Shown here in pieces: positions 1-64,000 of a stretch of DNA of 64,000 nucleotides. Source of the DNA: a virus. Both the position numbers and the translations under genes were made by a program. Below the pieces are notes generated by a model. It was not told the origin of the DNA. It worked only from the letters and a program-made list of their open reading frames with translations, and searched no databases. Each line of letters starts with the position of its first letter. The first letter of the stretch is position 1. The DNA is taken from IMG/VR virus record IMGVR_UViG_3300044977_000094, positions 64,001 to 128,000 of that record; one strand, given 5' to 3'.

Positions 1-2418
1 CGCGGTGGGCAGGTGGACGCGGATCAGCTGGAGCTGGCCGGCGGTGGGGGCGGTGCCGGAGCTGTTGCAGGCGGTGGGCTTGTCGGACCAGGTCAGGTAG
101 CCGTGGTCCGCGGGGGAGAAGTCGGCCCAGGGGTGGACATGGTCATAGGGGGCGGCGAGGGGCCCGGAGCCGGTGGCGGCGGGGGATGCGGGCCGCTTGG
201 GCAGGTCGGTGGTGTCGATCGTGGCTTGGACTGTGCCGGTGGTGTTGGCCCAGCGGAGTACTTCGCCGACGGGCATGACGGGGATGCCGTGCGAGTTGAT
301 CCCGGCCATGATCGACGCGAAGTCGGTGATGCTGATCTGAGTGTCGGCCGAGGGGGAGCTGACCACCTCATGGAACGCCAGGATGAGCCAACTGCCCGTG
401 GCCTTGCACTGGTCGAGGTCGCCGCCGGTCTGGGTGATCAGGCTGGTCAGGTATTCCTGGCCGTCGCCGGTGTAGCTGGAGATGCTGGAGATCCTGCGCA
501 CCCGCCACGCATCGGACGGGGGGTAGGTCTCCTTGGTCTTGTTGATCGTCGTCAGACCGAACCCGTACACCTGCTCCAGGATCAGCTCGGTGTTGACATT
601 GTCCGTCGTCTGACCGTACTGCCCTTTCGGGTAGGCGACCAGGTCAGCGCCACGGAAGCCGTTCGCGACGGCGAACGCCTTCATGGAGGTGGCATCGGCC
701 AGGAGCTGAGCGGCCGTGACGCCGGTGTACGTCTCACTGTGGACCGTGTCCGAGTAGGCGTGGCAGGCGATCTCCCAGCCGGAGTCCTTCTGGAGGTTCC
801 GCAGGTCCGTCAGGGACAGGCGTCCGGTGGTGCCGATGAGGTCGGCGATCACGAAGCTGGTGGCGTTGTAGCCGTAGAGATCTAGGTATGGCTTGCCGGC
901 GGTGAGGGCGTCTTCGTAGCAGTCGTCGAAGGTGATCGAGATGACGCCGTTCGGGAAGGTGGCCTGCCCGGACGCGACGAAGTCGACCATCTGGAGGTGC
1001 ACCGTGACCGCATTGGCGCTGCCGCCGCCGATGTCCGCGATCCGGAACCGCACCGCAGCCAGCCCAGTCGTGGCACCGCTGCCGATCTTCACGGCGGTGT
1101 GGAACGACAGGGACTGCGTAACCCAGTCGCCACTGGTGTAGTAGTTGGAGCCGGAGACTCCGGTCTGCATCGTCCAGTTCCACCCGTTGGTCCAGGTGGT
1201 GTCCGTGCACACGTCGATCTCGAAGGACGCCAGGTTGTTGATGTTCGTGACCTGCGCGGTCACCCGCGGGATCGCCGACGCCAGGCTGGCTGCGGTGATG
1301 CTGCCGTACACGTGGTAGGTGACCCCGTCGCCGGGAGTCGTCAGCGTTGCGCACTGGCTGCCCCGGGCGAAGACGCTGGTGTCGTTCGCGGTGTACGTGC
1401 CCGACCCGGAGACGTCCGAGACGAAGCCATGCCCGCTCTGGAACTCCGTGCCGATCGCCGTCGGCTGCACATACCGCGGCAGCCGCAGGGACGGCGGGTA
1501 CGGCACGCTGGTCGCCAGAGTCGCGATCGGCTGGTACAGCGACGCCGCTGACGCCTCGGCCGACGACAGGGCCGTCGCAGCCGCGCCCGCCGCGTCGTAG
1601 GCCGCGTTCGCTCGGCTGACCTCGGCGGTGATCTGCGTATTGGTGTAGGCCTCGGCGTTCGACTGCGCTGTCGCCGCTGCACCTGCGGCGTCGTAGGCGC
1701 TGTTCGCGCGGGACACCTCGGAGGCGATCTGCGCGGCCGTGTACGTCTCGGCGTTGCTCTGGGCGGTTGCGGCCGATCCGGCGGCGTCGAATGCGCTGCT
1801 GGCCTGAGTCGCCGCCGTACCTAGTCCGAGGTTGGTCCGGGCATTCGGCGCACTGGAGGCGCCGGTACCGCCCTGCGCCACCGGCAGCGGTGAGGCCAGG
1901 TGCGTGCCGGTGACCTGCGGGCCGGTTGCTGTGCCGCCGAGGTCCCCGTCGAGCTGGATGGCACCCTGGCTGCTGTTCGTCGCGGCGGGGATGGTGAAGC
2001 TGACGCTGCCGGTGAAGTCGTTGGTGCCCGTCCAGACGTTGTCGCCTGCGAGGGCCCCGAAGAGCGTGAGGTCGCCGGAGGGTGCGACGGGGCTGATGCT
2101 GGACAGGTCGACGGGGCTGTCGGCGCCGGGTAGCAGGATGCTGTAGGTGCGGCCGACCTGGGCGAGCTGGGTGCCGAGCTGTTCGACGACTTGGTAGGTC
2201 CAGCCGGTGGGGGAGACTCCGGCGGCGTCGGTCGCGAGGAGTTGGATGGTGAAGTCGCCGTTTCCGTCGAGCGTTGCCGTGACGGGGCCGCTCGGGATGA
2301 TGACGCTGTTGCTCGCGGACTGGAGTGTCACGCTGGGTGTGAAGGTGACGCTGCCGGTCTCGGGTTCCTCGTTGGCGGTCTCGTAGTGGCCGGTGAGGGT
2401 GACCATGGTCAGCGACAC
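1..2418 (-). CDS. Virion/tail-fibre-like protein with a NodB-type polysaccharide deacetylase domain; 3' end lies outside the window
   Basis: Missing from the ORF track because there is no stop in the window. GGAGGGG SD then GTG at 2418 (VSLTMVTLTGHYET..). Contains ~32-aa repeats (DAAG.AATAQSNAE.YT..QI..EVSRAN.AY, ~1560-1800) and deacetylase motifs VISITFDDCYEDA and GWEIACHAY. Confidence 0.75.
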   Translation of the reverse strand, partial: MSLTMVTLTGHYETANEEPETGSVTFTPSVTLQSASNSVIIPSGPVTATLDGNGDFTIQLLATDAAGVSPTGWTYQVVEQLGTQLAQVGRTYSILLPGADSPVDLSSISPVAPSGDLTLFGALAGDNVWTGTNDFTGSVSFTIPAATNSSQGAIQLDGDLGGTATGPQVTGTHLASPLPVAQGGTGASSAPNARTNLGLGTAATQASSAFDAAGSAATAQSNAETYTAAQIASEVSRANSAYDAAGAAATAQSNAEAYTNTQITAEVSRANAAYDAAGAAATALSSAEASAASLYQPIATLATSVPYPPSLRLPRYVQPTAIGTEFQSGHGFVSDVSGSGTYTANDTSVFARGSQCATLTTPGDGVTYHVYGSITAASLASAIPRVTAQVTNINNLASFEIDVCTDTTWTNGWNWTMQTGVSGSNYYTSGDWVTQSLSFHTAVKIGSGATTGLAAVRFRIADIGGGSANAVTVHLQMVDFVASGQATFPNGVISITFDDCYEDALTAGKPYLDLYGYNATSFVIADLIGTTGRLSLTDLRNLQKDSGWEIACHAYSDTVHSETYTGVTAAQLLADATSMKAFAVANGFRGADLVAYPKGQYGQTTDNVNTELILEQVYGFGLTTINKTKETYPPSDAWRVRRISSISSYTGDGQEYLTSLITQTGGDLDQCKATGSWLILAFHEVVSSPSADTQISITDFASIMAGINSHGIPVMPVGEVLRWANTTGTVQATIDTTDLPKRPASPAATGSGPLAAPYDHVHPWADFSPADHGYLTWSDKPTACNSSGTAPTAGQLQLIRVHLPTA

Positions 2419-2593
2419 GGCGTCCCCTCCTTTGCGGCTGGAGGAGACGGGCTGGGCTACATCGGGTCGGGCAGGAACTCGGCGATCGGAGGATCCGCTG
2501 CGCAGGGTGCCGCGCGGTGGCGCCACCCCTTTTCGTCGAGCACTGCGGGCTGACCGCAGCGCGAGCAGCGTCCAGGCAGCGGCGGATCTTCGG

Positions 2594-2845
2594 TCAAGCG
2601 GACGCCTCCACAGGGGAGGCCGTGTTCACGCGCTCGATGCTGAGGACCGCGCTGGCTTGGACGGCGTAGACGTCCTTGTTGTTCGGGTCCTTGAAGGTGA
2701 TGAAGGCGTCGTCGCGCTTGAAGTAGGCGGCATCGATCCGCTTGCTCCGCGTCCAGGACCCAGGGTCACCGACAAGGGGCAGCAGCATGACCTCGAACGT
2801 CTTGAGCGTAGGGATCTTTGTGGTGGTAGTGGCAGAGGCGGACAT
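2594..2845 (-). CDS. Hypothetical phage protein (83 aa)
   Basis: AGGAG SD, GC3-biased codons, same orientation as neighbours. Confidence 0.7.
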   Translation of the reverse strand: MSASATTTTKIPTLKTFEVMLLPLVGDPGSWTRSKRIDAAYFKRDDAFITFKDPNNKDVYAVQASAVLSIERVNTASPVEASA

Positions 2846-3061
2846 GGTGGCTCTCCTGGTGGTTGTGGTGGTGGTTCAGTGCCTGGCGACTTCGCGGCCG
2901 TCGGCCACGTCGTCTCGCCCGGTCCCGCCGCAGTCGCATCGGTCGCCCCAGCCGTCGCGTACTCGGCAGCGGGTAGTGGGCCGGTGGGCGTGGCCGCAGT
3001 TCTCGCAGTACGCGGACGCGTCCGTGACGGGGATCCTCACCACCTCACCTTGATCCGTGGC

Positions 3062-3409
3062 TTATTCCCCGACGGTCTGCCAGTCATCGGCGAGGAGGTC
3101 CGACTGCGATGCGACCCACGGGACGAAGTCGCCCTGGGCGGTCAGCATCATCAGGTACGGCCGGAACTTCCGGACGGTTCCCTCGGGGATGCCGGTGGCC
3201 TGGGCGGTGTTGGCGTTGATCGCAATGCCGTCCGGGTAGCCGGGCTGGTGCACGACGAACATGCCGTGCCCGTTCCAGCCGGCGCGGGTGACCCGGGAGC
3301 CGCTCTTGAGTGCGGTGAGCGCGGCGCCGAAGTCCATTGCCGCGGGCGCATGGGGCTGCGGCGCGGGTTCGACGTGGGGGCGGGGGCGGGAGTGCGCGTG
3401 GTGGGACAC
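3062..3409 (-). CDS. DUF2829 / Thoeris anti-defence 2 (Tad2)-like protein
   Basis: MDFGAALTALKSGSRVTRAGWNG.GMF...PYLMM.TAQG.FVPWVASQSDLLADDW matches the DUF2829 signature. Start is GTG 3409 (GGAG SD) or ATG 3337. Confidence 0.85.
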   Translation of the reverse strand: MSHHAHSRPRPHVEPAPQPHAPAAMDFGAALTALKSGSRVTRAGWNGHGMFVVHQPGYPDGIAINANTAQATGIPEGTVRKFRPYLMMLTAQGDFVPWVASQSDLLADDWQTVGE

Positions 3410-3558
3410 GAGGGCTCCATCGTGAGGGTGGGTGATGTCGATTGGTCTCGCGGCCCCGGCCGGGTGGGCAGGCGGGGGCCGCGAGATGCCCGCGACCCTC
3501 GACACGGGCGCGGGTACCCCGCCGTGGTCCGCACCCAGGACAGCGGGGAGAAGAGGGG

Positions 3559-3774
3559 TCAGGCGGCGAGCACGGCGGACTCGGCCCGCTTGGCAATCTC
3601 GGCCCTGACCTCGGGCTCGGCGTAGAGCGTCCCCTCGCTGCGCCGGCGACCGGGGAATCGCTGGATCTTGCCGCGTGTCGCCCACTGGCGGATCGCTGCC
3701 TCGCTCACACCCGCGAGGGCCGCCGCCTCGGCTCCGGTGATCAGCTCGTCCGGGTACACATTCAAGGGAATCAC
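3559..3774 (-). CDS. MerR-like/HTH_17 small DNA-binding protein
   Basis: LITGAEAAALAGVSEAAIRQWATRGKI helix-turn-helix. Confidence 0.75.
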   Translation of the reverse strand: MIPLNVYPDELITGAEAAALAGVSEAAIRQWATRGKIQRFPGRRRSEGTLYAEPEVRAEIAKRAESAVLAA

Positions 3775-3794
3775 GCGATCCACCCCCGAACGCG

Positions 3795-3826
3795 AAAAAG
3801 CCCCCGCCGTGGTGACGGCGGGGGCT
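3795..3826 (-). terminator. Intrinsic terminator
   Basis: Minus strand AGCCCCCGCCGT-CACC-ACGGCGGGGGCT followed by TTTT. Confidence 0.8.
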
Positions 3827-3890
3827 CGAAGGCATACCTGTATCAGGTGATCGGATTGTGACACCAGAAGGATCACCCGCGCAAGTGGCC

Positions 3891-4559
3891 TCAGGCAGCG
3901 ACAGGACGAGTGGCCTCATACAGCGCCATCCACTCCTCGCGGCCCCACCGCTGGCCGCAGTCCGGACACTTCACCGACGCCCGGTTGATGTCCACCCGCA
4001 TCGGCGCTTCGCATTCGGTGCCGTCGTCGAACAGGTAGCGGCAGTGCACCGGGATCAGGCACGGCTGGGTGCCGTCGATGGTGTGCTTCGCCCGCCAGTA
4101 CAGGGTGCTGATCGTGTCGAGGTCGTCGGCGACGTCCTCGTAGCTCTCGCAGGCGGTGGCCAGGTTGATCGTGAGGTGGTTGACCACGTCGGCGAGGGTC
4201 TGCCGGAGGTCGCCGGCAAAGGTGGCGATGGTGCGGCCACGGGCCTTGCGCCAGGAGTCCTCGACGGCCTGGAGTTGGGTGACGATGCCGCCCTTGGCCC
4301 GCATGTCGAGGGGCTGGAGTGCCACGGGCAGCGGAGCCGTCTTCGGCTTGCCGACGCGCGCGCCACTGCCGGAGCGGCCGGGGGTGAGGAGTTCGCCCAG
4401 GGAGTCGTACTGCTTGGGGAGAGCGCGCAGGTGGGTGCGGGCGCGGCTCTCGCAGAGGAAGCAGGTGAAGCGGTTGAGCTCGGACTGGAACAGCTTCCGC
4501 TTGCAGTGGCAGCAGAGGAATTCGGGTTCCTGGTCGGCGTCGGCGGAGTGGACGGGCAT
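3891..4559 (-). CDS. Zn-finger phage protein, possible late-gene activator/antiterminator
   Basis: N-terminal CxxC..CxxC and C-terminal C..C..CPDC. Last early-type gene before a promoter/terminator unit. Confidence 0.55.
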   Translation of the reverse strand: MPVHSADADQEPEFLCCHCKRKLFQSELNRFTCFLCESRARTHLRALPKQYDSLGELLTPGRSGSGARVGKPKTAPLPVALQPLDMRAKGGIVTQLQAVEDSWRKARGRTIATFAGDLRQTLADVVNHLTINLATACESYEDVADDLDTISTLYWRAKHTIDGTQPCLIPVHCRYLFDDGTECEAPMRVDINRASVKCPDCGQRWGREEWMALYEATRPVAA

Positions 4560-4677
4560 GGCGCAGCTCCCGTGGGTGCAGGAGTGACAGGGCTGTCGTC
4601 CAGTATGCGCCTGTGATCGTCGCAGTGCGTGACCGTCGGCTCCCGCGCCCATGGTGGGCACGGGGGCCGACTGGTCG

Positions 4678-6264
4678 TCAGCCCCGCTTCTCCCACGGCC
4701 ACGACGCATTGCGCCCGGCCTCCAGCAACGGCACCATGCGGAACGCGTGGTCGGTCAGGCCGCCGAAGGTGTGCCGGTTCCGGCTGCCGGACGGACCGTG
4801 GCCGACCCGGTAGCCAGCCAGGTTCCAGGTGTACACCGGCACGTTCGCTGGAACCGCGGTGTCCACCGTGTGCCCGGTGCGCGAGTACGCGGTCTGCTCG
4901 TCGGTCACCACGACGACGCGGTCGTGGCCGCGGTAGTTGTCGGCGATGGCCCGTGGGGTGTCCGTGCCATCGTCCATCCGGAACCGGCCCATCACGGTCA
5001 GGATCGCGTCGCCGCGCTGGAACTGCACCGGGTAGTGGCTCATGCCGTAGCCGACGAGGTCGGCCGACTCGGCGCGCAGTGCGAGCGCGGCCCCGAACAG
5101 CGCAGCCTTCTCCGCGAGGGCGATGTCGCTGTCGGTGCGGGTCGAGTAGACGTAGCCGGGGAACATCGACGGCGACTGGTCAATGCACACCAGTGTGCGG
5201 CCGGTCAGTGACGGCACGTTGGCCAGGGAGGATCGCAGACTCTTCTCCAGGGCGTGACCCCAGCGCAGGCTGGCCGTGTTCTTGTGCGCGGAGTAGAACC
5301 GGAACGGGAACTGCCGAGAGCGGGCGACCTCGGTCGGGTTGGCCAGCTTGGCGGCGACCTGCTCGGCAACCTCGTCGGACACTCCAGCCTGGTCGAAGTT
5401 CCGCAGGTTCCGCAGCAGCGCCATGTAGCCCATGGACGGGATCACCGCTTCCCAGGCCGCGGCGTCCATGGGGCCCTGGAGCCAGCCGGCCAGTGCCTCC
5501 CAGGTCATGCCCGCGTGCTGGAGCAGGTCCGGGTGCTCGCGCACTACCGTGCGGCGCTGGTCGACGGGGGTGGCCATGAGCTGTTCGCGGGCGACGATGG
5601 TGGACAGGCTGCCGGGCACGTCGGTGTCGCGTCCGTGTCGGCGGTCGATGGCGTGCTTGAACAGGTCGCCCTGCCAGCGCCGGCCGGTGGCGGGTGCGGC
5701 GTGGACGAGTTCGAGGACGTCACCGAAGCGGTAGCCCTTGGAGTCGGTGTCGTACTTGAGCAGCGCTCGCTCGCTGTAGAGGCGCTGGACGGCGTCGGCG
5801 ATTCCGCGCTTGACGGGCTTGGACAGGTTGCGGCCGTAGCGGCTGGTCCAGTAGGCGAGGAGTTCACCGGGCTCGTCGGGGCGCTGGAGAACGGAGTCGA
5901 TGACCTGGCGGGACTGGCCGTCGAGCTTGGCGTCGAGTCGGGCCTTGGCGAACTCGGCCGCGCCGACGAGGGATGCGGTGCGCATGTTGCCGTCGTCGCG
6001 CAGCCAGCCGAGGAGCCCGGCGGTCCACTCCGGGGCGGAGACGGCGAGCTCTCGGATGAGCTGGGTGTAGCGGTCGTCGCGCTGGCCGCCGGATTCGTAG
6101 AAGGTGTCCTGGCCGACGAGGTTGGAGACGGCGAGGAGGAACAGCTCGCTCTTCTCGTCGCGGAGGTAACCGGTCGCGCCCTCGAAGGTGCGCGTGGCGA
6201 CCCCGGTCGTGGTGACGGGGGACGTGCCGGCCGGGCGGACGTGGGGGGTGTTGAAGCGTGACAT
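4678..6264 (-). CDS. rsr: Ro60/Rsr ortholog (TROVE + vWA domains)
   Basis: TROVE motifs (ELFLLAV, GNMRT, QRPDEPGE, MTWEAL, MGYMALLRNLRN, RSRQFPFRF) and vWA MIDAS DQSPSM ... GTD ... VVTDEQ. Likely start is ATG 6264 (MSRFN). Confidence 0.93.
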   Translation of the reverse strand: MSRFNTPHVRPAGTSPVTTTGVATRTFEGATGYLRDEKSELFLLAVSNLVGQDTFYESGGQRDDRYTQLIRELAVSAPEWTAGLLGWLRDDGNMRTASLVGAAEFAKARLDAKLDGQSRQVIDSVLQRPDEPGELLAYWTSRYGRNLSKPVKRGIADAVQRLYSERALLKYDTDSKGYRFGDVLELVHAAPATGRRWQGDLFKHAIDRRHGRDTDVPGSLSTIVAREQLMATPVDQRRTVVREHPDLLQHAGMTWEALAGWLQGPMDAAAWEAVIPSMGYMALLRNLRNFDQAGVSDEVAEQVAAKLANPTEVARSRQFPFRFYSAHKNTASLRWGHALEKSLRSSLANVPSLTGRTLVCIDQSPSMFPGYVYSTRTDSDIALAEKAALFGAALALRAESADLVGYGMSHYPVQFQRGDAILTVMGRFRMDDGTDTPRAIADNYRGHDRVVVVTDEQTAYSRTGHTVDTAVPANVPVYTWNLAGYRVGHGPSGSRNRHTFGGLTDHAFRMVPLLEAGRNASWPWEKRG

Positions 6265-6265
6265 G

Positions 6266-6289
6266 AAAAAGCCCCTCGCTGTGGAGGGG
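6266..6289 (-). terminator. Terminator-like hairpin overlapping the rsr ribosome-binding site
   Basis: Minus strand CCCCTC-CACAGC-GAGGGG-CTTTTT-C-ATG. Confidence 0.6.
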
Positions 6290-6301
6290 AGGAGATGCAA
6301 T

Positions 6302-6441
6302 GGGGTGCCCGAGATCGGAGTCGGCGACGGCGTGATTGTCAATTGCGCTACCCATTGCGCCACCGGCAACCGTGAGGTGGCCGGGCGGGACTTGAACCCG
6401 CAACCCATTGAAGTATCCGTTGCCTTCGCACCGGGCACCCC
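6302..6441 (-). ncRNA. Y RNA 3 (YrlA-like, tRNA elbow without an anticodon arm)
   Basis: Terminal stem GGGGTGCCCG/CGGGCACCCC and GGTGCGA Ro-site. T-arm GCGGG-TTCAAGT-CCCGC, closed acceptor-like stem CCGGC..GCCGG, D-arm GCGC-AATGGGTA-GCGC. Adjacent to rsr. Confidence 0.85.
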
Positions 6442-6442
6442 G

Positions 6443-6527
6443 ATGCATATCCTCCCGAGATCAAGGTCGGCCTGCGGCGTGATTCACCATAAGAAGTAGC
6501 CGCTGGCCAGCGCACCGGGAGGTGCAT
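6443..6527 (-). ncRNA. Y RNA 2 (minimal, Ro-binding scaffold only)
   Basis: Terminal stem CCTCCCG/CGGGAGG. Shares GGTGCG...TACTTC...ATCACGCCG..GCCGACCTTGATCT with the flanking Y RNAs, but has no tRNA-like domain. Confidence 0.75.
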
Positions 6528-6537
6528 GTGAAGTTGT

Positions 6538-6676
6538 GTATCCAGAGTTCAAGGTTGGCGACGCGGTCGTAAGCGCTCTGGGCCGCTGAGCTACCGGCGC
6601 AGAAGCGCCGGCCGGGATTCGAACCCGGGTCTCTCTCTTAGCAGGAGAAGAACTCGTCACCTTCGCACCTGGATGC
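6538..6676 (-). ncRNA. Y RNA 1 (YrlA-like, complete permuted tRNA cloverleaf with GCU anticodon loop)
   Basis: Terminal stem ATCCAG/CTGGAT and GGTGCGA..CCTTGA Ro-site. Insert reads TTCTC-CTGCTAA-GAGAG, AGAC, CCGGG-TTCGAAT-CCCGG, CCGGCGC-TTCT-GCGCCGG, TA, GCTC-AGCGGCCCA-GAGC. Confidence 0.88.
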
Positions 6677-6681
6677 CACCC

Positions 6682-6687
6682 ACGGTA
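6682..6687 (-). promoter_or_regulatory. Putative -10 element for the Y RNA-rsr transcript
   Basis: TACCGT (actinobacterial TANNNT) 5-6 nt upstream of the predicted Y RNA 1 5' end. Confidence 0.45.
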
Positions 6688-6758
6688 CATCACGTTCACC
6701 CGATTGTGCGCCCGCGATTCCGGTCGTTCTGCTGCGCCATGAGTGACCGTCAGTCACG

Positions 6759-6950
6759 ATGGTGTCTATGAGCAGCGAGACGACTGTGTTCGTGAAGTCG
6801 AAGTCCGAGGCGGATGCGCAGGCGTGGGCGACGGTGCTGCGGTCGCTCGGCATGATCGTGGGCGGTCCCTCTGACGCGCCGGGCGTGAGCGGGGACGGGC
6901 GCTGGGTCGTGCGCGCCAACTCGCCCGACCCGGACCGCGCCAGCATCTGA
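6759..6950 (+). CDS. Small hypothetical protein
   Basis: 63-aa ORF divergent from the Y RNA locus, followed by a GC hairpin (~6961-6988). Confidence 0.5.
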   Translation: MVSMSSETTVFVKSKSEADAQAWATVLRSLGMIVGGPSDAPGVSGDGRWVVRANSPDPDRASI

Positions 6951-7018
6951 GCATGCTGCGGCCCCGCCGACGGGGGGACGGCGGGGGTTCGGCCGTCATG
7001 GGCCAGGGATGAGCGGCG

Positions 7019-7381
7019 CTACGGACGCCACTCGGGTCGATAGCCGGGCCTGTGCGCGTACGGGACGGCGAGGAGCCGCAGCAGTTCAAGGCTTTCCGGC
7101 CGGGTCTCCTCACACCGTCCGGCCTCGATCTCGTCGGCAGTGTGACAGCATCCCCATTCGCCGTCGACGGCTGCGGCGTGCTCGAACGCGATTCGGATCG
7201 TCCGCTCCAAGGCGCCGATTTGATCCCAGCGCCGCTCGCCCCAGCTGACGCCAACCGGAACACGCTTGGGCACGTTAGAGAGGTAGATCGTCTTCCATGC
7301 GGGGTGCTCGATCGCGGCGATCGCTTCGGCCCGGTCGACTTCCAGTTGGCGGTGCAGCCAGGAGACGAGGTCTGCGGTCAC
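7019..7381 (-). CDS. DUF6221-family protein
   Basis: LVSWLHRQLEVD N-terminus and LRLLAVPYAHRPGYRPEWRP C-terminus. Confidence 0.75.
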   Translation of the reverse strand: MTADLVSWLHRQLEVDRAEAIAAIEHPAWKTIYLSNVPKRVPVGVSWGERRWDQIGALERTIRIAFEHAAAVDGEWGCCHTADEIEAGRCEETRPESLELLRLLAVPYAHRPGYRPEWRP

Positions 7382-7980
7382 CGCTTCCTCCGGCGCCGGT
7401 TCCGCTGCCGCTGCCGGTAGCGGGCATCGAGGTTCGACGGTCCGTACATGCGATCGCACTCCTCCGTCCACACGCCCCGGAGGCCGAGGGTGAGCTGGTC
7501 CACCAACAGCCGGTGCCCGTGCAGCGCATCCAACTCGGAGGCCCAGCACAGTTGGACCCCATCATCCCCACCACCGAACACCATGGTCTCGAACAGGCGG
7601 CCACCTGCCCCGAAGTAGCCGTGGTCCAGGCCCAGCCGGACCGTGGACACGTACACGGACAGGGATCGGTCGGCGCGTGAGCGAATGTGCGTGAGGGCGA
7701 CGCGCGCATAGCTCCGGTCCGCGAGAAGGATGTTCGCCGTCGCCCTGTCGATGGGCTGGCCCTGGCGGTCGAACCACATTGAGGGGAAGGCCGACTGGAA
7801 GGACTCCGCGAGATGCTGGAAGGCCGCTACCGCTCCCTCTGTCGACGCGGTGAGGGTGACCACCGTCGAGGCCAGCCGTCCGCCTGCGCCGCCGTCGGGC
7901 TCGGGCCGCCACCGCATGGCGTCCGCGCTGCCGTGCCACTCGGCGAGGGTGTCGTCGATGTCCGCCAGGATGTCGGTCAT
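7378..7980 (-). CDS. Hypothetical phage protein
   Basis: Translationally coupled to neighbours. VSTV.LGLDH...FETMVF motif common in phage proteins. Confidence 0.7.
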   Translation of the reverse strand: MTDILADIDDTLAEWHGSADAMRWRPEPDGGAGGRLASTVVTLTASTEGAVAAFQHLAESFQSAFPSMWFDRQGQPIDRATANILLADRSYARVALTHIRSRADRSLSVYVSTVRLGLDHGYFGAGGRLFETMVFGGGDDGVQLCWASELDALHGHRLLVDQLTLGLRGVWTEECDRMYGPSNLDARYRQRQRNRRRRKR

Positions 7981-8936
7981 CGCCTCACGATCCGTCCGCG
8001 CAGTTCAGCCTCTTCCTTCATGCACAGTTCGTAGGTTGCCACTTCGTCGAGTCCCACGGCGATGATCCTCCACGCGAGCGGCATCCACCCGTCGAGCGCC
8101 TGGGCGCGGCGGGTGACCGTGACGCGCGAGACCGGGCCGGAGGAGACCAGCTCCAGCTCACCCCGCAGCATGGGCCGGTGCGTGCTGTCGAGGTTGCGCT
8201 CATCCGGGTTGGCCATTATGTCGACGTTCGCGCCGTACTCCCAGACGTCGGTCACGTCAGCTCCACCGCCGCCGCGAGCACGATCACCAGCACGTACCAC
8301 GCGGCCACCATCGCACCCAGCAGCCCGGCCCAGGCGCAGAGCCAGCGCGCCCACTCCGGCAGCCCGGAGAGCAGGGCATGCGCGGCCCGGTGGGCATAGG
8401 CGGTCGGGGTGCGGTCGGCCCAGCGGGAGGTAGTCATGACCCCAGTCTCCATCCCGGCGCGATCTCGGCGAGCAGCCGCATGCCAGCCTCGGCACCACGC
8501 AGGTGCTGGGCCACAGTGAGGCCCACGTTGGCCAGCGACGGCGCAGCGGGCGGTGGATCGTTGGGGTTGCCGGAGCGGTGACGGTCGAGCTGCGCCAGAG
8601 CACGGTCCGGGTCGGGGCGACGGCTCACGACTCCCCCAGCTTCGACCAGGCATCCCGGAGTACGACATCAGCTGCGTCCCTGGCCTCAGCGCTCGGATAG
8701 TAGACCTTCGTGCCAGCCTCGCGCATCTCTGGGTGCTCGGCGAACAGCAGCTCATCCAGCGCACTCCGTGCCTGGGCCACGGCTTCATGGGCCTTGGTCA
8801 GCTGCGTCGCGGCCCTGCTGTTCTTCGGGTAGGCCTTCTTGATCTCAACGCTGCGCTTCACCAGATAGTCGTGCACAATGGCGAGTTCGACGCCGAGCTG
8901 CTGATGCCGATCGAGGGTGAAGCCGGGCTTCTTCAT
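7977..8936 (-). CDS. Four coupled small hypothetical genes (7977-8255, 8252-8437 membrane, 8434-8628, 8625-8936)
   Basis: 4-bp start/stop overlaps throughout. Confidence 0.6.
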
Positions 8937-8976
8937 GGTTCCATCATCCTCGCTGGTGCTGCTTTCGGCCACGGGT

Positions 8977-9591
8977 TCAGTGCCATGGTGCGGGCCCGGT
9001 CCGTGAGGCCCATCCGGCGAGTTCCCGCTGCCCGTACAGGCGGATCCCGGCGCGGGCGGCGTAGTCGACAGCAGCCTTGGTGTAGCCGGAGGTGGTGACG
9101 ACGGCCGCCAACTGGGCACGGTGGACAACGGCGTAGGTTCCGCCGACCTTCTGCACCTCGGGGGATCCGACGCGGTTGGTGGGTGCGTAGCGTTTCGCCT
9201 GGATCACCATGCGCCGGCCGTCCGGGGTCGTCGCCAGGACGTCCGCGCCGAGGTCCCCCGCGCCGCCGACCACCTGGACGTGGGTGCAGCCGTCACGGCG
9301 GCACAGGTCCGCGAGAGCATGCTCGAACTGCTTCGGCGTCATCGCCAGGTAGCTGCCGACATGCCGCAGCTGCACCGTGCGCATGACCCTGGCCGCCTGG
9401 CGCTTGCGGAACGAGTACACGCCACCGCCGATCAGACCCACGGCCAGGACGGCGCCCAGGGCGGGGACGGCGGCGATCAGCACGACGGTGAAGAAGACCG
9501 CAGCCAGCCACTTCGCGGCCGGGGACGGCGGTGTGGTCCGGCGCTTGGCTGGCCGGCGGTAGGTGGTGCGGCGCGGTCGACGTCTGGCCAT
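8977..9591 (-). CDS. Membrane-anchored Mrr-like restriction endonuclease
   Basis: Two N-terminal TM helices, then FE..LA.L...G...GDLGADV...IQAKRY...VTTS.YT..A (Mrr_cat). Confidence 0.85.
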   Translation of the reverse strand: MARRRPRRTTYRRPAKRRTTPPSPAAKWLAAVFFTVVLIAAVPALGAVLAVGLIGGGVYSFRKRQAARVMRTVQLRHVGSYLAMTPKQFEHALADLCRRDGCTHVQVVGGAGDLGADVLATTPDGRRMVIQAKRYAPTNRVGSPEVQKVGGTYAVVHRAQLAAVVTTSGYTKAAVDYAARAGIRLYGQRELAGWASRTGPAPWH

Positions 9592-9668
9592 TTCGTCCCC
9601 CCCAGGATTGTGTGCATTGTGCCGCACCAGGCTTGGGCCGGGCGGCAGTTCGAATGGATCAGGGCTAC

Positions 9669-11933
9669 TCAAGGGCTGCCCTCGGTGACGGGCAGTCCGT
9701 ATTCGCCGCTGGCGCCCGGGTTGCGGGTGACAGTGCCGTCCTTGGTGAGGCCGCTGAGGGTGTTCTCGACGGTCTTGCGCGCGACGCCGGTCATCTGGGT
9801 GATCGCATCCAGGTGCAGGTAGCCGACCTCCAGGCCGATGGGGTCGCGGCGCTCATGGAGGACGGCGAGGATCTTCTCCTTCGCGGTCGGCTCCTTCGTC
9901 AGGGTCGTGCTCGGCTTGGCGGGCTTCCACTTCGAGGTGCCGTCCTCGTCCTCTTCCGCAGCTGGCCCGACGGGGGTCAAGGCGATGTTCTGGCGGTCGT
10001 CCCAGTCGGGGAAGTCGCCCGGAATGACGATCTTCTCGGGGTCGAACAGGCCGGCGGCGGATTCCAGGATCCAGGCGCGCATCATCTCCGCGCGCTCATC
10101 GGGGCCGACGACGTAGCCGACGCCAAAGGTGCGGCGCGGGTCGTCCTCGGCGACGGTGGCGTCGTAGATCAGGGCATCGTCGTCGCCCTTCCAGAACGCC
10201 GGGATCTTCGAGGGGTCGATGCCGTCGAAGGCTTCGGGCAAGTCCACGCGGTTTTTCTGCGCACTGTCGGAGCGCAGCAGAGCCAGGAAGCCGCCGTAGA
10301 AGAGGTTGTCGCGGATCGAGGTGTCGCCAGCCATCTTTTCGAGGTTCAGGATCTGGCCGCACAGGATCAGGCACATCCCCAGTGAGCGGGCCTGCTCGGC
10401 GATCGCCGCGACGATGAACCCGGCTTCGGCGCGGTATGGGCTCTTCTCGCCGAGGAGCTGTGCGAACTCGTCGAGGATGACGGCGATCCAGGGGCGGTCC
10501 GTGCTGGCGATGAAGTTCTTCTGCCGCATGGCCGCAGACTCCATGACGCGGTGCTGGAGTATCGCGTAGGCGACGCGCAGCGCCCCCAGGGCTTCCTCGG
10601 GGCCACAGCCAGCGTGGGCAGCCATATCTTCCACGTCGGGGTTCGAGGATCCCTTGGGGTCGGCGTAAATGAGCGCAAAGCGGTTGACGTGGTAGGCCAG
10701 AGCGAGGATTTGAAGGACGCCGCCCTTGCCGGAGCCGGTGACGCCGGCGACCAGACCGTGGCGACCGCCGCCCTTCTCGTCGAAGAGCTGGACGCGGGCG
10801 GGACGGCCGGAGATCCCGGTTCCGATGGCGACGAATCCGTTTTGGTTGGCGACCAGGGTGTCCGGGCCGGGCAGGGGCCGGCCCTCTTCCAGCGGTGAGC
10901 GGTCCATCATGCGCAGCTTGGCCTTGCGCGGGTTGTTGGTCGCGGTGACTGACACGAGCAGGGTGGTGGTGCGCAGGGCTCCGGCGATGCGGTAGGCGTC
11001 GGGCATGGTGATCGCGTCGGTGTCTTCGTCGGCGACGATCCACGCGGCGACGCCGCCGGTGGCCGGGTCGGGGATGGTGCCTTCGAGGTGGGTGCCGGGC
11101 ATGCAGCCGTTCTTGTGGCCGACGCGGCGCATCCACAGTGCGTCCAGGGCGCTGTACTGGGGCTCGTCGACTGCGGGGGCGACCATGTGGACCAGGATGC
11201 GGCGGGCACTGGTGTGCGGGCCCGCGGTGATGTGGACCTGCTCGACGGGGATGCGGTAGACGCCGGACACCGTCTCGGCGGTGACCGAGACGGGCCGGCC
11301 GGGGTCGGCTTCGATCGTGCCCTCCCATGCCTCGGGGCTGTGGCCGGTCAGGGTGAGGTGGTTGCCGGGGTGGGCGCCGTCCTCCCGGGAGATGTGGATG
11401 TGCCAGGGCATCAGCACGTCATCGCCAGGAGCCGGCGCCGCGGCCGGTGCGGGGTTGGCGGGTGCCTGGTAGGCGAGGGCCTGGGGGCGGTGCCCGCGCA
11501 GGACACGGCGCAGCGAGAACGTGACGTACCCGGTCGCGCCCCACCAGGCCAGGGAGACCAGGCCGGACAGCGACGGCAGTGCCATCCATCCGGCGACCAG
11601 GGAGTCGACGCCGGGCCAGCCGTGCATGGTCGCCGTGGCCGCTGCGGTGGCGGTGGCGATCACGGAGACCAGGAACGGCTCGCGATGGGCGCGCAGGATG
11701 TCACCGCCGGGCAGGGCGTCCATGGCGTCGTCGGGCAGCAGACGGGTGAAGTTCGCCCCGGCCATCAGGGCCGGCGCGACCAGGAGGACGCTGACGGTGC
11801 CCGCGGCCTGCCCGTCCAGCAGCGGCATGGTCAGAGCCGTCGCCAGTGGTGCGGCGGCCTGGGCGACGGCGAAGCGCTTCTCCGCACGCGGGTTCGGCGC
11901 ATGGGCAACTGCGGTGGTGTCGTTGGTGGTCAC
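9669..11933 (-). CDS. traB: TraB-like FtsK/SpoIIIE DNA translocase (Streptomyces conjugation)
   Basis: N-terminal TM segments, Walker A GVTGSGKG, DPKG, Walker B VILDEF, C-terminal winged helix (LDAITQMTGVARKTVENTLSGL). Confidence 0.82.
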   Translation of the reverse strand: MTTNDTTAVAHAPNPRAEKRFAVAQAAAPLATALTMPLLDGQAAGTVSVLLVAPALMAGANFTRLLPDDAMDALPGGDILRAHREPFLVSVIATATAAATATMHGWPGVDSLVAGWMALPSLSGLVSLAWWGATGYVTFSLRRVLRGHRPQALAYQAPANPAPAAAPAPGDDVLMPWHIHISREDGAHPGNHLTLTGHSPEAWEGTIEADPGRPVSVTAETVSGVYRIPVEQVHITAGPHTSARRILVHMVAPAVDEPQYSALDALWMRRVGHKNGCMPGTHLEGTIPDPATGGVAAWIVADEDTDAITMPDAYRIAGALRTTTLLVSVTATNNPRKAKLRMMDRSPLEEGRPLPGPDTLVANQNGFVAIGTGISGRPARVQLFDEKGGGRHGLVAGVTGSGKGGVLQILALAYHVNRFALIYADPKGSSNPDVEDMAAHAGCGPEEALGALRVAYAILQHRVMESAAMRQKNFIASTDRPWIAVILDEFAQLLGEKSPYRAEAGFIVAAIAEQARSLGMCLILCGQILNLEKMAGDTSIRDNLFYGGFLALLRSDSAQKNRVDLPEAFDGIDPSKIPAFWKGDDDALIYDATVAEDDPRRTFGVGYVVGPDERAEMMRAWILESAAGLFDPEKIVIPGDFPDWDDRQNIALTPVGPAAEEDEDGTSKWKPAKPSTTLTKEPTAKEKILAVLHERRDPIGLEVGYLHLDAITQMTGVARKTVENTLSGLTKDGTVTRNPGASGEYGLPVTEGSP

Positions 11934-11937
11934 GGGG

Positions 11938-12306
11938 CTACTCCTGCCTGTACCAGGTGCGGTCGGCCATGGGGACGGGGGAGCGGTCAGCGGCTTCCTG
12001 GATGCCGCCGTGGGTGGTGACGGTCTCCCGCTCGGCTGCCGCGGCGGCGCGGGATGCTTCGTCGGCGGCGCTGGCGTAGGCGATGGCCGCGGTGGACAGG
12101 CCCTGCATGATGCGGGCGACCTCGCGGGTTTCGCCGACGGTCGCGGTGTCGACGTGGAGCGCGGCGATCTGCTCGGCGACCCGCCCGGTGTCCTGGGCGT
12201 GGTCGTTCATGGCGCCGGCCATCTTCTTGTGCTGCTCGGTGGCGCGGCGTACGTCGCGGGCCAGGGCCCGGGTCTCGCGGAGCAGTTCGCGGTAGGTCAG
12301 GGCCAT
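11938..12306 (-). CDS. Small helical transfer-associated protein
   Basis: 122-aa all-helical protein directly upstream of traB, ending THGGIQEAADRSPVPMADRTWY. Confidence 0.7.
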   Translation of the reverse strand: MALTYRELLRETRALARDVRRATEQHKKMAGAMNDHAQDTGRVAEQIAALHVDTATVGETREVARIMQGLSTAAIAYASAADEASRAAAAAERETVTTHGGIQEAADRSPVPMADRTWYRQE

Positions 12307-12308
12307 GG

Positions 12309-13970
12309 TCAGTTCCCCTGCTTGTCGAGGTAGAACTCGCGTTCGGCGGGCGTGGTCAGGGGGGAGTCGACGACGGCCCGGTAGATGCCGCCGTGCCGGG
12401 TCTCGGCATTGGCGGCGAGGGTGCGCACGGCCTCGCTGCCGCGCTGGGCGTTCTTCTCGATCTCCTCGGCCCGGGTGCGCAGCACCTGGGACCGCTCGGC
12501 GAGACGGCCGAGCAGGATAACGATGCCCGCGCCGCCTTTGACGGCTTTCGCGTCCTCGGACAGGCGCTGTGCCCGGGTCGCCAGGTCTACGGCCTGTACG
12601 CGGGTGGCCTTGCTGCCCTCTGCGATCCGGGCGAGCGCTGCCTTCTTCTCCGCCAGGCGCCGCTCGAACTGCTTGAGGGTGCGGACTTCGCCGCGGGTCA
12701 TGCGGTGAGCGGTGTCGTCGGGGGCCGTGAAGGAGACGGTCGTGGGGCCGACGGCAGTCACCTGCACAGGCACCGCAGCGGGTGCGGGTGCGGGTGCGGG
12801 CTTCTTGGCCAGGTCGACGGTTGATCCGCTGGTGGGGGTCATCTTCGGGGCTGTGTCCGCCTTGGGCTTGGTGGCGTTGCGGGCCCTGGTGTCGGACATG
12901 GTCTTTCCCTCGGCTTTGTCGGCGGCTGTGCGATCGTCCCAGCCGTCGCGTGCGCCGTCGCGGTAGGCCCTGGCCTGTCCGACGACTGCGGCGCCCCGGG
13001 TGCCGTCGCGGTATCCGGCCTCGCGCGCCGTGCGAGTGCGCAGCTTCGGGGCGTCGGCCGGCGTCTGGGTCGCTGGGGCTGCCGTGTTCTTGGGGGTCTT
13101 GGTCTTCTCGGAGGCATCCCGAGTGGTCGGTGTGGGCTTGGCCGCCGCTGCGGTCTTGGCGTTCAGACCCTTCGGGTCGGCGCGCTTCACCATGTCCGGA
13201 CCGGCGGGGCGCGCGTTACCGTCCGGTTTCGCCGACCCAGGGGACTTGGCCGAACCGGGCGTCTTGGCCGCGGCGCCGTCCTTGGCACTCCCGGGACCGG
13301 CGGCCCTGGCGCTGGGGTCCTTGGCGGTCTTGGTGTCGCGGTAGTCCCGGTCGTCGTGCTTGGTGACCGTGTCCGCCTTCGCGGCCCTCGTGGCGGACTT
13401 CGCGTCGGCCTGCTTGGCGTCCCGGCTGTCGCGGGCGGCCTTGGTCGAAGCTGTCTTCGCGTCCGACGTGTCCGCCTTCTTGAGATCGCGGCTGTCCCGG
13501 CCGTGCCGCTGGGACACCTTGTTGTTCAGGTCCGCGACCTTCGCATCACGGTTGGTGCGGTGCTGGCCGTCGTGCTTGGCCAGCCGCTCAGCCCGGTTCG
13601 CGTTCGCGGTGTTGCTGGAGGCCCCGGAGACCCGGGTCTCCTTGATGTCGTGGGTCCGCTTGACGCTGGTACCGCCGCGCCGCAGCCGCTCCGCCAGGGC
13701 ATGGCCGAGCGCGGCCACCACACTGCCCCGGCCACCGGCCTTGGCGGTGGCTGGCTCGTCCTTGCTGCTGGCGCGGTCGGGAGTCTGGCTCATGGCAGCG
13801 GTGGTTCCGAGCGGCCGCACCGGGCGGGCGGGCTCGACTGGAGTGAGGATCCGCGCGAGCGGGCCCGGAGCAGCAGCCGGCCCGCTCGGCGCGGACTCCG
13901 CAGCCCCGTCTGCCGGCCCGGAGTCCTCTCCCGGATCGGTCGGTGCTGTCGGCGCGGTAGCTGTCGTCAT
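12309..13970 (-). CDS. TraA-like Ala/Lys-rich coiled-coil protein
   Basis: In the traB operon. C-terminus RHGGIYRAVVDSP..PAEREFY resembles that of the next gene. Confidence 0.6.
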   Translation of the reverse strand: MTTATAPTAPTDPGEDSGPADGAAESAPSGPAAAPGPLARILTPVEPARPVRPLGTTAAMSQTPDRASSKDEPATAKAGGRGSVVAALGHALAERLRRGGTSVKRTHDIKETRVSGASSNTANANRAERLAKHDGQHRTNRDAKVADLNNKVSQRHGRDSRDLKKADTSDAKTASTKAARDSRDAKQADAKSATRAAKADTVTKHDDRDYRDTKTAKDPSARAAGPGSAKDGAAAKTPGSAKSPGSAKPDGNARPAGPDMVKRADPKGLNAKTAAAAKPTPTTRDASEKTKTPKNTAAPATQTPADAPKLRTRTAREAGYRDGTRGAAVVGQARAYRDGARDGWDDRTAADKAEGKTMSDTRARNATKPKADTAPKMTPTSGSTVDLAKKPAPAPAPAAVPVQVTAVGPTTVSFTAPDDTAHRMTRGEVRTLKQFERRLAEKKAALARIAEGSKATRVQAVDLATRAQRLSEDAKAVKGGAGIVILLGRLAERSQVLRTRAEEIEKNAQRGSEAVRTLAANAETRHGGIYRAVVDSPLTTPAEREFYLDKQGN

Positions 13971-14102
13971 CTCCGGACTCCTCACTCTCAGTTGACTCCC
14001 ACCCACCCCCCACCCGGCCCCGAATGAACGAGAGTGGGCCTGTGACCTGCAAGGGGAACCACTTCGATGCAGTCCCAGCGATGGGGGGTGGGTGGGAGGT
14101 GG

Positions 14103-14654
14103 TCACGAACTGCTACGGGCAGGCAGGTGTTTCTTCACCCAGCCGACGGTCAGCACGGCGCCGATGGACCCCAGGACGATCACCCCGACATCCGAACCCG
14201 ACCCCGAGCCGCTGCTGGCATTGGAAGTGCTCGACGTGTCAGTGAGATCCGGCGTGCTCGTCGCCGGATAGACCTGGCCGCACTGCGCGACCGCACCGTA
14301 GTTACTGCCAGCCTCCGCGATGCACGCCTCCACCGCGAGACGCCGGGCCTTCTCAGCTGGGGTTTCCTGGGCCGCGGCCTGGGCCTGGGCTGCGGCCTGC
14401 TGCTGCTGGGCCAGCTCCACCTTGGCCGTGTTCAGGGCGATCTGCTGGCTCTGGACGCGCGCGTCGGCCTGGGCCGTCTCGTACTGCGACCAGGTGAACA
14501 CCCCGGCTGCCGCGACGCAGGCGAAGCCAAGGCCGAGTCCGGCCTTGGCGCGCGGGGAGAGTCTGGCGGGCGGCTGTGGCTCGTCGGGCTGCGGGTTCTT
14601 CCACGGCGGGATCGTGGTGATGTTGTACGGGTCGTTGTAGGGGGACTGGCTCAT
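14103..14654 (-). CDS. Membrane protein (Spd-like spread protein)
   Basis: TM helix, coiled coil and C-terminal TM, within the tra cluster. Confidence 0.6.
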   Translation of the reverse strand: MSQSPYNDPYNITTIPPWKNPQPDEPQPPARLSPRAKAGLGLGFACVAAAGVFTWSQYETAQADARVQSQQIALNTAKVELAQQQQAAAQAQAAAQETPAEKARRLAVEACIAEAGSNYGAVAQCGQVYPATSTPDLTDTSSTSNASSGSGSGSDVGVIVLGSIGAVLTVGWVKKHLPARSSS

Positions 14655-14671
14655 GGGTCTCGGTCTCCGGG

Positions 14672-15556
14672 TCAGCTCAGCTGGGGCAGGTCGGTGCGGT
14701 CGAGGATCTCGGTGCGGATGTTCTTCGCGGTCGACTCGGAGGGGGAGCCGAGCTTGGCTTTGCTGATCGCGGCGGCGAACTCCGACGCGGTGGGCTGCCG
14801 GCGCAGGCGCGCGAACTCCGCGTGGAAGACCGGGGCGGCCACCTCAACCCACTCGTCCATGGACCGGCGGGTGGACTTGCCGGGCTTCTTGGCGGCAGGA
14901 CGCGGGGCTCGCTGGCGGGATGCTGGCGGCAGCTGGCGGTCGTCGCTGTCGACAGGATCGGGGGTTTTCTGGCGCTTGGTCAGGTCGACCTTGTCGCCAA
15001 CTGGCGGGGGCGAGCTGTCGACAGAAGTACCGCCAATTGGCGCTGGGCTGCCGACAGGATCGGGGATCGTCTTGGCGGCAGGAACTGCGTCTTCTGGCGC
15101 CAGGGGGGCGGTCGCGTTGGCGCCAGGAGCGGTGCGCTGGAGGGCGTTGTGGAACTGGCGCATGAGGGTGCCGAACGCCAGAAGCGCCGCGACGGGCGGG
15201 ACCGCGGCGACGACGTAGGTCATGATCGAGGCGTCCGAACCGACGCCGGCGACGTTCAGGGCGATGGAGCCGCCGGAGCCGATGACGGTGAGGCCGATGG
15301 CGGCGGCGTCGACGCGGCGGCTGAGGGAGGCGATGAGGAGCAGGATCTCGCCGATGACGATGAACAGGTCGACGGTGGCGGGCCATGCCCAGGCGCGGAC
15401 GCCGCCGAGGCCGTTGTTGTGGGCGACGGTGTGGAGGTGGGCGTAGGAGAGCCAGAAGGCTGCGGCGGTGAGGATGATTGTGCAGGCGACTGCGGCGACC
15501 GCGAGCCGGCGCAGCGTGGTGGCGGTGGCCACTGGCGGTTCGTCGGTCTCGGGCAC
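14672..15556 (-). CDS. DUF2637 / SpdA-like membrane protein
   Basis: AFWLSY.HL..VA...G....AWAWP..VD, four TM helices, VVAAVPPVAALL, C-terminal HTH-like region. Confidence 0.8.
   Translation of the reverse strand: MPETDEPPVATATTLRRLAVAAVACTIILTAAAFWLSYAHLHTVAHNNGLGGVRAWAWPATVDLFIVIGEILLLIASLSRRVDAAAIGLTVIGSGGSIALNVAGVGSDASIMTYVVAAVPPVAALLAFGTLMRQFHNALQRTAPGANATAPLAPEDAVPAAKTIPDPVGSPAPIGGTSVDSSPPPVGDKVDLTKRQKTPDPVDSDDRQLPPASRQRAPRPAAKKPGKSTRRSMDEWVEVAAPVFHAEFARLRRQPTASEFAAAISKAKLGSPSESTAKNIRTEILDRTDLPQLS
14889..15126. repeat. Cluster of quasi-palindromic YTG(G/T/C)CG(G/A/C)CAR 10-mers; candidate clt/TraB- or Spd-binding site
   Basis: Copies at 14889, 14923, 14946, 14991, 15015, 15048, 15072, 15094 and 15117. 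Confidence 0.5.
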
Positions 15557-15652
15557 GGTGGTGGTCTCCTGGCTGGGGTGGGTGGGGGGGTGGGTGGTGG
15601 CCGGGCTCGCGTCGCGTGGGGGGGTACGGCGCGGGCCCGGCCGGTCTGGGGG

Positions 15653-16713
15653 TTACTGCTGGGCGTCGGGCTTGGGGAGTGGCATGGCGCGGCAGGTGCT
15701 GGCGTGGTCCTGGGCCCAGTCGCGGGCCTGCGGTGTGGCTCGTTGGCCGTCTTCGTCTCGGAGCTGGGTGTAGTCGCCCTGATATAGCCATTCGATGGCG
15801 TGGAGGGCGTTGCAGCCGGTGCAGACGGCGCGGGTGTGGGTGAGGCGGTCGCTATCGCCGTAGCCGGCGATTTTGGCGAGCTCAACCGTTGCCCCGCCGA
15901 CGGTGAGGTAGCGGGCGAATGGCGGGTCGATCGGCACGGCTTGTTGTGCGATGGTGCCGCTCGGCCCGTAGATCCACTCGGGGCGGCTCACAGGATCCTC
16001 CCGTCTGCGCTGGCCTGGAGGTGGACGTCCGTCTCGGGTTCGCGGTCTTCTGTGGTCTCGGCGGGGCTGGTGCTGTCGTCGTCGAAGAGCGTCGGCTCGC
16101 CGTTCATCGCTCACCGCCGGTCAGCTCGTCGCGGAAGGGCCGCCAGGCGTGCGGCTCGCCGATCCCGACGGGCTTCAATCCCTCGGCCGCGAGTGCCTGG
16201 TTGAGGTCGGCACGGGTGAACGACGGGGCACCGTAGGGCGCGGTGGGGATCCGGGGCTGTCCGGGGATCTGGCCGTCGGGGGTGGTGTTCATGCGGCACC
16301 GCCGAGCTGGTTGGGCTCCAGGGCGAAGAACTGGACGGCGGGGCTGCTGATACCGCTCTGCCCCATGGCCCAGGCGAGAACGGAGTCGAATGCCCGCTCG
16401 CGGGTCTCGCCGGGCTGCTGGTGGTGGATGCCCTTGTAGGTGACGGTCTGCCCGTTGCCTTGGAGGGTGATGAGGTAGAGGTAGTCGTTCATGCGACGCT
16501 CCCGACCGGCTCGGTGCGTCCGGCCCGGACGTGCTGCCAGCCGCCCCGGTCGGTGCGGGGCCAGGCGTCCTCGGGGATGTCGTGGCTGAGGGGCACGGCG
16601 ACGAGGCGCTGGGTGGGCAGCGTCGGCCGCGGGCCGAGGGGGCGCCTCGGGCTGGTGCCGAGGCCGGAGTGCGGGGTGTCTGTGCTGATCGGGGCGTGCT
16701 GGGTACTCTGCAT
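15653..16713 (-). CDS. Five coupled small genes heading the tra operon (16489-16713, 16289-16492, 16104-16292, 15988-16107, 15653-15991)
   Basis: ATGA/GTGA overlaps. Confidence 0.55.
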
Positions 16714-16826
16714 CTGGACCTTCCTCGATGGCTTAGCGGCGAGAGGTGGGTCTGGCCCCGGCCATGTGGCGTTGAGAGCGCCGGCCGGGGCCGTTTTGTA
16801 CTGGGACCGGGGACGGCCCCACGAGT

Positions 16827-16870
16827 CAAACCCTAGGGCTTGTCGCTAAGGCATGCAAGCCCTAGGGTTG
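16827..16870. promoter_or_regulatory. Paired palindromic operators between the tra operon and the divergent HTH gene
   Basis: AACCCTAGGGCTTG ... CAAGCCCTAGGGTT. Confidence 0.65.
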
Positions 16871-16913
16871 GCATCGTTGGGTCGCACTCCCCACAGACGA
16901 AGGGAGTGCGGGC

Positions 16914-17240
16914 GTGGCAAAGGAGCCCGAGGAGGTGAAGAGGCTATTGGAGGCCATCGCGGCGTTCGAGAGCATGGCGGACGACGCCGAGTGCACAGCA
17001 GCCGTATCACTGGCGCTGAACAGCATCCCGTCCCATCAAGCGCGCCTCCGCGAGCTACGCCAGGAACGCGTGCAGGCCCTCAGGGCCACAGGCATGACGT
17101 GGTCGCAGATCGCCGAGATCATCGGCGACGTTACCCCCGAGCGTGCCCAGCAGATCGCTAAGGGCCACAGCGGCGCGAGCCGCAAGAAGGCCAATAGGTC
17201 ACGATCGGCGGACTCCGAGCCGTCGAGGGGGGAGGATTGA
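16914..17240 (+). CDS. HTH regulator (Kor-like repressor of the tra operon)
   Basis: LRELRQERVQALRATGMTWSQIAEIIGDVTPERAQQIA. Confidence 0.75.
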   Translation: MAKEPEEVKRLLEAIAAFESMADDAECTAAVSLALNSIPSHQARLRELRQERVQALRATGMTWSQIAEIIGDVTPERAQQIAKGHSGASRKKANRSRSADSEPSRGED

Positions 17241-17243
17241 CCC

Positions 17244-17633
17244 ATGCTGAAGGACTTCACCGCTGCCCAGCTGGCCGATGCCCTAGAGGGCATGGAGGGG
17301 CACCCGCACAACACCGGTGGTCTGTCAATGCTGGACGAAGCAACGCTGGCCTACGGCTGGAGGCTCCCGGCGATCGCGCAGGCGCAAGAGGCGTTCTCTG
17401 CCGCCCGGCACGCGCACAAGGGCTCCTACATGACGGAAACCGGCAGCTACACCGACGAGTCGTGGCAGGCGGCCCTGGATGCCGCTTCGGGTCTCGCGGC
17501 GGAGCTCCGGAAGCTCGGCAACTACCGGCTGCCGCGCTGCGCTAAGCCATCGAAGTTCGGGCCCACGTGTGACATGGCGCTCGATGACGACGGCGAGTGC
17601 CGCAGCCAGTGGCACCTCCCGACCGCCGAGTAG
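17244..17633 (+). CDS. Hypothetical protein with C-terminal Cys/His motif
   Basis: GGAGG SD, followed by a hairpin at ~17650-17682. Confidence 0.6.
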   Translation: MLKDFTAAQLADALEGMEGHPHNTGGLSMLDEATLAYGWRLPAIAQAQEAFSAARHAHKGSYMTETGSYTDESWQAALDAASGLAAELRKLGNYRLPRCAKPSKFGPTCDMALDDDGECRSQWHLPTAE

Positions 17634-17696
17634 CCCCCGCCAACGCCTGCGCCCCGCCTCCCGTCCATCGGGAAGGCGGGGCGCAGTGTCGTGCGG

Positions 17697-17846
17697 TCAG
17701 TCCTGCTCGCTCGTTTCGGGGATCAGGAACGTCTTGATCCGGAACGGGGCGTCCGGGCGTTCGGGCCAGACGGCCTGGGGCTTGGCCTGCTGCACGGCCT
17801 CATAGCCAGCCACTAGGTGGGCGTGTTTCTCGCTGATGTACCTCAC
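17697..17846 (-). CDS. Small hypothetical protein
   Basis: GAGGAG SD, GTG start, 49 aa. Confidence 0.45.
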   Translation of the reverse strand: MRYISEKHAHLVAGYEAVQQAKPQAVWPERPDAPFRIKTFLIPETSEQD

Positions 17847-17874
17847 CGCGGGCTCCTCTCGACGGGCAACCAGT

Positions 17875-18366
17875 CTAGGACCCCGGGTGCTTCGGCTCCT
17901 TCTGCGGCTCGATCGCACACTCGGGCGGGCTGTGCTGGCACTGGGCGGCGACCGAGATGTTGCCGTCCGTGGGGCCGGCCCACAGTGCCTCGTCGACCGT
18001 GAAGCCGGCTCGGCGGATGGCGTCGGTGGTGCGGGTGAGGATGTCCGGGTCGTAGAAGGTCGGGTCGTAGCCGGGGGAGTGGTGCACGAACGGGCCATGC
18101 TCGGCGCAGAGCTGGGCGTAGGGGCGGGTGTGGAGGATGAGGGCGTGCCAGCCTTCGTCGACGACGCGGGACGGGGCGAGGGGGATGCCGGGGTGGGTGG
18201 CTCCGGCGACGACGAACTTGACGGCCTCGGCGGTGATCCGTTCGGCGAGGCCCTGGGTCATGCCGGGGTTGTTGTCGAGGACGGTGTTGACGACGCCGGT
18301 GAACTGGGCGTCGGTGAGCAGGGTGCGCGGGTCTTGTTTGAGGGTGGTGATCGGTGGAGTGCTCAT
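17875..18366 (-). CDS. Glycine-rich-domain (GRDP)-like protein
   Basis: PSRVVDEGWHALILHTRPY..LC....FVHH motif. Confidence 0.7.
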   Translation of the reverse strand: MSTPPITTLKQDPRTLLTDAQFTGVVNTVLDNNPGMTQGLAERITAEAVKFVVAGATHPGIPLAPSRVVDEGWHALILHTRPYAQLCAEHGPFVHHSPGYDPTFYDPDILTRTTDAIRRAGFTVDEALWAGPTDGNISVAAQCQHSPPECAIEPQKEPKHPGS

Positions 18367-18418
18367 GGGCGTCTCCTGGGATTGGGCGGTGTGCGGGTGT
18401 GCAACACCGCATCCGTTT

Positions 18419-18428
18419 GTCCTAGGAC
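18419..18428. promoter_or_regulatory. Putative GntR operator
   Basis: Palindrome GTCCTAGGAC (GT-N2-TA-N2-AC) between divergent genes, next to a HutC-type GntR. Confidence 0.5.
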
Positions 18429-18495
18429 TATCGTGCGCGCGACGTGATGGACCGTCAATAGGGCTGGGACTACCCTGATCGCCAAGGAGGACACT

Positions 18496-19254
18496 ATGGA
18501 CACCCCCGCCTACCAGCACATCGCAGACCACTTGCGCACCGCCATCGAACGCGGCGACTACCACCCCGGCGACACCCTTCCGAAACTCACCGACCTCATG
18601 GCCCAGTACACGGTGTCCAAATCCACCGCCGCCGAAGCCATCGCCCTACTCGAAGCCGAAGGCCTCGTCGAAGCCGTCCGCCGCCGCGGCACCGTCGTCC
18701 GCGCCCTGCCGGTCCGCCGGCGCCTGACCCGCGCCAGACAGGTCTACCGGGACGACCGCGGCTACTACTTCGACCCCACCGCCCAACCCTGGACCGCCCT
18801 CGAACGACCGATCGTCACCTGGGGCCGGGCACCCGCGGACGTCGCCGGCCTGCTCGGCGTCGACCCCGGCGAGGACGTCCTGGTCCGCGACCGCATCATG
18901 GGCGACCCCGACACCCGCAAGCCCATGCAGCTCGCCACCAGCTACCTCCCCGCCGCTGTCGCCCGCGGCACCCGGCTCGCGGAGGTCGACACCGGGCCGG
19001 GCGGGATCTACGACCTGCTGGAGGGCATGGGGCACCGGCCGCTGCTGTGGTCGGAGAGCGTCAGCGCCCGCATGCCGACACCAGTCGAGGCCGCGCGCCT
19101 GGGTTTGGTGAAGGGTGTGCCGCTGCTACGGATCGCCCGCACCGCCACCGGGGCCGGCGGGACCGTGGTGGAGGTCAACGACACGCGCATGTCCGCCGAG
19201 GAGTTCGAGATCGGGTACTCCATCCGGCGGCACCCCTCGGCCGAGCTGGGCTGA
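18496..19254 (+). CDS. GntR/UTRA regulator (KorSA/TraR-like)
   Basis: YQHIADHLR..I..G...PGD.LP wHTH plus a UTRA domain. Confidence 0.9.
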   Translation: MDTPAYQHIADHLRTAIERGDYHPGDTLPKLTDLMAQYTVSKSTAAEAIALLEAEGLVEAVRRRGTVVRALPVRRRLTRARQVYRDDRGYYFDPTAQPWTALERPIVTWGRAPADVAGLLGVDPGEDVLVRDRIMGDPDTRKPMQLATSYLPAAVARGTRLAEVDTGPGGIYDLLEGMGHRPLLWSESVSARMPTPVEAARLGLVKGVPLLRIARTATGAGGTVVEVNDTRMSAEEFEIGYSIRRHPSAELG

Positions 19255-19305
19255 CGCAGCAGCCGGCCCCGTGTCCGGGAGGGCGCGGGGCCTTACTCTG
19301 GCTGC

Positions 19306-20040
19306 ATGGCCGCCGATACCCCCGCCGAGCCCGTGTTCCGATCCGATGTCACTGTCGGGCTGGTGCGCTCCAGTGCCCAGGACGCGGACGTGCTGTTCGC
19401 CGCCCGGGTGTCCACCGCTGGCGAGCAGTCCCTGGACGAGCTCCGCAAGGACCCGGCCCGCTCGAAGGGCCTGATCAACTACCTGATGCGGGACCGGCAC
19501 GGTACCCCGTTCGAGCACAACTCGATGACCTTCCTGGTCCACGCGCCGATCTTCGTGTTCCGCGAGTTCCAGCGGCACCGCGTCGGCTTCTCCTACAACG
19601 AGGAGAGCGGCCGCTACCGCGAGCTCCAGCCGGTCTTCTACGTCCCGGGCCCGGACCGCAAGCTGGTGCAGCAGGGCCGTCCGGGGAAGTACGAGTTCTT
19701 CGAGGGCACGCCCGGGCAGCAGGCGAGCGTCGCCCAGACGATGGAGGAGTCCTACCGCCAGTCCTATGCCGCCTACCAGCAGATGCTGGCCGACGGTGTG
19801 GCCCGGGAGGTGGCCCGGGCGGTCCTGCCAGTGGGCTTGTTCTCCTCGATGTACGCGACCTGCAACGCCCGCTCGCTGATGCACTTCCTGTCGCTGCGCA
19901 CCAAGGACGACCGCGCCAAGGTGCCCTCCTTCCCGCAGCGGGAGATCGAGATGGTCGCTGAGAAGATGGAACAGCAGTGGGCCACGCTGATGCCCCTCAC
20001 GCATGCCGCCTTCAACGAGCACGGGCGCGTCGCGCCGTAG
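19306..20040 (+). CDS. thyX: FAD-dependent thymidylate synthase
   Basis: HGTPFEH, RHRVGFSYNEESGRY, REVARAVLP, NARSLMHFLSLR. Confidence 0.95.
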   Translation: MAADTPAEPVFRSDVTVGLVRSSAQDADVLFAARVSTAGEQSLDELRKDPARSKGLINYLMRDRHGTPFEHNSMTFLVHAPIFVFREFQRHRVGFSYNEESGRYRELQPVFYVPGPDRKLVQQGRPGKYEFFEGTPGQQASVAQTMEESYRQSYAAYQQMLADGVAREVARAVLPVGLFSSMYATCNARSLMHFLSLRTKDDRAKVPSFPQREIEMVAEKMEQQWATLMPLTHAAFNEHGRVAP

Positions 20041-20049
20041 GCGGGCGGG

Positions 20050-20592
20050 CTACTCGGCGTCGGGGTCCGTGAGCGGCCGCCGGTGCCGATGCTTGGCCAG
20101 CCTGTCCAGTACGCCCTCGGCGGTAGCGGTGGCCTTCGCTTCGGCCCGGGCGGTCATCCGGAATTCCCGCCGTCCTGCCGGCTTGGAGCGGGATTGCCAG
20201 GCGTTCCAGTACTCGCCGTCGTCGTCCTCGGGCAGGCGAAGCGGTGCTTTGCCCTCGGCCCAGTCCCAGACCACGGCTGCCATGTCCTCGTAGTCGTCGA
20301 GCAGGACCAGCGGGCCCACGCTGACCGGTTCCAGCAGGAGGGCTGATGGTGGGACGTCGAAGGCGACGGCCAAGGCCATGAGGTCGTCGGTGTCGACTCG
20401 GCGCGATCCGTTCTCGATCTTGGTGATGGCGGAGGCGGCGATAGGTCGGCCCAGGTCGGCCAGGATGCCGGCCAGCCTGTAGGTGGACAGGCCGAGGGCC
20501 GTGCGGAGGCGTCCGACGTTTCGTGCCACTGCCTGCCCCGTCGGGCCCAGCTCGTTGGGCTTACGCCGCGTCTTCTTCTCGTCCGCCTCCAT
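20050..20592 (-). CDS. XRE-family repressor (second module)
   Basis: NVGRLR...GLS...LA......ITKIENGSRRVDTDDLMALA. Confidence 0.85.
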   Translation of the reverse strand: MEADEKKTRRKPNELGPTGQAVARNVGRLRTALGLSTYRLAGILADLGRPIAASAITKIENGSRRVDTDDLMALAVAFDVPPSALLLEPVSVGPLVLLDDYEDMAAVVWDWAEGKAPLRLPEDDDGEYWNAWQSRSKPAGRREFRMTARAEAKATATAEGVLDRLAKHRHRRPLTDPDAE

Positions 20593-20695
20593 GGCAGCAG
20601 CCTCTCACGCGATCTACCGGTTCAACCAACGACATGGAGCGATGTAGCCGTATATACTTCTAACATCGAAGCACGCGAGTGATAGAAGGAAGCAA

Positions 20696-20923
20696 ATGCT
20701 CGTAGAAGAAATGCAGCTGGTCGGAGACCCTGAAGACCTACTCACACCCCGCGAGGTCTCGGCGATCACCCGGCTCAAACTCCAGACCCTCGCCGACCAC
20801 CGCTGGAGGAAGGTCGGCATCCCCTACATCAAGCTCGGCAAAGGGCCCCGCGGCCACGTCCGCTACCGCCGACGCGACGTCATGGCCTACCTGACAGACC
20901 CACTGGCGCAGGGCGCCGGCTAG
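20696..20923 (+). CDS. Excisionase/AlpA-like HTH protein
   Basis: LLTPREVS......TLADHRW..VGIPYIKLG....VRYRRRDV; divergent from the repressor. Confidence 0.8.
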   Translation: MLVEEMQLVGDPEDLLTPREVSAITRLKLQTLADHRWRKVGIPYIKLGKGPRGHVRYRRRDVMAYLTDPLAQGAG

Positions 20924-20971
20924 GACGCACCGCACAGTCATTCCCTGTCGCGACGTCCGAGAGAGAAGCAC

Positions 20972-21877
20972 GTGAGCCTCGAAGCGATGGACTGGGTGTG
21001 GGATCACTCCCGCTCCAAAGGCGTCGGCCGCATGGTGATGCTGGCCCTCGCCGACAAGGCGCTGCCCTCGGACACGGAGTGCAAGGCGTACGGCTCGCTG
21101 ACCTTCCTCCAGAAGCGCGCCAACTGCACCCGAGAGGCGGTAACCGCCGCACTGTCGGTCTTGCTGGCGTTGGGCGAACTGGAGGTCGTCGAAGGCGAAA
21201 AGGGCCCGTACGGGGCCAGCGTGTACCGACTCCCTAAGGCCATTGGCCATGCCCGTCTCAGGTCGTTCGAACGCTCCAATCGGTCGGCTCACCCGACCGA
21301 TTCAAGTTCGACAAGCGGTCGGCTCAGCCGACCAGGGGTAGTCGGCTCACCCGACCAATCCGGAGCGGAATCGGTCGGCTCACCCGACCCCAACACCACC
21401 ACCCCACCAAGAACCACCACCTCCGCGCCTACCGACCCGCCTGCCCCACCCTCTCCATCCGGAGGAGGCGGAGGAGATCAACAACAGGAAGCCGAGGGCT
21501 TCCTCCAGTCGCTGCCCCCGCCGTGGACGGCAGGACCTGTGGACGCCCGCAAGCTCGCCCCACTGCTCCTGGAGCGCACCGAAGCGCAAGGCTGGGACCT
21601 CGACCCCGCCCTCGCCGCCGAGCTGACGAAGAACCCCGGTGGCATCGAGCGCTACGCCTCGGTCCTGCCGCGGCGAATCGCCAACCTCGTCAAGAAACCC
21701 ACCGGCCACAAACCCACCGGCCACCAGTCCCGCGCTTCGCCCGCCCTGCCGCCGTGGTGCGAGGACCCCGACTGCGACCGGGCCACCCGCTACCGAACCA
21801 CCGAAGACGACAACGGCTACCCCCTCGCCACGCCCTGCCGCGCCTGCCACCCCGACCACGCCAAGGAAGCAGCATGA
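20972..21877 (+). CDS. Phage replication initiator (N-terminal wHTH)
   Basis: MSLEAMDWVWDHS..KG..RMVMLALAD N-terminus, internal iterons, coupled to dnaB. Confidence 0.75.
   Translation: MSLEAMDWVWDHSRSKGVGRMVMLALADKALPSDTECKAYGSLTFLQKRANCTREAVTAALSVLLALGELEVVEGEKGPYGASVYRLPKAIGHARLRSFERSNRSAHPTDSSSTSGRLSRPGVVGSPDQSGAESVGSPDPNTTTPPRTTTSAPTDPPAPPSPSGGGGGDQQQEAEGFLQSLPPPWTAGPVDARKLAPLLLERTEAQGWDLDPALAAELTKNPGGIERYASVLPRRIANLVKKPTGHKPTGHQSRASPALPPWCEDPDCDRATRYRTTEDDNGYPLATPCRACHPDHAKEAA
21282..21389. repeat. Iterons (origin 1): four copies of GGTCGGCTCACCCGACC
   Basis: Copies at 21282, 21317, 21340 and 21373 inside the initiator gene, as in lambda O. Confidence 0.75.
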
Positions 21878-23214
21878 CCACCGGCCCCGACGACTACCCC
21901 GACGAGGACCCGCGCCCCCGCGACATCCCCGCCGAGCAAGCCCTCCTCGGCAGCATGCTCCTCGGCGAACGCGCCATCGACGACGCCGCCGACACCCTCG
22001 CCGGCCCCGACGACTACTACCGCGAAGCCCACCAGCTCATCCACACCGCGATCCTCGAAGTCCACGGCCAAGCCGGAGCCCGAGCCGACCCCATCACCGT
22101 CGAGGCCCAGCTCCGCAAAAGCGGGGTCCTGGAGCGCTGCGGCGGCGCACCGTACCTGTTCCGCCTCGCCAACAGCGTCCCCGTCAGCGCGAACGCCGAC
22201 TGGTACGCCGGCATCGTCCGCGACACCGCCAAGCTCCGCCGGATCTACGAGGCCGCCACCCGCATCGCCAACCAGGCCCTGGCCCGCGAAGACCCCGACG
22301 ACGTCCTCGACGCCGCCGTATCCGCCTTCCAGGCACTGATCATCAACGCCCCTGCTGACGCGCCCAAGCTGTCCGTCGCCGACCGCTGGGACGACTTCGT
22401 CGACCAGCTCGAAGCCGGAGAAGACCCCAACGCCCTCGACACCCCCTGGAAAGACGTCAACGAGGTCACCAGCTTCAAGCCCGGCGACGTCATCGCCGTC
22501 GGCGCGGAGACCTCCGGCGGAAAGTCCCTCCTCGGCTTCAACTGCGCCGCGCACGTCGCCCTGCGCCGCAAGCGGCCCGTCCTGGTCGCGAGCATGGAGA
22601 TGGGAGGCACCGAGCTCCTCGCCCGCCTCACCGCGGCCGAAGCCGGCGTGGACCTGTCGCGGCTGGTGAACCGGCAGCTCCTCGAATCCGACTGGGAGCG
22701 CATTGCCCGTGTCGCCGAGCGCCTGCGCGGTGCCGACAACTTCGTCCTGGACGACTCGCCCGGCCTGTCCCTGTCGAAGATCCGCGCCCGGATCAGGTGG
22801 ATGACGTCCAAGGGCACACCCCCGGCGCTGGTCGTCGCGGACTACCTCCAGCTCATCACCCCCGAAGGCCCCGGCGGCCGGAACCGCACACAGGAAGTCG
22901 CGGACATCTCCCGCGGGTTGAAGCTCATGGCCATGGAGTTCAAGGTGCCCGTCCTGGCCCTGGCCCAGTTCAACCGCGGGCAGGTCGGGCGCAAGCCGCT
23001 GGTGTCGGACTTCAAGGACTCCTCGCAGATCGAGCAGGACTCGAACGTGATCCTGCTGATCTCCAAGGACATCCCCGACGACCCGTCGAACCCGGCGCCG
23101 GACAACGGGATCAGGCACGTTGAGGTGGCGAAGAACCGGAACGGGCCGCGGGGTCGCGAGGTGGACCTTCAGCAGCAGGGGCACTATGCGCGGCTGGTGT
23201 CGCTCGCCCGGTAG
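21874..23214 (+). CDS. dnaB: DnaB-like replicative helicase
   Basis: AEQALLGSML N-domain, Walker A variant GAETSGGKS, SMEM, DYLQL, ISRGLK.MA.E, QFNR, IEQD, KNRNGP. Confidence 0.92.
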   Translation: MTTGPDDYPDEDPRPRDIPAEQALLGSMLLGERAIDDAADTLAGPDDYYREAHQLIHTAILEVHGQAGARADPITVEAQLRKSGVLERCGGAPYLFRLANSVPVSANADWYAGIVRDTAKLRRIYEAATRIANQALAREDPDDVLDAAVSAFQALIINAPADAPKLSVADRWDDFVDQLEAGEDPNALDTPWKDVNEVTSFKPGDVIAVGAETSGGKSLLGFNCAAHVALRRKRPVLVASMEMGGTELLARLTAAEAGVDLSRLVNRQLLESDWERIARVAERLRGADNFVLDDSPGLSLSKIRARIRWMTSKGTPPALVVADYLQLITPEGPGGRNRTQEVADISRGLKLMAMEFKVPVLALAQFNRGQVGRKPLVSDFKDSSQIEQDSNVILLISKDIPDDPSNPAPDNGIRHVEVAKNRNGPRGREVDLQQQGHYARLVSLAR

Positions 23215-23216
23215 GG

Positions 23217-23417
23217 CTACTCGTCGGGGGAGTGGGCGCGGGGTGCTGGCCGCTCGGGTAGCTCGGCCCCGGGTCGTCGTACGAACCATTCGTAGAGCTG
23301 CTTGGTGACGGCGGACCTGTCGAGGCCGAGCGCCTCAGCAGCGTTGGAGAGGTCGGCCCAGAGGTCGTCGTCGATCTGGCGGATGCCGCGGAGCTTCTTC
23401 GAATGCTGGTTGGCCAT
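23217..23417 (-). CDS. Ribbon-helix-helix-like regulator
   Basis: RGIRQIDDDLW...RSAV.KQ..EWFVRRPGAELPERP; similar to 40833-41081. Confidence 0.65.
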   Translation of the reverse strand: MANQHSKKLRGIRQIDDDLWADLSNAAEALGLDRSAVTKQLYEWFVRRPGAELPERPAPRAHSPDE

Positions 23418-23433
23418 GAAAGCCATGGTGACG

Positions 23434-23487
23434 GGTGGTTGACCACCTGTCTAGGCAGTGTCATCCTTAGAGGGTGGTTAACCACCC
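23434..23487. promoter_or_regulatory. Two palindromic operators GGTGGTT(G/A)ACCACC
   Basis: 23434-23447 and 23472-23487, in the divergent intergenic region. Confidence 0.7.
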
Positions 23488-23522
23488 CTGATCTGCTAAT
23501 GATCTACGCGAAGGAGATCACC

Positions 23523-26500
23523 ATGACCACCACCGGCCAGCACCTGGACGGGCTCACCATCGCCTGCCAGCAACTCATCGAGACCGTCGGCGATCTACGC
23601 GTTCGCGGTCACATCAAGGAGCACCCGGAGTTCATCGAGCACGGCGCCAACCTGGTCGAGGTCATGCTCGTTGAGGTCCGTGAGGCGGTGGCTCGGGAGC
23701 GGGCCGCTATGGACTTCCCGCCGCTGCCCGACGGGGAAGCAGTACGGAGTCACCGGAGCCAGGTGGCCGGATTCGTGAAGCACCGCTGCAACTGCGGCTG
23801 GTGCCGGAACGAGTCCTGACAGCCCCCTGCTGGTCGGCTCGATCTCGTCAACCCCAGCACGACCACCCCGCACGCCCCTCTGATCGGAGTCCCCGTGTCC
23901 TACGCCTTGTTCGCCATCGCCGCGCTGAATGTGTTCGGCATCTACCGCTCCATCGCCAGTGTCGGCGCGCCCCGCCAGCCGACTACCGGCAGCACTGCCG
24001 CCATGGCCGCTCTTGTCACCGCCGGGATCATCACCGTCCAGATCCTCGCCGGGCTGGCCCTGCTCCACCGCTGACCCGCCTGCCTGAACCCGCCTACCGA
24101 CCGAAGGAGCAGCGCCCCATGGGCTACGAGTCCCACTTCACCGGCCACATCACCATCACCCCGCCCCTCACCTGGGCCGAGATCAAGCGCGGCCCCGGCC
24201 TCCAGGACGTGCGACTGGAGCTGGACGAGAAGGTCACCGAGAACGAGTCCGGCCAGACTCGGATCATCACCGCCGTCGCCGTGCTGCCGCTCACCGGCGG
24301 CGCGTTCAACGGCTACGACATCGCCGAGGAGCTACAGGCCCTGGTCGACGCCCACCGGGCGCACGAGTTCACCGGTGAGATCGCCGCACGGCCCCTCGAC
24401 CCGGGCGGGGAACCCTGGCGGTGGATCATCCGCGACCGGCGGGTCGTGCGGCAGGTTCCGCGACTGGAATGGGTCGATGAGACGCCGGGGGCTGACCAGT
24501 GATCCGCGATACCCGGTTCCTGATCTCCCGCAAGCCCTACGCCGTCGACCTCACCACGTTCCGGGGCGCCGAGGTGAAGGAACGCCACTGGGCAGTCGGC
24601 ACCCGCTACCACGTGTCCGCCTACATCGACGCCGTCTGGTACCGCCGCAAGGCCGGCCGGACACGGGCCTGCATCGGTGCGCTCGGGCTCTGGAGCCAGA
24701 ACCTGAAGCAGCCCGTCGATCCGCTCGACCCTCTAGCGGTCCTGTCGGCCGACCTGGACAGCCGCTACGGGGGCGACTGCCACGGCCGCTGGGACGGCAC
24801 CGGCTACTGGGGCGCTGAACAGCCCGACGTCGCCGCCGAGCACCTGGAGCTGCTGCGGCCGATGCTCGCCAACTACCCGGCCATCCCCGATGGGTTCGAC
24901 GGCTGGTACCACTTCTGACCCGAAGGAGCAGCCCCATGCCCGAGTCGCGCCCGCTGCTTTGCACCCGATGCGGCCACCCGGTGGCCGTTGCCGAGGACGT
25001 GCACGCGTACCTCGACTGGGGCACGGCCGTCATCGACGCCGACGGCGTTGTACGCCCAGCGGTGAAGTCCTTCGAGTTCTTCACCGCCGACCCTTTCCAG
25101 GCCCGCGCTGTCTGCCAGAACGCCGACTGCCGCTACCAGTGGAAGCTCCGCCGCAAGTTCGACCCCGAGCGCGGTGAGGATGCGGCCCCCGAGTCGATGG
25201 GGCGCACGCACTTCTGACCGCCACCCGCCCCGCTCGATCCCGCGCCAACCAACACGAAGGAGCAGCACGTGCCCTCCGACCTGATCCGCTTCCCCGACCT
25301 CGCCCACTACCGCGACACCGGCGAGGGCGGCGTGTTCGTGCTGCTCGCCGTGCCCGAGCCCAGCGGCTACAGCCACGGCTGCCACGTGGATGTCAGCATC
25401 AACCTGTCCGCGCCGGACGCGTGCCTGAACAGCGACCTGCGCAACGCCGTGTGGCAGCCGTTCGACTACCACAAGTCCGGGTACAAAAAGGCGTTCCAGG
25501 CGAAGGACGCCCTTGACGCCGCCGGGCAGCCCGAACTAGGCGCCTGGGCGTTGCAGACCACCAGCCCCGACGACTGGTCCGCCAATCTGCTTGCCGCGGT
25601 CCACCTCGGCAGTAGCCCGCACAGCCTGTGGTCCGAGCAGCAGGGCGCCTACTGGACCGCGACGGTGGACGACCTGACCGACGCCGGCCTGGCACTGCAC
25701 GACGGGCTACGGGCTGCGTTTGGGGTCGAGCCTGTGCTGATCACCTGCCTGGACACCTGATCCTCTGCCGCCTGGTTGCTGTGGCCGGGCGGCCCCAACC
25801 CCCGAAGGAGCGTTGATGTATCTGCCCGGTTGTGACTGCGGTGCCTGCTGCGACGACTCGACCTGCTGCGTCCACGGCGAGTTCTGCGACCTTCGGCAGG
25901 GAGCGGTGGACATCGACCTTGCTGGGGTGTGCGCGGATTGTGGGGCTGCGGTGGGTGAGGTGTGTGGGGTCGGGTGTCCGGCGGCCTGATCGGCGTGGTG
26001 CAGGTCACGCCTTGGCTGCCCAGCGGTGGGCAGCCTCCGTCCCGTCCCGGCGCCAGTCTGGATTCACCGCCAACCCCGAGGAGTCCACCATGATCAACGC
26101 TGTTCGTTTCGCCGCCGCCTACGCCGCCCTGACCGCCAGTCACCACCTCGGGGACATGTGGGTGCAGCGGGACGCCGACGCCCTGGACAAGGGCAAGCCC
26201 GGCTGGGAGGGGCACGCCGCGTGCCTCCGCCACGTCGGCTCGTATACCGCGACGCAGGCCCTGGCACTGTGGGCCGCGGACCGGTACCTCGGCCTCGGCC
26301 TCAACCCCCACCGGGCCGCCGCCGCGCTCGCCGTCTCGGCCGTCACCCACTACTACGCCGACCGGTCCGGTGGGCACTGGCAGGACCCGGAGCCGGCCGG
26401 GCTCGTCGCGGTCGCGCACCGGCTCGGCAAGCAGGGCTGGCTGAAGGCTGACCCGCGGGCCGGGTTCGAGCTGGATCAGGCGTGGCACCTGGGGTGGATC

Positions 26501-28159
26501 GGGATCGCCGCAGCGGTCGCCGCTGGGCGCAGCTGACCAACCACCAACTGAAGGAGCAGCATGAGCAGCACCGACGACTGGATGCGTTCCGTCTTCGACC
26601 CGAAGCAGATCAAGGCCGACATCACTGCCGACGCCAAGACCGCAAGAGAGTTCCAGGAGCGCGGCAACATCCGCGACTACGAGCGCTACCACCGAGATAT
26701 CAACCGGGCGTTGGACCTCCTGGCCAGGTTCCCCCAGGAGGGATCAGCATGACCGAGCGCACTCCCATCGAGATCCTGGCTGCTGCGGCTCGCCTGCTGC
26801 GGGCCAACGCGACCGCCCCTCGGGTCGAAGGGTCGCCCGGCCTGCTGCGGCAGGACGAGGACTGTGCGCGCGACAACTGCCCCTGCAACGAGCCGATGAT
26901 GCGCCCCGGCCTCGGGCTAGCGGTAGCGGACTGGCTGGAGGTCGTCGTGGGTGAGATGCGGATATGGGGGGCCGACCCGGATTGCGCGAGCTGGAACGCC
27001 GCGCTCGTGACGGCACGCCGGACCCTCGGGGACGAGGCGGATGTTGAGCGTGAACATGGCGTCTGACCTGCGCAAAGTCTCCACCCATCCTTAAGCACAA
27101 ACCCTGTCGAACCCCCGCAATCGTGAGATAATTGGCGTCAACTCCCAACGAAGGCAACCCACATGAGCCCGACCGACGCTCTCGTCCAGCATGTCCGAAT
27201 GGCCGTCGCCCTGGGGCTCTCCGACCGGCACCAGGAAGCCTGGGCGGAGATCGAGACCGCTGTCGCCCCTGATCCGCTGGCCATGTACGCCACCATCTCT
27301 GCCCTTGCTGAAGTCGCCGTCGCCGACCACGCCGATCGGGACTCTGGCGGGGTGTTCGGCCTGACTGTGCAGTACCAGGGCCGTGAGGCCGACATCAACG
27401 GGGCCCCGGCGGCACAGCGGCTCGCGATGCAGTTCATGGCCGCACAGGCCAACCGGGACCTCGACATGACCCGGGCCCTGTTCGTGGCCGCGATGAACAC
27501 GGACCCCGCTTCGGTAGCCGGCGCGACTCTGATCGTCTACGAGGCCGCGCTGAAGACCAGCCGCGAGCGCATCAACCGGGGCAAGGAGGTTCCCGGTGCT
27601 GACGCCTGACGCCGAGCTGGATCGGCTCCGCACTGAGAACGCCCTCCTCCGCACCCAACTCACTGCCCAGGCCGTCATCCCCGAGCTCCCGGCCGAGTAC
27701 GACGGCGAGGCGATCACCTGGCGGCCTTGGGAAGCGGCACCGGTCATCAACTGCTACCGGCATGCCGACTTCAACACCTGCACTCAGTGCGGCCATCCCG
27801 GGCCCTCCGTGATGGCATTCGGGTACGCGGGTCCGAAGAAGCCGCTGCTGAAGTACCAGGCTCACCGCTGCCCGTCGTGCCAGGAGACCACGGTGTACCG
27901 GCGCGACCGTGATTGGCGTGGCCTTGACCTCGTGCAGATCGCCTACCACCCGCCGCGCACCACCGCCCTCACTATCACCTGACCTGGAGTCCTGATGCCC
28001 GTCACCGACCCCCGCCCCACCCCGCCGGCGTGCCCGCGTGTCCCGCTCGCCCAAGCAGCCCGCGCCGCCGAGACCGCTGCGCCGTCGGTCCTGGACCGGA
28101 TCCTGGCCCCGGGCGACAAGCAGCGGGTTGAGGTTGCAGCGTTCCAGTCGTCCATCTGA
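23523..28159 (+). CDS. Run of small hypothetical phage genes (23523-23819, 23895-24074 membrane, 24119-24502, 24499-24918, 24936-25217, 25269-25760, 26090-26536 DUF3307-like membrane, 26561-26752, 26749-27066, 27163-27609, 27596-27982, 27995-28159)
   Basis: Most have GGAG/AAGGAG SDs or overlapping start/stop codons and GC3-biased codons. Confidence 0.65.
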
Positions 28160-28184
28160 CCGCCAGCTCTCACCGGAGTCCCGA

Positions 28185-28781
28185 ATGACCGCGATCTTCT
28201 ACGACACCGAGTTCATCGACACCGGCACCACCATCGACCTGATCTCCATCGGCATGGTCACCGAGAACGGCGACGAGTACTACGCCATCATCGACGACCA
28301 CGAGGTGATCACCCGGGCGATGCGCCACGACTGGCTGCGGAAGAACGTCGTGCCGTCGCTGCCGATCACCGATGCCCACCAAGACACGGAAACGACCGTG
28401 TGGTTCGCCTGCCCGACACCGGAAGCCGCACCTGCCAACTGCTGGTTCTGGAACGAGGACCATCCGGACTACCGGCATGTGAAGCCCCGCGAGCAGATCG
28501 CCAAGGAGGTCCGGCAGTTCATCGCCGCAGCCCCGGACCCGCACCTGTGGGCCTGGTATGCCGCGTACGATCACGTCGCCCTGGCCCAACTGTTCGGCAC
28601 GATGATGCAGCTGCCTGTCGGTATCCCGATGTGGACAGCGGATCTGCGGCAGGAAGTCGAGCGGCTGGGCAACCCGCAGTTGCCGGAGCAGCCTGCGGGC
28701 GAGCACAACGCACTGGAGGATGCGAGGCACAACCTCGTCCGGTGGGCGCACCTGAAGTACTTCGAGGTGCCTGGTGTCTGA
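28185..28781 (+). CDS. 3'-5' exoribonuclease, Rv2179c/RNase AS-like (DEDDh)
   Basis: IFYDTEF...IDLISIG.V...WAWYAAYDHV.LAQLFG.M..LP..IPM.T.DLRQ...HNALEDARH. Confidence 0.88.
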   Translation: MTAIFYDTEFIDTGTTIDLISIGMVTENGDEYYAIIDDHEVITRAMRHDWLRKNVVPSLPITDAHQDTETTVWFACPTPEAAPANCWFWNEDHPDYRHVKPREQIAKEVRQFIAAAPDPHLWAWYAAYDHVALAQLFGTMMQLPVGIPMWTADLRQEVERLGNPQLPEQPAGEHNALEDARHNLVRWAHLKYFEVPGV

Positions 28782-31700
28782 TTCCCCGGCGGTTGTGCTG
28801 CGGCAGGCAGCAGCACGACTGGATGAGCGCACCCGTCACCGCTGGTGGGTCGAGCGCTGGGAGGACAGCGACGGCTGGGCACCATGCAGCAGCCCCTCCA
28901 CCAGCAGGGAGGAAGCCGAGACGAAGCAGGCCGGGCTCGCCCGAAAGTATCCGGCGATGCACACCCGGATCACCCGCGAGACCACCACCTGGAGCCTGGA
29001 GGACAGCGATGCCTGACGCCTGCGCCCACCCCGACACCGCAGCCCTGGCGTCGAGTTACACGCCGAGCGCCTGGGGTCCTCCGGGTGATCCGCTGCGCCA
29101 GCCGGCGCTGCTCCTGTGCCTGACCGAGGCGGTACCTGACGGCGTGCTGATCGAGATCGGTTACGCCCGGTACGCGGAGACCGCTCGCGTCAAGGAGTGC
29201 ATGGGGAACCGAGCCCCGTACGTGGCCCGACTGTACGAGCCGCTGAGTCGCCCATACCCGGCCGGGGCGCCAATCACGGTGCGGTCGGCCGTCGAGATGT
29301 TCGAGGACGGCATGCCCGGCATCGGCACCACCTCATACACACTCTCCGAGATGGCCAGCAAGGTCGAAGTCGCCCTGCGCACGGTCCCGGTCCGCCTCGG
29401 CCCGAACGCACTGGCCATCCTGCGCGAGGACGGCACGGTTCCGCTGTCCGGTGGGGAGTACGCGGCAATGGCGCTCGCAGTGGCAACGATGCTGGCCGGG
29501 GAGGAGCTGTGACGGGCTGCTGTGCAGAGTGCGGGCAGCGCATCACCTGGTGGCAGTGGCGTCGCGGCCGGACCGCATCCTCCGGACCTGCCGGGCACAC
29601 GCGCCGGACGGCCACCTGGATCGTGCACCTGCACTGCTTGAGGAAGAAGAGGAGGCAGCATGCCTGAGTCCCCGGAGATCGCCGCGCTGGCCAAGCAGGT
29701 CCGCGACGGGCTGGAGGCCGACGAACAGGCGACGCGTGCCGTGGTCGGCATCAACGCCTTGGCCCGACTGAGGCGCGGGATGCCCATTCCGCGATGGATT
29801 GCCAGCCCCGGCGGCGCGGGCATCGACGACACCGAAGGCATTCCGCGCGTCAAGTTCACTTGGGTGCGGGAGCGGGAGCACATCCTGCGCCACGATCCGC
29901 ACCGTGTCCTGGCTGATGTGGCGGCGCGGCGGACCCTGCTGGACAAGGCGCTCGGGTGGAAGCACGGCTATGCCACCAAGACCACCCAGGGGGCGATCTA
30001 CTGTGCCGTCATCGACTCGCCCGACTCAGGCTACGACTGCGACTGCGGCCGTGACGAGCGTGTCCGGGCCGTGCTGACCGCGCTCGCCACGCCATACCAG
30101 GAGGCCGATCGTGGCTGACCCGCTTGAAGACTTCCGCCTCTGGCTGCCCGGCTACGGCGCCACTGACACCCGGGCCCGGTTCAACTACGTCAGCGAGGGC
30201 GGCAACAGCATCAACCTGCTACTCCGCGACATCCAACTCAGCATCATCCGCGACGGCACCGGCGACTGGCAGGCGACCTACACGGAACCCACCCAGCCCG
30301 AGCTGACCTGGACGGCGCGCTCCGACTCGTCATCCGGTGCTGTCCTCACCCTGATCGCCCGCAGGTGCGGGCTCGGCGGGGAAATCCGGGGCGACCGGCC
30401 GAGCGAGGAGGCCGCCGCGCCCTACCAGGAGGAAGCATGACCGAGTTCGAGGACCTGCAAGCCCACTTGGACGGCCACATCAACGGCCGACTCGTCAGCC
30501 AAGCAGACCGTGACGCGGCAGCGATGCGGCTCGACCGGCGATCGGTAGCCCGAAGCCAGATGTCCCGCGAGGCATTCCGGCAGACCTGGGGCGTCAGCCC
30601 AGAAGACGTCCCAATCCCGGAGGAGCACTCGTGAGCCACGTCACCGACCTCGTGTTCATCACCCCCAATGCCGACTGGGTCGACTGCGAGAGCCGCTGCC
30701 TGCGGTTCGAGGCCAGCTTCCTTGCAGCCCATGGCCACGAGATCGTCGCGACCCAGGGTCAGGGGAAGGTCATGTCCACGGCGGTGTACGTCGCCGGCGT
30801 GAACTGGATCAACCAGGAGTGGATCGAGTCCGTCCTGGCCGACGACTGGCCCGAGGGCACCGTGCTGTGGCTCGACATCGAGGGCCTGATGGACCAGCCC
30901 AACGAGCGTGTCGTGCACCTGCTCGGCCCGAAGGGCCTGCGGTGACCCACCGCCCGACCCTGTACCGCACTGGCCGTCCCGGCTGCTGGGCGTCGTGCTG
31001 CTGCGGCTGGACGGCCCAGTGGCGCTGGACCAGCGTCGTGGGGGCACACCTGGAATTCGGCGAGCACCTGATCGGGAAAGAGAGACTGACGTGACCGATG
31101 ACGAGACCGCCTTCCGCGCGTGCATGGAGCTCGACTTCAAGGACTGCGACCCGGTCGCGACCTGCCACTGCGGAGCGCGCTGCTTCGGCGACTCGATCAA
31201 CGACGCGCTGATCGCCTGGGGCAAGCACCTCACCACCGCCCACCGGGGGGAATGGTGACCGACTTCCCCTTGATCCCGCGTACTCCGGCGTCCAAGCTCC
31301 GCTACATCCTGGAGCAGCTCGCGGGCGTGCACGCGCAGGACTCCGCTGGGCAGACCCGGCTGATCGGCGCGCAGATGGTGCTGGAGCAGCTGGCGGAGGA
31401 ACTGGAGGCCGCGCCCGAGTTCCCGCTGCCGATCCACCCGGACGGCACCCACCACTACGTCAGCACCAGCTGCGCCTGCGTCGGCGACAACCTCATGGCC
31501 GACCGCCGGACCGGCCACGAGTACTGCCAGGGCATGACCGGCTACCAAGGAGCCAAGCGCGGCGGGCGCGCGAAATGCTGCGGGGCACCGTGCCAATGCG
31601 CCTGCCACCAGGACGATACGCCGGCTGGTGTTGCCGGGGCCGCAGCGGGCGCAGAGCAGCAGGGAGCTCCCTGGGTCGTGAACCACTGCTTCGAGGGCGA

Positions 31701-32129
31701 GCCGGGCAGCCCCTGCACGGCGGGCCTTGCGGGGACGGTCTGCGGCGAGCCGGACGAGCGGCATGCTCTGGTCGAGGACGAGACGGCAGGCGGTGAGCAC
31801 CGATGACCCCGACAACCCGCTACCTGTGCCCGCTGGAGCACTGTGGATGGCACTACGACCAGAGAATGCCGGACTTCAGCGCCACGTCCGGCGGGACTAC
31901 AGAGGAGATCGTCCAGACCGTCCTGAAGCAGCAGTACGCTGCCGACGAGGTCTTCATCCGGGAGCACCTGGAGACGCACGCCCTGCTGGAGTGGGTAACA
32001 GCGCTCCATGCAGCCCGCGCCGAGCGGGACGGGTGGAAGCGGAAGGCCGAGGTGGACGGGGAGCGGCTGGGCCAGCTGCTCGACGCCGTCCGGGAACGGG
32101 CCGAGGCGACCGGCGGTATCCAGCGGTGA
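28774..32129 (+). CDS. Coupled small hypothetical genes including a DUF6221 protein (29660-30118); others 28774-29016, 29009-29512, 30111-30440, 30437-30634, 30631-30945, 31091-31258, 31252-31806, 31803-32129
   Basis: Overlapping start/stop codons. HILRHDPHRVLADVAARRTLL is typical of DUF6221. Confidence 0.6.
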
Positions 32130-32159
32130 CGCCGGGCCGTGCCGCCCTGGGTCGGCTGC

Positions 32160-32495
32160 TCAGTGCTGATGTCGGGCTGCCATCGCCTTCGGCCCGTACT
32201 CGGCTTCGATGTCGGTCCCCTCGGCGCCGCGGCTGATGATGCGCATGCAGGCCGGGTCCCACTGGTAGGTGACGGTGCTCGCCGACTGCCATGCGTGCCG
32301 GCCGAGGCGGATGTCGCATTGGTAGGCGATGTGGCCGGGGCTGGTGTGGCGGGCTTGTACGACGGCGAATCGCCACTGGCCGAGTGTGTAGATCCACATT
32401 TCGGGGCGGTGTCCTGCGGGGTAGAGGCGCACCTGCGCGTTGGGGGTGTCTGGGTGCTTGGCTGGGGTGGCTTCGTGTGGTGGTGCGTGGCGCAT
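32160..32495 (-). CDS. Hypothetical protein, probably LexA-regulated
   Basis: 111-aa ORF whose ATG lies 3 nt from an SOS box. Confidence 0.6.
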   Translation of the reverse strand: MRHAPPHEATPAKHPDTPNAQVRLYPAGHRPEMWIYTLGQWRFAVVQARHTSPGHIAYQCDIRLGRHAWQSASTVTYQWDPACMRIISRGAEGTDIEAEYGPKAMAARHQH

Positions 32496-32498
32496 GCT

Positions 32499-32514
32499 TC
32501 GAACATTGGCTCGA
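32499..32514. promoter_or_regulatory. LexA (SOS) box
   Basis: TCGAAC-ATTG-GCTCGA matches the actinobacterial consensus TCGAAC-N4-GNNCGA. Confidence 0.65.
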
Positions 32515-32663
32515 ATCGGACGTGAATGCCCAGGTCAACGCCACGTGTCAGACCCGCGCCGTAGCGTCACTGGTGCGCACCCCGGCCACCGGCACAGCAG
32601 GCCCGGCATATGGCGCAGCACTGTGGCCCGGACCCGACAGACGGGGACCGGGCCATAGAGACG

Positions 32664-35600
32664 TCAGCGGTCACGCCGGTACTGAAGGCGTGCACCGCAT
32701 TCGCCACAGAAGCAGTCTGAGTCGACGTCCTTATGCGGGCATGCGGCCTGCCGGACGGCGCGGAGTCGACGACGCTCCTCGGCTTGAGCTTCCGCCTGCA
32801 CCATCTGCTTGTAGCGGCGGATCTCCCGCTGAATCCCCAGGCGCTCCTGCTGGCGCAGCGGCACGTACCCCAGCCACTCCACGCACGACTTGTGCACCCC
32901 GTTGACCAGGCCGTCCGCGTCGTGCATGCCGCAGATCGGGCAGCAGCCGGCCGGGCAGCCGACGGCGGCAGGGAAGACCGGGGTGCGGACGGGAGGCGGC
33001 GGTGCTGTCTGCGAGTGGAGCCTGCGCAGGCGCCGACGGGCACCCGCCACGTCCCCCATGCCGATGGCCAGAGCGATCAGCGTGAGCGGCCACAGAGCAG
33101 GACGCGCGATGAATGCCGCAGTGCACACAGCCATGCAGACCAAGTTGATCCACAGGATCGCGATCAGGTACCGCCTCATCCCTCCGCCTCCCATCCCCAT
33201 GCCTTGGCGAGCCCCAGCACCGTCCGGCACGGCCAGTCCACCGCATCGTCCGGCTCGACCTGCTGGCTGATGGGGAGGTCCAGCCACTTGGCGCAGCGAC
33301 GGCAGTAGCGGCCCTCGTCCAGGTTGTGTTCGGCCAGGATCTCCCGCTCCGCCGCGACCCGGGCCAGGACCGTCCCCGGGTGGTTGGCGGCGATGAAGTC
33401 AGCGTCGGCTATCTCCACGACACCGCCTCCCTCATAGCCGTGGCCGACGACGTTCGCACTGCCCCACCAAGCCCCCGAGGCGGCTGCTTCGGTGCCGATG
33501 TCGGCCGCGAAGTCGTCGTCGCCCCAGTCGTGCCGCTGTGCGAACCACGGCCCCGGCGTCGCCGCCCGTGCCTGCCCCTCAGCCCGCTCGTGCGCGGCCA
33601 GCAGGTAGGCCACCGCAGGGTGCTCGCTCATCGCCTCATCCTCTCGTCGCGACAACAACACCAGTCGGCGTAGCCTGCTTCGCCGTCCTCGAAGCACGAG
33701 TAGCAGCAGAAGCCCTTGTGGTGCTCCGACTGGCACCAGTATTCGACGTCGTCGTGCCTTGGGATCCCTAGCTTCTCCTGGAGAGGCAGCGCCTCGATCT
33801 GCTCGTACAGCTCGCTGCGGTACCGGCGCCACCAGCGGAGCTGCGACGCTTTACCCCACCGCTTCACCACGTCTGGGACGCGGCCACGGACTGGTGGGTG
33901 TAGCGGCTGGTAGTCCGGGTCGTCCAGCGGGGCGACGTCAGGCATCGCCGTCGTCCTGCTTCTCGGGGTCGCAGCAGCCGTCCAGGCCCCGGCAGCGCCC
34001 GTACGTGTCAGTGCACGGCCCGATGCACGACTCCTCACCACACGGCCCGTAGATCCGGCCGTTCAGGCACGCGAGGTCCGGGACGTGACCACACGGACAG
34101 GGCAGGTCAGCCATGCTGGTCCTCCAGGATTTCGCGGCCTTCGCAGCCGCAGGGCTCGAACCGCCAATGCCGCTCGGTGCTCAACGTCGTCTCCTCGCCG
34201 TAGAAGCGGCCGACTACGCCCTCCAGCACGGTGGCGTAGCCGAAGGTCCACCACGGCGGACCGAACCGCGTGCCGCACAGCGGGCAGGCCATATCCCGCC
34301 ATGGCCACTGCGACAGGCGCAGTCGCAGCAGGTCCAGCGGGTGAATGATCGGCATCGCCATCGGCAGGTAGTCGCCGACCCGATCCGCCGTGTGGTCGCC
34401 GTCGTGGCAGCACCACAACCCGCACTGCTCATTGTCGACGACGCAGCAGCAGTAGTGCTGCTCGCCGTCGAACAGCCGCATGTGCTCGGCCTTCGCCGCC
34501 CGCGTGTTCGCCTGCTCCTCGGCCCGGACCGCTTCGGTGAACGCCCGCTCGCGCCGGAGCATCCGGCGGTGCTCGCGGACCACCCATCCGCCGAGCAGGA
34601 CGGCGTACACGACCAGGGCGATGCCCACCACGGTGATCACGGCTGCTCCTGGTACTGGTCGATGTCGGGCAGGTCGGTCGTGCTCCGCTGCGGCGCCCAT
34701 GCCGGCTCGCAGTCCCCGCCGGCATCGTCGGCCTCGTCGGCTTCTTCCGCGCACCAGCGGCACAGGTCCGTGAGGATGCCCTGCGCGTCAAGAGCCAGAT
34801 CGGCGGCCGGAGTCGGCTCCTGGCAGGACCAGCACATGACCTGGTCGGCTATCCGCTGGCCGGTCACTGATCGGCCTCCGTCTCGTTCGCCGGGGTCCCG
34901 CACCCGCGCGTGATTCCGAGCCCGTCGCAGCAGCGGTGGCAGCGCTGGAGTCCGAGCCGGGACCCAACCCCGGGCAGCGTCCACCAGCCGCGCTGCCCGC
35001 ACACCGCGCGGAGGCGCAGCGGCTCGGCGGTGTCGATGCTGGTGCGCATCTCCTCGACGGTCAGGGACTCGCCGGGGATGGCGTGCAGGCGACGCCAGTC
35101 GCCAGTCACGAGCCACCACTGGCCGTGGTTCTCGGGAATCGGGTGCGCGGTCACCGCCCACCCCACACGTCGCGGTGGCGGTCGTGCGAGCAGCCCCGAT
35201 CGTGGCGTGCGCCGACCGGGACATGGCAGTCCGGGCACGGATCGCCGTCCGTCGAGTCTTCCTCCGACAAGCGTGTCAGCTCGGCCGCGGCCCGGTCATG
35301 GGGGCAGCCGGAACCGAGACACGGCGAACCGGTGCCGCAGGGGTCAGCACCGCTACGGGCGCGGCGTAGCGGGTCCGATTCGATCAACGCCGCGACCGCG
35401 TCCGGGTCGGCCATGAACGAGTGCGCCCAGTCCTGGCGGTAGTCGCAGGACTCGTCCGGGCAGTGCCAGCCGTCGGTCTCGGCTATCAGCGTCTGGTGCA
35501 GCGGATGGGCAGCACCGCACGTGAACGGGTGCATCAGGCCGGATGCCTGAAGCCGGTTGAGGGTCGCGACTTGCCGCTCGGACCACGGAGGGCGGATCAG

Positions 35601-38600
35601 GTCAAGCACGGGTGATCTCCTCGGTCGCTTCCGGGAGTGTCTGTCCGCAGGCGCGGCACACCATGGCGGCGAACGCCTCTGTGATCTCCGGGTGCTGGAC
35701 CTCGTCGATGAGGTGGTCCAGTTCGGGGTCACCGGTGTGGTGGAGGGATTCGACGGCGGGGGTGTGGGCTTGGTTGTACTGCTCCTCGGTCATGATCTCT
35801 TCTCCTCGGGCATCGTGGCGACAACGACGCGATCAGCGCCGACCATGTCGCACAGTTCCTCAATCGGGTTCAGCCGCTCCCATGCGCCGGGGGCGAGCGG
35901 TTCAACGGTCAGCTCCTCGCCGAACCGGCGCTCAGCGTGCAGGAGCCACGCCATCAGGTCCGGAACGTCGATGTCCTCGGGCGGCGTGACGCCGTCGAGC
36001 TGCGGGTGCTGGGCGAGGACCGCAGGACGGCACGCGTCCATCGCGCGGGGGAGCTGGTGCGTGAAGAGGTCGTCGCCGGTCAGGTCGTTCAGGATGTTGT
36101 AGATCCCGGCCATGTGCTGGCGGGACAGCAGGCGGCCGGTGGTGACGGACAGGATGTCGGCGAGCGGGTACGAGCGGGACATCAGGACTCCTCGGTGGGG
36201 GTGGGGGTGCCGGGGCACCAGGCGGGTGTCATGCCCGGCTGCGGTGCCCAGGGGTGCGGGCGGTGCGGGAACATTGGCGAGCCGCCGAACTGGCGCAGGA
36301 CGGTCATGCTGCACGGCACCCGCTCGGCACCGTCATAGGCGGCGTCCTCAGGGCCGTTCCAGTCCGCGTCGTCCGCGCGGGGCGCGCCGGGTGTGGGGCC
36401 GTCCCCGTCGAGCAGCCGGAGCACGTCCTGCGCGGTCTCCCGTGCGGCGACCCGACACGAGTCGGCGGCCAGGGCGCAGTAAGCGCGGACGCGGGTGATT
36501 GCAGCCTCGGCCTTCTCGGCGCGTTCGGTCTCCTGGATGCTGCCGTCCAGCACCCGGGCGCACGAAAGGCAGTCGGTGCCCCAGGTGATCGCGTTGACCT
36601 GCTCGCCGGTCGCGGCGATGTGCTCCAGCATCTCCGCGGGCGTGTCGTCGGCGCGGACGATGCCTGCTCGGACGAGGGCGGTGGTGAGCTGGTCCACGCG
36701 GGCCATGAGCGGCTGTACGACCTCGCCGATGATCGTGTCGGCGGCGACCTGGTAGTCGTGCGGCTCCAGATCAACAAGGCTGCAGCTGAACCCGGCATCC
36801 TTGCTGCACGCCAAGCGGATCTGGTCCCGGATCTCGGCGAGGCGCGCGTCGTCGGGCTGCGGGTTGGTGCGGCGGGCATGAGCGAGCTGGTCGGCCCGCA
36901 GGCTGCGATCGGTCACGGCTGGCCTCCGGAGTTGATCGGGCGGAGCTTCATCGCTGCCGACTCATCGGGCGTGAGGCGGTCCCGCTGCTCCTCGGTGACC
37001 CACGGCCCGTAGTGCACGTCACGCACCATGAGGGTCCTGGTCTCGCCGCGCGCGAGGGGACGCTCCATGTCGCGGTGGGCTTGGTCCATGTCGTCGCCGT
37101 AGCTGCCGATGTGTGTTCCGGCGGTGACGTTCTCGTAGCGGATCGCCCACTCGGTGGCGACCTCGGCGCGCTCAGGCATGCTGGCCTCCGGTGAGGATCG
37201 CGCGAGCAGTAGCCAGGGTCTCCTGGCCGCCGACACGGTTCAGCAGGTCGGGGGCCAACTCGGCAACGCGCGCCCACTGGTCGAACACCATCGCAAGGCT
37301 CACGGCGACGCCCGGATGCATGCGGGCCTGCGGGTCGGGATCGGGTGACGTGGCAGCGGTGCGCAGCTTGGCGCTGGCCGCGCGGAGTTCGTCGGCGGGG
37401 GTGAGGTCAGGCATCGGGGGCGTCCTCGGGTGTGGTGAAGTCGTAGAACATGACCAGGTCTGTGCCGTCCTGCCGCATGGTTGCCTCGGAGACGGGCACG
37501 CCGTGGGCGCGCATCGCCGTGGTGAGCAGCTGCTTCAATGCGGGCAGGCGGTCGACCAGGACGGGCAGCGGAGTGCGGAGTTCGATGCGCACAGGGATCT
37601 CGGCCATCACTCGCCGTCCTCGGCGGCAGGCAGCGAGGCAGCGGGCACGAGCGGCCCGAAGTCCCGCTCGACGCTCTCCCGCTGCTCCCGCCAACCGTTG
37701 TCGCAGTCAGCGGCCATAGCGACGGGCCGGAAAAGCTGCACGTCACCGCCGGGCCGGTCCATCCAGATGTCGCCGTGACGGTCCCGGTACCGGGCGCCTT
37801 CCGGGCGCTTGAGCAGCGCACGGAGCCGGTCGATCTCCGCGACCAACTCCACTGTCACCGCGTCGGTCGAGTCGGAGCGGATCTCGGTCAGGCGGCCATC
37901 GGACATGGTCATGTGCTGCTCCTTGGTTCGGCCGGCTGATCCGGCAGGGGACTACGGGCGGGCGGTGTCGGCGGTCGGGGTGGTGGTGAGGTTGGCGGCG
38001 TAGGCCCGCAATGCCCGGGCGCAGTCGACGGTGTGCCTGGCTGCTTCCTGCATCTCCGCGTCGTCGAAGCCAGCCTGGGTTCCGGCGATGCATTCAAGGA
38101 CGGAAGCGGCGTCGATGAAGCCCTGCGCGCGGTGCCGTGCGGCCGTTCGACGCTGCTCGCCAGCGCCGGTCAACTCGTCCAGGACGCCACGCCAGAAGAC
38201 GCGGGCGCTCATCGCGTGCCGCCTTCCAGCCCGTCGGCGCGCTCGCTGCGGACCTCCGTCATGGTGTGCCGCTCCCACGCGCCAGCCAGGTCCTCCACGA
38301 GGTTGTCGCCGAACCCGGCCGGGAGCGACCCCAGGGGCCGACCGCACTGGCAGTGAGCCTGCACCGCCCGGGCCGGGCCAGCGCAGTGCGTCTGCCAGCG
38401 CATGAACACCGGAAGCCACGGGCGGTTCGGACGCAGCGCGTACTCGAACGTCTTCTGGCACTCGCAGTGGATGTAGAACTCGCAGTCGCCGTACTCGATC
38501 ACGAGCGCGTGGCCGGGGGTGTACTCGACGATGAGAGCGTGGCCGCCCTCAAGGGTCTCGCGCCATTCCGGGTCGGGCGGGGTGGACGGCTCGGGCAGGT

Positions 38601-38861
38601 ACAGAGCGGGCATGGTCACGCCTCCTTGCTGGTGGTGTCGGCGGCCTGGCGGGCGACGGCGTCGAGCGCCGCATTCACGGCCCGCGAGATGCGGACGTTC
38701 GCACCCCACCGCGGCTGCGGCACCGGCCGGTCGTCGCCCTTGTCGAGGCGGTACCGCTCCTCGGTGAGGATCAAGGCCAGCTCGCGCAGATCGGCGGGGT
38801 CGAGCAGGAGCGCCGGCGGGGTGATCGCGGCGGGTTGGGTGTCGGGCAGGGGAGTGGACAT
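32664..38861 (-). CDS. Coupled small early genes including DUF6221 (33176-33631); others 32664-33179, 33628-33945, 34107-34640, 34637-34867, 34864-35154, 35151-35609, 35602-35793, 35790-36182, 36182-36916, 36913-37179, 37172-37414, 37407-37607, 37607-37912, 37952-38212, 38209-38613, 38616-38861
   Basis: Near-continuous chain of overlapping start/stop codons, typical of actinophage early regions; many are Cys-rich. Confidence 0.62.
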
Positions 38862-38923
38862 CGGTCAGTCCTTCCGGTCGGGGTGGGTGGCGGTCCAGCA
38901 GTCGGGGCAGATGTCGCCGGCGG

Positions 38924-39937
38924 TCAACGGGGCACCGCCAGAGCCCGGCGGTGGGCACCGAGCAGTACCCCGTAGGCGTAGTGGGCCTGCTGGGGCACTA
39001 CGCCGTTGCCGATGATCTTGAGTTCGTCCGGGCGTTTGAGTCCAAGCCCGGTCACGTGCCCGGCGTCCAGCCCCATCAGCCACTCCGCGAACGCCGGCGA
39101 CAAGCGTCGATTCCCGCGGGTGCCAGGCTCCGTCGGCTCCGGTGCACGGCGACCGACCACGCCTTCCCAGCGGCGAATCGCGGGCCCGTAGTCCACGCCG
39201 TCCAACGACACCCAGTCGCGATCAAGACGTACCGCCATGCCCGGCAGGTAGTAGCGGCCCTGCGTGTCACGCTGGTTCGGGCCACCATGTGGGCCGTCCG
39301 AGGCTTTCGGGGTCGGCAGCAGATTCAGAGACGGGTCACCAGGGTTCGCAGGTTCATGCCGCCCTTGCGCTTCGGCGACGTCCCAGCACCGCCAGTTCCG
39401 TCCGCTGTCGTCGGGGTCGGCAGCAGCGGGATGGGCGAAGGCGAACCAGCGGTACCGGTTGTGCGGGGCGCCGATCTCGGCGTCACCAGCTCGTAGGCAT
39501 GTCCACCGCGCGTCATACCCGATTTGGGCCAGGTCGCCGGCGACGACGTCCAGCCCGCGGGACCGGATCGCCGCCACGTTCTCCAGGAAGAGGAGACGCG
39601 GTCGAAGGACGCGAACAGCCTCAACGATGTTCTTCCAGATGCCCGAGCGCTTGCCATGGATTCCGATCCTTGGTCCGGCGTTGCTGATGTCCGTGCAGGG
39701 AAAGCCGGCGGCGATGACGTTCGGGCGATACAGCTCCCGGACCTTCTGCCAGTCGGCCTTGGTGACGTCGCCGAGGTTGGGGACGCCGGGGTGGTGGTGT
39801 TCGAAGACGGTGGCGGCGGCGGTGTCGTTCTCGGCGCCGACGACGACCTGGCCGCCGAGGCCGGCACGGATGGCGATTTCCAGGCCGCCGTAGCCGGAGC
39901 ACAGGGAGGCGATGCGGGTACTGCCGGTGCTGGTCAC
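38924..39937 (-). CDS. DNA (cytosine-5) methyltransferase
   Basis: Motifs I SLCSGYGG, IV GFPC, VI ENV, VIII PHNRYRWF, IX RLSP..EWLMG, X IGNGVVP. Confidence 0.92.
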   Translation of the reverse strand: MTSTGSTRIASLCSGYGGLEIAIRAGLGGQVVVGAENDTAAATVFEHHHPGVPNLGDVTKADWQKVRELYRPNVIAAGFPCTDISNAGPRIGIHGKRSGIWKNIVEAVRVLRPRLLFLENVAAIRSRGLDVVAGDLAQIGYDARWTCLRAGDAEIGAPHNRYRWFAFAHPAAADPDDSGRNWRCWDVAEAQGRHEPANPGDPSLNLLPTPKASDGPHGGPNQRDTQGRYYLPGMAVRLDRDWVSLDGVDYGPAIRRWEGVVGRRAPEPTEPGTRGNRRLSPAFAEWLMGLDAGHVTGLGLKRPDELKIIGNGVVPQQAHYAYGVLLGAHRRALAVPR

Positions 39938-39995
39938 GGTGCTGCTCCTGGGGGCTGGTGGGTGTGGCGCGGCGGGGCTAGACAGCGGGGGCGGC

Positions 39996-40352
39996 TCAGT
40001 AGGCGCGGAAGTCGTTGTCGGCCATCGCTGCGGGCTGCTCCGGCTGATGTGCAGGCCGAGGGGCAGGCTCCGGTTGGGGCTTTGGCAACGTGGATATGTC
40101 CAGCGCGGCTATCTGGACGCTCTCCGCGTCCTCGCGGGTCGCGTGGTGCATAGAAAGTCCAGCCAGTCCCCACGAGGCCCAGCGCTGCCCGTCGCGGATG
40201 TTGCTCGCGGTGCAGAAGTAGCTGCCGCCGATGGTGTGGCCGTTTGCGACGAGGAGGAACTCGTCTCCGGGCTCGTCTCGGGACCCGAGTGTGGAGAAGC
40301 CGTCGTACTCGGGAACCCGGGTGACGATCGGGCGCGTGGTCGTAGTGGTCAT
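39996..40352 (-). CDS. Hypothetical protein
   Basis: GGAGG SD, 118 aa. Confidence 0.6.
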   Translation of the reverse strand: MTTTTTRPIVTRVPEYDGFSTLGSRDEPGDEFLLVANGHTIGGSYFCTASNIRDGQRWASWGLAGLSMHHATREDAESVQIAALDISTLPKPQPEPAPRPAHQPEQPAAMADNDFRAY

Positions 40353-40355
40353 GGT

Positions 40356-40676
40356 CTATGCGACCTCCAGCGCGCGGGCGGCAAGTTGGTGGTAGCAGCG
40401 GCGGCCCTTGCTCCCGGCCTCGCAGGTGCAGGCGTCGCTGGTGCAGCGGTGGATGCGGCTGCCGTCGGTGGACACCGCGAGCCAGATCCGGCCCCGCAGG
40501 GGGTGGATGGCGTTGTCCTCGATCAGCTCGACGGCCTTGGCGGCCTGGTCGGCGGTGTAGCCGGTGGTGGTGGCGATGCGGCGGACGAGGGCGGCGGTGG
40601 TGGTGAGCGCCGTAGCGAGGAGCTGGCGGCCGGCGTGGGCTGCGGTGGTGATCCAGCGGCGGGCGATGGTGCGCAT
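40356..40676 (-). CDS. SWIM zinc-finger protein
   Basis: CTCEAGSKGRRCYH (CxC...CxH). Confidence 0.7.
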   Translation of the reverse strand: MRTIARRWITTAAHAGRQLLATALTTTAALVRRIATTTGYTADQAAKAVELIEDNAIHPLRGRIWLAVSTDGSRIHRCTSDACTCEAGSKGRRCYHQLAARALEVA

Positions 40677-40710
40677 CTCGGGCTCCTCGGTGGGTGCTGC
40701 GCTTCCGTTC

Positions 40711-40815
40711 CTTGTGGGTACAACGCTACGCATCTTGTGGGTACAAGGCAAGTGATTGAGCAAAGAATCTTGTGGGTGCAAGATGTGCACGGCGCCATTG
40801 CTCTTGTGGGTACAC
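40711..40815. promoter_or_regulatory. Four operator repeats CTTGTGGGT(A/G)CA(A/C)
   Basis: Copies at 40711, 40734, 40769 and 40803 in an AT-richer divergent intergenic region. Confidence 0.75.
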
Positions 40816-40832
40816 GCCGCTACCCTGCGAAC

Positions 40833-41081
40833 ATGGTCAAGACGCCCGACGACTACGAGAAGTCCAAGAACATCCGCGTCCCCAACGCCGAGGAATGGGC
40901 ACCATTCCTGGAGGCCACCAAAGCCATGCACCCCGAAGGACGCAGCCCACGCGCCCAAGTAATCCGCGAGTTCATCCGCTGGTACATGCGCCGCCCCGGA
41001 GCCAAACTCCCCGAGCGCCCGCCGGCCGGACCTTGGTCGACACTGCCCGCCGCCTCCGAGCACGCCCCGCCGCAGCCCTGA
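40833..41081 (+). CDS. Ribbon-helix-helix-like regulator
   Basis: KNIRVP..EW......RAQVIREFIRWYMRRPGAKLPERP. Confidence 0.7.
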   Translation: MVKTPDDYEKSKNIRVPNAEEWAPFLEATKAMHPEGRSPRAQVIREFIRWYMRRPGAKLPERPPAGPWSTLPAASEHAPPQP

Positions 41082-41167
41082 GCCGCCTCGCCCCGCACGC
41101 CCCCGGCCCACGCCGCGGGGCACATCACGCTGCCCGCAGGCAGGAGACGGGCACGGAACGTTGAGCG

Positions 41168-41353
41168 TCACCGGGTGCCTCCCCGGTTCGGCGGCCGCAG
41201 CTCCACCCCGGCCCGCACCAGCATGTTCCGCGTCGCCGTGTACGAGTAACCGATGCTCCCGGCAATGTTCCGGATGGTCTCGCCGGCCTCGTAGCGGGCC
41301 ACGACGTCGGCGACCAGGAGAGCGCGGGCCGGACCGCGGAGACGCCATGTCAT
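41168..41353 (-). CDS. HTH protein
   Basis: RYEAGETIRNIAGSIGYSYTATRNMLVRAGVELR. Confidence 0.8.
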   Translation of the reverse strand: MTWRLRGPARALLVADVVARYEAGETIRNIAGSIGYSYTATRNMLVRAGVELRPPNRGGTR

Positions 41354-41934
41354 GGCTGGTCACCGGCTTTCCCGTTGACGGCCGGGCCGAGGATGAGGCG
41401 TTTGCGGGCGTGCCCGACCCACTTAGCCGCCGTGGAGTGCGGCACGGTGAACCGATCGGCGACCGTGCGCGTCGGTGGCAGGCCGTGCGCCTCGGCTGAG
41501 CGGTACACATCGGCAACGGCGCGCAGGTGCTCATCGGTGATGCGGTTGCGGCGACCGGGGCGGACGGCTGGCGTGATGTCAGCCACGGGCGTAGCACCCG
41601 CAGCGCCCTCGCCGCCGTCTGCCCCGCACGCCAGGCAGGCGAAGCCCGCAGGCGGCTGGCCGTCGCACACGGTGCAGGTCTCGGGTGGCTCTAGCAGCTG
41701 GGCTGGTGTCACGCCGAGGGTCGATGCGAGGGCGAACAGGTCATCGACGTCGACGCGGCGGACGCCCAGCTCGATCTTGTTGAGCGCGTCCGTGCCAAGG
41801 GTGCGTCGGAGCTTCGTCGTCTCGGCGGCCAAGGCTCGAATGCTCAGACCGCGCTTGCGTCGCAACATCCGCACCTTCGCCATGACCATGCGACCGTTCG
41901 GGCCGAGCGCATCGGCCTGCTTTTGGCTCACCAC
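41350..41934 (-). CDS. XRE HTH + Zn-ribbon + HTH regulator
   Basis: LRRKRGLSIRALA..LNKIELGVRRVDVDDL; CTVC..CLAC. Confidence 0.75.
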   Translation of the reverse strand: MVSQKQADALGPNGRMVMAKVRMLRRKRGLSIRALAAETTKLRRTLGTDALNKIELGVRRVDVDDLFALASTLGVTPAQLLEPPETCTVCDGQPPAGFACLACGADGGEGAAGATPVADITPAVRPGRRNRITDEHLRAVADVYRSAEAHGLPPTRTVADRFTVPHSTAAKWVGHARKRLILGPAVNGKAGDQP

Positions 41935-42479
41935 TGCACCGCCTGTACGGCCGCCTGAGACGCGCTAGAGGGGGCTTGCGGCTCCGTGGACCCGGAAGGG
42001 GCCTTCAGGGCCACAGAGGGGCCGCCAGGGGCCGCCACGGGCGTGCTGGCGGCATCCGGCAGATCCCCAGCCTTCCTCGCCGCCTCGACCACGTCCCGCC
42101 GCGACCGAACCGAGTACATCGACCGCAGCCACCGCACCCGGCGCTCCACCTGGTCCTCCGACAGGCCCAGCTCCAAAGCCATCTGCCCGTCCGTCAAGCC
42201 GCGTTCCAGGCAGCGCAGGACCGGTGCGAGGGCCACGGGGCTCTTGTCGACCGGCGGCGGACCCGAGCGCTTCCTGGGCTGCGCGTACACCTCGCGGTCC
42301 TTCGGCCTGGGGGTGGGCTGGCGGATCGCCGACATGCGGCGGACCAGTTCGATCAGCTGGGACTCGCGGATGGGCTGCCCGTGCTCGGCCAGTCGGCCCT
42401 CGGCGGCGAACACGCGGGCGGTGCGGAGCATGCGCTCCTCGGTGAGCGTCAGCTTCCGTTGCTCGGTGGTGTCTGTCAT
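41928..42479 (-). CDS. LuxR-type HTH protein
   Basis: GLTDGQMALELGLSEDQVERRVRWL. Confidence 0.65.
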   Translation of the reverse strand: MTDTTEQRKLTLTEERMLRTARVFAAEGRLAEHGQPIRESQLIELVRRMSAIRQPTPRPKDREVYAQPRKRSGPPPVDKSPVALAPVLRCLERGLTDGQMALELGLSEDQVERRVRWLRSMYSVRSRRDVVEAARKAGDLPDAASTPVAAPGGPSVALKAPSGSTEPQAPSSASQAAVQAVQW

Positions 42480-42558
42480 GTGCTTCTCCGGTGGTTGGTG
42501 CTGGCGGCGAATCTCGTACGGCGGCGAAACTGGCCGCTTGGTCAGTTAGCGGCGGCGT

Positions 42559-43424
42559 TCAGGCACGGGGATGTGGCGGCGGGACCTCGGCGGCGGACGT
42601 GATCCGCGCCAGGTGCGGCGCGTCGTGGGGCCGCCTGTCGACGAGCCCGGTGCAGCGTTGGCCCACGGGGGCTTTGCAGCGCGGGCAGCTGACGGCCAGG
42701 GCCGGATGCCGGGCGGGCCAGTTCATCGCGGCCCGGACGTCGTCGGCGCCGGTCATGAGCCGGCCTCGTCCCGCGTGGGCGGCACGAACGGCTCGGTGGG
42801 TGCCGGGATGGCGCGGGCCGTGGCTGCTCGGCGCTGCTCGGCTTCGTGCCGGGCCTGCTCGGGCGACATGCGGGGCTCGACCCCGGGGAGTCCGGCTGCC
42901 TCGGAACGTGCCGGGTGCGGCGGTCGGCGTGCGCCCTTGGGGGTGCGGCAGTCGCGTCCGACGAGGGCCTTGCAGGTGGGGCATTCGACGGAGCGGGCTC
43001 CGGGTCGGTGGTCGGGTCCGTCGCTTAGGACGGGCCGGCCGATCTCCGCAAGCCGTACCTCGACGCTGCGGTGTGGTCCGCCGGTGAGCATCGGCGTGCC
43101 GGCGGATGCGGCGTGGCCTGCGGCGACGGCGCGGAGCTGGCCGCGGAGCCGGGTGAGGTACTGGTCCACGGTCTCGTCGCCGCAGGGCTCGTACTGGAAT
43201 CCGTCGAGCCGGGCGGTGCGGGCCTTGCGGACCTCGGTGATGATCTCGGCGGGTGCGATGAACGGCTGGCGGGCGGCGAGTTCGGCGCAGGCGGTGCGGC
43301 AGGCGTCCAGGTCGTAGTTGGCGAGCAGGTCGTGCCAGGCGTCCGGGGTGTACTCGTCGATCTTCTGGTGGGGGCACAGGGCCCGGACGTAGCGAACCAG
43401 GAGCACGGCGTCGGCGGGGGTCAC
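42559..43424 (-). CDS. Two Zn-finger replication-associated proteins (42753-43424 possible helicase loader; 42559-42756)
   Basis: CPTCKA.VG..C...H..R and CPRCKA.VG..C...H..R motifs, directly downstream of the initiator. Confidence 0.6.
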
Positions 43425-44542
43425 TGGTTCTCCTGCTGCATGCGGGCGTTGGCGCGGGCCATGGCGCGGTCGAACAGGTCGTCGGTCTGCTGCTGCGGGT
43501 TTGGTCGGGCCTGGCGCTGCTGGCGCAGGGCGGCGAGGCGCAGCTGGTCGTACTTCTGGCGCAGCTTGGGGGTGCTGAGGATGTTGGCCTGCCAGAACTC
43601 GTCGTTCTGGCACCAGTCGACGGCGGCGAGGACTTGGTCGAGGGTGCGGCCGTCGAGGTCGATCATTCGGCGGGCGGCGTCGCGCCAGCGCTGGGTGATG
43701 TTGGGGCGCTTGGATCCGTTGGCTTCGATGCGGTTGGCGAGGGCGAGGCAGATCAGTTCGACGTCTTCGCGGGCGGGTTCGACAACGCCCTCCTCTTCGA
43801 CCGCTTCGAGGGCACCTTCGGGGTCGTCGTCGGCCGGCTCGGCTGCCGACGCTTTTTCCTCCTGCTCCCTTGCTCCCTGCTCCCTGCTCCCTGCTCCCTG
43901 CTCAGGAGTGAGACCCTCGTGAGACTCTCCGGAGACCCTCATGAGGTCCTCATGAATCTCGACGTCAAGGGGGTGGCCTGCGGTGATGCCATGGACATTG
44001 CCATTCGGCCGGAGCTTGTCGCTCAGGTGGAGCAGTTGGCCTTCGACAACCCCCTCCCCCCTTGAAATCAACCCTCCAGGGGTTGTTCCGGAGGTGCCGG
44101 AAACAGGCGGAGAGACCCTCATGAGACCCTCATGAGACTTTCGTGAGCGCGTGAATTCGCGAGGCGGATTCGCTCCGCGCCACATGGTGAAGGCGTCGTG
44201 CTCGTCGTCCGGACAGGGCGGGATCCGGGACTTCCCCGGATGCTGCGGCCGCTGGTGCTCGGCCCAGTTCGGGCAGTGCAGATAGGTGCGGCCGTCGACC
44301 ACGTACCGGCATACCGGGCCGGCCTCGGCGATGACCTCCAGCCAGTCGTCGATGACCTCGGCCGTAATGTCGCGGTCGCGGGGGAAGCAGTCAGCGGCGA
44401 TGAGCATTCCGTCGTCCACGCCGCGGCCGTGGTCATCGAGATACCCCCAGAGAAGGATGAAGAACAGCCGCACCTCGCGCGGCCACAGCGACACGGTGAT
44501 GGAGGTGCGCAGCTCCGGCTTGATGGAACGGATACGGGCCAT
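43421..44542 (-). CDS. Phage replication initiator (main prophage)
   Basis: MARIRSIKPE..DDHGRG..NWAEHQR N-domain, FWQANILS..KLRQKYDQL C-domain, internal iterons. Confidence 0.82.
   Translation of the reverse strand: MARIRSIKPELRTSITVSLWPREVRLFFILLWGYLDDHGRGVDDGMLIAADCFPRDRDITAEVIDDWLEVIAEAGPVCRYVVDGRTYLHCPNWAEHQRPQHPGKSRIPPCPDDEHDAFTMWRGANPPREFTRSRKSHEGLMRVSPPVSGTSGTTPGGLISRGEGVVEGQLLHLSDKLRPNGNVHGITAGHPLDVEIHEDLMRVSGESHEGLTPEQGAGSREQGAREQEEKASAAEPADDDPEGALEAVEEEGVVEPAREDVELICLALANRIEANGSKRPNITQRWRDAARRMIDLDGRTLDQVLAAVDWCQNDEFWQANILSTPKLRQKYDQLRLAALRQQRQARPNPQQQTDDLFDRAMARANARMQQENQ
43909..44146. repeat. Iterons (origin 2): 11-bp TGAGACCCTCA tandem units in two clusters
   Basis: Four units at 43909-43952 and three at 44111-44143, inside the initiator gene. 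Confidence 0.7.
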
Positions 44543-44626
44543 GTGCGGACTTCTCTCGGCGCGGGATCGGACAGGAACTTGGGAGCAAGGGGTGCGGGGC
44601 GGCCGACAGGCCGCCCCACAGGGCTG

Positions 44627-45466
44627 CTATTTGGGCTCGGGGTACTGCTCGGGGTTGGCGCCCCCGGCCTTGAACCCCAGGACGTTGATCTCCGAGCCCG
44701 CGCGGTAGAGGTTCCACGCCTTGATGACGAGCGCGGTCACGTGGGCCTCATCCGGGCGCCCGGCGCCCTTCGCGAGGTTGTCGAGCGCGCGGCGCAGGGC
44801 GTAGATCGGATCGCCCTGGGGGAGGCCGGCGCCGTCGTACAGGCGCGCGTAGAAGAAGGCGCAGTCGCTGGTGTTGATGCGGTTGAACAGCCAGTGGCAC
44901 AGGGAAGCGGTTCCGGCGCTGAGAGCGCCCGCGACAGTGACCCGCTTGCCCACCTCGACGGACCGGCGGAGCTCGGGGTGATCTTCCAGGATGGCCAAGA
45001 GCTGAATGTGAGTGGGGCGCGTGCCGCCCTTGAGGCTTTTGCGCATGCCCTGCTTCCACTGGTAGACGCGCAGGCATACGGCGGCGAGCGGGACGACGTA
45101 GGACTCGCCGTTCAGTCGCAGGACATCGGCGAAGGTGCGCTTCGCGCCGGTGTCCATGGTCATCTGGGTCTCGTCGGGCAGGTTGCGGATGACGAGCATG
45201 CGCAGGGTCACGCCGGACTTGACGATCGCGGCGAGCCGGTGCTGGCCGTCGAGGAGGACGCCGGTGACGGAGAACTTGATCGACTGCCCGTTCTCGGGCC
45301 AGTGTCCGGCGGCCATGTCCACGGCGTATCCGTCGACGACCTGCTCGCGGATGTTGCGGTTGTGGGTGTTGTGGTCCAGCCATTCCTTGGCGAGGCCCGG
45401 CGTGACGTCGACGATCTCGTAGGAGGGGTCGCCTGCCGTGGCTCCGATTACGATGGGGAGGGTCAT
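44627..45466 (-). CDS. ParB/Srx-like N-terminal domain protein
   Basis: VTP.LA.EWL..N..NR....V..YA.DM..G.W...LLDGQHRLAAI. Confidence 0.75.
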   Translation of the reverse strand: MTLPIVIGATAGDPSYEIVDVTPGLAKEWLDHNTHNRNIREQVVDGYAVDMAAGHWPENGQSIKFSVTGVLLDGQHRLAAIVKSGVTLRMLVIRNLPDETQMTMDTGAKRTFADVLRLNGESYVVPLAAVCLRVYQWKQGMRKSLKGGTRPTHIQLLAILEDHPELRRSVEVGKRVTVAGALSAGTASLCHWLFNRINTSDCAFFYARLYDGAGLPQGDPIYALRRALDNLAKGAGRPDEAHVTALVIKAWNLYRAGSEINVLGFKAGGANPEQYPEPK

Positions 45467-46342
45467 CTACTGCTCCTTGCTGAGGGAGTTGGCGACATCG
45501 GAGAGGGTGTCGCTGAGGGTGTTGAGGCTCGCCGTCCACCACTGGCGAGCCTCTTCGTCTGCCGTGGCTTCTGCGAGGTTCATGGCCTGCAGAAGCGCGG
45601 CGGTGTGCTCCAGTGCGCCGAGCAGGTCGGGCACGTGGCGGTGGGTCATCTCCCGGTTGCGGCTGAACCGGTCGTCTTGGGTGAGCCGGGCGAGCTTCTC
45701 GGTGGTGCGCGTGAGGTCGCGGGTGGCTTCGGTGAACGCCTCGGGGAGGGGGCGCCGCTTGGGCTTCGCGGGCTCCGGCGTAGGGGTGGTGACGGTCGGG
45801 GAGACGGTCTCCAGGCTGGTGTAGTCCAGGACGTGGGACTGCCCGGGGTGGGCGTCCTCATCGGGCTCCAGCCACTCACTGCCTGCGAATTCGTCCGTGG
45901 CCTCTTGGCTGCGCTGCTGCTGGACGTAGTTGATGCCGCGCCGTACTGCCTGCTGGCGCCAGTCGGCCTCAGGCCGGGACGAGCTGTAGCTCTTGCCGTC
46001 GGTCCCGGTGATCTCGTCAGGTGTCGTACTTTCCGACACCTGACGTAGGTCCTTGGTGATGGTCTTGTCGCTGATGCCAGTGGCCGCGACGATCGCACGA
46101 ATGCTCAGCCCCGACTCCCTCAGCGAGGCGACGACTTCCTGTCGTTCCTCGCGGGGGAGCCGCAGCCGGGACGCCCCGAACTCCTCAGTGCAGTAGCTGT
46201 CCCAGTTCGGGTAGCCCAGCGCCGCCCAGGCGCGGCTGGTGTAGGCGTCCTGGATGAGGAGCCAGGTGCCCTCGACGGCGACCTTGATGCGGTCGGTGAG
46301 GACGCGGGCTTCCTGCTGGGTGGTGATGGCGATGTCAGTCAC
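45467..46342 (-). CDS. Hypothetical HTH-containing phage protein
   Basis: RAWAALGY.NW..YC..EF..LRESGLSIRAIVAATGISDKTI. Confidence 0.7.
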   Translation of the reverse strand: MTDIAITTQQEARVLTDRIKVAVEGTWLLIQDAYTSRAWAALGYPNWDSYCTEEFGASRLRLPREERQEVVASLRESGLSIRAIVAATGISDKTITKDLRQVSESTTPDEITGTDGKSYSSSRPEADWRQQAVRRGINYVQQQRSQEATDEFAGSEWLEPDEDAHPGQSHVLDYTSLETVSPTVTTPTPEPAKPKRRPLPEAFTEATRDLTRTTEKLARLTQDDRFSRNREMTHRHVPDLLGALEHTAALLQAMNLAEATADEEARQWWTASLNTLSDTLSDVANSLSKEQ

Positions 46343-46540
46343 GCGGCTTGCCCTCCTTCCGTTGTGCGATCTCGGTGGGTGTGAGCGGTTCGGGCTGCCC
46401 CGCGCGGGCCCACGGGGAGTGCGTGCGGCACAGGTAGGCGCCGCTGGCGTACTGCCTCACGTCGGGGTCACCGCACCTGCCGTCGGGGGTCCCGAAGCGG
46501 CAGGTCGGCGGGTAGACGAGGGTGCGGCTCATGTCGGCGG

Positions 46541-47380
46541 TCATGCCGGTACTCGTTCGCGCCAGCCGGGGCCGCGGCTGCCGGAGATCTGGCCGCGTAC
46601 GTATTTGATGCTCAGTCCGACGCGGGCGGCGATGTCTTCTTCGGCGACGCCGATCCTGGCCAGCCAGGCGACGTCGTCGGCGCGAATGACGGCGGCTTCG
46701 GCTTTGCACAGAACGGGCTCGGGCACGTCGGGCTCGGGCTGCGCGGCAGGATCGTCAATGTCGGCGCCCCACGCCGCAGGGCCGTCCCATCCGAGGCGTG
46801 CGGCACGCAACCGTGACCGCGTCGAACTGCCCGGAACGGCGACGAGGCTCTTGTAGGCGCGGGTGATGGCGGCGGCAGTGCTGGCCCGCACGGTTGGGGT
46901 GCCGTCTTCGACGACCTGCGACATGGCGGTGTGGCCGATGCCTGAGGCGGTGGTGATGTCCTTGACGGGGTGGCCGATGGCGATGAGGGCCCGGACGCGG
47001 CGACGGCTGCCTGTGGCGTCGACGTGCCGGTCTTGATAGCCGGGGAGTTGGTCGGCGCGCACGGCCAGGATGCGTGTGGCGATGGCCCGCCGGATGGGCG
47101 TGGGCCGTCCGCCGAGGATGGCTGCGGTGGTGGCTCGGGAGCATTCGGCCGCTGCGGCGATGTCTTCCTGGGTGGCGCCTTGGTGGAGGAGGTTGCGGAG
47201 GTGGGCGCGTGCGGGGCCCGGGTCGACGGTGAGGGATCGCCCGGTCTCCTTGAGGTAGCGGCGGCGCCTGTCGTAGAGGTATTCGGCTCGGCGGCAGGCG
47301 GGGCAGGGGCAGCGGGGGATGCCGGTTTGGGGGCGGCCGATGGCGCGGGCGTGGGTGCCGTGCGGCGGGAGGGGCTTCAC
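46541..47380 (-). CDS. HTH-containing phage protein
   Basis: HGT...C.CPAC N-terminus, VDATGSRRRVRALIAIG, WDGPAAW..DIDDP. Confidence 0.7.
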   Translation of the reverse strand: MKPLPPHGTHARAIGRPQTGIPRCPCPACRRAEYLYDRRRRYLKETGRSLTVDPGPARAHLRNLLHQGATQEDIAAAAECSRATTAAILGGRPTPIRRAIATRILAVRADQLPGYQDRHVDATGSRRRVRALIAIGHPVKDITTASGIGHTAMSQVVEDGTPTVRASTAAAITRAYKSLVAVPGSSTRSRLRAARLGWDGPAAWGADIDDPAAQPEPDVPEPVLCKAEAAVIRADDVAWLARIGVAEEDIAARVGLSIKYVRGQISGSRGPGWRERVPA

Positions 47381-47853
47381 GGGGTCACCGCCCCGGCGAG
47401 TTGCCAGACGCGGATGATGGCGCCGGGGGAGTCGAGGGCGTCGGGGTGCTCGCCGGGGAAGACCTTCGCGAGTTGCCGGTACTCGATGACTCGGGCGTCG
47501 TCAGCCCACACGCCGGCGGTGGTCAGGGCGTCCTCGGTGGACCGCAGAAGCTTGCTGAGGTCCGGGTAGCGGGTGGGCCAAGTGCGGGTTCGCTTCGGGG
47601 CACTGGCCGGCTTCGGCAGTGTGAACACCATGTCGGCGCACAGCGGGCCGTCGAGGATCGTCCAGTCGGCCCATGTGGCGAGCTGTTGCCGGGCCGCGGC
47701 CTCGACGGCGTTGCGCCACGGTGCGACCTTCTTGGAGGACTCCAGCAGGACTGCTGTGGACTTTCCGGTGGACTTGCTGGTCCGGTGGCCGACGTACTTC
47801 TTGCTGCCCTGCGGTGCTGGGATGCCGTGGACGGTGATGGTGAGTGGCGTCAT
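47377..47853 (-). CDS. rusA: RusA-like Holliday junction resolvase
   Basis: GIPAPQGSK...WR...PDLSKLLRSTEDALT.AGVWADDARV. Confidence 0.88.
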   Translation of the reverse strand: MTPLTITVHGIPAPQGSKKYVGHRTSKSTGKSTAVLLESSKKVAPWRNAVEAAARQQLATWADWTILDGPLCADMVFTLPKPASAPKRTRTWPTRYPDLSKLLRSTEDALTTAGVWADDARVIEYRQLAKVFPGEHPDALDSPGAIIRVWQLAGAVTP

Positions 47854-48161
47854 GCGACGGCCCTCGCCAGGCGGTAGCGGACGCGGTAGACGTTGTAGCG
47901 CTCTTCGGGGGTGAGGCCGCCGCGGATGCCGTCCCGCCCGTCGGTCTTGGAGCCGCCTTCGCTCTGGAGGGCGTCTTCGAGGCATTCACGGCGTACGGGG
48001 CAACTGAGGCAGATGGCCTTGGCAGTGTTGGCTTGCCGCATCCCGTGGGCATTGGTGTAGCTGTAGGGGAACCACAGTTCGGGGTCGTGGCCGAGGCAGG
48101 ACGCGATGTCGCGCCAGGTCTGCGTGGCGGTGCGTCCGGGCTTGTAGGCGACGGTGGTCAC
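47850..48161 (-). CDS. WhiB-family Fe-S transcription factor
   Basis: C..HDPELWFP...AKAICLSCPVRRECL...GIRGGLTPEER. Confidence 0.92.
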   Translation of the reverse strand: MTTVAYKPGRTATQTWRDIASCLGHDPELWFPYSYTNAHGMRQANTAKAICLSCPVRRECLEDALQSEGGSKTDGRDGIRGGLTPEERYNVYRVRYRLARAVA

Positions 48162-49594
48162 TTGGTGTGCCTCCTTGTCGCGGAGTGGGAGTGGTAGAGC
48201 TCGGCGATGACCAGGAAGGCGGCGTCGATGCTGTTCTGGTCGGCGGTACTCCAGATGGCGAGGGTGTCGATGCGCCGCGGCGCCGGCATGGGTTCGTCGT
48301 CGACGGTGCAGGCCCTGTACACGTCGGGCTCGGTGGCGGCGAGTCCTTCGGCGAGGGCGGCTGCGAGGGCGGTGCCGGCGCGGAGGCGGATCGCGATGCT
48401 GCCCACGGCGCGGCCCAGCCGGACGGCGATGGCGAGGAGGAGGTTCATTGCTCGTCCTCTCGCAGGTCGTTGCGGAGGCTGATGTGGGCCCAGGTGGCGA
48501 CGCCGAGGCAGACCACGACGAAGGCGACGCCAGCGGTGAGGGTGAGTCGGGGGTGGTCGAGGAGGATGAGCAGGGCGTGGAGCACGACGGGCTCCCTTCG
48601 GGTCTGGGGTGGTGGCCGCCGCCGGGGAGGGGAAGACCGACGGCGGCCGGCTGGTGGGCCGGGCAGGTCGCTGGGCTGCCCGGCGGGTGTCAGACGGCTT
48701 CGGCCGCTGTGGCCGGCTTTGCCTTCCGCGAGAACTTCGGCTTCCAGGTGACGTGCGGTGCGGGCCCGAGCGGCACCTCGTCGGGCGGCTCCGGCGGCAG
48801 CGGCGGGAGGCTGCTACGGGGCATGTCGGCGGGGATCGCCGCAGCCGGGTACTGGGCGGTCTCATCCGGGCCGAAGACCCGCTGCGCGGGCAACTGAACG
48901 GTGCTGGGACCGCAGTCGGGCTCCTTGGCCGGCGTGGGCTTGATCGGCTCGACCTTGGCCACGGGAGCCCGTGCCACCCGGAGCCGGTCCAGCAACGCCT
49001 TAACCTGGTCGATGGCCAGCTCGGCATCCCCGGCGAGCCACGCCAGGAACTCGCCGCGCTCACTGGTCACGGCACGCCGGTAGACGCGGCCGGCCTCGAA
49101 GGCGAAGTGGCGGCCCCACTCCTCGGCCTGCTCGCGGGTCCAGCAGTGCGCCCCGCCGCGGCCGGCCTCGGGGGTCAGCGGCTCCCACGTGGTGCCGTTC
49201 CAGTAGTCCGGGGCTCTGTAGCCGGCGTTGCTGTCGTAGACGACCCAGTCCCCGGCGGCGTCGGCGGCGATGCCGATGTACTTGCGTGGCCCGGCCCAGT
49301 GGCCCTCAACGGGGTAGCGGATGGATGTGGCGAGGTTGGCGAGGTCGGCGCGGGCTTCGGCGGCCTGGGCGCGGCGTGCAGCCTTGGTGGTCATCTCGGG
49401 TCTCCCTCGGCGGTGTTCTGGGCGTCGTCGATGGCCTGCTGCCACTGGGCGCGTTCTCTGCGGTATCGCTCGGACAGGTGGAGGCAGCTTTTGACGCTGG
49501 GAAGTCGCAGGCGTTGCGTGAGCTGCCGGATGTGGCGCTCGGCGATGTCGCGGGTCGTGTTGTCCGTCACGCGGAACGTGGTCGCGGGCGCCAT
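48158..49594 (-). CDS. Small hypothetical genes (48158-48448, 48690-49394, 49391-49594)
   Basis: Coupled ORFs with SDs. Confidence 0.55.
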
Positions 49595-49989
49595 CACGCG
49601 ACCTGCTTTCGGGCGGCGATGTCCGCGGCAGCGGCGGCGCGCAGGGCCTCGACGCCACCGGGCATGTAGGTGCCCTTCGGGGCCTTGGTCACGGCGCTGC
49701 CCTGCGGGAGGGGCTTGGTGCCGGCGACGAGGTCGAGGAGGTTCTGGCCGGGCCGGAACCTTGGGTGCTGGTGGGCGGGGATGCGGATGGGGGTGCCGTC
49801 CTGCGGGTTGCGGGCGGCGCGTTCGTGGCGTTCGACGGTCTCGAAGCGGCCGAAGCCGGTGACGCTGACGGGTTCTCCGGCGACGAGGCTGCGGGTGATG
49901 GTGTCCAGGACGGCGTCGACGGCTGCTTCGGCGGCGCGGCGGCCGCCGAGCTTGGCGGCGACGGCGTCGATGGGGTGGGCCTTGTTCAT
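49594..49989 (-). CDS. hup: HU-family DNA-binding protein
   Basis: MNK...A..AVDAVLDTI...V.VTGFG.FE..ER..R.ARNPQ.G..I.I....PRFRPG. Confidence 0.92.
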   Translation of the reverse strand: MNKAHPIDAVAAKLGGRRAAEAAVDAVLDTITRSLVAGEPVSVTGFGRFETVERHERAARNPQDGTPIRIPAHQHPRFRPGQNLLDLVAGTKPLPQGSAVTKAPKGTYMPGGVEALRAAAAADIAARKQVA

Positions 49990-50267
49990 TGCGTTCTCCG
50001 TGAGGGTGAAGGTGAGGGTGGGGCTCGAATTCAGGCGGACGTATCCGCAGGTCAGGTAAGAAGTGGCCTAGGCGGTGTCGGTGGGGCAGCCGCAGCCGGG
50101 CTCCAGGAGGCTCACGAACCCGGCGAAGCCGTGGTCTGCGCACTCCAGCCAGTTCTGCGGCAGGACCGGGTGCGGCCCGAAGCTGGCGTAGACGCTGGTG
50201 CGGCGTGGGCGCCACGGCAGCAGGGCCACGAGGTCGGCGGCGGCGAAGGCGGCCAGCCAGCGGGCGG

Positions 50268-51815
50268 TCACGACGTCGCCGCCGGTGCCGGCGTCCACGG
50301 GTGGTCGTTGCGGTGCGGGTCGCGGGCTTCGCTGGCGCGCTGCATCAGGGCCAGGCGCTCCGTCAGGGCGACGCGGGCACGGTGCTCGTCCCGCCACGCC
50401 TTCGCGGCGTCACCGCGGCTCGGATCCCACTCGGCGGGCTCCGACGCGCGGGCCAGCGCGGCCTTCGTGGTGTCCAGTTCCTCGGCCAGGCCCCGCAGCG
50501 TGATGTCCCGCTCGGCGATCTGCTCCCGCAGCGCGGCCACCGTCGGCGTGTCCGCGAGGCGGCGGGTCAGGGCCCTGTTCTCGCCCTCAAGCCCCGTGAT
50601 GATCTTCTTGAGGGCGGCGACCTCCGCTGAATCCATTGCCCCCGCCGTGCGAACGACGTTGTCGTACAGCTCCCGCAGCGTCGTCAGGTCCTGAGTGGTG
50701 CGGTCGTGCCGCTCGGCTTGGATGGCCTCCCGCTTCTTCCGCAGAGCGACCTCGGCGCGCAGGTCGCGGTTCTCGCGCCGCAGCTTGCGTCTGGACTTCA
50801 AGACCTCAGGCACGGCTCCTCCTCGGTGATCTCGGCGCGGTGGTTGGTGATCGAGTCGCGCAGTTCGCGGGCAGCGACCGCGGCGAGCAGCAGGTCCAGC
50901 AGGGGCGCCGGCTCCGGGCCGGCCGGCCTCAGGTCCACGGCGGCGGTCATCGCGCACCCCGATGACGCCAGGCGTTGAAGCAGATCCGCGACCAGCCGAA
51001 GGCCAGGAAGAGGACGAACAGGAAGGAGACGACATCCAGGGCGGAGTTCACGAGGGTCCCTTTCGGTGGCACGAATGGATCTGCTGTACGGGCGGGGCGG
51101 TGGGCGAGACCGCCCCGCTGGGTGGCTAGAACGGGGGCTCGTCCGAGATTTCGGGCCAGCGCTGCGACGGCCGCTTACGGGCCCGCTGGCCCATGTCCGA
51201 GAGTTCGAGGGCGTAGTCGACGGCGTCGTCGATGTTCAGTCCCGCGTCGTCCAGGCGGGACGCGAGCGCGTTCGCAGCCGCCCACCGGTCGTCCGAGCGG
51301 CCCTGCAACTCCTCCGCCACGTGCCGGACCAGCAAGTCGCGGTACGCCTCGGACAGCTTCCGGAACGCTGCCTGGTCCAGCCCGACCGTGACCGGCTTGG
51401 CCGCGGGCTCGTCGTCGGCCGGCACGGGCGGTGCCGCGTCCGCGTCGTAGCTGCGGTTGAAATCCTCCATGCGGTTCTCGATCGCCGCGTCCACGCTGAC
51501 GTGGCGCGACCGCAGCGCGTAGGCCAGCCCGTGGGCCAGCTCCTGCGCGGCGGGCTTCCCGTCGATCAACGTCTCGGCGATCACAGCGCCGACGATCCGT
51601 TGCGTGGCCGCCAAGTCCCGCTGGAGCTCACGAAGCTGCTCCTGCGCGTGGGCCTGCTGCTCCGGCAACTGAGCCAGCGTCGCGTGAGCGCCAGCCAAAG
51701 CCGCCAAGATCGCCGCCGACTCGGGATTGACGAACACCGCCTCCGGGCCCGTACCGCGCAACCAGGACGCCTGCGACAGGTACTTCTCCGCCGACGCGAA
51801 GTGGTTGACTGTCAT
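50268..51815 (-). CDS. Coiled-coil hypothetical proteins (50268-50813, 51126-51815) with small genes between
   Basis: Coupled ORFs. 51126-51815 ends DEPPF, an SSB-like acidic tail. Confidence 0.55.
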
Positions 51816-52915
51816 GCCGTCGCCCCCTCGACCATGAAGTCGACGAACGCGGCCAACTGCTGCTCGCTGGCGTCCTGAATGCGGTCACCCTGGGACCAGA
51901 TCCCGAACTGCGACTCGGTCGCTTCCCCGTCCCAGCCGCGCAGGCTGCGGGCCTCGTTGAGCCGCGTCCGCAGGCCATCCGGGTCGTCCGGATCCACGAA
52001 CTCGGCCTCCAGCGGCTCATCGGACGCAGCCTCCTCGTCCTTGAGGCTGGCGATCCGCATCAGCTCCTGAGACAGCGGATCCTTGCCGTCCGCCCGCACG
52101 TGACCCACCTGGCGGGCCTGCGTCCACACATCCCGCACGTCGTCCGACGTCAGGGCGCCCTTGGCCAGCGCGACGTAGTCCGGCTTCGGGGGCTCGATCG
52201 CCAGCGCCTCGACGGCACCACCCGGGTTCAACGCCACAGCGGTCGGCAGCGGCCCGGCCAGCGCCTGCCGCGGCGTGACACCACGCAGCTCGACCACCAC
52301 CACGGGAAACTTCTTCGTCTCCCCATTCGCGACCCGCTGACGCGGCTCGATCCGCAGCGTCACCGGCACGAAGCCCTTGCCGTCGGTCCCGGCGAGGACC
52401 ATGTCGACCATGCCGCCCCACTCGCTGGCGGCGTAGAAGCTGTGCGTCTCCGCACGCCACATGCCCATCCCCGACAGGTCGGGCAGCATCACGTTCAGGC
52501 GCGACGTCGCGGCACAGACGCGGCCCTTCGGCTGCTCGTACCAGGTCTCCCCGAACTTGGCGGCGCACAGGCACGGCTGGCGGGACAGCAGCTCGGTCTC
52601 GCCGTCGCAGCGGCGCTGGCAGCCACCCTTGGACCACATCTCGTTGTACTGGTTCAGCGGATCACCGGGCGTGATCAGCGCCTCGATCGACGCCGCCTTC
52701 GTGATCACCCGCCACTGCTCGATGGAGGAGTTCAGCGGCGACCACTGCTCGACGTTGCCGCCCCACAGCTCGGCGGCCGTGCGCACGTGCTCCTCCGAGT
52801 GGGAGGTGACCACCCATGTCGCCGACCGCACAGGACGGTTGCCCTGCGTGTAGCCGGTGCGAAGGCGACCGTGCTCGGCGGCCTTCCGCTGGATGTTCAG
52901 GAGCCGGGAGCCCAT
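51812..52915 (-). CDS. Gp3-like recombination directionality factor / recombination protein
   Basis: GRLRTG...W...S...E.WS.GGCQRRCDG...C....RLNVMLP...G.WR.ET.S.YA..E...FPV.V, recalled as the phiC31 gp3-like family; adjacent to an exonuclease. Confidence 0.65.
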   Translation of the reverse strand: MGSRLLNIQRKAAEHGRLRTGYTQGNRPVRSATWVVTSHSEEHVRTAAELWGGNVEQWSPLNSSIEQWRVITKAASIEALITPGDPLNQYNEMWSKGGCQRRCDGETELLSRQPCLCAAKFGETWYEQPKGRVCAATSRLNVMLPDLSGMGMWRAETHSFYAASEWGGMVDMVLAGTDGKGFVPVTLRIEPRQRVANGETKKFPVVVVELRGVTPRQALAGPLPTAVALNPGGAVEALAIEPPKPDYVALAKGALTSDDVRDVWTQARQVGHVRADGKDPLSQELMRIASLKDEEAASDEPLEAEFVDPDDPDGLRTRLNEARSLRGWDGEATESQFGIWSQGDRIQDASEQQLAAFVDFMVEGATA

Positions 52916-52916
52916 C

Positions 52917-53744
52917 TCAGGCCACCTTTCGGGTCACGGCCGCAGCCTGCGGCGGCATCAGCGCGGGATAGGACGAGGGAGCGGCGTGGTGCCACTGGGC
53001 GTTCATCAGGGCGCCGCGGAACGCCCGGAACGCGGCCCGGTTGCCGGGCATCTCCACCAAGGCGTGGGACTTCTGGCGCAGGTTCAGGACGGCGGTGCGT
53101 TGGATCTTGGGCATGTCGCCGTCGCTGTCGTCCGGCAGCAGCACGTTCTCGGCGAACCGCAGGGCAGCGAGCTGCTGCGCGTTCTCCGCGTACACGCTCT
53201 TCGCGGACCGGGTCGAACTCGACTTGTAGTCGATCAACCAAAGCTCCATGCGGCCACCCGCGCCGGTCGGCAGCCAGATCATCAGGTCTGCGGTACCGGC
53301 GTAGCCGAGGCGGCGGTGAATCACGGTGATCTCCGTCGCGACGACGTCACGGTCGATGTGGACGCCCCACTCGTTCAGCCAAAGGTCGAACCGGCGCAGG
53401 TAGGGCCGGACCTCGGCGTCGTCAGCGATCGGGGCGCGCAGCAGGCGCGCTTCACAGGCGGCGTGGATGCGGTCGCCCAGATCAGCGGCGCGCTCCCGCA
53501 CCGTCCCGTGGACGGCCTTGATGTCCCTCGTCAGCTCGGTCCGGTCGGTGACGACGCGACGGGAGACCTCGGCGAGGTTGTCGAGCGTCCACTCGACGCA
53601 GAGCTTCACCGCCCACGGGATCAGGGCGTGCTTGTGGACCGACGTGTCCAGGACGTTCGTGACGGACACCAGGTCGGGGCCGCCGGCGGGGTCCGTGTAG
53701 TAGCGGCCGTTGTCGGTGTCGTGCGCGAGCTTGGGATCGGTCAC
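52917..53744 (-). CDS. PD-(D/E)XK (RecB/Cas4-like) exonuclease
   Basis: SVTNVL, G.RIH..CE, GYAGTADL, DYKS, QLAA. Confidence 0.82.
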   Translation of the reverse strand: MTDPKLAHDTDNGRYYTDPAGGPDLVSVTNVLDTSVHKHALIPWAVKLCVEWTLDNLAEVSRRVVTDRTELTRDIKAVHGTVRERAADLGDRIHAACEARLLRAPIADDAEVRPYLRRFDLWLNEWGVHIDRDVVATEITVIHRRLGYAGTADLMIWLPTGAGGRMELWLIDYKSSSTRSAKSVYAENAQQLAALRFAENVLLPDDSDGDMPKIQRTAVLNLRQKSHALVEMPGNRAAFRAFRGALMNAQWHHAAPSSYPALMPPQAAAVTRKVA

Positions 53745-55238
53745 TTCGTGCCTCCGTGGCGCTCGCGCTGCTGCTCGATCCACGCGTCGGCGCGGTCCTT
53801 CGACGGGAAGTGGCGCTGTGACTTGCGCTTGCCGTTGAGGCGGTAGCGGACCTGCCAGCCGGAGCGCGCGGTCTCGGTGACGCGGACGGCCGTGACGCCG
53901 ACCTGCAGCTCCGGGGTCAGGCGGGCGACTTGGGCGAGCAGTTCCGGCACGGCTTCGTGGGCGTCAGCGATCCACAGCGCGATCGGCCCGGCATAGTCCG
54001 GCAGCGTCGCCAGGACCGAACCGGACTCGTGGTGGATGACCCGCCAGTACGCGGGTTCCTCCCCGTCGCCCTCGACGTAGTCGGTGGTCCACTCGCCGCC
54101 GTACCAGTCGCCGAGCTGCACACCCGCGATCTCAGCGAGGCGGTCATCCGACATCGGGTCGCTCATGGTCAGCACCCCCGCCGGTAGTCGCGGTAGTGGC
54201 GGTCGTCGTGCTCGCGGAGCAGCTCCGCGTCGTAGTCGTCCAGGCACAGCACCCGCTCCGACGGCAGGTGCTCGCGGGTCTCAGCGGCGGGGAAGGTGTC
54301 GAAGCACTCCTCGCACATCACGAGGTCGACGGCAGGCGCGGCGGTCACGGCGGGCGGGGCGAGCAGCAGGTCGGCGGTCATCGCGCACCTCGCGCCAGAT
54401 CCGCTGTCGGGACCTTCTCCGCCGCGATCCGATTCCGCAGGTAGTCGTGCAGCGGCGACGACAGAGGCGTGCGCTCCAGCGCCTCGAACGTCTCCCAGTG
54501 ATCGACCGGGTCCAGCGCCGGGCGAACCGTGCCACCCGGGCACAGGCGCGGGCTCACGCGGCACGCACCGGGGACTCGACGCCGGCCTCGATCGCGAGAC
54601 GCGTCAGGCACGCCGACACGTCCGTCACCACACACGGCGTCAAGTCGGTGAAGTCCGCGAGGTGCTCGATGTAGTCCGGCTCCCCATCCGTCCACGGAGC
54701 CTCGCCCCGCATGTGCAGCGACGCGAACTTGATCGCCGCCATCGCCGTGAAGCCGCCCGACTCCGTCGGGTCCATGCCGCACGCGATCCGAATCGCACCA
54801 ACCATGTCCACGGGGCGGAACTGCGGGTCCGAGGCGTGCAGCACGCCGGACGCATCCGGCACGGACGGCGGGGCGACGAACGCGCCCTTCGCCAGGCCGT
54901 TCCGCTCGATCACGTCCGCGGCGATCCGGAAGATGAGCGCGAGGTCGGTAGTTCTTGCTTCGGGTGTCAGAATGGTCACGGTGACCACCCCTTCTTCGGT
55001 TGTGTGTTCGGGTGGTTGCCAGGGCCTTCGGCACTGCGGGTGCGATCCGCAGGGGAACCGGGGGCCCGTTTTGCTGTCAGGCGGCGGTCTGGTGCTCGGC
55101 CGGCTGGACGGTGATTTCGAAGACCCGCTGCAGGAAGGCGATCTGTTCGGGCGATGGCGGCGGCGACTCGGCCGCTATTCGGTGCGCCTCGGCGATCTCA
55201 TCCGGATGGAGGATCTTGTGGCGCTCCTCGCGGGTCAT
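53741..55238 (-). CDS. Small early genes (53741-54166, 54169-54381, 54554-54988 DUF6197-like, 55077-55238)
   Basis: Coupled ORFs downstream of the Cro-like gene. Confidence 0.55.
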
Positions 55239-55537
55239 GCGCCGACCGCCTGAAGGAGTGCCTCGTAGGCGTCCGATCCGTGCGGTGGCTGGAAAAGAAC
55301 CAGGACGCCGACTCCGAGACGGCGGGTGATGCCGTGGGCTACATCCATGGGGACGCTTTCCTGGGTGCCGTCCAAGAGGAATCCGATGGTGCTGTGGGCG
55401 GCGCAACCTGCTGCCTCGGCGAGAGCTCGGTGGCTTACCTTCTTGCCGTCGCCGGTCCGTTCCATGAGCTTCGCCATCAGCTCTCGGTCTACGAGCTGGT
55501 ACATCGGCGGCGGCAGCGTGGGCGTCTTGCTACGCAT
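55235..55537 (-). CDS. Cro-like XRE regulator
   Basis: SHRALAEAAGCAAHSTIGFLLDG, GGAGG SD, first gene of the leftward operon. Confidence 0.8.
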   Translation of the reverse strand: MRSKTPTLPPPMYQLVDRELMAKLMERTGDGKKVSHRALAEAAGCAAHSTIGFLLDGTQESVPMDVAHGITRRLGVGVLVLFQPPHGSDAYEALLQAVGA

Positions 55538-55594
55538 GTTCACCTCCTTGATCGGAGTGTCTATCTGCCTGAACAAGACGAGCATTGCATGGCC

Positions 55595-55706
55595 TAGACG
55601 CTTTGTCTAGCAGGATGAACAAGATGTTCAGGGGATGGCCCTGGATTGCGCCAAATATGTCGCGCGCCCTACCCTGCGCCGTCTAAGTAGATGGACACTG
55701 TGTCCA
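55595..55706. promoter_or_regulatory. Three 15-bp palindromic operators of the immunity switch
   Basis: TAGAC-N5-GTCTA (55595), TGAAC-N5-GTTCA (55616), TGGAC-N5-GTCCA (55692). Confidence 0.7.
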
Positions 55707-55814
55707 TGTGCGCGAACATGTCATGTCCTTGAGCAGCGGCCAGACCGGTGGCATGCGCGTGACCCCTGGACACCAGTGTTTGCAATGAGAACCCGGAGCG
55801 GCAGGATGGGCCCC

Positions 55815-56240
55815 ATGGCAGAGCAGAACCCACGCACACAGCTGGCGGACCTGGTACGTGACAGGCGCGCCAAGCTGCACCTCAGTCTGCGCAAGCTTGA
55901 GGCTCGCTGCATCGACCCGGACACAGGCGAGCTAGAGATCAAGTTCGGCTGGCTGCATCGCCTGGAGAACGACGAACCGACTACGCCGCCGCAACTGCCG
56001 CAGCTGCGCGCGCTCGCCGCTGCCCTCGACCTACCCGTGGAGGTCGTCCAGGAAGCGGCCGGCGCCCAATACATGGGCATCAAGCCAGCCGTAGATGCGA
56101 TCTACTCCAGCAGCCGAGAGGGACGCATCACCGCAGCGCGAATGGACAAGCTGACTCCCAGTGAGCGCCAGGAGCTGGCGGAGATGGTCGAACTGTGGAC
56201 CCGTCGGAAGATCCAGAACGCCGACGAAAGCCACGAGTAA
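55815..56240 (+). CDS. CI-like XRE immunity repressor
   Basis: LADLVRDRR..L.LSLRKL......WLHRLE....P....LRALAAAL; divergent from Cro. Confidence 0.82.
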   Translation: MAEQNPRTQLADLVRDRRAKLHLSLRKLEARCIDPDTGELEIKFGWLHRLENDEPTTPPQLPQLRALAAALDLPVEVVQEAAGAQYMGIKPAVDAIYSSSREGRITAARMDKLTPSERQELAEMVELWTRRKIQNADESHE

Positions 56241-56392
56241 GTACGACTTTAGGTACTGGGCTCGACACACTCTGATCACATTGGCATCATGTGTGGTCCG
56301 CCTGGGGGGCGTGCAAGACCATCTGTGAACCGGCCTATTCGCGCAGCTGCGCGCGAATCGGCTCTGGTTCCGCGCGCAGTAGGGGGCGCTCC

Positions 56393-56614
56393 ATGCCTAT
56401 CGCACGTGCCGAACTGGTCGACTACCCACTCCCGGGAGGACGGGCCGTCATCGCCCTGGAAGACGACGGAGAGATCCTGTTCAGGTTCTCGACGGGACAC
56501 ATCTCCGAACAGGGCCTGCGCGAGCTCACCGATCTCATGCAGCAGGAGATCGACTCAGGAACCTGGACCCAGCACTGGAATGACCCCGGAAAGCCCGAAA
56601 GCCCCCTCAACTAG
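56393..56614 (+). CDS. Small hypothetical protein downstream of the repressor
   Basis: GGGGG SD, 73 aa, converges on int. Confidence 0.55.
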   Translation: MPIARAELVDYPLPGGRAVIALEDDGEILFRFSTGHISEQGLRELTDLMQQEIDSGTWTQHWNDPGKPESPLN

Positions 56615-58076
56615 GCAGATCGGACGTCGAGTCTTCGGCATCGGGTGTCGCCTGCGGCCCAAACCACAGGTCCACCCGGCCGGGCTCGATCCGCCGCACC
56701 CCCTTCCTGCCCCGATTCACCGTAATGCTCGCGCAAGCACGAAGAACCGCCCGACGTCTCTCTAGCGGCAACGCATTCCACCGTGCGTCAGCATCCGGAG
56801 CCCCGAGAAGATCCCGGAGCGCCGGCGGCACGGTCGCCCGGTGCAGTCGGGACTGCAGCTTCTCGATGCGCGGCTGAAGGCCAGCCTCAAGCGCGGCCAG
56901 CGACAGCACCGACAGCTTGCGCGATGCCGCCAACTGGCGCGCCTCCTGCAACTCGGTGTTCAGCTCGTCGATCTCGGCGAGGATCGCTGCCGTCGTGCCG
57001 CCCCGGTCGACCGGCTTGAACGCCTCCGCCGACTGCGGAGTAGACAGCCACTCAACCAGCGACTCCTCGACGTACGCCTCCAGTCGCGTCTTCAGCATGA
57101 CGACATGGGCGCTGGGGCGGCATGTGTAGCTGGGAAGTGTGCGGTTCTTCAGGATGTACAGGTCACGCTGCTTGCAGACGCCGCAGATCGCGATCCCGGA
57201 CAGCAGATGCGTCAGTGGACGCCCCGCGCCGTCGTTGCGGCCGGGCAGCGAGAGGAGACTCTGTACGGCCCAGAACGTCTCCGGGTCAATGAGCGCAGGC
57301 CAGAGCGCATCCCGGATCACGGTTCCCTGGTGCTTGCGCTTCCCCAGGTTCGTCTGATTCCTCATGATCTTCAGCAGCGCGTCACCGTTCCACTCGTAGC
57401 CCGCGCGGGTCCTGTGGCCCTGACTGTTCAGCCACGCGGCAATGGGCGGCGCCGACTCGCCGGCGGCGTAACGCCGGTATGCCTCGGCGAGATCGCGCGA
57501 CTCGGTCGGATGCAAGACCTGGGCGATCAGTTCGCCCGACGCGGGGTCGTACTCGCGGGCGTAGCCAAAGGGGATCCGGCCGTGGGGGCGTCCCTTCGCG
57601 GCATTGAGGCGCACCGTTCGTAGGTTCCGGTCCCGGATGGCCTCGGCCTCGTCCTCGGCCTGGAGTGCGTCCTGGGCGGTGTCGCGCCGGTCGCGACGGT
57701 TGGTCATGTCGTAGGTGTGGCCGCCATAGTGCCACAGGACGCCAGTCTCCTCGCAGAGCTGGCGCAGGAGGACGTAGCCGTCCATGCTGCGGTTGGCGCG
57801 TGACGACTCCCAGGTCACCAGGACGTCGCATTCGCCCGCGCGGATGCGGGCGGCCATGGATTCGAACTCGTCGCGGGTTCGCTTGGCGTGGCGAGAGGCT
57901 GAGCGGTCGGTGTCGGTGAACTCGCCGACCACCTGCCACCCTTGCTCGTCGCACTCGGCGTGGTTTTCTGCCGACTGGTCGTCAGTGGAACGGCCGCGGC
58001 GCTTAGGGTCGCGGGAGGCACGGTTGTAGATGAAGGCGCGCAGGGGGGCCGGCTGGCCCTGAGTGTCTCTGGGCAT
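56607..58076 (-). CDS. int: Large serine recombinase (integrase)
   Basis: YNRAS catalytic Ser, D.DRSAS...R, WESSR..R, recombinase domain PFGY, Zn ribbon LLSGIAICGVC...YTC. Confidence 0.93.
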   Translation of the reverse strand: MPRDTQGQPAPLRAFIYNRASRDPKRRGRSTDDQSAENHAECDEQGWQVVGEFTDTDRSASRHAKRTRDEFESMAARIRAGECDVLVTWESSRANRSMDGYVLLRQLCEETGVLWHYGGHTYDMTNRRDRRDTAQDALQAEDEAEAIRDRNLRTVRLNAAKGRPHGRIPFGYAREYDPASGELIAQVLHPTESRDLAEAYRRYAAGESAPPIAAWLNSQGHRTRAGYEWNGDALLKIMRNQTNLGKRKHQGTVIRDALWPALIDPETFWAVQSLLSLPGRNDGAGRPLTHLLSGIAICGVCKQRDLYILKNRTLPSYTCRPSAHVVMLKTRLEAYVEESLVEWLSTPQSAEAFKPVDRGGTTAAILAEIDELNTELQEARQLAASRKLSVLSLAALEAGLQPRIEKLQSRLHRATVPPALRDLLGAPDADARWNALPLERRRAVLRACASITVNRGRKGVRRIEPGRVDLWFGPQATPDAEDSTSDLPS

Positions 58077-58567
58077 GGCAGCAGGCTAGTCCTCAGGAGT
58101 ATGTCTACGCCGCCTTTTCGGGTGAGAGAGTCCAGCAGGCATGTGGGTATGAATATGCGGCGCGTTCGCTACGCCCTGGTTTTGCCGGAAATAGCACCAG
58201 GCCCCCGCCCGTCGGCGGGAGCCTGGCTCGTGCGTCCCGCTGATCCGCCTGGGGGGCAGGGTCGAGCGGGACGCCGTCAGTGGGGCGCGCTGTCGCGCGT
58301 CAGGGGCGGCATGTCAGCGTGCAAAAGTTGACCATTGGACCACTTGGGCATGCGACTCCGCCGGAGAAGGTCGTGCGGATACGTGCGACATCACCGGATG
58401 CTGAGTGGGAGCGCTCTCGCGGTGAGTCAGTGACGGCCGTTAACGCCGGATAACGGGAACATGCGTGCGAACCTATCGGTGTCGGACGCATCTATCAACC
58501 CCGACCGCCCGGGAAGCTTAACGAATCCGTTAGGGACTATCACCGCTCCCACCTCCAGTTTTGCTGT

Positions 58568-58870
58568 GTGGCTAAAGATCCAATCCAGCCGGTAGACACC
58601 GACCCCGTACCGGAGCGAGTGGCGATCGGCCGCAACATCCGCAGCATCCGAGACTGGCGCAAGCTGAGCCAGGAATCGCTTGCGGAAGCCACCGGCGTGC
58701 ACGCCGTCCAAATCAGCCGCGTCGAGAACGGCGCTGCCGACACCGGCATCGACACGTACATCCTGCTGGCCCGCGGCCTCAAGGTCCCGTCGCACTGGTT
58801 GTTGACCATCGACTGGCCGCAGCTCATAGGAGACGACGAGGACTCCCCTCCCCGCCCTCCGCGCCCCTAA
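58568..58870 (+). CDS. XRE-family HTH protein
   Basis: IGRNIRSIRDWRKLSQESLAEATGV....ISRVENG. Confidence 0.85.
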   Translation: MAKDPIQPVDTDPVPERVAIGRNIRSIRDWRKLSQESLAEATGVHAVQISRVENGAADTGIDTYILLARGLKVPSHWLLTIDWPQLIGDDEDSPPRPPRP

Positions 58871-58926
58871 CCACTGCTCGCCGACATCCTGTCGCACAGG
58901 CGCACTCGCCCGGCGCGCGACTGGCT

Positions 58927-60117
58927 TCACGCGCCCCCTCGCGGATGCTCGGCGTGGTGGGTCGTGCCGGTCGTCTCGCCGTACCGGTCCGGATACGACA
59001 GGGTCACCGTCGCCTGGTACTGCGACGAATCCTCGACCGGGCCCGGGGTGCGCGCCCACGCGATGTTGTGCAGCTCGGCGCGAGGCGACTGACGCACCAG
59101 GGCCACGACCGCCTCCAATGCCTCCAGTTGGCTGCTGCCGGTGCACACGACCGCGGTCTGCAGGGTGGCCGCTATGTCGTGGACGGCGCCGAGCTGCTCC
59201 ACGACCCGCCATGCCTGCTGCAGGTCCCCGACCGCGTCGCCCATCTGCCCGGGGACGGCGGCCGGCGCCGCTGGTGGGGTGATGCGCACGACGGCGCCGG
59301 GGTCGCTCACCACAGCTCCCGCAGCGCGGGGTACTGCCGGAGGAGGGCCTGTACGGTCTGGTAGCCCTCCGGGGTGATGCGCGCAGTCAGGCCCGCGGTG
59401 CGCAGCGCGAGGAACTCGGCCCACGCGTCGGTGGGCACGCCGGATGGTCGGGTGAGGGTGGGGGTCATGCTGGCGTCTCCGTGGTGAGGGTGGTCCGGTT
59501 CAGGGCGTGCTGGTGCTGGAGGGCGGCGGCCAGCCACGGTGGTCCGCTGAGGCGCGGGGTGGACGGCAGGTGCAGCCACTGGAAGCGGTTGCTGGGCCCG
59601 CGGTCCGTGGGGGTGCTGAGCCAGCCGCCGCGCCCTATGAGGCGGCAGCCGGGCGGGTAGGTGGCGCTGTGGCCGGGGCTGACGAGGAAGTGCACTTGGC
59701 CAGCCTTCGTGTCGTGCAGGACCGGTCCGAGGCGCCTGCGCTCGTACTGGTTCTCGTGCAGCAGGTACGTGAGCGCGGGCAGCGCGAGGTCGGCTGGGGT
59801 GCGGACCGCATCCCACAGGACGCCCGCGGGCCACATGACGACGGGGTGGTCCAGGCAGCGGGTGAAGCCCTCCGGGGTCAGCCACGCCGTGGCACTCACC
59901 GGGCTTGTGGTCATGACGCCAGCCTCAGGCAGTCAGGGTGCGCGGCGACAGCCCAGCCGAGGGGCTGGCCCGGCCGTACCTCGACCTCGACGTATCCCGC
60001 TCGCACCAGGACGCCCCCACTCGCCGCGCAGGCCACGCACGCCTTGCCGTGCAGCTGCGCGTAAGAGTAGTGACGTCCTGCGCCCGGGGCGCACGCCTGC
60101 GCCTGATGCTCCGACAT
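58927..60117 (-). CDS. Four coupled small genes (59911-60117, 59465-59914, 59307-59468, 58927-59310)
   Basis: ATGA/GTGA overlaps, divergent from the XRE-TPR regulator. 59465-59914 has the AG..WDAVR..GPVL motif seen in Streptomyces accessory proteins. Confidence 0.6.
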
Positions 60118-60257
60118 GTCCGCTCGCACCTCTCGCGATCCACCAGACGAAAACCGCTGGTACGAGTAGCGTCGACAATGCGGACACCCAACCACAGGGT
60201 CTGACTGTCCGCACCCGTCCGCACCCTCGCGGACAGCGCGGACACCCAGGGGAACAC

Positions 60258-61433
60258 GTGAACGACGAGACCTTCGGCCAGCTCCTCAAGCGCTTACGCG
60301 GAGACCTCTCCCTACGCGACCTCGCGCGCCTCGCGAACTGCGGAAAGTCCGCCATCGGCGACCTCGAATCCGGACGCCGCCGCCCCACCCTGCACATGGC
60401 CCAAACCCTGGACCGCGCCCTGGACACCGGCGGCGCCCTCGCCCACCACGTACAAAGCCCGCCCGGAACCCCCGCCATCCAGGTTGCCGCAGCCCTGCAG
60501 CGCGACCTCGCGGACAGTCTCGCCGCCGGACCCATGACCGATGCCGGACTCGAAGAGTGGGACTACCAAGTCTCCCGCCACGGCCGCGCCACCCGCTACC
60601 GCACCGAAGCCGACCTGCTGCCCGAGCTCGTCGCCGACATGACCGACCTCCAGCGGCTCCTCGCCCACCGGCACCCCCTGAACGTGCGCCGCCGCTTGCT
60701 GGCCACGGCCGCAGGCCTGTCCGGGCTCCTCGCGCTGACCCTGCTGAAGCTCGACGACGCGTCCGCCCGGGACTGGTGGCGCACCGGCCGCGCCGCCGCG
60801 ACCGCAGCCGAGAACCGGCCCGTCCTCGCCTGGATCTACGCCCAGGAGTCCTATCAGCGCTACTACGACAACGACCTCGCCGGCGCCGTGGAACTCGCCG
60901 TCCGCGCCCAGCAGCTGGCCGGCGGGCTGCCGTGCGTTGCGGATGCTCTCGCCGCGCCGCTGGAAGCCCGCGCGCACGCCGCCGCAGGCCGCTGGGACGA
61001 GACGGTGGCGGCGCTGGCCCGTGCGCAGGTCGCGTTCGACCGGCTGCCCGAGGAAGACCGGCAGCCCTCCGCGCTCGGCTACGACGAAGCACAGCTGCGG
61101 TTCCACTCCGGGTCGGCATGGACGCTCCTCCACGACACCGGGCGCGCCTGGGAGGAGCAACAGCAGGCCCTGGCCCTGTATTCGGACGAGCAGCGCACGG
61201 ACCGGTCGCTGGTGATACTGGACCGCGCCTCATGCCTCGCCTGGGACGGTGACCCGGCGACGGCCGCGTCGATGGCGGCACAGACACTGCTGGAACTCCC
61301 CTTGGAGCATCGCTCGCCGCTGATCGTCTACCGTGCCCGTGATCTTGCCGCTACAGTCCCCGAGACAGCCAGGTCACTGCCGGAGATGCGGGTCCTGCGG
61401 GAGATCCTCGCCCTGCCCTCCGGAGCCGTCTGA
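60258..61433 (+). CDS. XRE HTH + TPR-like regulator
   Basis: FGQLLKRLR..LSLRDLA......IGDLESGRRRP followed by helical repeats; TTA codon at 60294. Confidence 0.85.
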   Translation: MNDETFGQLLKRLRGDLSLRDLARLANCGKSAIGDLESGRRRPTLHMAQTLDRALDTGGALAHHVQSPPGTPAIQVAAALQRDLADSLAAGPMTDAGLEEWDYQVSRHGRATRYRTEADLLPELVADMTDLQRLLAHRHPLNVRRRLLATAAGLSGLLALTLLKLDDASARDWWRTGRAAATAAENRPVLAWIYAQESYQRYYDNDLAGAVELAVRAQQLAGGLPCVADALAAPLEARAHAAAGRWDETVAALARAQVAFDRLPEEDRQPSALGYDEAQLRFHSGSAWTLLHDTGRAWEEQQQALALYSDEQRTDRSLVILDRASCLAWDGDPATAASMAAQTLLELPLEHRSPLIVYRARDLAATVPETARSLPEMRVLREILALPSGAV

Positions 61434-61446
61434 AAGGGGCACCGCC

Positions 61447-61896
61447 GTGGGCATCACGATTCGTCAGGCCGTCGAGCAGGACGTCGAGGCCATCTCCCGT
61501 CTCCTCGGTGAGGTGGAGGCGTACTACGGCGGCGACAATGAGCCCGCGGATGAGACGCAGGTCCGCGTGGCCCTGTTCGACGAGCCTGTGTCCGCGACGG
61601 TGCTCCTGGCTGTCGACGGGGCGACGGTGGTGGGGTTGGCGTCGTTCTCCCGCTTGTGGCCCGCTGCGGGCGCGGATACGTCCATGTACCTGAAGGAGCT
61701 GTTCGTCGCCGAGACCGCCCGCCGTCGGGGTGTTGGCGCGCAGCTCCTGGACGCGGTGAAGGAAGCCGCCGAGATGGCTGGGTGCAGTCGTCTGGAGTGG
61801 ACCGGCGACACGGACAATCCGGCCGCGCTCGGCTTCTACAAGAAGCTGGGTGTGCCGGTCAACGACGGTAAGGTCTTTTACCGGCTCTCGCTGTAG
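61447..61896 (+). CDS. GNAT acetyltransferase
   Basis: YLKELFV...RRRGVG..LL.....N..ALGFYKKLG. Confidence 0.9.
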   Translation: MGITIRQAVEQDVEAISRLLGEVEAYYGGDNEPADETQVRVALFDEPVSATVLLAVDGATVVGLASFSRLWPAAGADTSMYLKELFVAETARRRGVGAQLLDAVKEAAEMAGCSRLEWTGDTDNPAALGFYKKLGVPVNDGKVFYRLSL

Positions 61897-61995
61897 CCAA
61901 CCGGCTGCGAGTACGACGAAGCCCGGCCCCGATGCGAGCGGGGCCGGCACGGGTGCCTGTTGGTCAGCTCACCGCTTCCAGCGGCCGCCCCCACC

Positions 61996-62025
61996 TGGGT
62001 TTTCACGGATGTCCGTGAAAACCCA
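61996..62025. repeat. Perfect 14-bp-arm inverted repeat
   Basis: TGGGTTTTCACGGA-TG-TCCGTGAAAACCCA between convergent genes. Confidence 0.7.
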
Positions 62026-62064
62026 CGCCCGCGCCTCCCGAAGGAGACGCGGGCGCCTGCCGGC

Positions 62065-63225
62065 TCAGCGAGACTGCGTAATCGCACGTCCGCCACCGGG
62101 CCTTCCCTGCATGCGGGTCCGCAAGCTCACTACATTGTCGACAGCCTTCGGAGCCGGATCTGAACCCGCATCCGGTGCCAATGACCGCATCAACACCGGA
62201 TGCAAGCCGAGGTCATCTGCAGCCTGCAGCACCGACGGCGGCTCCCCATATCGGCGCACCAGCATCGCCCGCATCAACGCCGGCTGCTCAGCATGCACCG
62301 TTACGGGCTCCTGTGTCCGCCATCCCCGAGCGGCGATCTGCTTGTACAGACTGGTCTTCCTGTCGTCGTCGATCAGCCCAAGATGGCTCGCCCGCATGAT
62401 GAACGCCTGGATCGACACCCCCCAGCGGCCCTTCAGTGCAGCCAGATCCCGCAGCGTGAAAACGCCCTCAAGGGCCTCGCGGGCCCGCTCCTGCGGGAAG
62501 AGGAACGCGCCCGCGAACCGGTGAGCCTCCTTCTCTGCATCCGCCGCCGACAGGCCGCGACGTGCCGTGTGCAGGACCAGGTGCCCCAACTCGTGAGCGA
62601 CGGTGAACCGCTGGCGATCACCACTGCCTGCGGCGAAGTAGCTGATCAGATAGGGGTCGTCCGCCCCACGCCAACAGGAGACGCCAGAGTGGCCGACGAC
62701 GATCTCCTCGCCGTGCCCTTGGGCGTCGACCAGGACGAGCGGTACCACTGGGATCCCGGCACGCTCGCACGTCCGGATCACATGGCGCAGCACACCGTCA
62801 CGGCCAACGGCCAGCGCGTCACGGGTCTGCTCCGCCAGCGTCTCGATCATGTCGCCGTCAATGTCGCCCTCGGCGCGGGGCAGCTGGAGACGCCGCACGC
62901 GAGTCTCCGCCAGCAGCCGGGCGGCCACGCGGTACGCCTCGCGGACGGTCGCCTCGACCCGCTTCACTTCTTTGGCTGACGCGCCGGCCCGCTTGCGGAA
63001 GGCCAGGGTGTCTGTGGGCAAGTCATCCGGATCGACGTCGAAGAAGGCCCGGGGGGTGCTGGTAGCAGCCGCCACCTTGGAGAGGAAGTCCTCCGTGGCC
63101 AGCTTGGTGTGCTTCTCGATGTAGTGGATGAGGGGCTGCGACACGCCTGCGATAGCTGCGAGCTCGTCCTGAGACAGGCCCATCAGCAGTCGCAGGGTGC
63201 GCAGCCGCTCGCCTGCATCAGGCAC
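62065..63225 (-). CDS. XRE HTH + ImmA/IrrE Zn-metallopeptidase
   Basis: LRTLRLLMGLSQDELA N-terminal HTH; RQRFTVAHELGHLVLH...E.EAHRFAGAFL.P. Confidence 0.9.
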   Translation of the reverse strand: MPDAGERLRTLRLLMGLSQDELAAIAGVSQPLIHYIEKHTKLATEDFLSKVAAATSTPRAFFDVDPDDLPTDTLAFRKRAGASAKEVKRVEATVREAYRVAARLLAETRVRRLQLPRAEGDIDGDMIETLAEQTRDALAVGRDGVLRHVIRTCERAGIPVVPLVLVDAQGHGEEIVVGHSGVSCWRGADDPYLISYFAAGSGDRQRFTVAHELGHLVLHTARRGLSAADAEKEAHRFAGAFLFPQERAREALEGVFTLRDLAALKGRWGVSIQAFIMRASHLGLIDDDRKTSLYKQIAARGWRTQEPVTVHAEQPALMRAMLVRRYGEPPSVLQAADDLGLHPVLMRSLAPDAGSDPAPKAVDNVVSLRTRMQGRPGGGRAITQSR

Positions 63226-63832
63226 CGGTGTCGCCCTCTTCGCGGCGCTCGTCGCTGTCGAGCTCGAAGGGGAGCACGAAGTCCTCGTCGTTCGGAATGA
63301 ACTCGATCTTGGTGAGATCTTCGGCGCTGCGGGGGAGGGTGAAGTCGATGTCCGTCTTGGCGTTGCGTCCCAGGCTCCATGCGCCGACCGGGCGCACGAT
63401 CCGAATGCTGAGTTCGCCGGTCTTCGTGTCGTTGGTCCACACGGCGAGGAGCCTGCTGGACTCGACTCCGAATAGGTCGAGGGTGGGGTTGCGGTAGTAG
63501 CTGACGCGGGCCTGGTTTCGGCCGGGCGGCGGCGTGTCTGCGAACGGAGCCCCGTGCAGGACGCGGATGAGCATGAGGCCGTTGGCGAGCAGGATGCGTC
63601 CGCTGACGGTCTTGCGCAGTTCCCAGCCGCCGAGGTCCTCGCTGGACAGAAGTCGACGGGCATGGTCCCGGGTGAGGTCGGTGCGGCCCTTGGTGTAGCC
63701 GTGGCCGTTCATCTTGTGCTTGTCGTAGTGCTCGTGAGCGACGAGGCGTCCCTTGTCCAGGGCGTCGTGGAGGGGGACGGCGAGGTCGGTGGTGGCCTCG
63801 GTGATGTACTGCGCATCAGCAGGTGTGAGCAT
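63218..63832 (-). CDS. Hypothetical protein overlapping the ImmA/IrrE gene (possible toxin partner)
   Basis: 8-bp overlap with the peptidase gene; AT-rich promoter-like sequence just upstream. Confidence 0.65.
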   Translation of the reverse strand: MLTPADAQYITEATTDLAVPLHDALDKGRLVAHEHYDKHKMNGHGYTKGRTDLTRDHARRLLSSEDLGGWELRKTVSGRILLANGLMLIRVLHGAPFADTPPPGRNQARVSYYRNPTLDLFGVESSRLLAVWTNDTKTGELSIRIVRPVGAWSLGRNAKTDIDFTLPRSAEDLTKIEFIPNDEDFVLPFELDSDERREEGDTGA

Positions 63833-64000
63833 AGCGGTTATTTTATAACCCCGAATTACACACTCGCAAGGACCCGGGCGTGGCGTGTCCTGGTCCACCT
63901 TCCTGGAAGAATGATCTCTATGCCTCCGCCTCGCCCGACCCCGGACCCGCAGCGTGCGATCGAGCGCGCCAACGCGCGGATCCGGGCGTACCTGCGCGGC

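Follow-up and report, generated by a model that had tools for sequence, protein, structure and literature searches.

What is encoded in the few hundred nucleotides that precede the Ro60 gene of a Streptomyces-type phage-like genome, and how would the products be made and used? The locus lies in a 64-kb stretch (the window, to which all coordinates refer) that spans positions 64001-128000 of an IMG/VR virus contig of 175,260 bases. The original prediction had placed three minus-strand Y RNAs there, with a common Ro60-binding scaffold and differing inserts, cut from one precursor and carried by a phage as a cassette-like toolkit; a search with the Rfam Y RNA models and a covariation alignment were proposed as checks. 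With a probability of roughly 0.8, the locus is a small operon in which three Y RNA genes are followed by rsr, the gene for their partner protein (bacterial Ro60). This reading draws on the sequence, structure, conservation and covariation of the units, on the conservation of the promoter element and of a hairpin before rsr, and on the phage context. The locus is an ordinary, well-formed case of the known Ro60-Y RNA system in a phage, with modest new detail.

The rsr gene and its phage setting

The protein encoded downstream of the array belongs to the Ro60/Rsr (TROVE) family both by domain content and by full-length likeness to solved Ro60 proteins. Pfam TROVE (PF05731) matches with 64.9 bits against a cut-off of 23, phrog_850 (RNA-binding protein) with an E-value of 1e-45, and PDB entries 9KOP and 9L5Y, which represent Ro60 of the Thermus phage phiLo, with an E-value of 1.8e-24; the phiLo protein, about 27% identical, is the best solved relative. 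Alignments with relatives start at residue 1, in support of the ATG at 6264. The frame is open 5' of this codon to a GTG at 6438 (4678-6438, minus strand, 586 aa), so that a longest-ORF annotation would cover the third unit of the array. A maximum-likelihood tree of 115 Rsr proteins, quickly built, midpoint-rooted for drawing only and with several long viral branches, pairs the window protein with a viral row (support 99). Viral and genomic rows are mixed around this pair, which falls outside a tight clade made up of 58 Streptomyces rows; on this tree the viral label has to change at least eight times. Ro60 homologues were found in 61 phage records, including those of 13 Streptomyces and 8 Gordonia phages.

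The record is phage-like, as had been supposed. Immediately downstream of rsr, and on its strand, are genes for terminase, portal, major head, tape-measure and minor tail proteins; the window also contains replication, recombination, integrase and regulator genes. The absence of rtcB from the window, part of the same prediction, extends to the whole 175-kb record, in which no RtcB was found.

Several other features of the record deserve mention in their own right. It is made up of two related phage-like genomes that are co-linear at an offset of 88-94 kb and 70-91% identical in blocks, with integrases mid-unit and with rsr and the Y array in one copy only; it could represent tandem prophages, a co-integrate or a chimeric assembly. 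The protein encoded downstream of rsr and its counterpart in the second copy both match phrog_1467, and BLASTP found no significant likeness between the two (E 0.6). A few genes upstream of the array, a protein with an Mrr-type restriction endonuclease domain adjoins an FtsK/SpoIIIE-like protein (8977-9672 and 9669-11933, minus strand). A plus-strand gene at 28038-28781 encodes a 3'-5' exoribonuclease Rv2179c-like domain (Pfam E 3.7e-16), labelled RNase H in PHROGs. Known Ro60-Y RNA particles cooperate with 3'-5' exoribonucleases.

Three units with one basal stem and different apical modules

Between a -10-like hexamer and the rsr start codon, within 425 nt 5' of the ATG, three structured units are arranged head to tail on the minus strand (6302-6674) in the order long-short-long, at nearly the coordinates first claimed (Table 1). 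Their 3' ends lie 38 to 276 nt from the ATG, on the same strand as rsr. A terminal stem closes every unit. Its 5' strand leads into an invariant GGUGCG, and its 3' strand follows GA-N-CUC. The motif said to be common to the units is real: within the array, the 13-nt pattern CCNGGTGCGNNGG has three copies in 250 nt (6660-6672, 6507-6519 and 6423-6435), and its total in the window is five, two copies lying outside the array, against a mean of 1.13 in shuffled controls, in which five copies were reached in 2 of 100. Chance repetition of the motif was ruled out because the three copies are clustered within 250 nt and the structures covary. The GC content at the third codon position is 0.65 in the array, in the frame shown, versus 0.92 in rsr; as the codon-position GC bias of the neighbouring genes is missing, the array is non-coding by composition.

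Table 1. Features of the rsr locus in window coordinates.
Feature	Position	Strand	Basis or remark
-10-like hexamer, TANNNT type	6682-6687	minus	about 7 nt 5' of the first paired base of unit 1
Unit 1, long YrlA-type Y RNA	6540-6674	minus	Rfam YrlA and model R1 matches
Unit 1, anticodon-arm-like hairpin, 5-bp stem and 7-nt loop	6633-6649	minus	sits after the basal stems
Unit 1, T arm	6612-6628	minus	4 nt after the 5-bp/7-nt hairpin
Unit 1, acceptor-like stem, exactly 7 bp, 4-nt closing loop	6594-6611	minus	
Unit 1, D arm	6575-6591	minus	UA between acceptor-like stem and D arm
Unit 2, short YrlB-like Y RNA	6451-6522	minus	predicted fold, model R2 match, covariation
Unit 3, long YrlA-type Y RNA	6302-6441	minus	Rfam YrlA and model R1 matches
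Unit 3, junction-closing stem, 5 bp	6407-6411 with 6339-6343	minus	
Unit 3, T arm	6385-6401	minus	
Unit 3, acceptor-like stem	6363-6384	minus	
Unit 3, D arm	6345-6360	minus	
Terminator-like site: GC-rich hairpin (6272-6289) and five T (6266-6270)	6266-6289	minus	
rsr, Ro60/TROVE protein, 528 aa	4678-6264	minus	Pfam TROVE, phrog_850 and PDB matches

The three inserts do differ as proposed. Unit 1 carries a hairpin followed by T, acceptor-like and D arms; unit 3 has the arms in the same order without the extra hairpin, its junction being closed by a 5-bp stem like that of the published YrlA architecture; and unit 2 folds as a long hairpin with the basal stem of the other two and a pyrimidine-rich apical region, without a tRNA-like module. 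The T loops of units 1 and 3 read UUCGAAU and UUCAAGU, the D loop contains GG, and the D stem is preceded by UA or UG.

Spacers of 17 nt and 9 nt separate units 1 and 2 and units 2 and 3, respectively. The spacer 5' of the short unit (6523-6539; CACAACUUCA...UGCACC) is conserved, and the same sequence forms the leader after the -10 element where arrays start with a short unit (L004, L018, L019 and L037). It may be a processing site.

Conservation and covariation among rsr loci

A search with Rsr yielded 34 viral loci and 359 genomic relatives, of which the best 80, nearly all from Streptomycetaceae, were kept. Five arrays align unit for unit, and the consensus fold of nine long units from five loci contains compensatory changes at 20 of 33 pairs. 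Covariance models for the long units (R1) and for the short unit (R2) were built from these alignments; R1 matches unit 1 at 6535-6678 (142.6 bits, self-trained) and unit 3 at 6301-6441 (113.4 bits), and R2 matches unit 2 at 6446-6527 (106.5 bits, self-trained).

Across 36 sources (the 34 viral loci, the window and the Gordonia phage BearBQ), R1 found 80 matches and R2 27, all of them on the rsr strand and upstream of rsr save two: one match downstream of rsr in L034 and one partial match over a real tRNA-Lys in L025. Units precede rsr in 32 of the 34 viral loci; the exceptions are L024, which offers only 69 nt of upstream sequence and has no units, and L034, the sole match of which is the downstream one. 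After merging, the 36 sources (two of which, L012 and L016, are identical) contain one unit in eight cases, two in nine, three in 13, four in three, and six and seven in one each. Among the best 80 of the 359 genomic relatives, units precede rsr in 78 loci, with none in two, one in six, two in 32 and three in 40, and long-short-long is the commonest layout (39 of 80); one genome locus, L071, has only 107 nt of upstream sequence. The short unit recurs at the equivalent position in viral and genome loci, according to R2.

Covariation is strong. Over the 80 viral-locus matches to R1, 94.0% of cells are paired versus 65.2% in shuffled and 37-46% in slid alignments, and 30 of 33 pairs vary on both sides, with all three tRNA-like arms covarying; over the 95 genome-locus matches to R2, 94.3% are paired versus 85.9% and 32-56%, and 15 of 22 pairs vary on both sides; because these alignments were fitted to the models of this same analysis, which favours the modelled structure, and because many of the genomes are close kin, the numbers overstate independence, and the direction they give is clear.

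Unit 1 is most similar to its positional orthologue in L007 (77% identity, versus 60% to unit 3 of its own array), and unit 3 to its positional orthologue in L017 (80%). The unit classes are therefore old and maintained, and recent duplication of units was ruled out, as each long unit is closer to its positional orthologue than to its long counterpart in the array. Megablast against phage records gave a single 79-nt match, to BearBQ, over the tRNA-like part of unit 1. Four neighbouring proteins (222 aa, downstream of rsr; 60 aa, DUF6221 and 200 aa, upstream) had no relatives in the 114 rsr loci, so the array and rsr travel together and behave as a portable cassette.

Assignment to the Y RNA family

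Rfam in gathering mode found no match in the whole 64-kb window. In E-value mode, over a 701-nt search, the YrlA model (RF02553) matched both long units, unit 3 at 6321-6423 with 44.9 bits (E 1e-8) and unit 1 at 6552-6660 with 33.2 bits (E 2.5e-5), both scores lying below the curated gathering score of 69 bits. The model aligns full-length to both in cmscan, with all three arms paired, and over the whole 175-kb record the two long units were matched by YrlA with E-values of 6.3e-10 and 1.5e-6, with no further match. No Rfam family matched unit 2, and Rfam has no curated YrlB model.

Some of the features that define YrlA in Chen 2014 are present: the array adjoins rsr and shares its strand, and the T arm, closed acceptor-like stem and D arm occur in units 1 and 3 together with the conserved loop residues. 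The 5' motif GNCGAAN0-1G of that study has no exact match anywhere in the array; units 1 and 3 read UGCGAAGG, with the CGAA core kept, and unit 2 reads UGCGCUGG. The sequence GGUCCGA is cited in the same paper as a contact of Xenopus Ro60 (Chen 2014; PMC4201824), and the GGUGCGA of the array is one base off. Given the sub-gathering scores and the inexact 5' motif, the long units are called YrlA-type but divergent, and unit 2 is called YrlB-like by shape only.

One genome locus permits comparison with a published candidate. In Streptomyces turgidiscabies ATCC 700248 (L058), R1 matches at 1302-1446 of the locus, ending 55 nt before rsr; Table S1 of Chen 2014 lists a 127-nt YrlA candidate 69 nt from Ro in S. 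turgidiscabies Car8 (PMC4201824). The placements are consistent, the records being different ones.

The Y RNA identity put forward in the original prediction is thus borne out by the Rfam YrlA matches, by positional orthologues at 110 of the 114 related rsr loci, and by covariation. That the three units are Y RNA-type genes, in which one basal, putatively Ro60-docking stem carries different apical modules, is well supported at the level of sequence and predicted structure.

Signals for transcription and translation

Where would transcription of the array begin? Ninety-three arrays offer both a recognisable anchor and 45 nt of sequence upstream; in 50 of these 93, a TANNNT hexamer precedes the GGUGCG of unit one in the array by exactly 12 nt, and in 70 by 10-22 nt. 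At the right distance it occurs in 0.75% of control 18-nt windows and before 2 of 142 internal units. A scan for consensus sigma-70 promoters found none at the array, so the -10 assignment depends on conservation. Beyond the hexamer lies a divergent 63-aa ORF on the plus strand (6759-6950), on which account the array heads its own transcription unit. Directly before the ATG of this ORF is a perfect 5-bp inverted repeat with a 5-nt spacer (6743-6757), which may be an operator.

The 3' arm of the GC-rich hairpin at the other end of the array is the purine-rich ribosome-binding site of rsr. Such a hairpin pairs positions -15 to -5 ahead of the rsr start in 100 of 110 loci (L004-L117); of the remaining ten, seven have the site paired at fewer than four positions and three have a gap too short to assess. 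The hairpin resembles a terminator or attenuator and would at the same time mask the ribosome-binding site, termination being uncertain because the U run after it is missing in some relatives. A terminator scan of the array found no convincing terminator between the units.

These signals bear on whether the units act as separate RNAs at all. The array could mainly be a cis-acting 5' leader of the rsr mRNA, to which Rsr binds so as to set the translation or termination of its own message, with no stable trans-acting RNAs. Such a role would suit its placement, with the sole conserved promoter element on one side and the start of rsr on the other, as it would the widespread masking of the ribosome-binding site and the lack of a convincing terminator between the units. 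However, the equivalent RNAs of Mycobacterium smegmatis, YrlA and YrlB, which derive from one precursor upstream of rsr, are described as accumulating as discrete Rsr-bound species (PMC4201824), and three paralogue classes with covarying apical modules have been kept, which is more than a leader needs. A mainly cis-acting array is for these reasons quite unlikely; cis-acting and trans-acting roles are compatible.

Very improbable is the separate transcription of each unit from a promoter hidden in the preceding one. The spacers leave room for upstream promoters, with nothing more direct in favour of the idea, but TANNNT precedes internal units far more rarely than first units, in the counts given above, and a single precursor is documented in the M. 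smegmatis paper (PMC4201824). With the -10-like hexamer found before the first unit only, and with that precedent, the single precursor of the original prediction is plausible: one transcript processed into three RNAs would be the most economical reading of the operon.

Resemblance to tRNA and the hairpin before the T arm

The long units can hardly be degenerate or rearranged tRNA genes left over from a phage tRNA cluster and unrelated to Rsr: their T and D arms are tRNA-like, ARAGORN reads parts of related units as tRNAs, and rsr lies inside tRNA arrays in large Streptomyces phages, but ARAGORN finds no tRNA or tmRNA in the 64-kb window or the whole record, the acceptor-like stem is closed by a loop where a canonical tRNA gene would have a linear cloverleaf and an open acceptor stem, the arms are ordered T, acceptor, D, the basal stem, foreign to any tRNA, is common to all units including the short one, and the units accompany rsr in 110 of 114 loci (the genome loci among them being the best 80 of 359) and covary.

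The large Streptomyces phages just mentioned (BRock, L028/L121; L011, L022 and L025-L031) carry rsr with one or two Y units inside their tRNA gene arrays. In BRock the first Y unit begins where tRNA-Asn ends, and the record leaves a 580-bp gap ahead of the Ro-like gene unannotated.

The hairpin before the T arm, named the variable arm by Chen 2014 (PMC4201824), has the dimensions of an anticodon arm. Among the distal long units of 59 genome loci, counting only units of at least 110 nt, 56 have a 7-nt loop on a stem of at least 4 bp, the stem being 5 bp in 49 and 44 of these 56 hairpins being positioned 5 nt ahead of the T stem. CU opens the loop in 51 of the 59, and the full pattern CU-NNN-AA is present in 40. 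Taking the 5-bp hairpins with a CU start and removing duplicates leaves 36 distinct hairpins, in which the last loop base is A in 35 and the preceding base is A in 26; the three bases at the middle of the loop vary from lineage to lineage, and covariation is seen at the two inner stem pairs. ARAGORN made seven tRNA calls inside Y units of six related loci (L006, L007, L013, L018, L022 and L037), and these calls (Ser-gct, Asn-gtt and Gln-ctg) take the hairpin for an anticodon arm. Such Y units are possibly mis-annotated as tRNAs in phage genomes.

The hairpin might be a retained anticodon arm, and the distal Y RNA would then amount to an entire tRNA that has been circularly permuted, with the opening between the D arm and the anticodon arm; we consider this reading unlikely. 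A dimeric tRNA transcript has been proposed as the origin of YrlA (mentioned in the preprint 10.1101/312249), an origin that the hairpin would fit. Were the anticodon arm indeed retained, these RNAs would be readable by anticodon-loop enzymes, such as modification enzymes and anticodon nucleases; the phage copies might act as decoys or sensors against tRNA-directed host defences; and the units would represent a living intermediate of the proposed origin.

Comparison with known Ro60-Y RNA systems

The M. smegmatis YrlA/YrlB pair is of the same actinobacterial type, lying upstream of rsr on the same strand, with a 7-bp acceptor-like stem in YrlA that is cut by RNase P and, as that locus is described, not under RtcR (PMC4201824). 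Unlike that pair, the present array has three units, two of them tRNA-like, in a phage-like carrier, and is known from sequence. Salmonella Typhimurium YrlA (rsr-yrlBA-rtcBA; RF02553) likewise presents a permuted module of T, closed acceptor-like and D arms on a stem with the Rsr site and is paired with a shorter hairpin Y RNA, as the long and short units are here. The Salmonella operon differs in that rtcB is absent from the whole record studied here and the units score below the Rfam gathering threshold; furthermore, YrlA is described as lacking an anticodon loop (10.1101/312249), whereas unit 1 has its 5-bp, 7-nt hairpin 4 nt before the T arm.

Phage-borne Y RNAs are also on record. Ro60 of the Thermus phage phiLo has two upstream Yrls and is reported to bind these RNAs and the host PNPase in vitro (PMC12135203). 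The two loci are alike in being phage-borne, with Y RNA-like genes in tandem directly upstream of the Ro60 gene, and they differ in the number of units, three here versus two in phiLo, and in proteins that share little more than a quarter of their residues. YrlA candidates beside Ro60 were listed by Chen 2014 for 254 bacteria and 22 phages (PMC4201824). Tables S1 and S2 of that paper give one RNA per genome, including 21 Streptomyces rows and mycobacteriophages such as Bxz1 and ET08, and at least two Y RNAs are described for each of its three experimentally studied species. The Streptomyces and mycobacteriophage candidates resemble the present units in Rsr clade and upstream position; their tabulated distances to Ro are 56-137 nt, the place of unit 3, or 272-315 nt, the place of unit 1, and the three-unit array itself is not listed in these tables.

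The novelty originally ascribed to the locus does not hold to the extent claimed. Y RNAs in phages had been published, in the 22 phages tabulated by Chen 2014 and in the phiLo account, and a three-unit toolkit is not peculiar to phages, long-short-long being the modal layout in Streptomycetaceae in the best 80 of 359 relatives counted above. The literature searched contained no description of the Streptomycetaceae long-short-long array or of phage arrays with up to seven units, which a 2020 review (Sim et al.) could cover. The hairpin that masks the rsr ribosome-binding site and the hairpin of anticodon-arm size seem little described.

A proposed mode of action and its implications

How the array would be transcribed and processed, what it would bind and how it might benefit the phage can be proposed from these features and from the known systems. 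Transcription from the promoter marked by the -10-like hexamer (6682-6687) would start at about the first base of unit 1, and one transcript would span units 1, 2 and 3. The GC-rich hairpin and its U run would stop part of the transcripts and hide the rsr ribosome-binding site, by which the RNAs would be made in excess over Rsr. Host RNases would cut the precursor in the short conserved spacers. In each RNA the basal stem, with GGUGCG on the 5' strand and GA-N-CUC on the 3' strand, would probably dock on the outer face of the Rsr ring. At the apex, unit 1 would present a permuted tRNA mimic with four arms, unit 2 a simple hairpin and unit 3 a tRNA elbow with three arms; because these modules differ, they would recruit different host factors to Rsr, such as tRNA-binding enzymes and PNPase-type exoribonucleases. 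Unit 1, in which a 7-bp acceptor-like stem is followed by UA and the D arm, may be nicked by RNase P, as is M. smegmatis YrlA.

The known picture of Ro60 and Y RNAs is unchanged by these results. They do indicate that standard annotation misses these RNAs, since Rfam at its gathering threshold returns nothing in the window; the records of the Gordonia phage BearBQ and the Streptomyces phage BRock likewise have unannotated gaps at the positions of the Y units. The anticodon-arm-like hairpin bears on the origin of tRNA-mimicking Y RNAs. Finally, with a promoter of its own and a hairpin masking the rsr ribosome-binding site, the conserved three-unit operon would constitute a defined unit in which the role of Ro60 and Y RNAs in a phage may be addressed.
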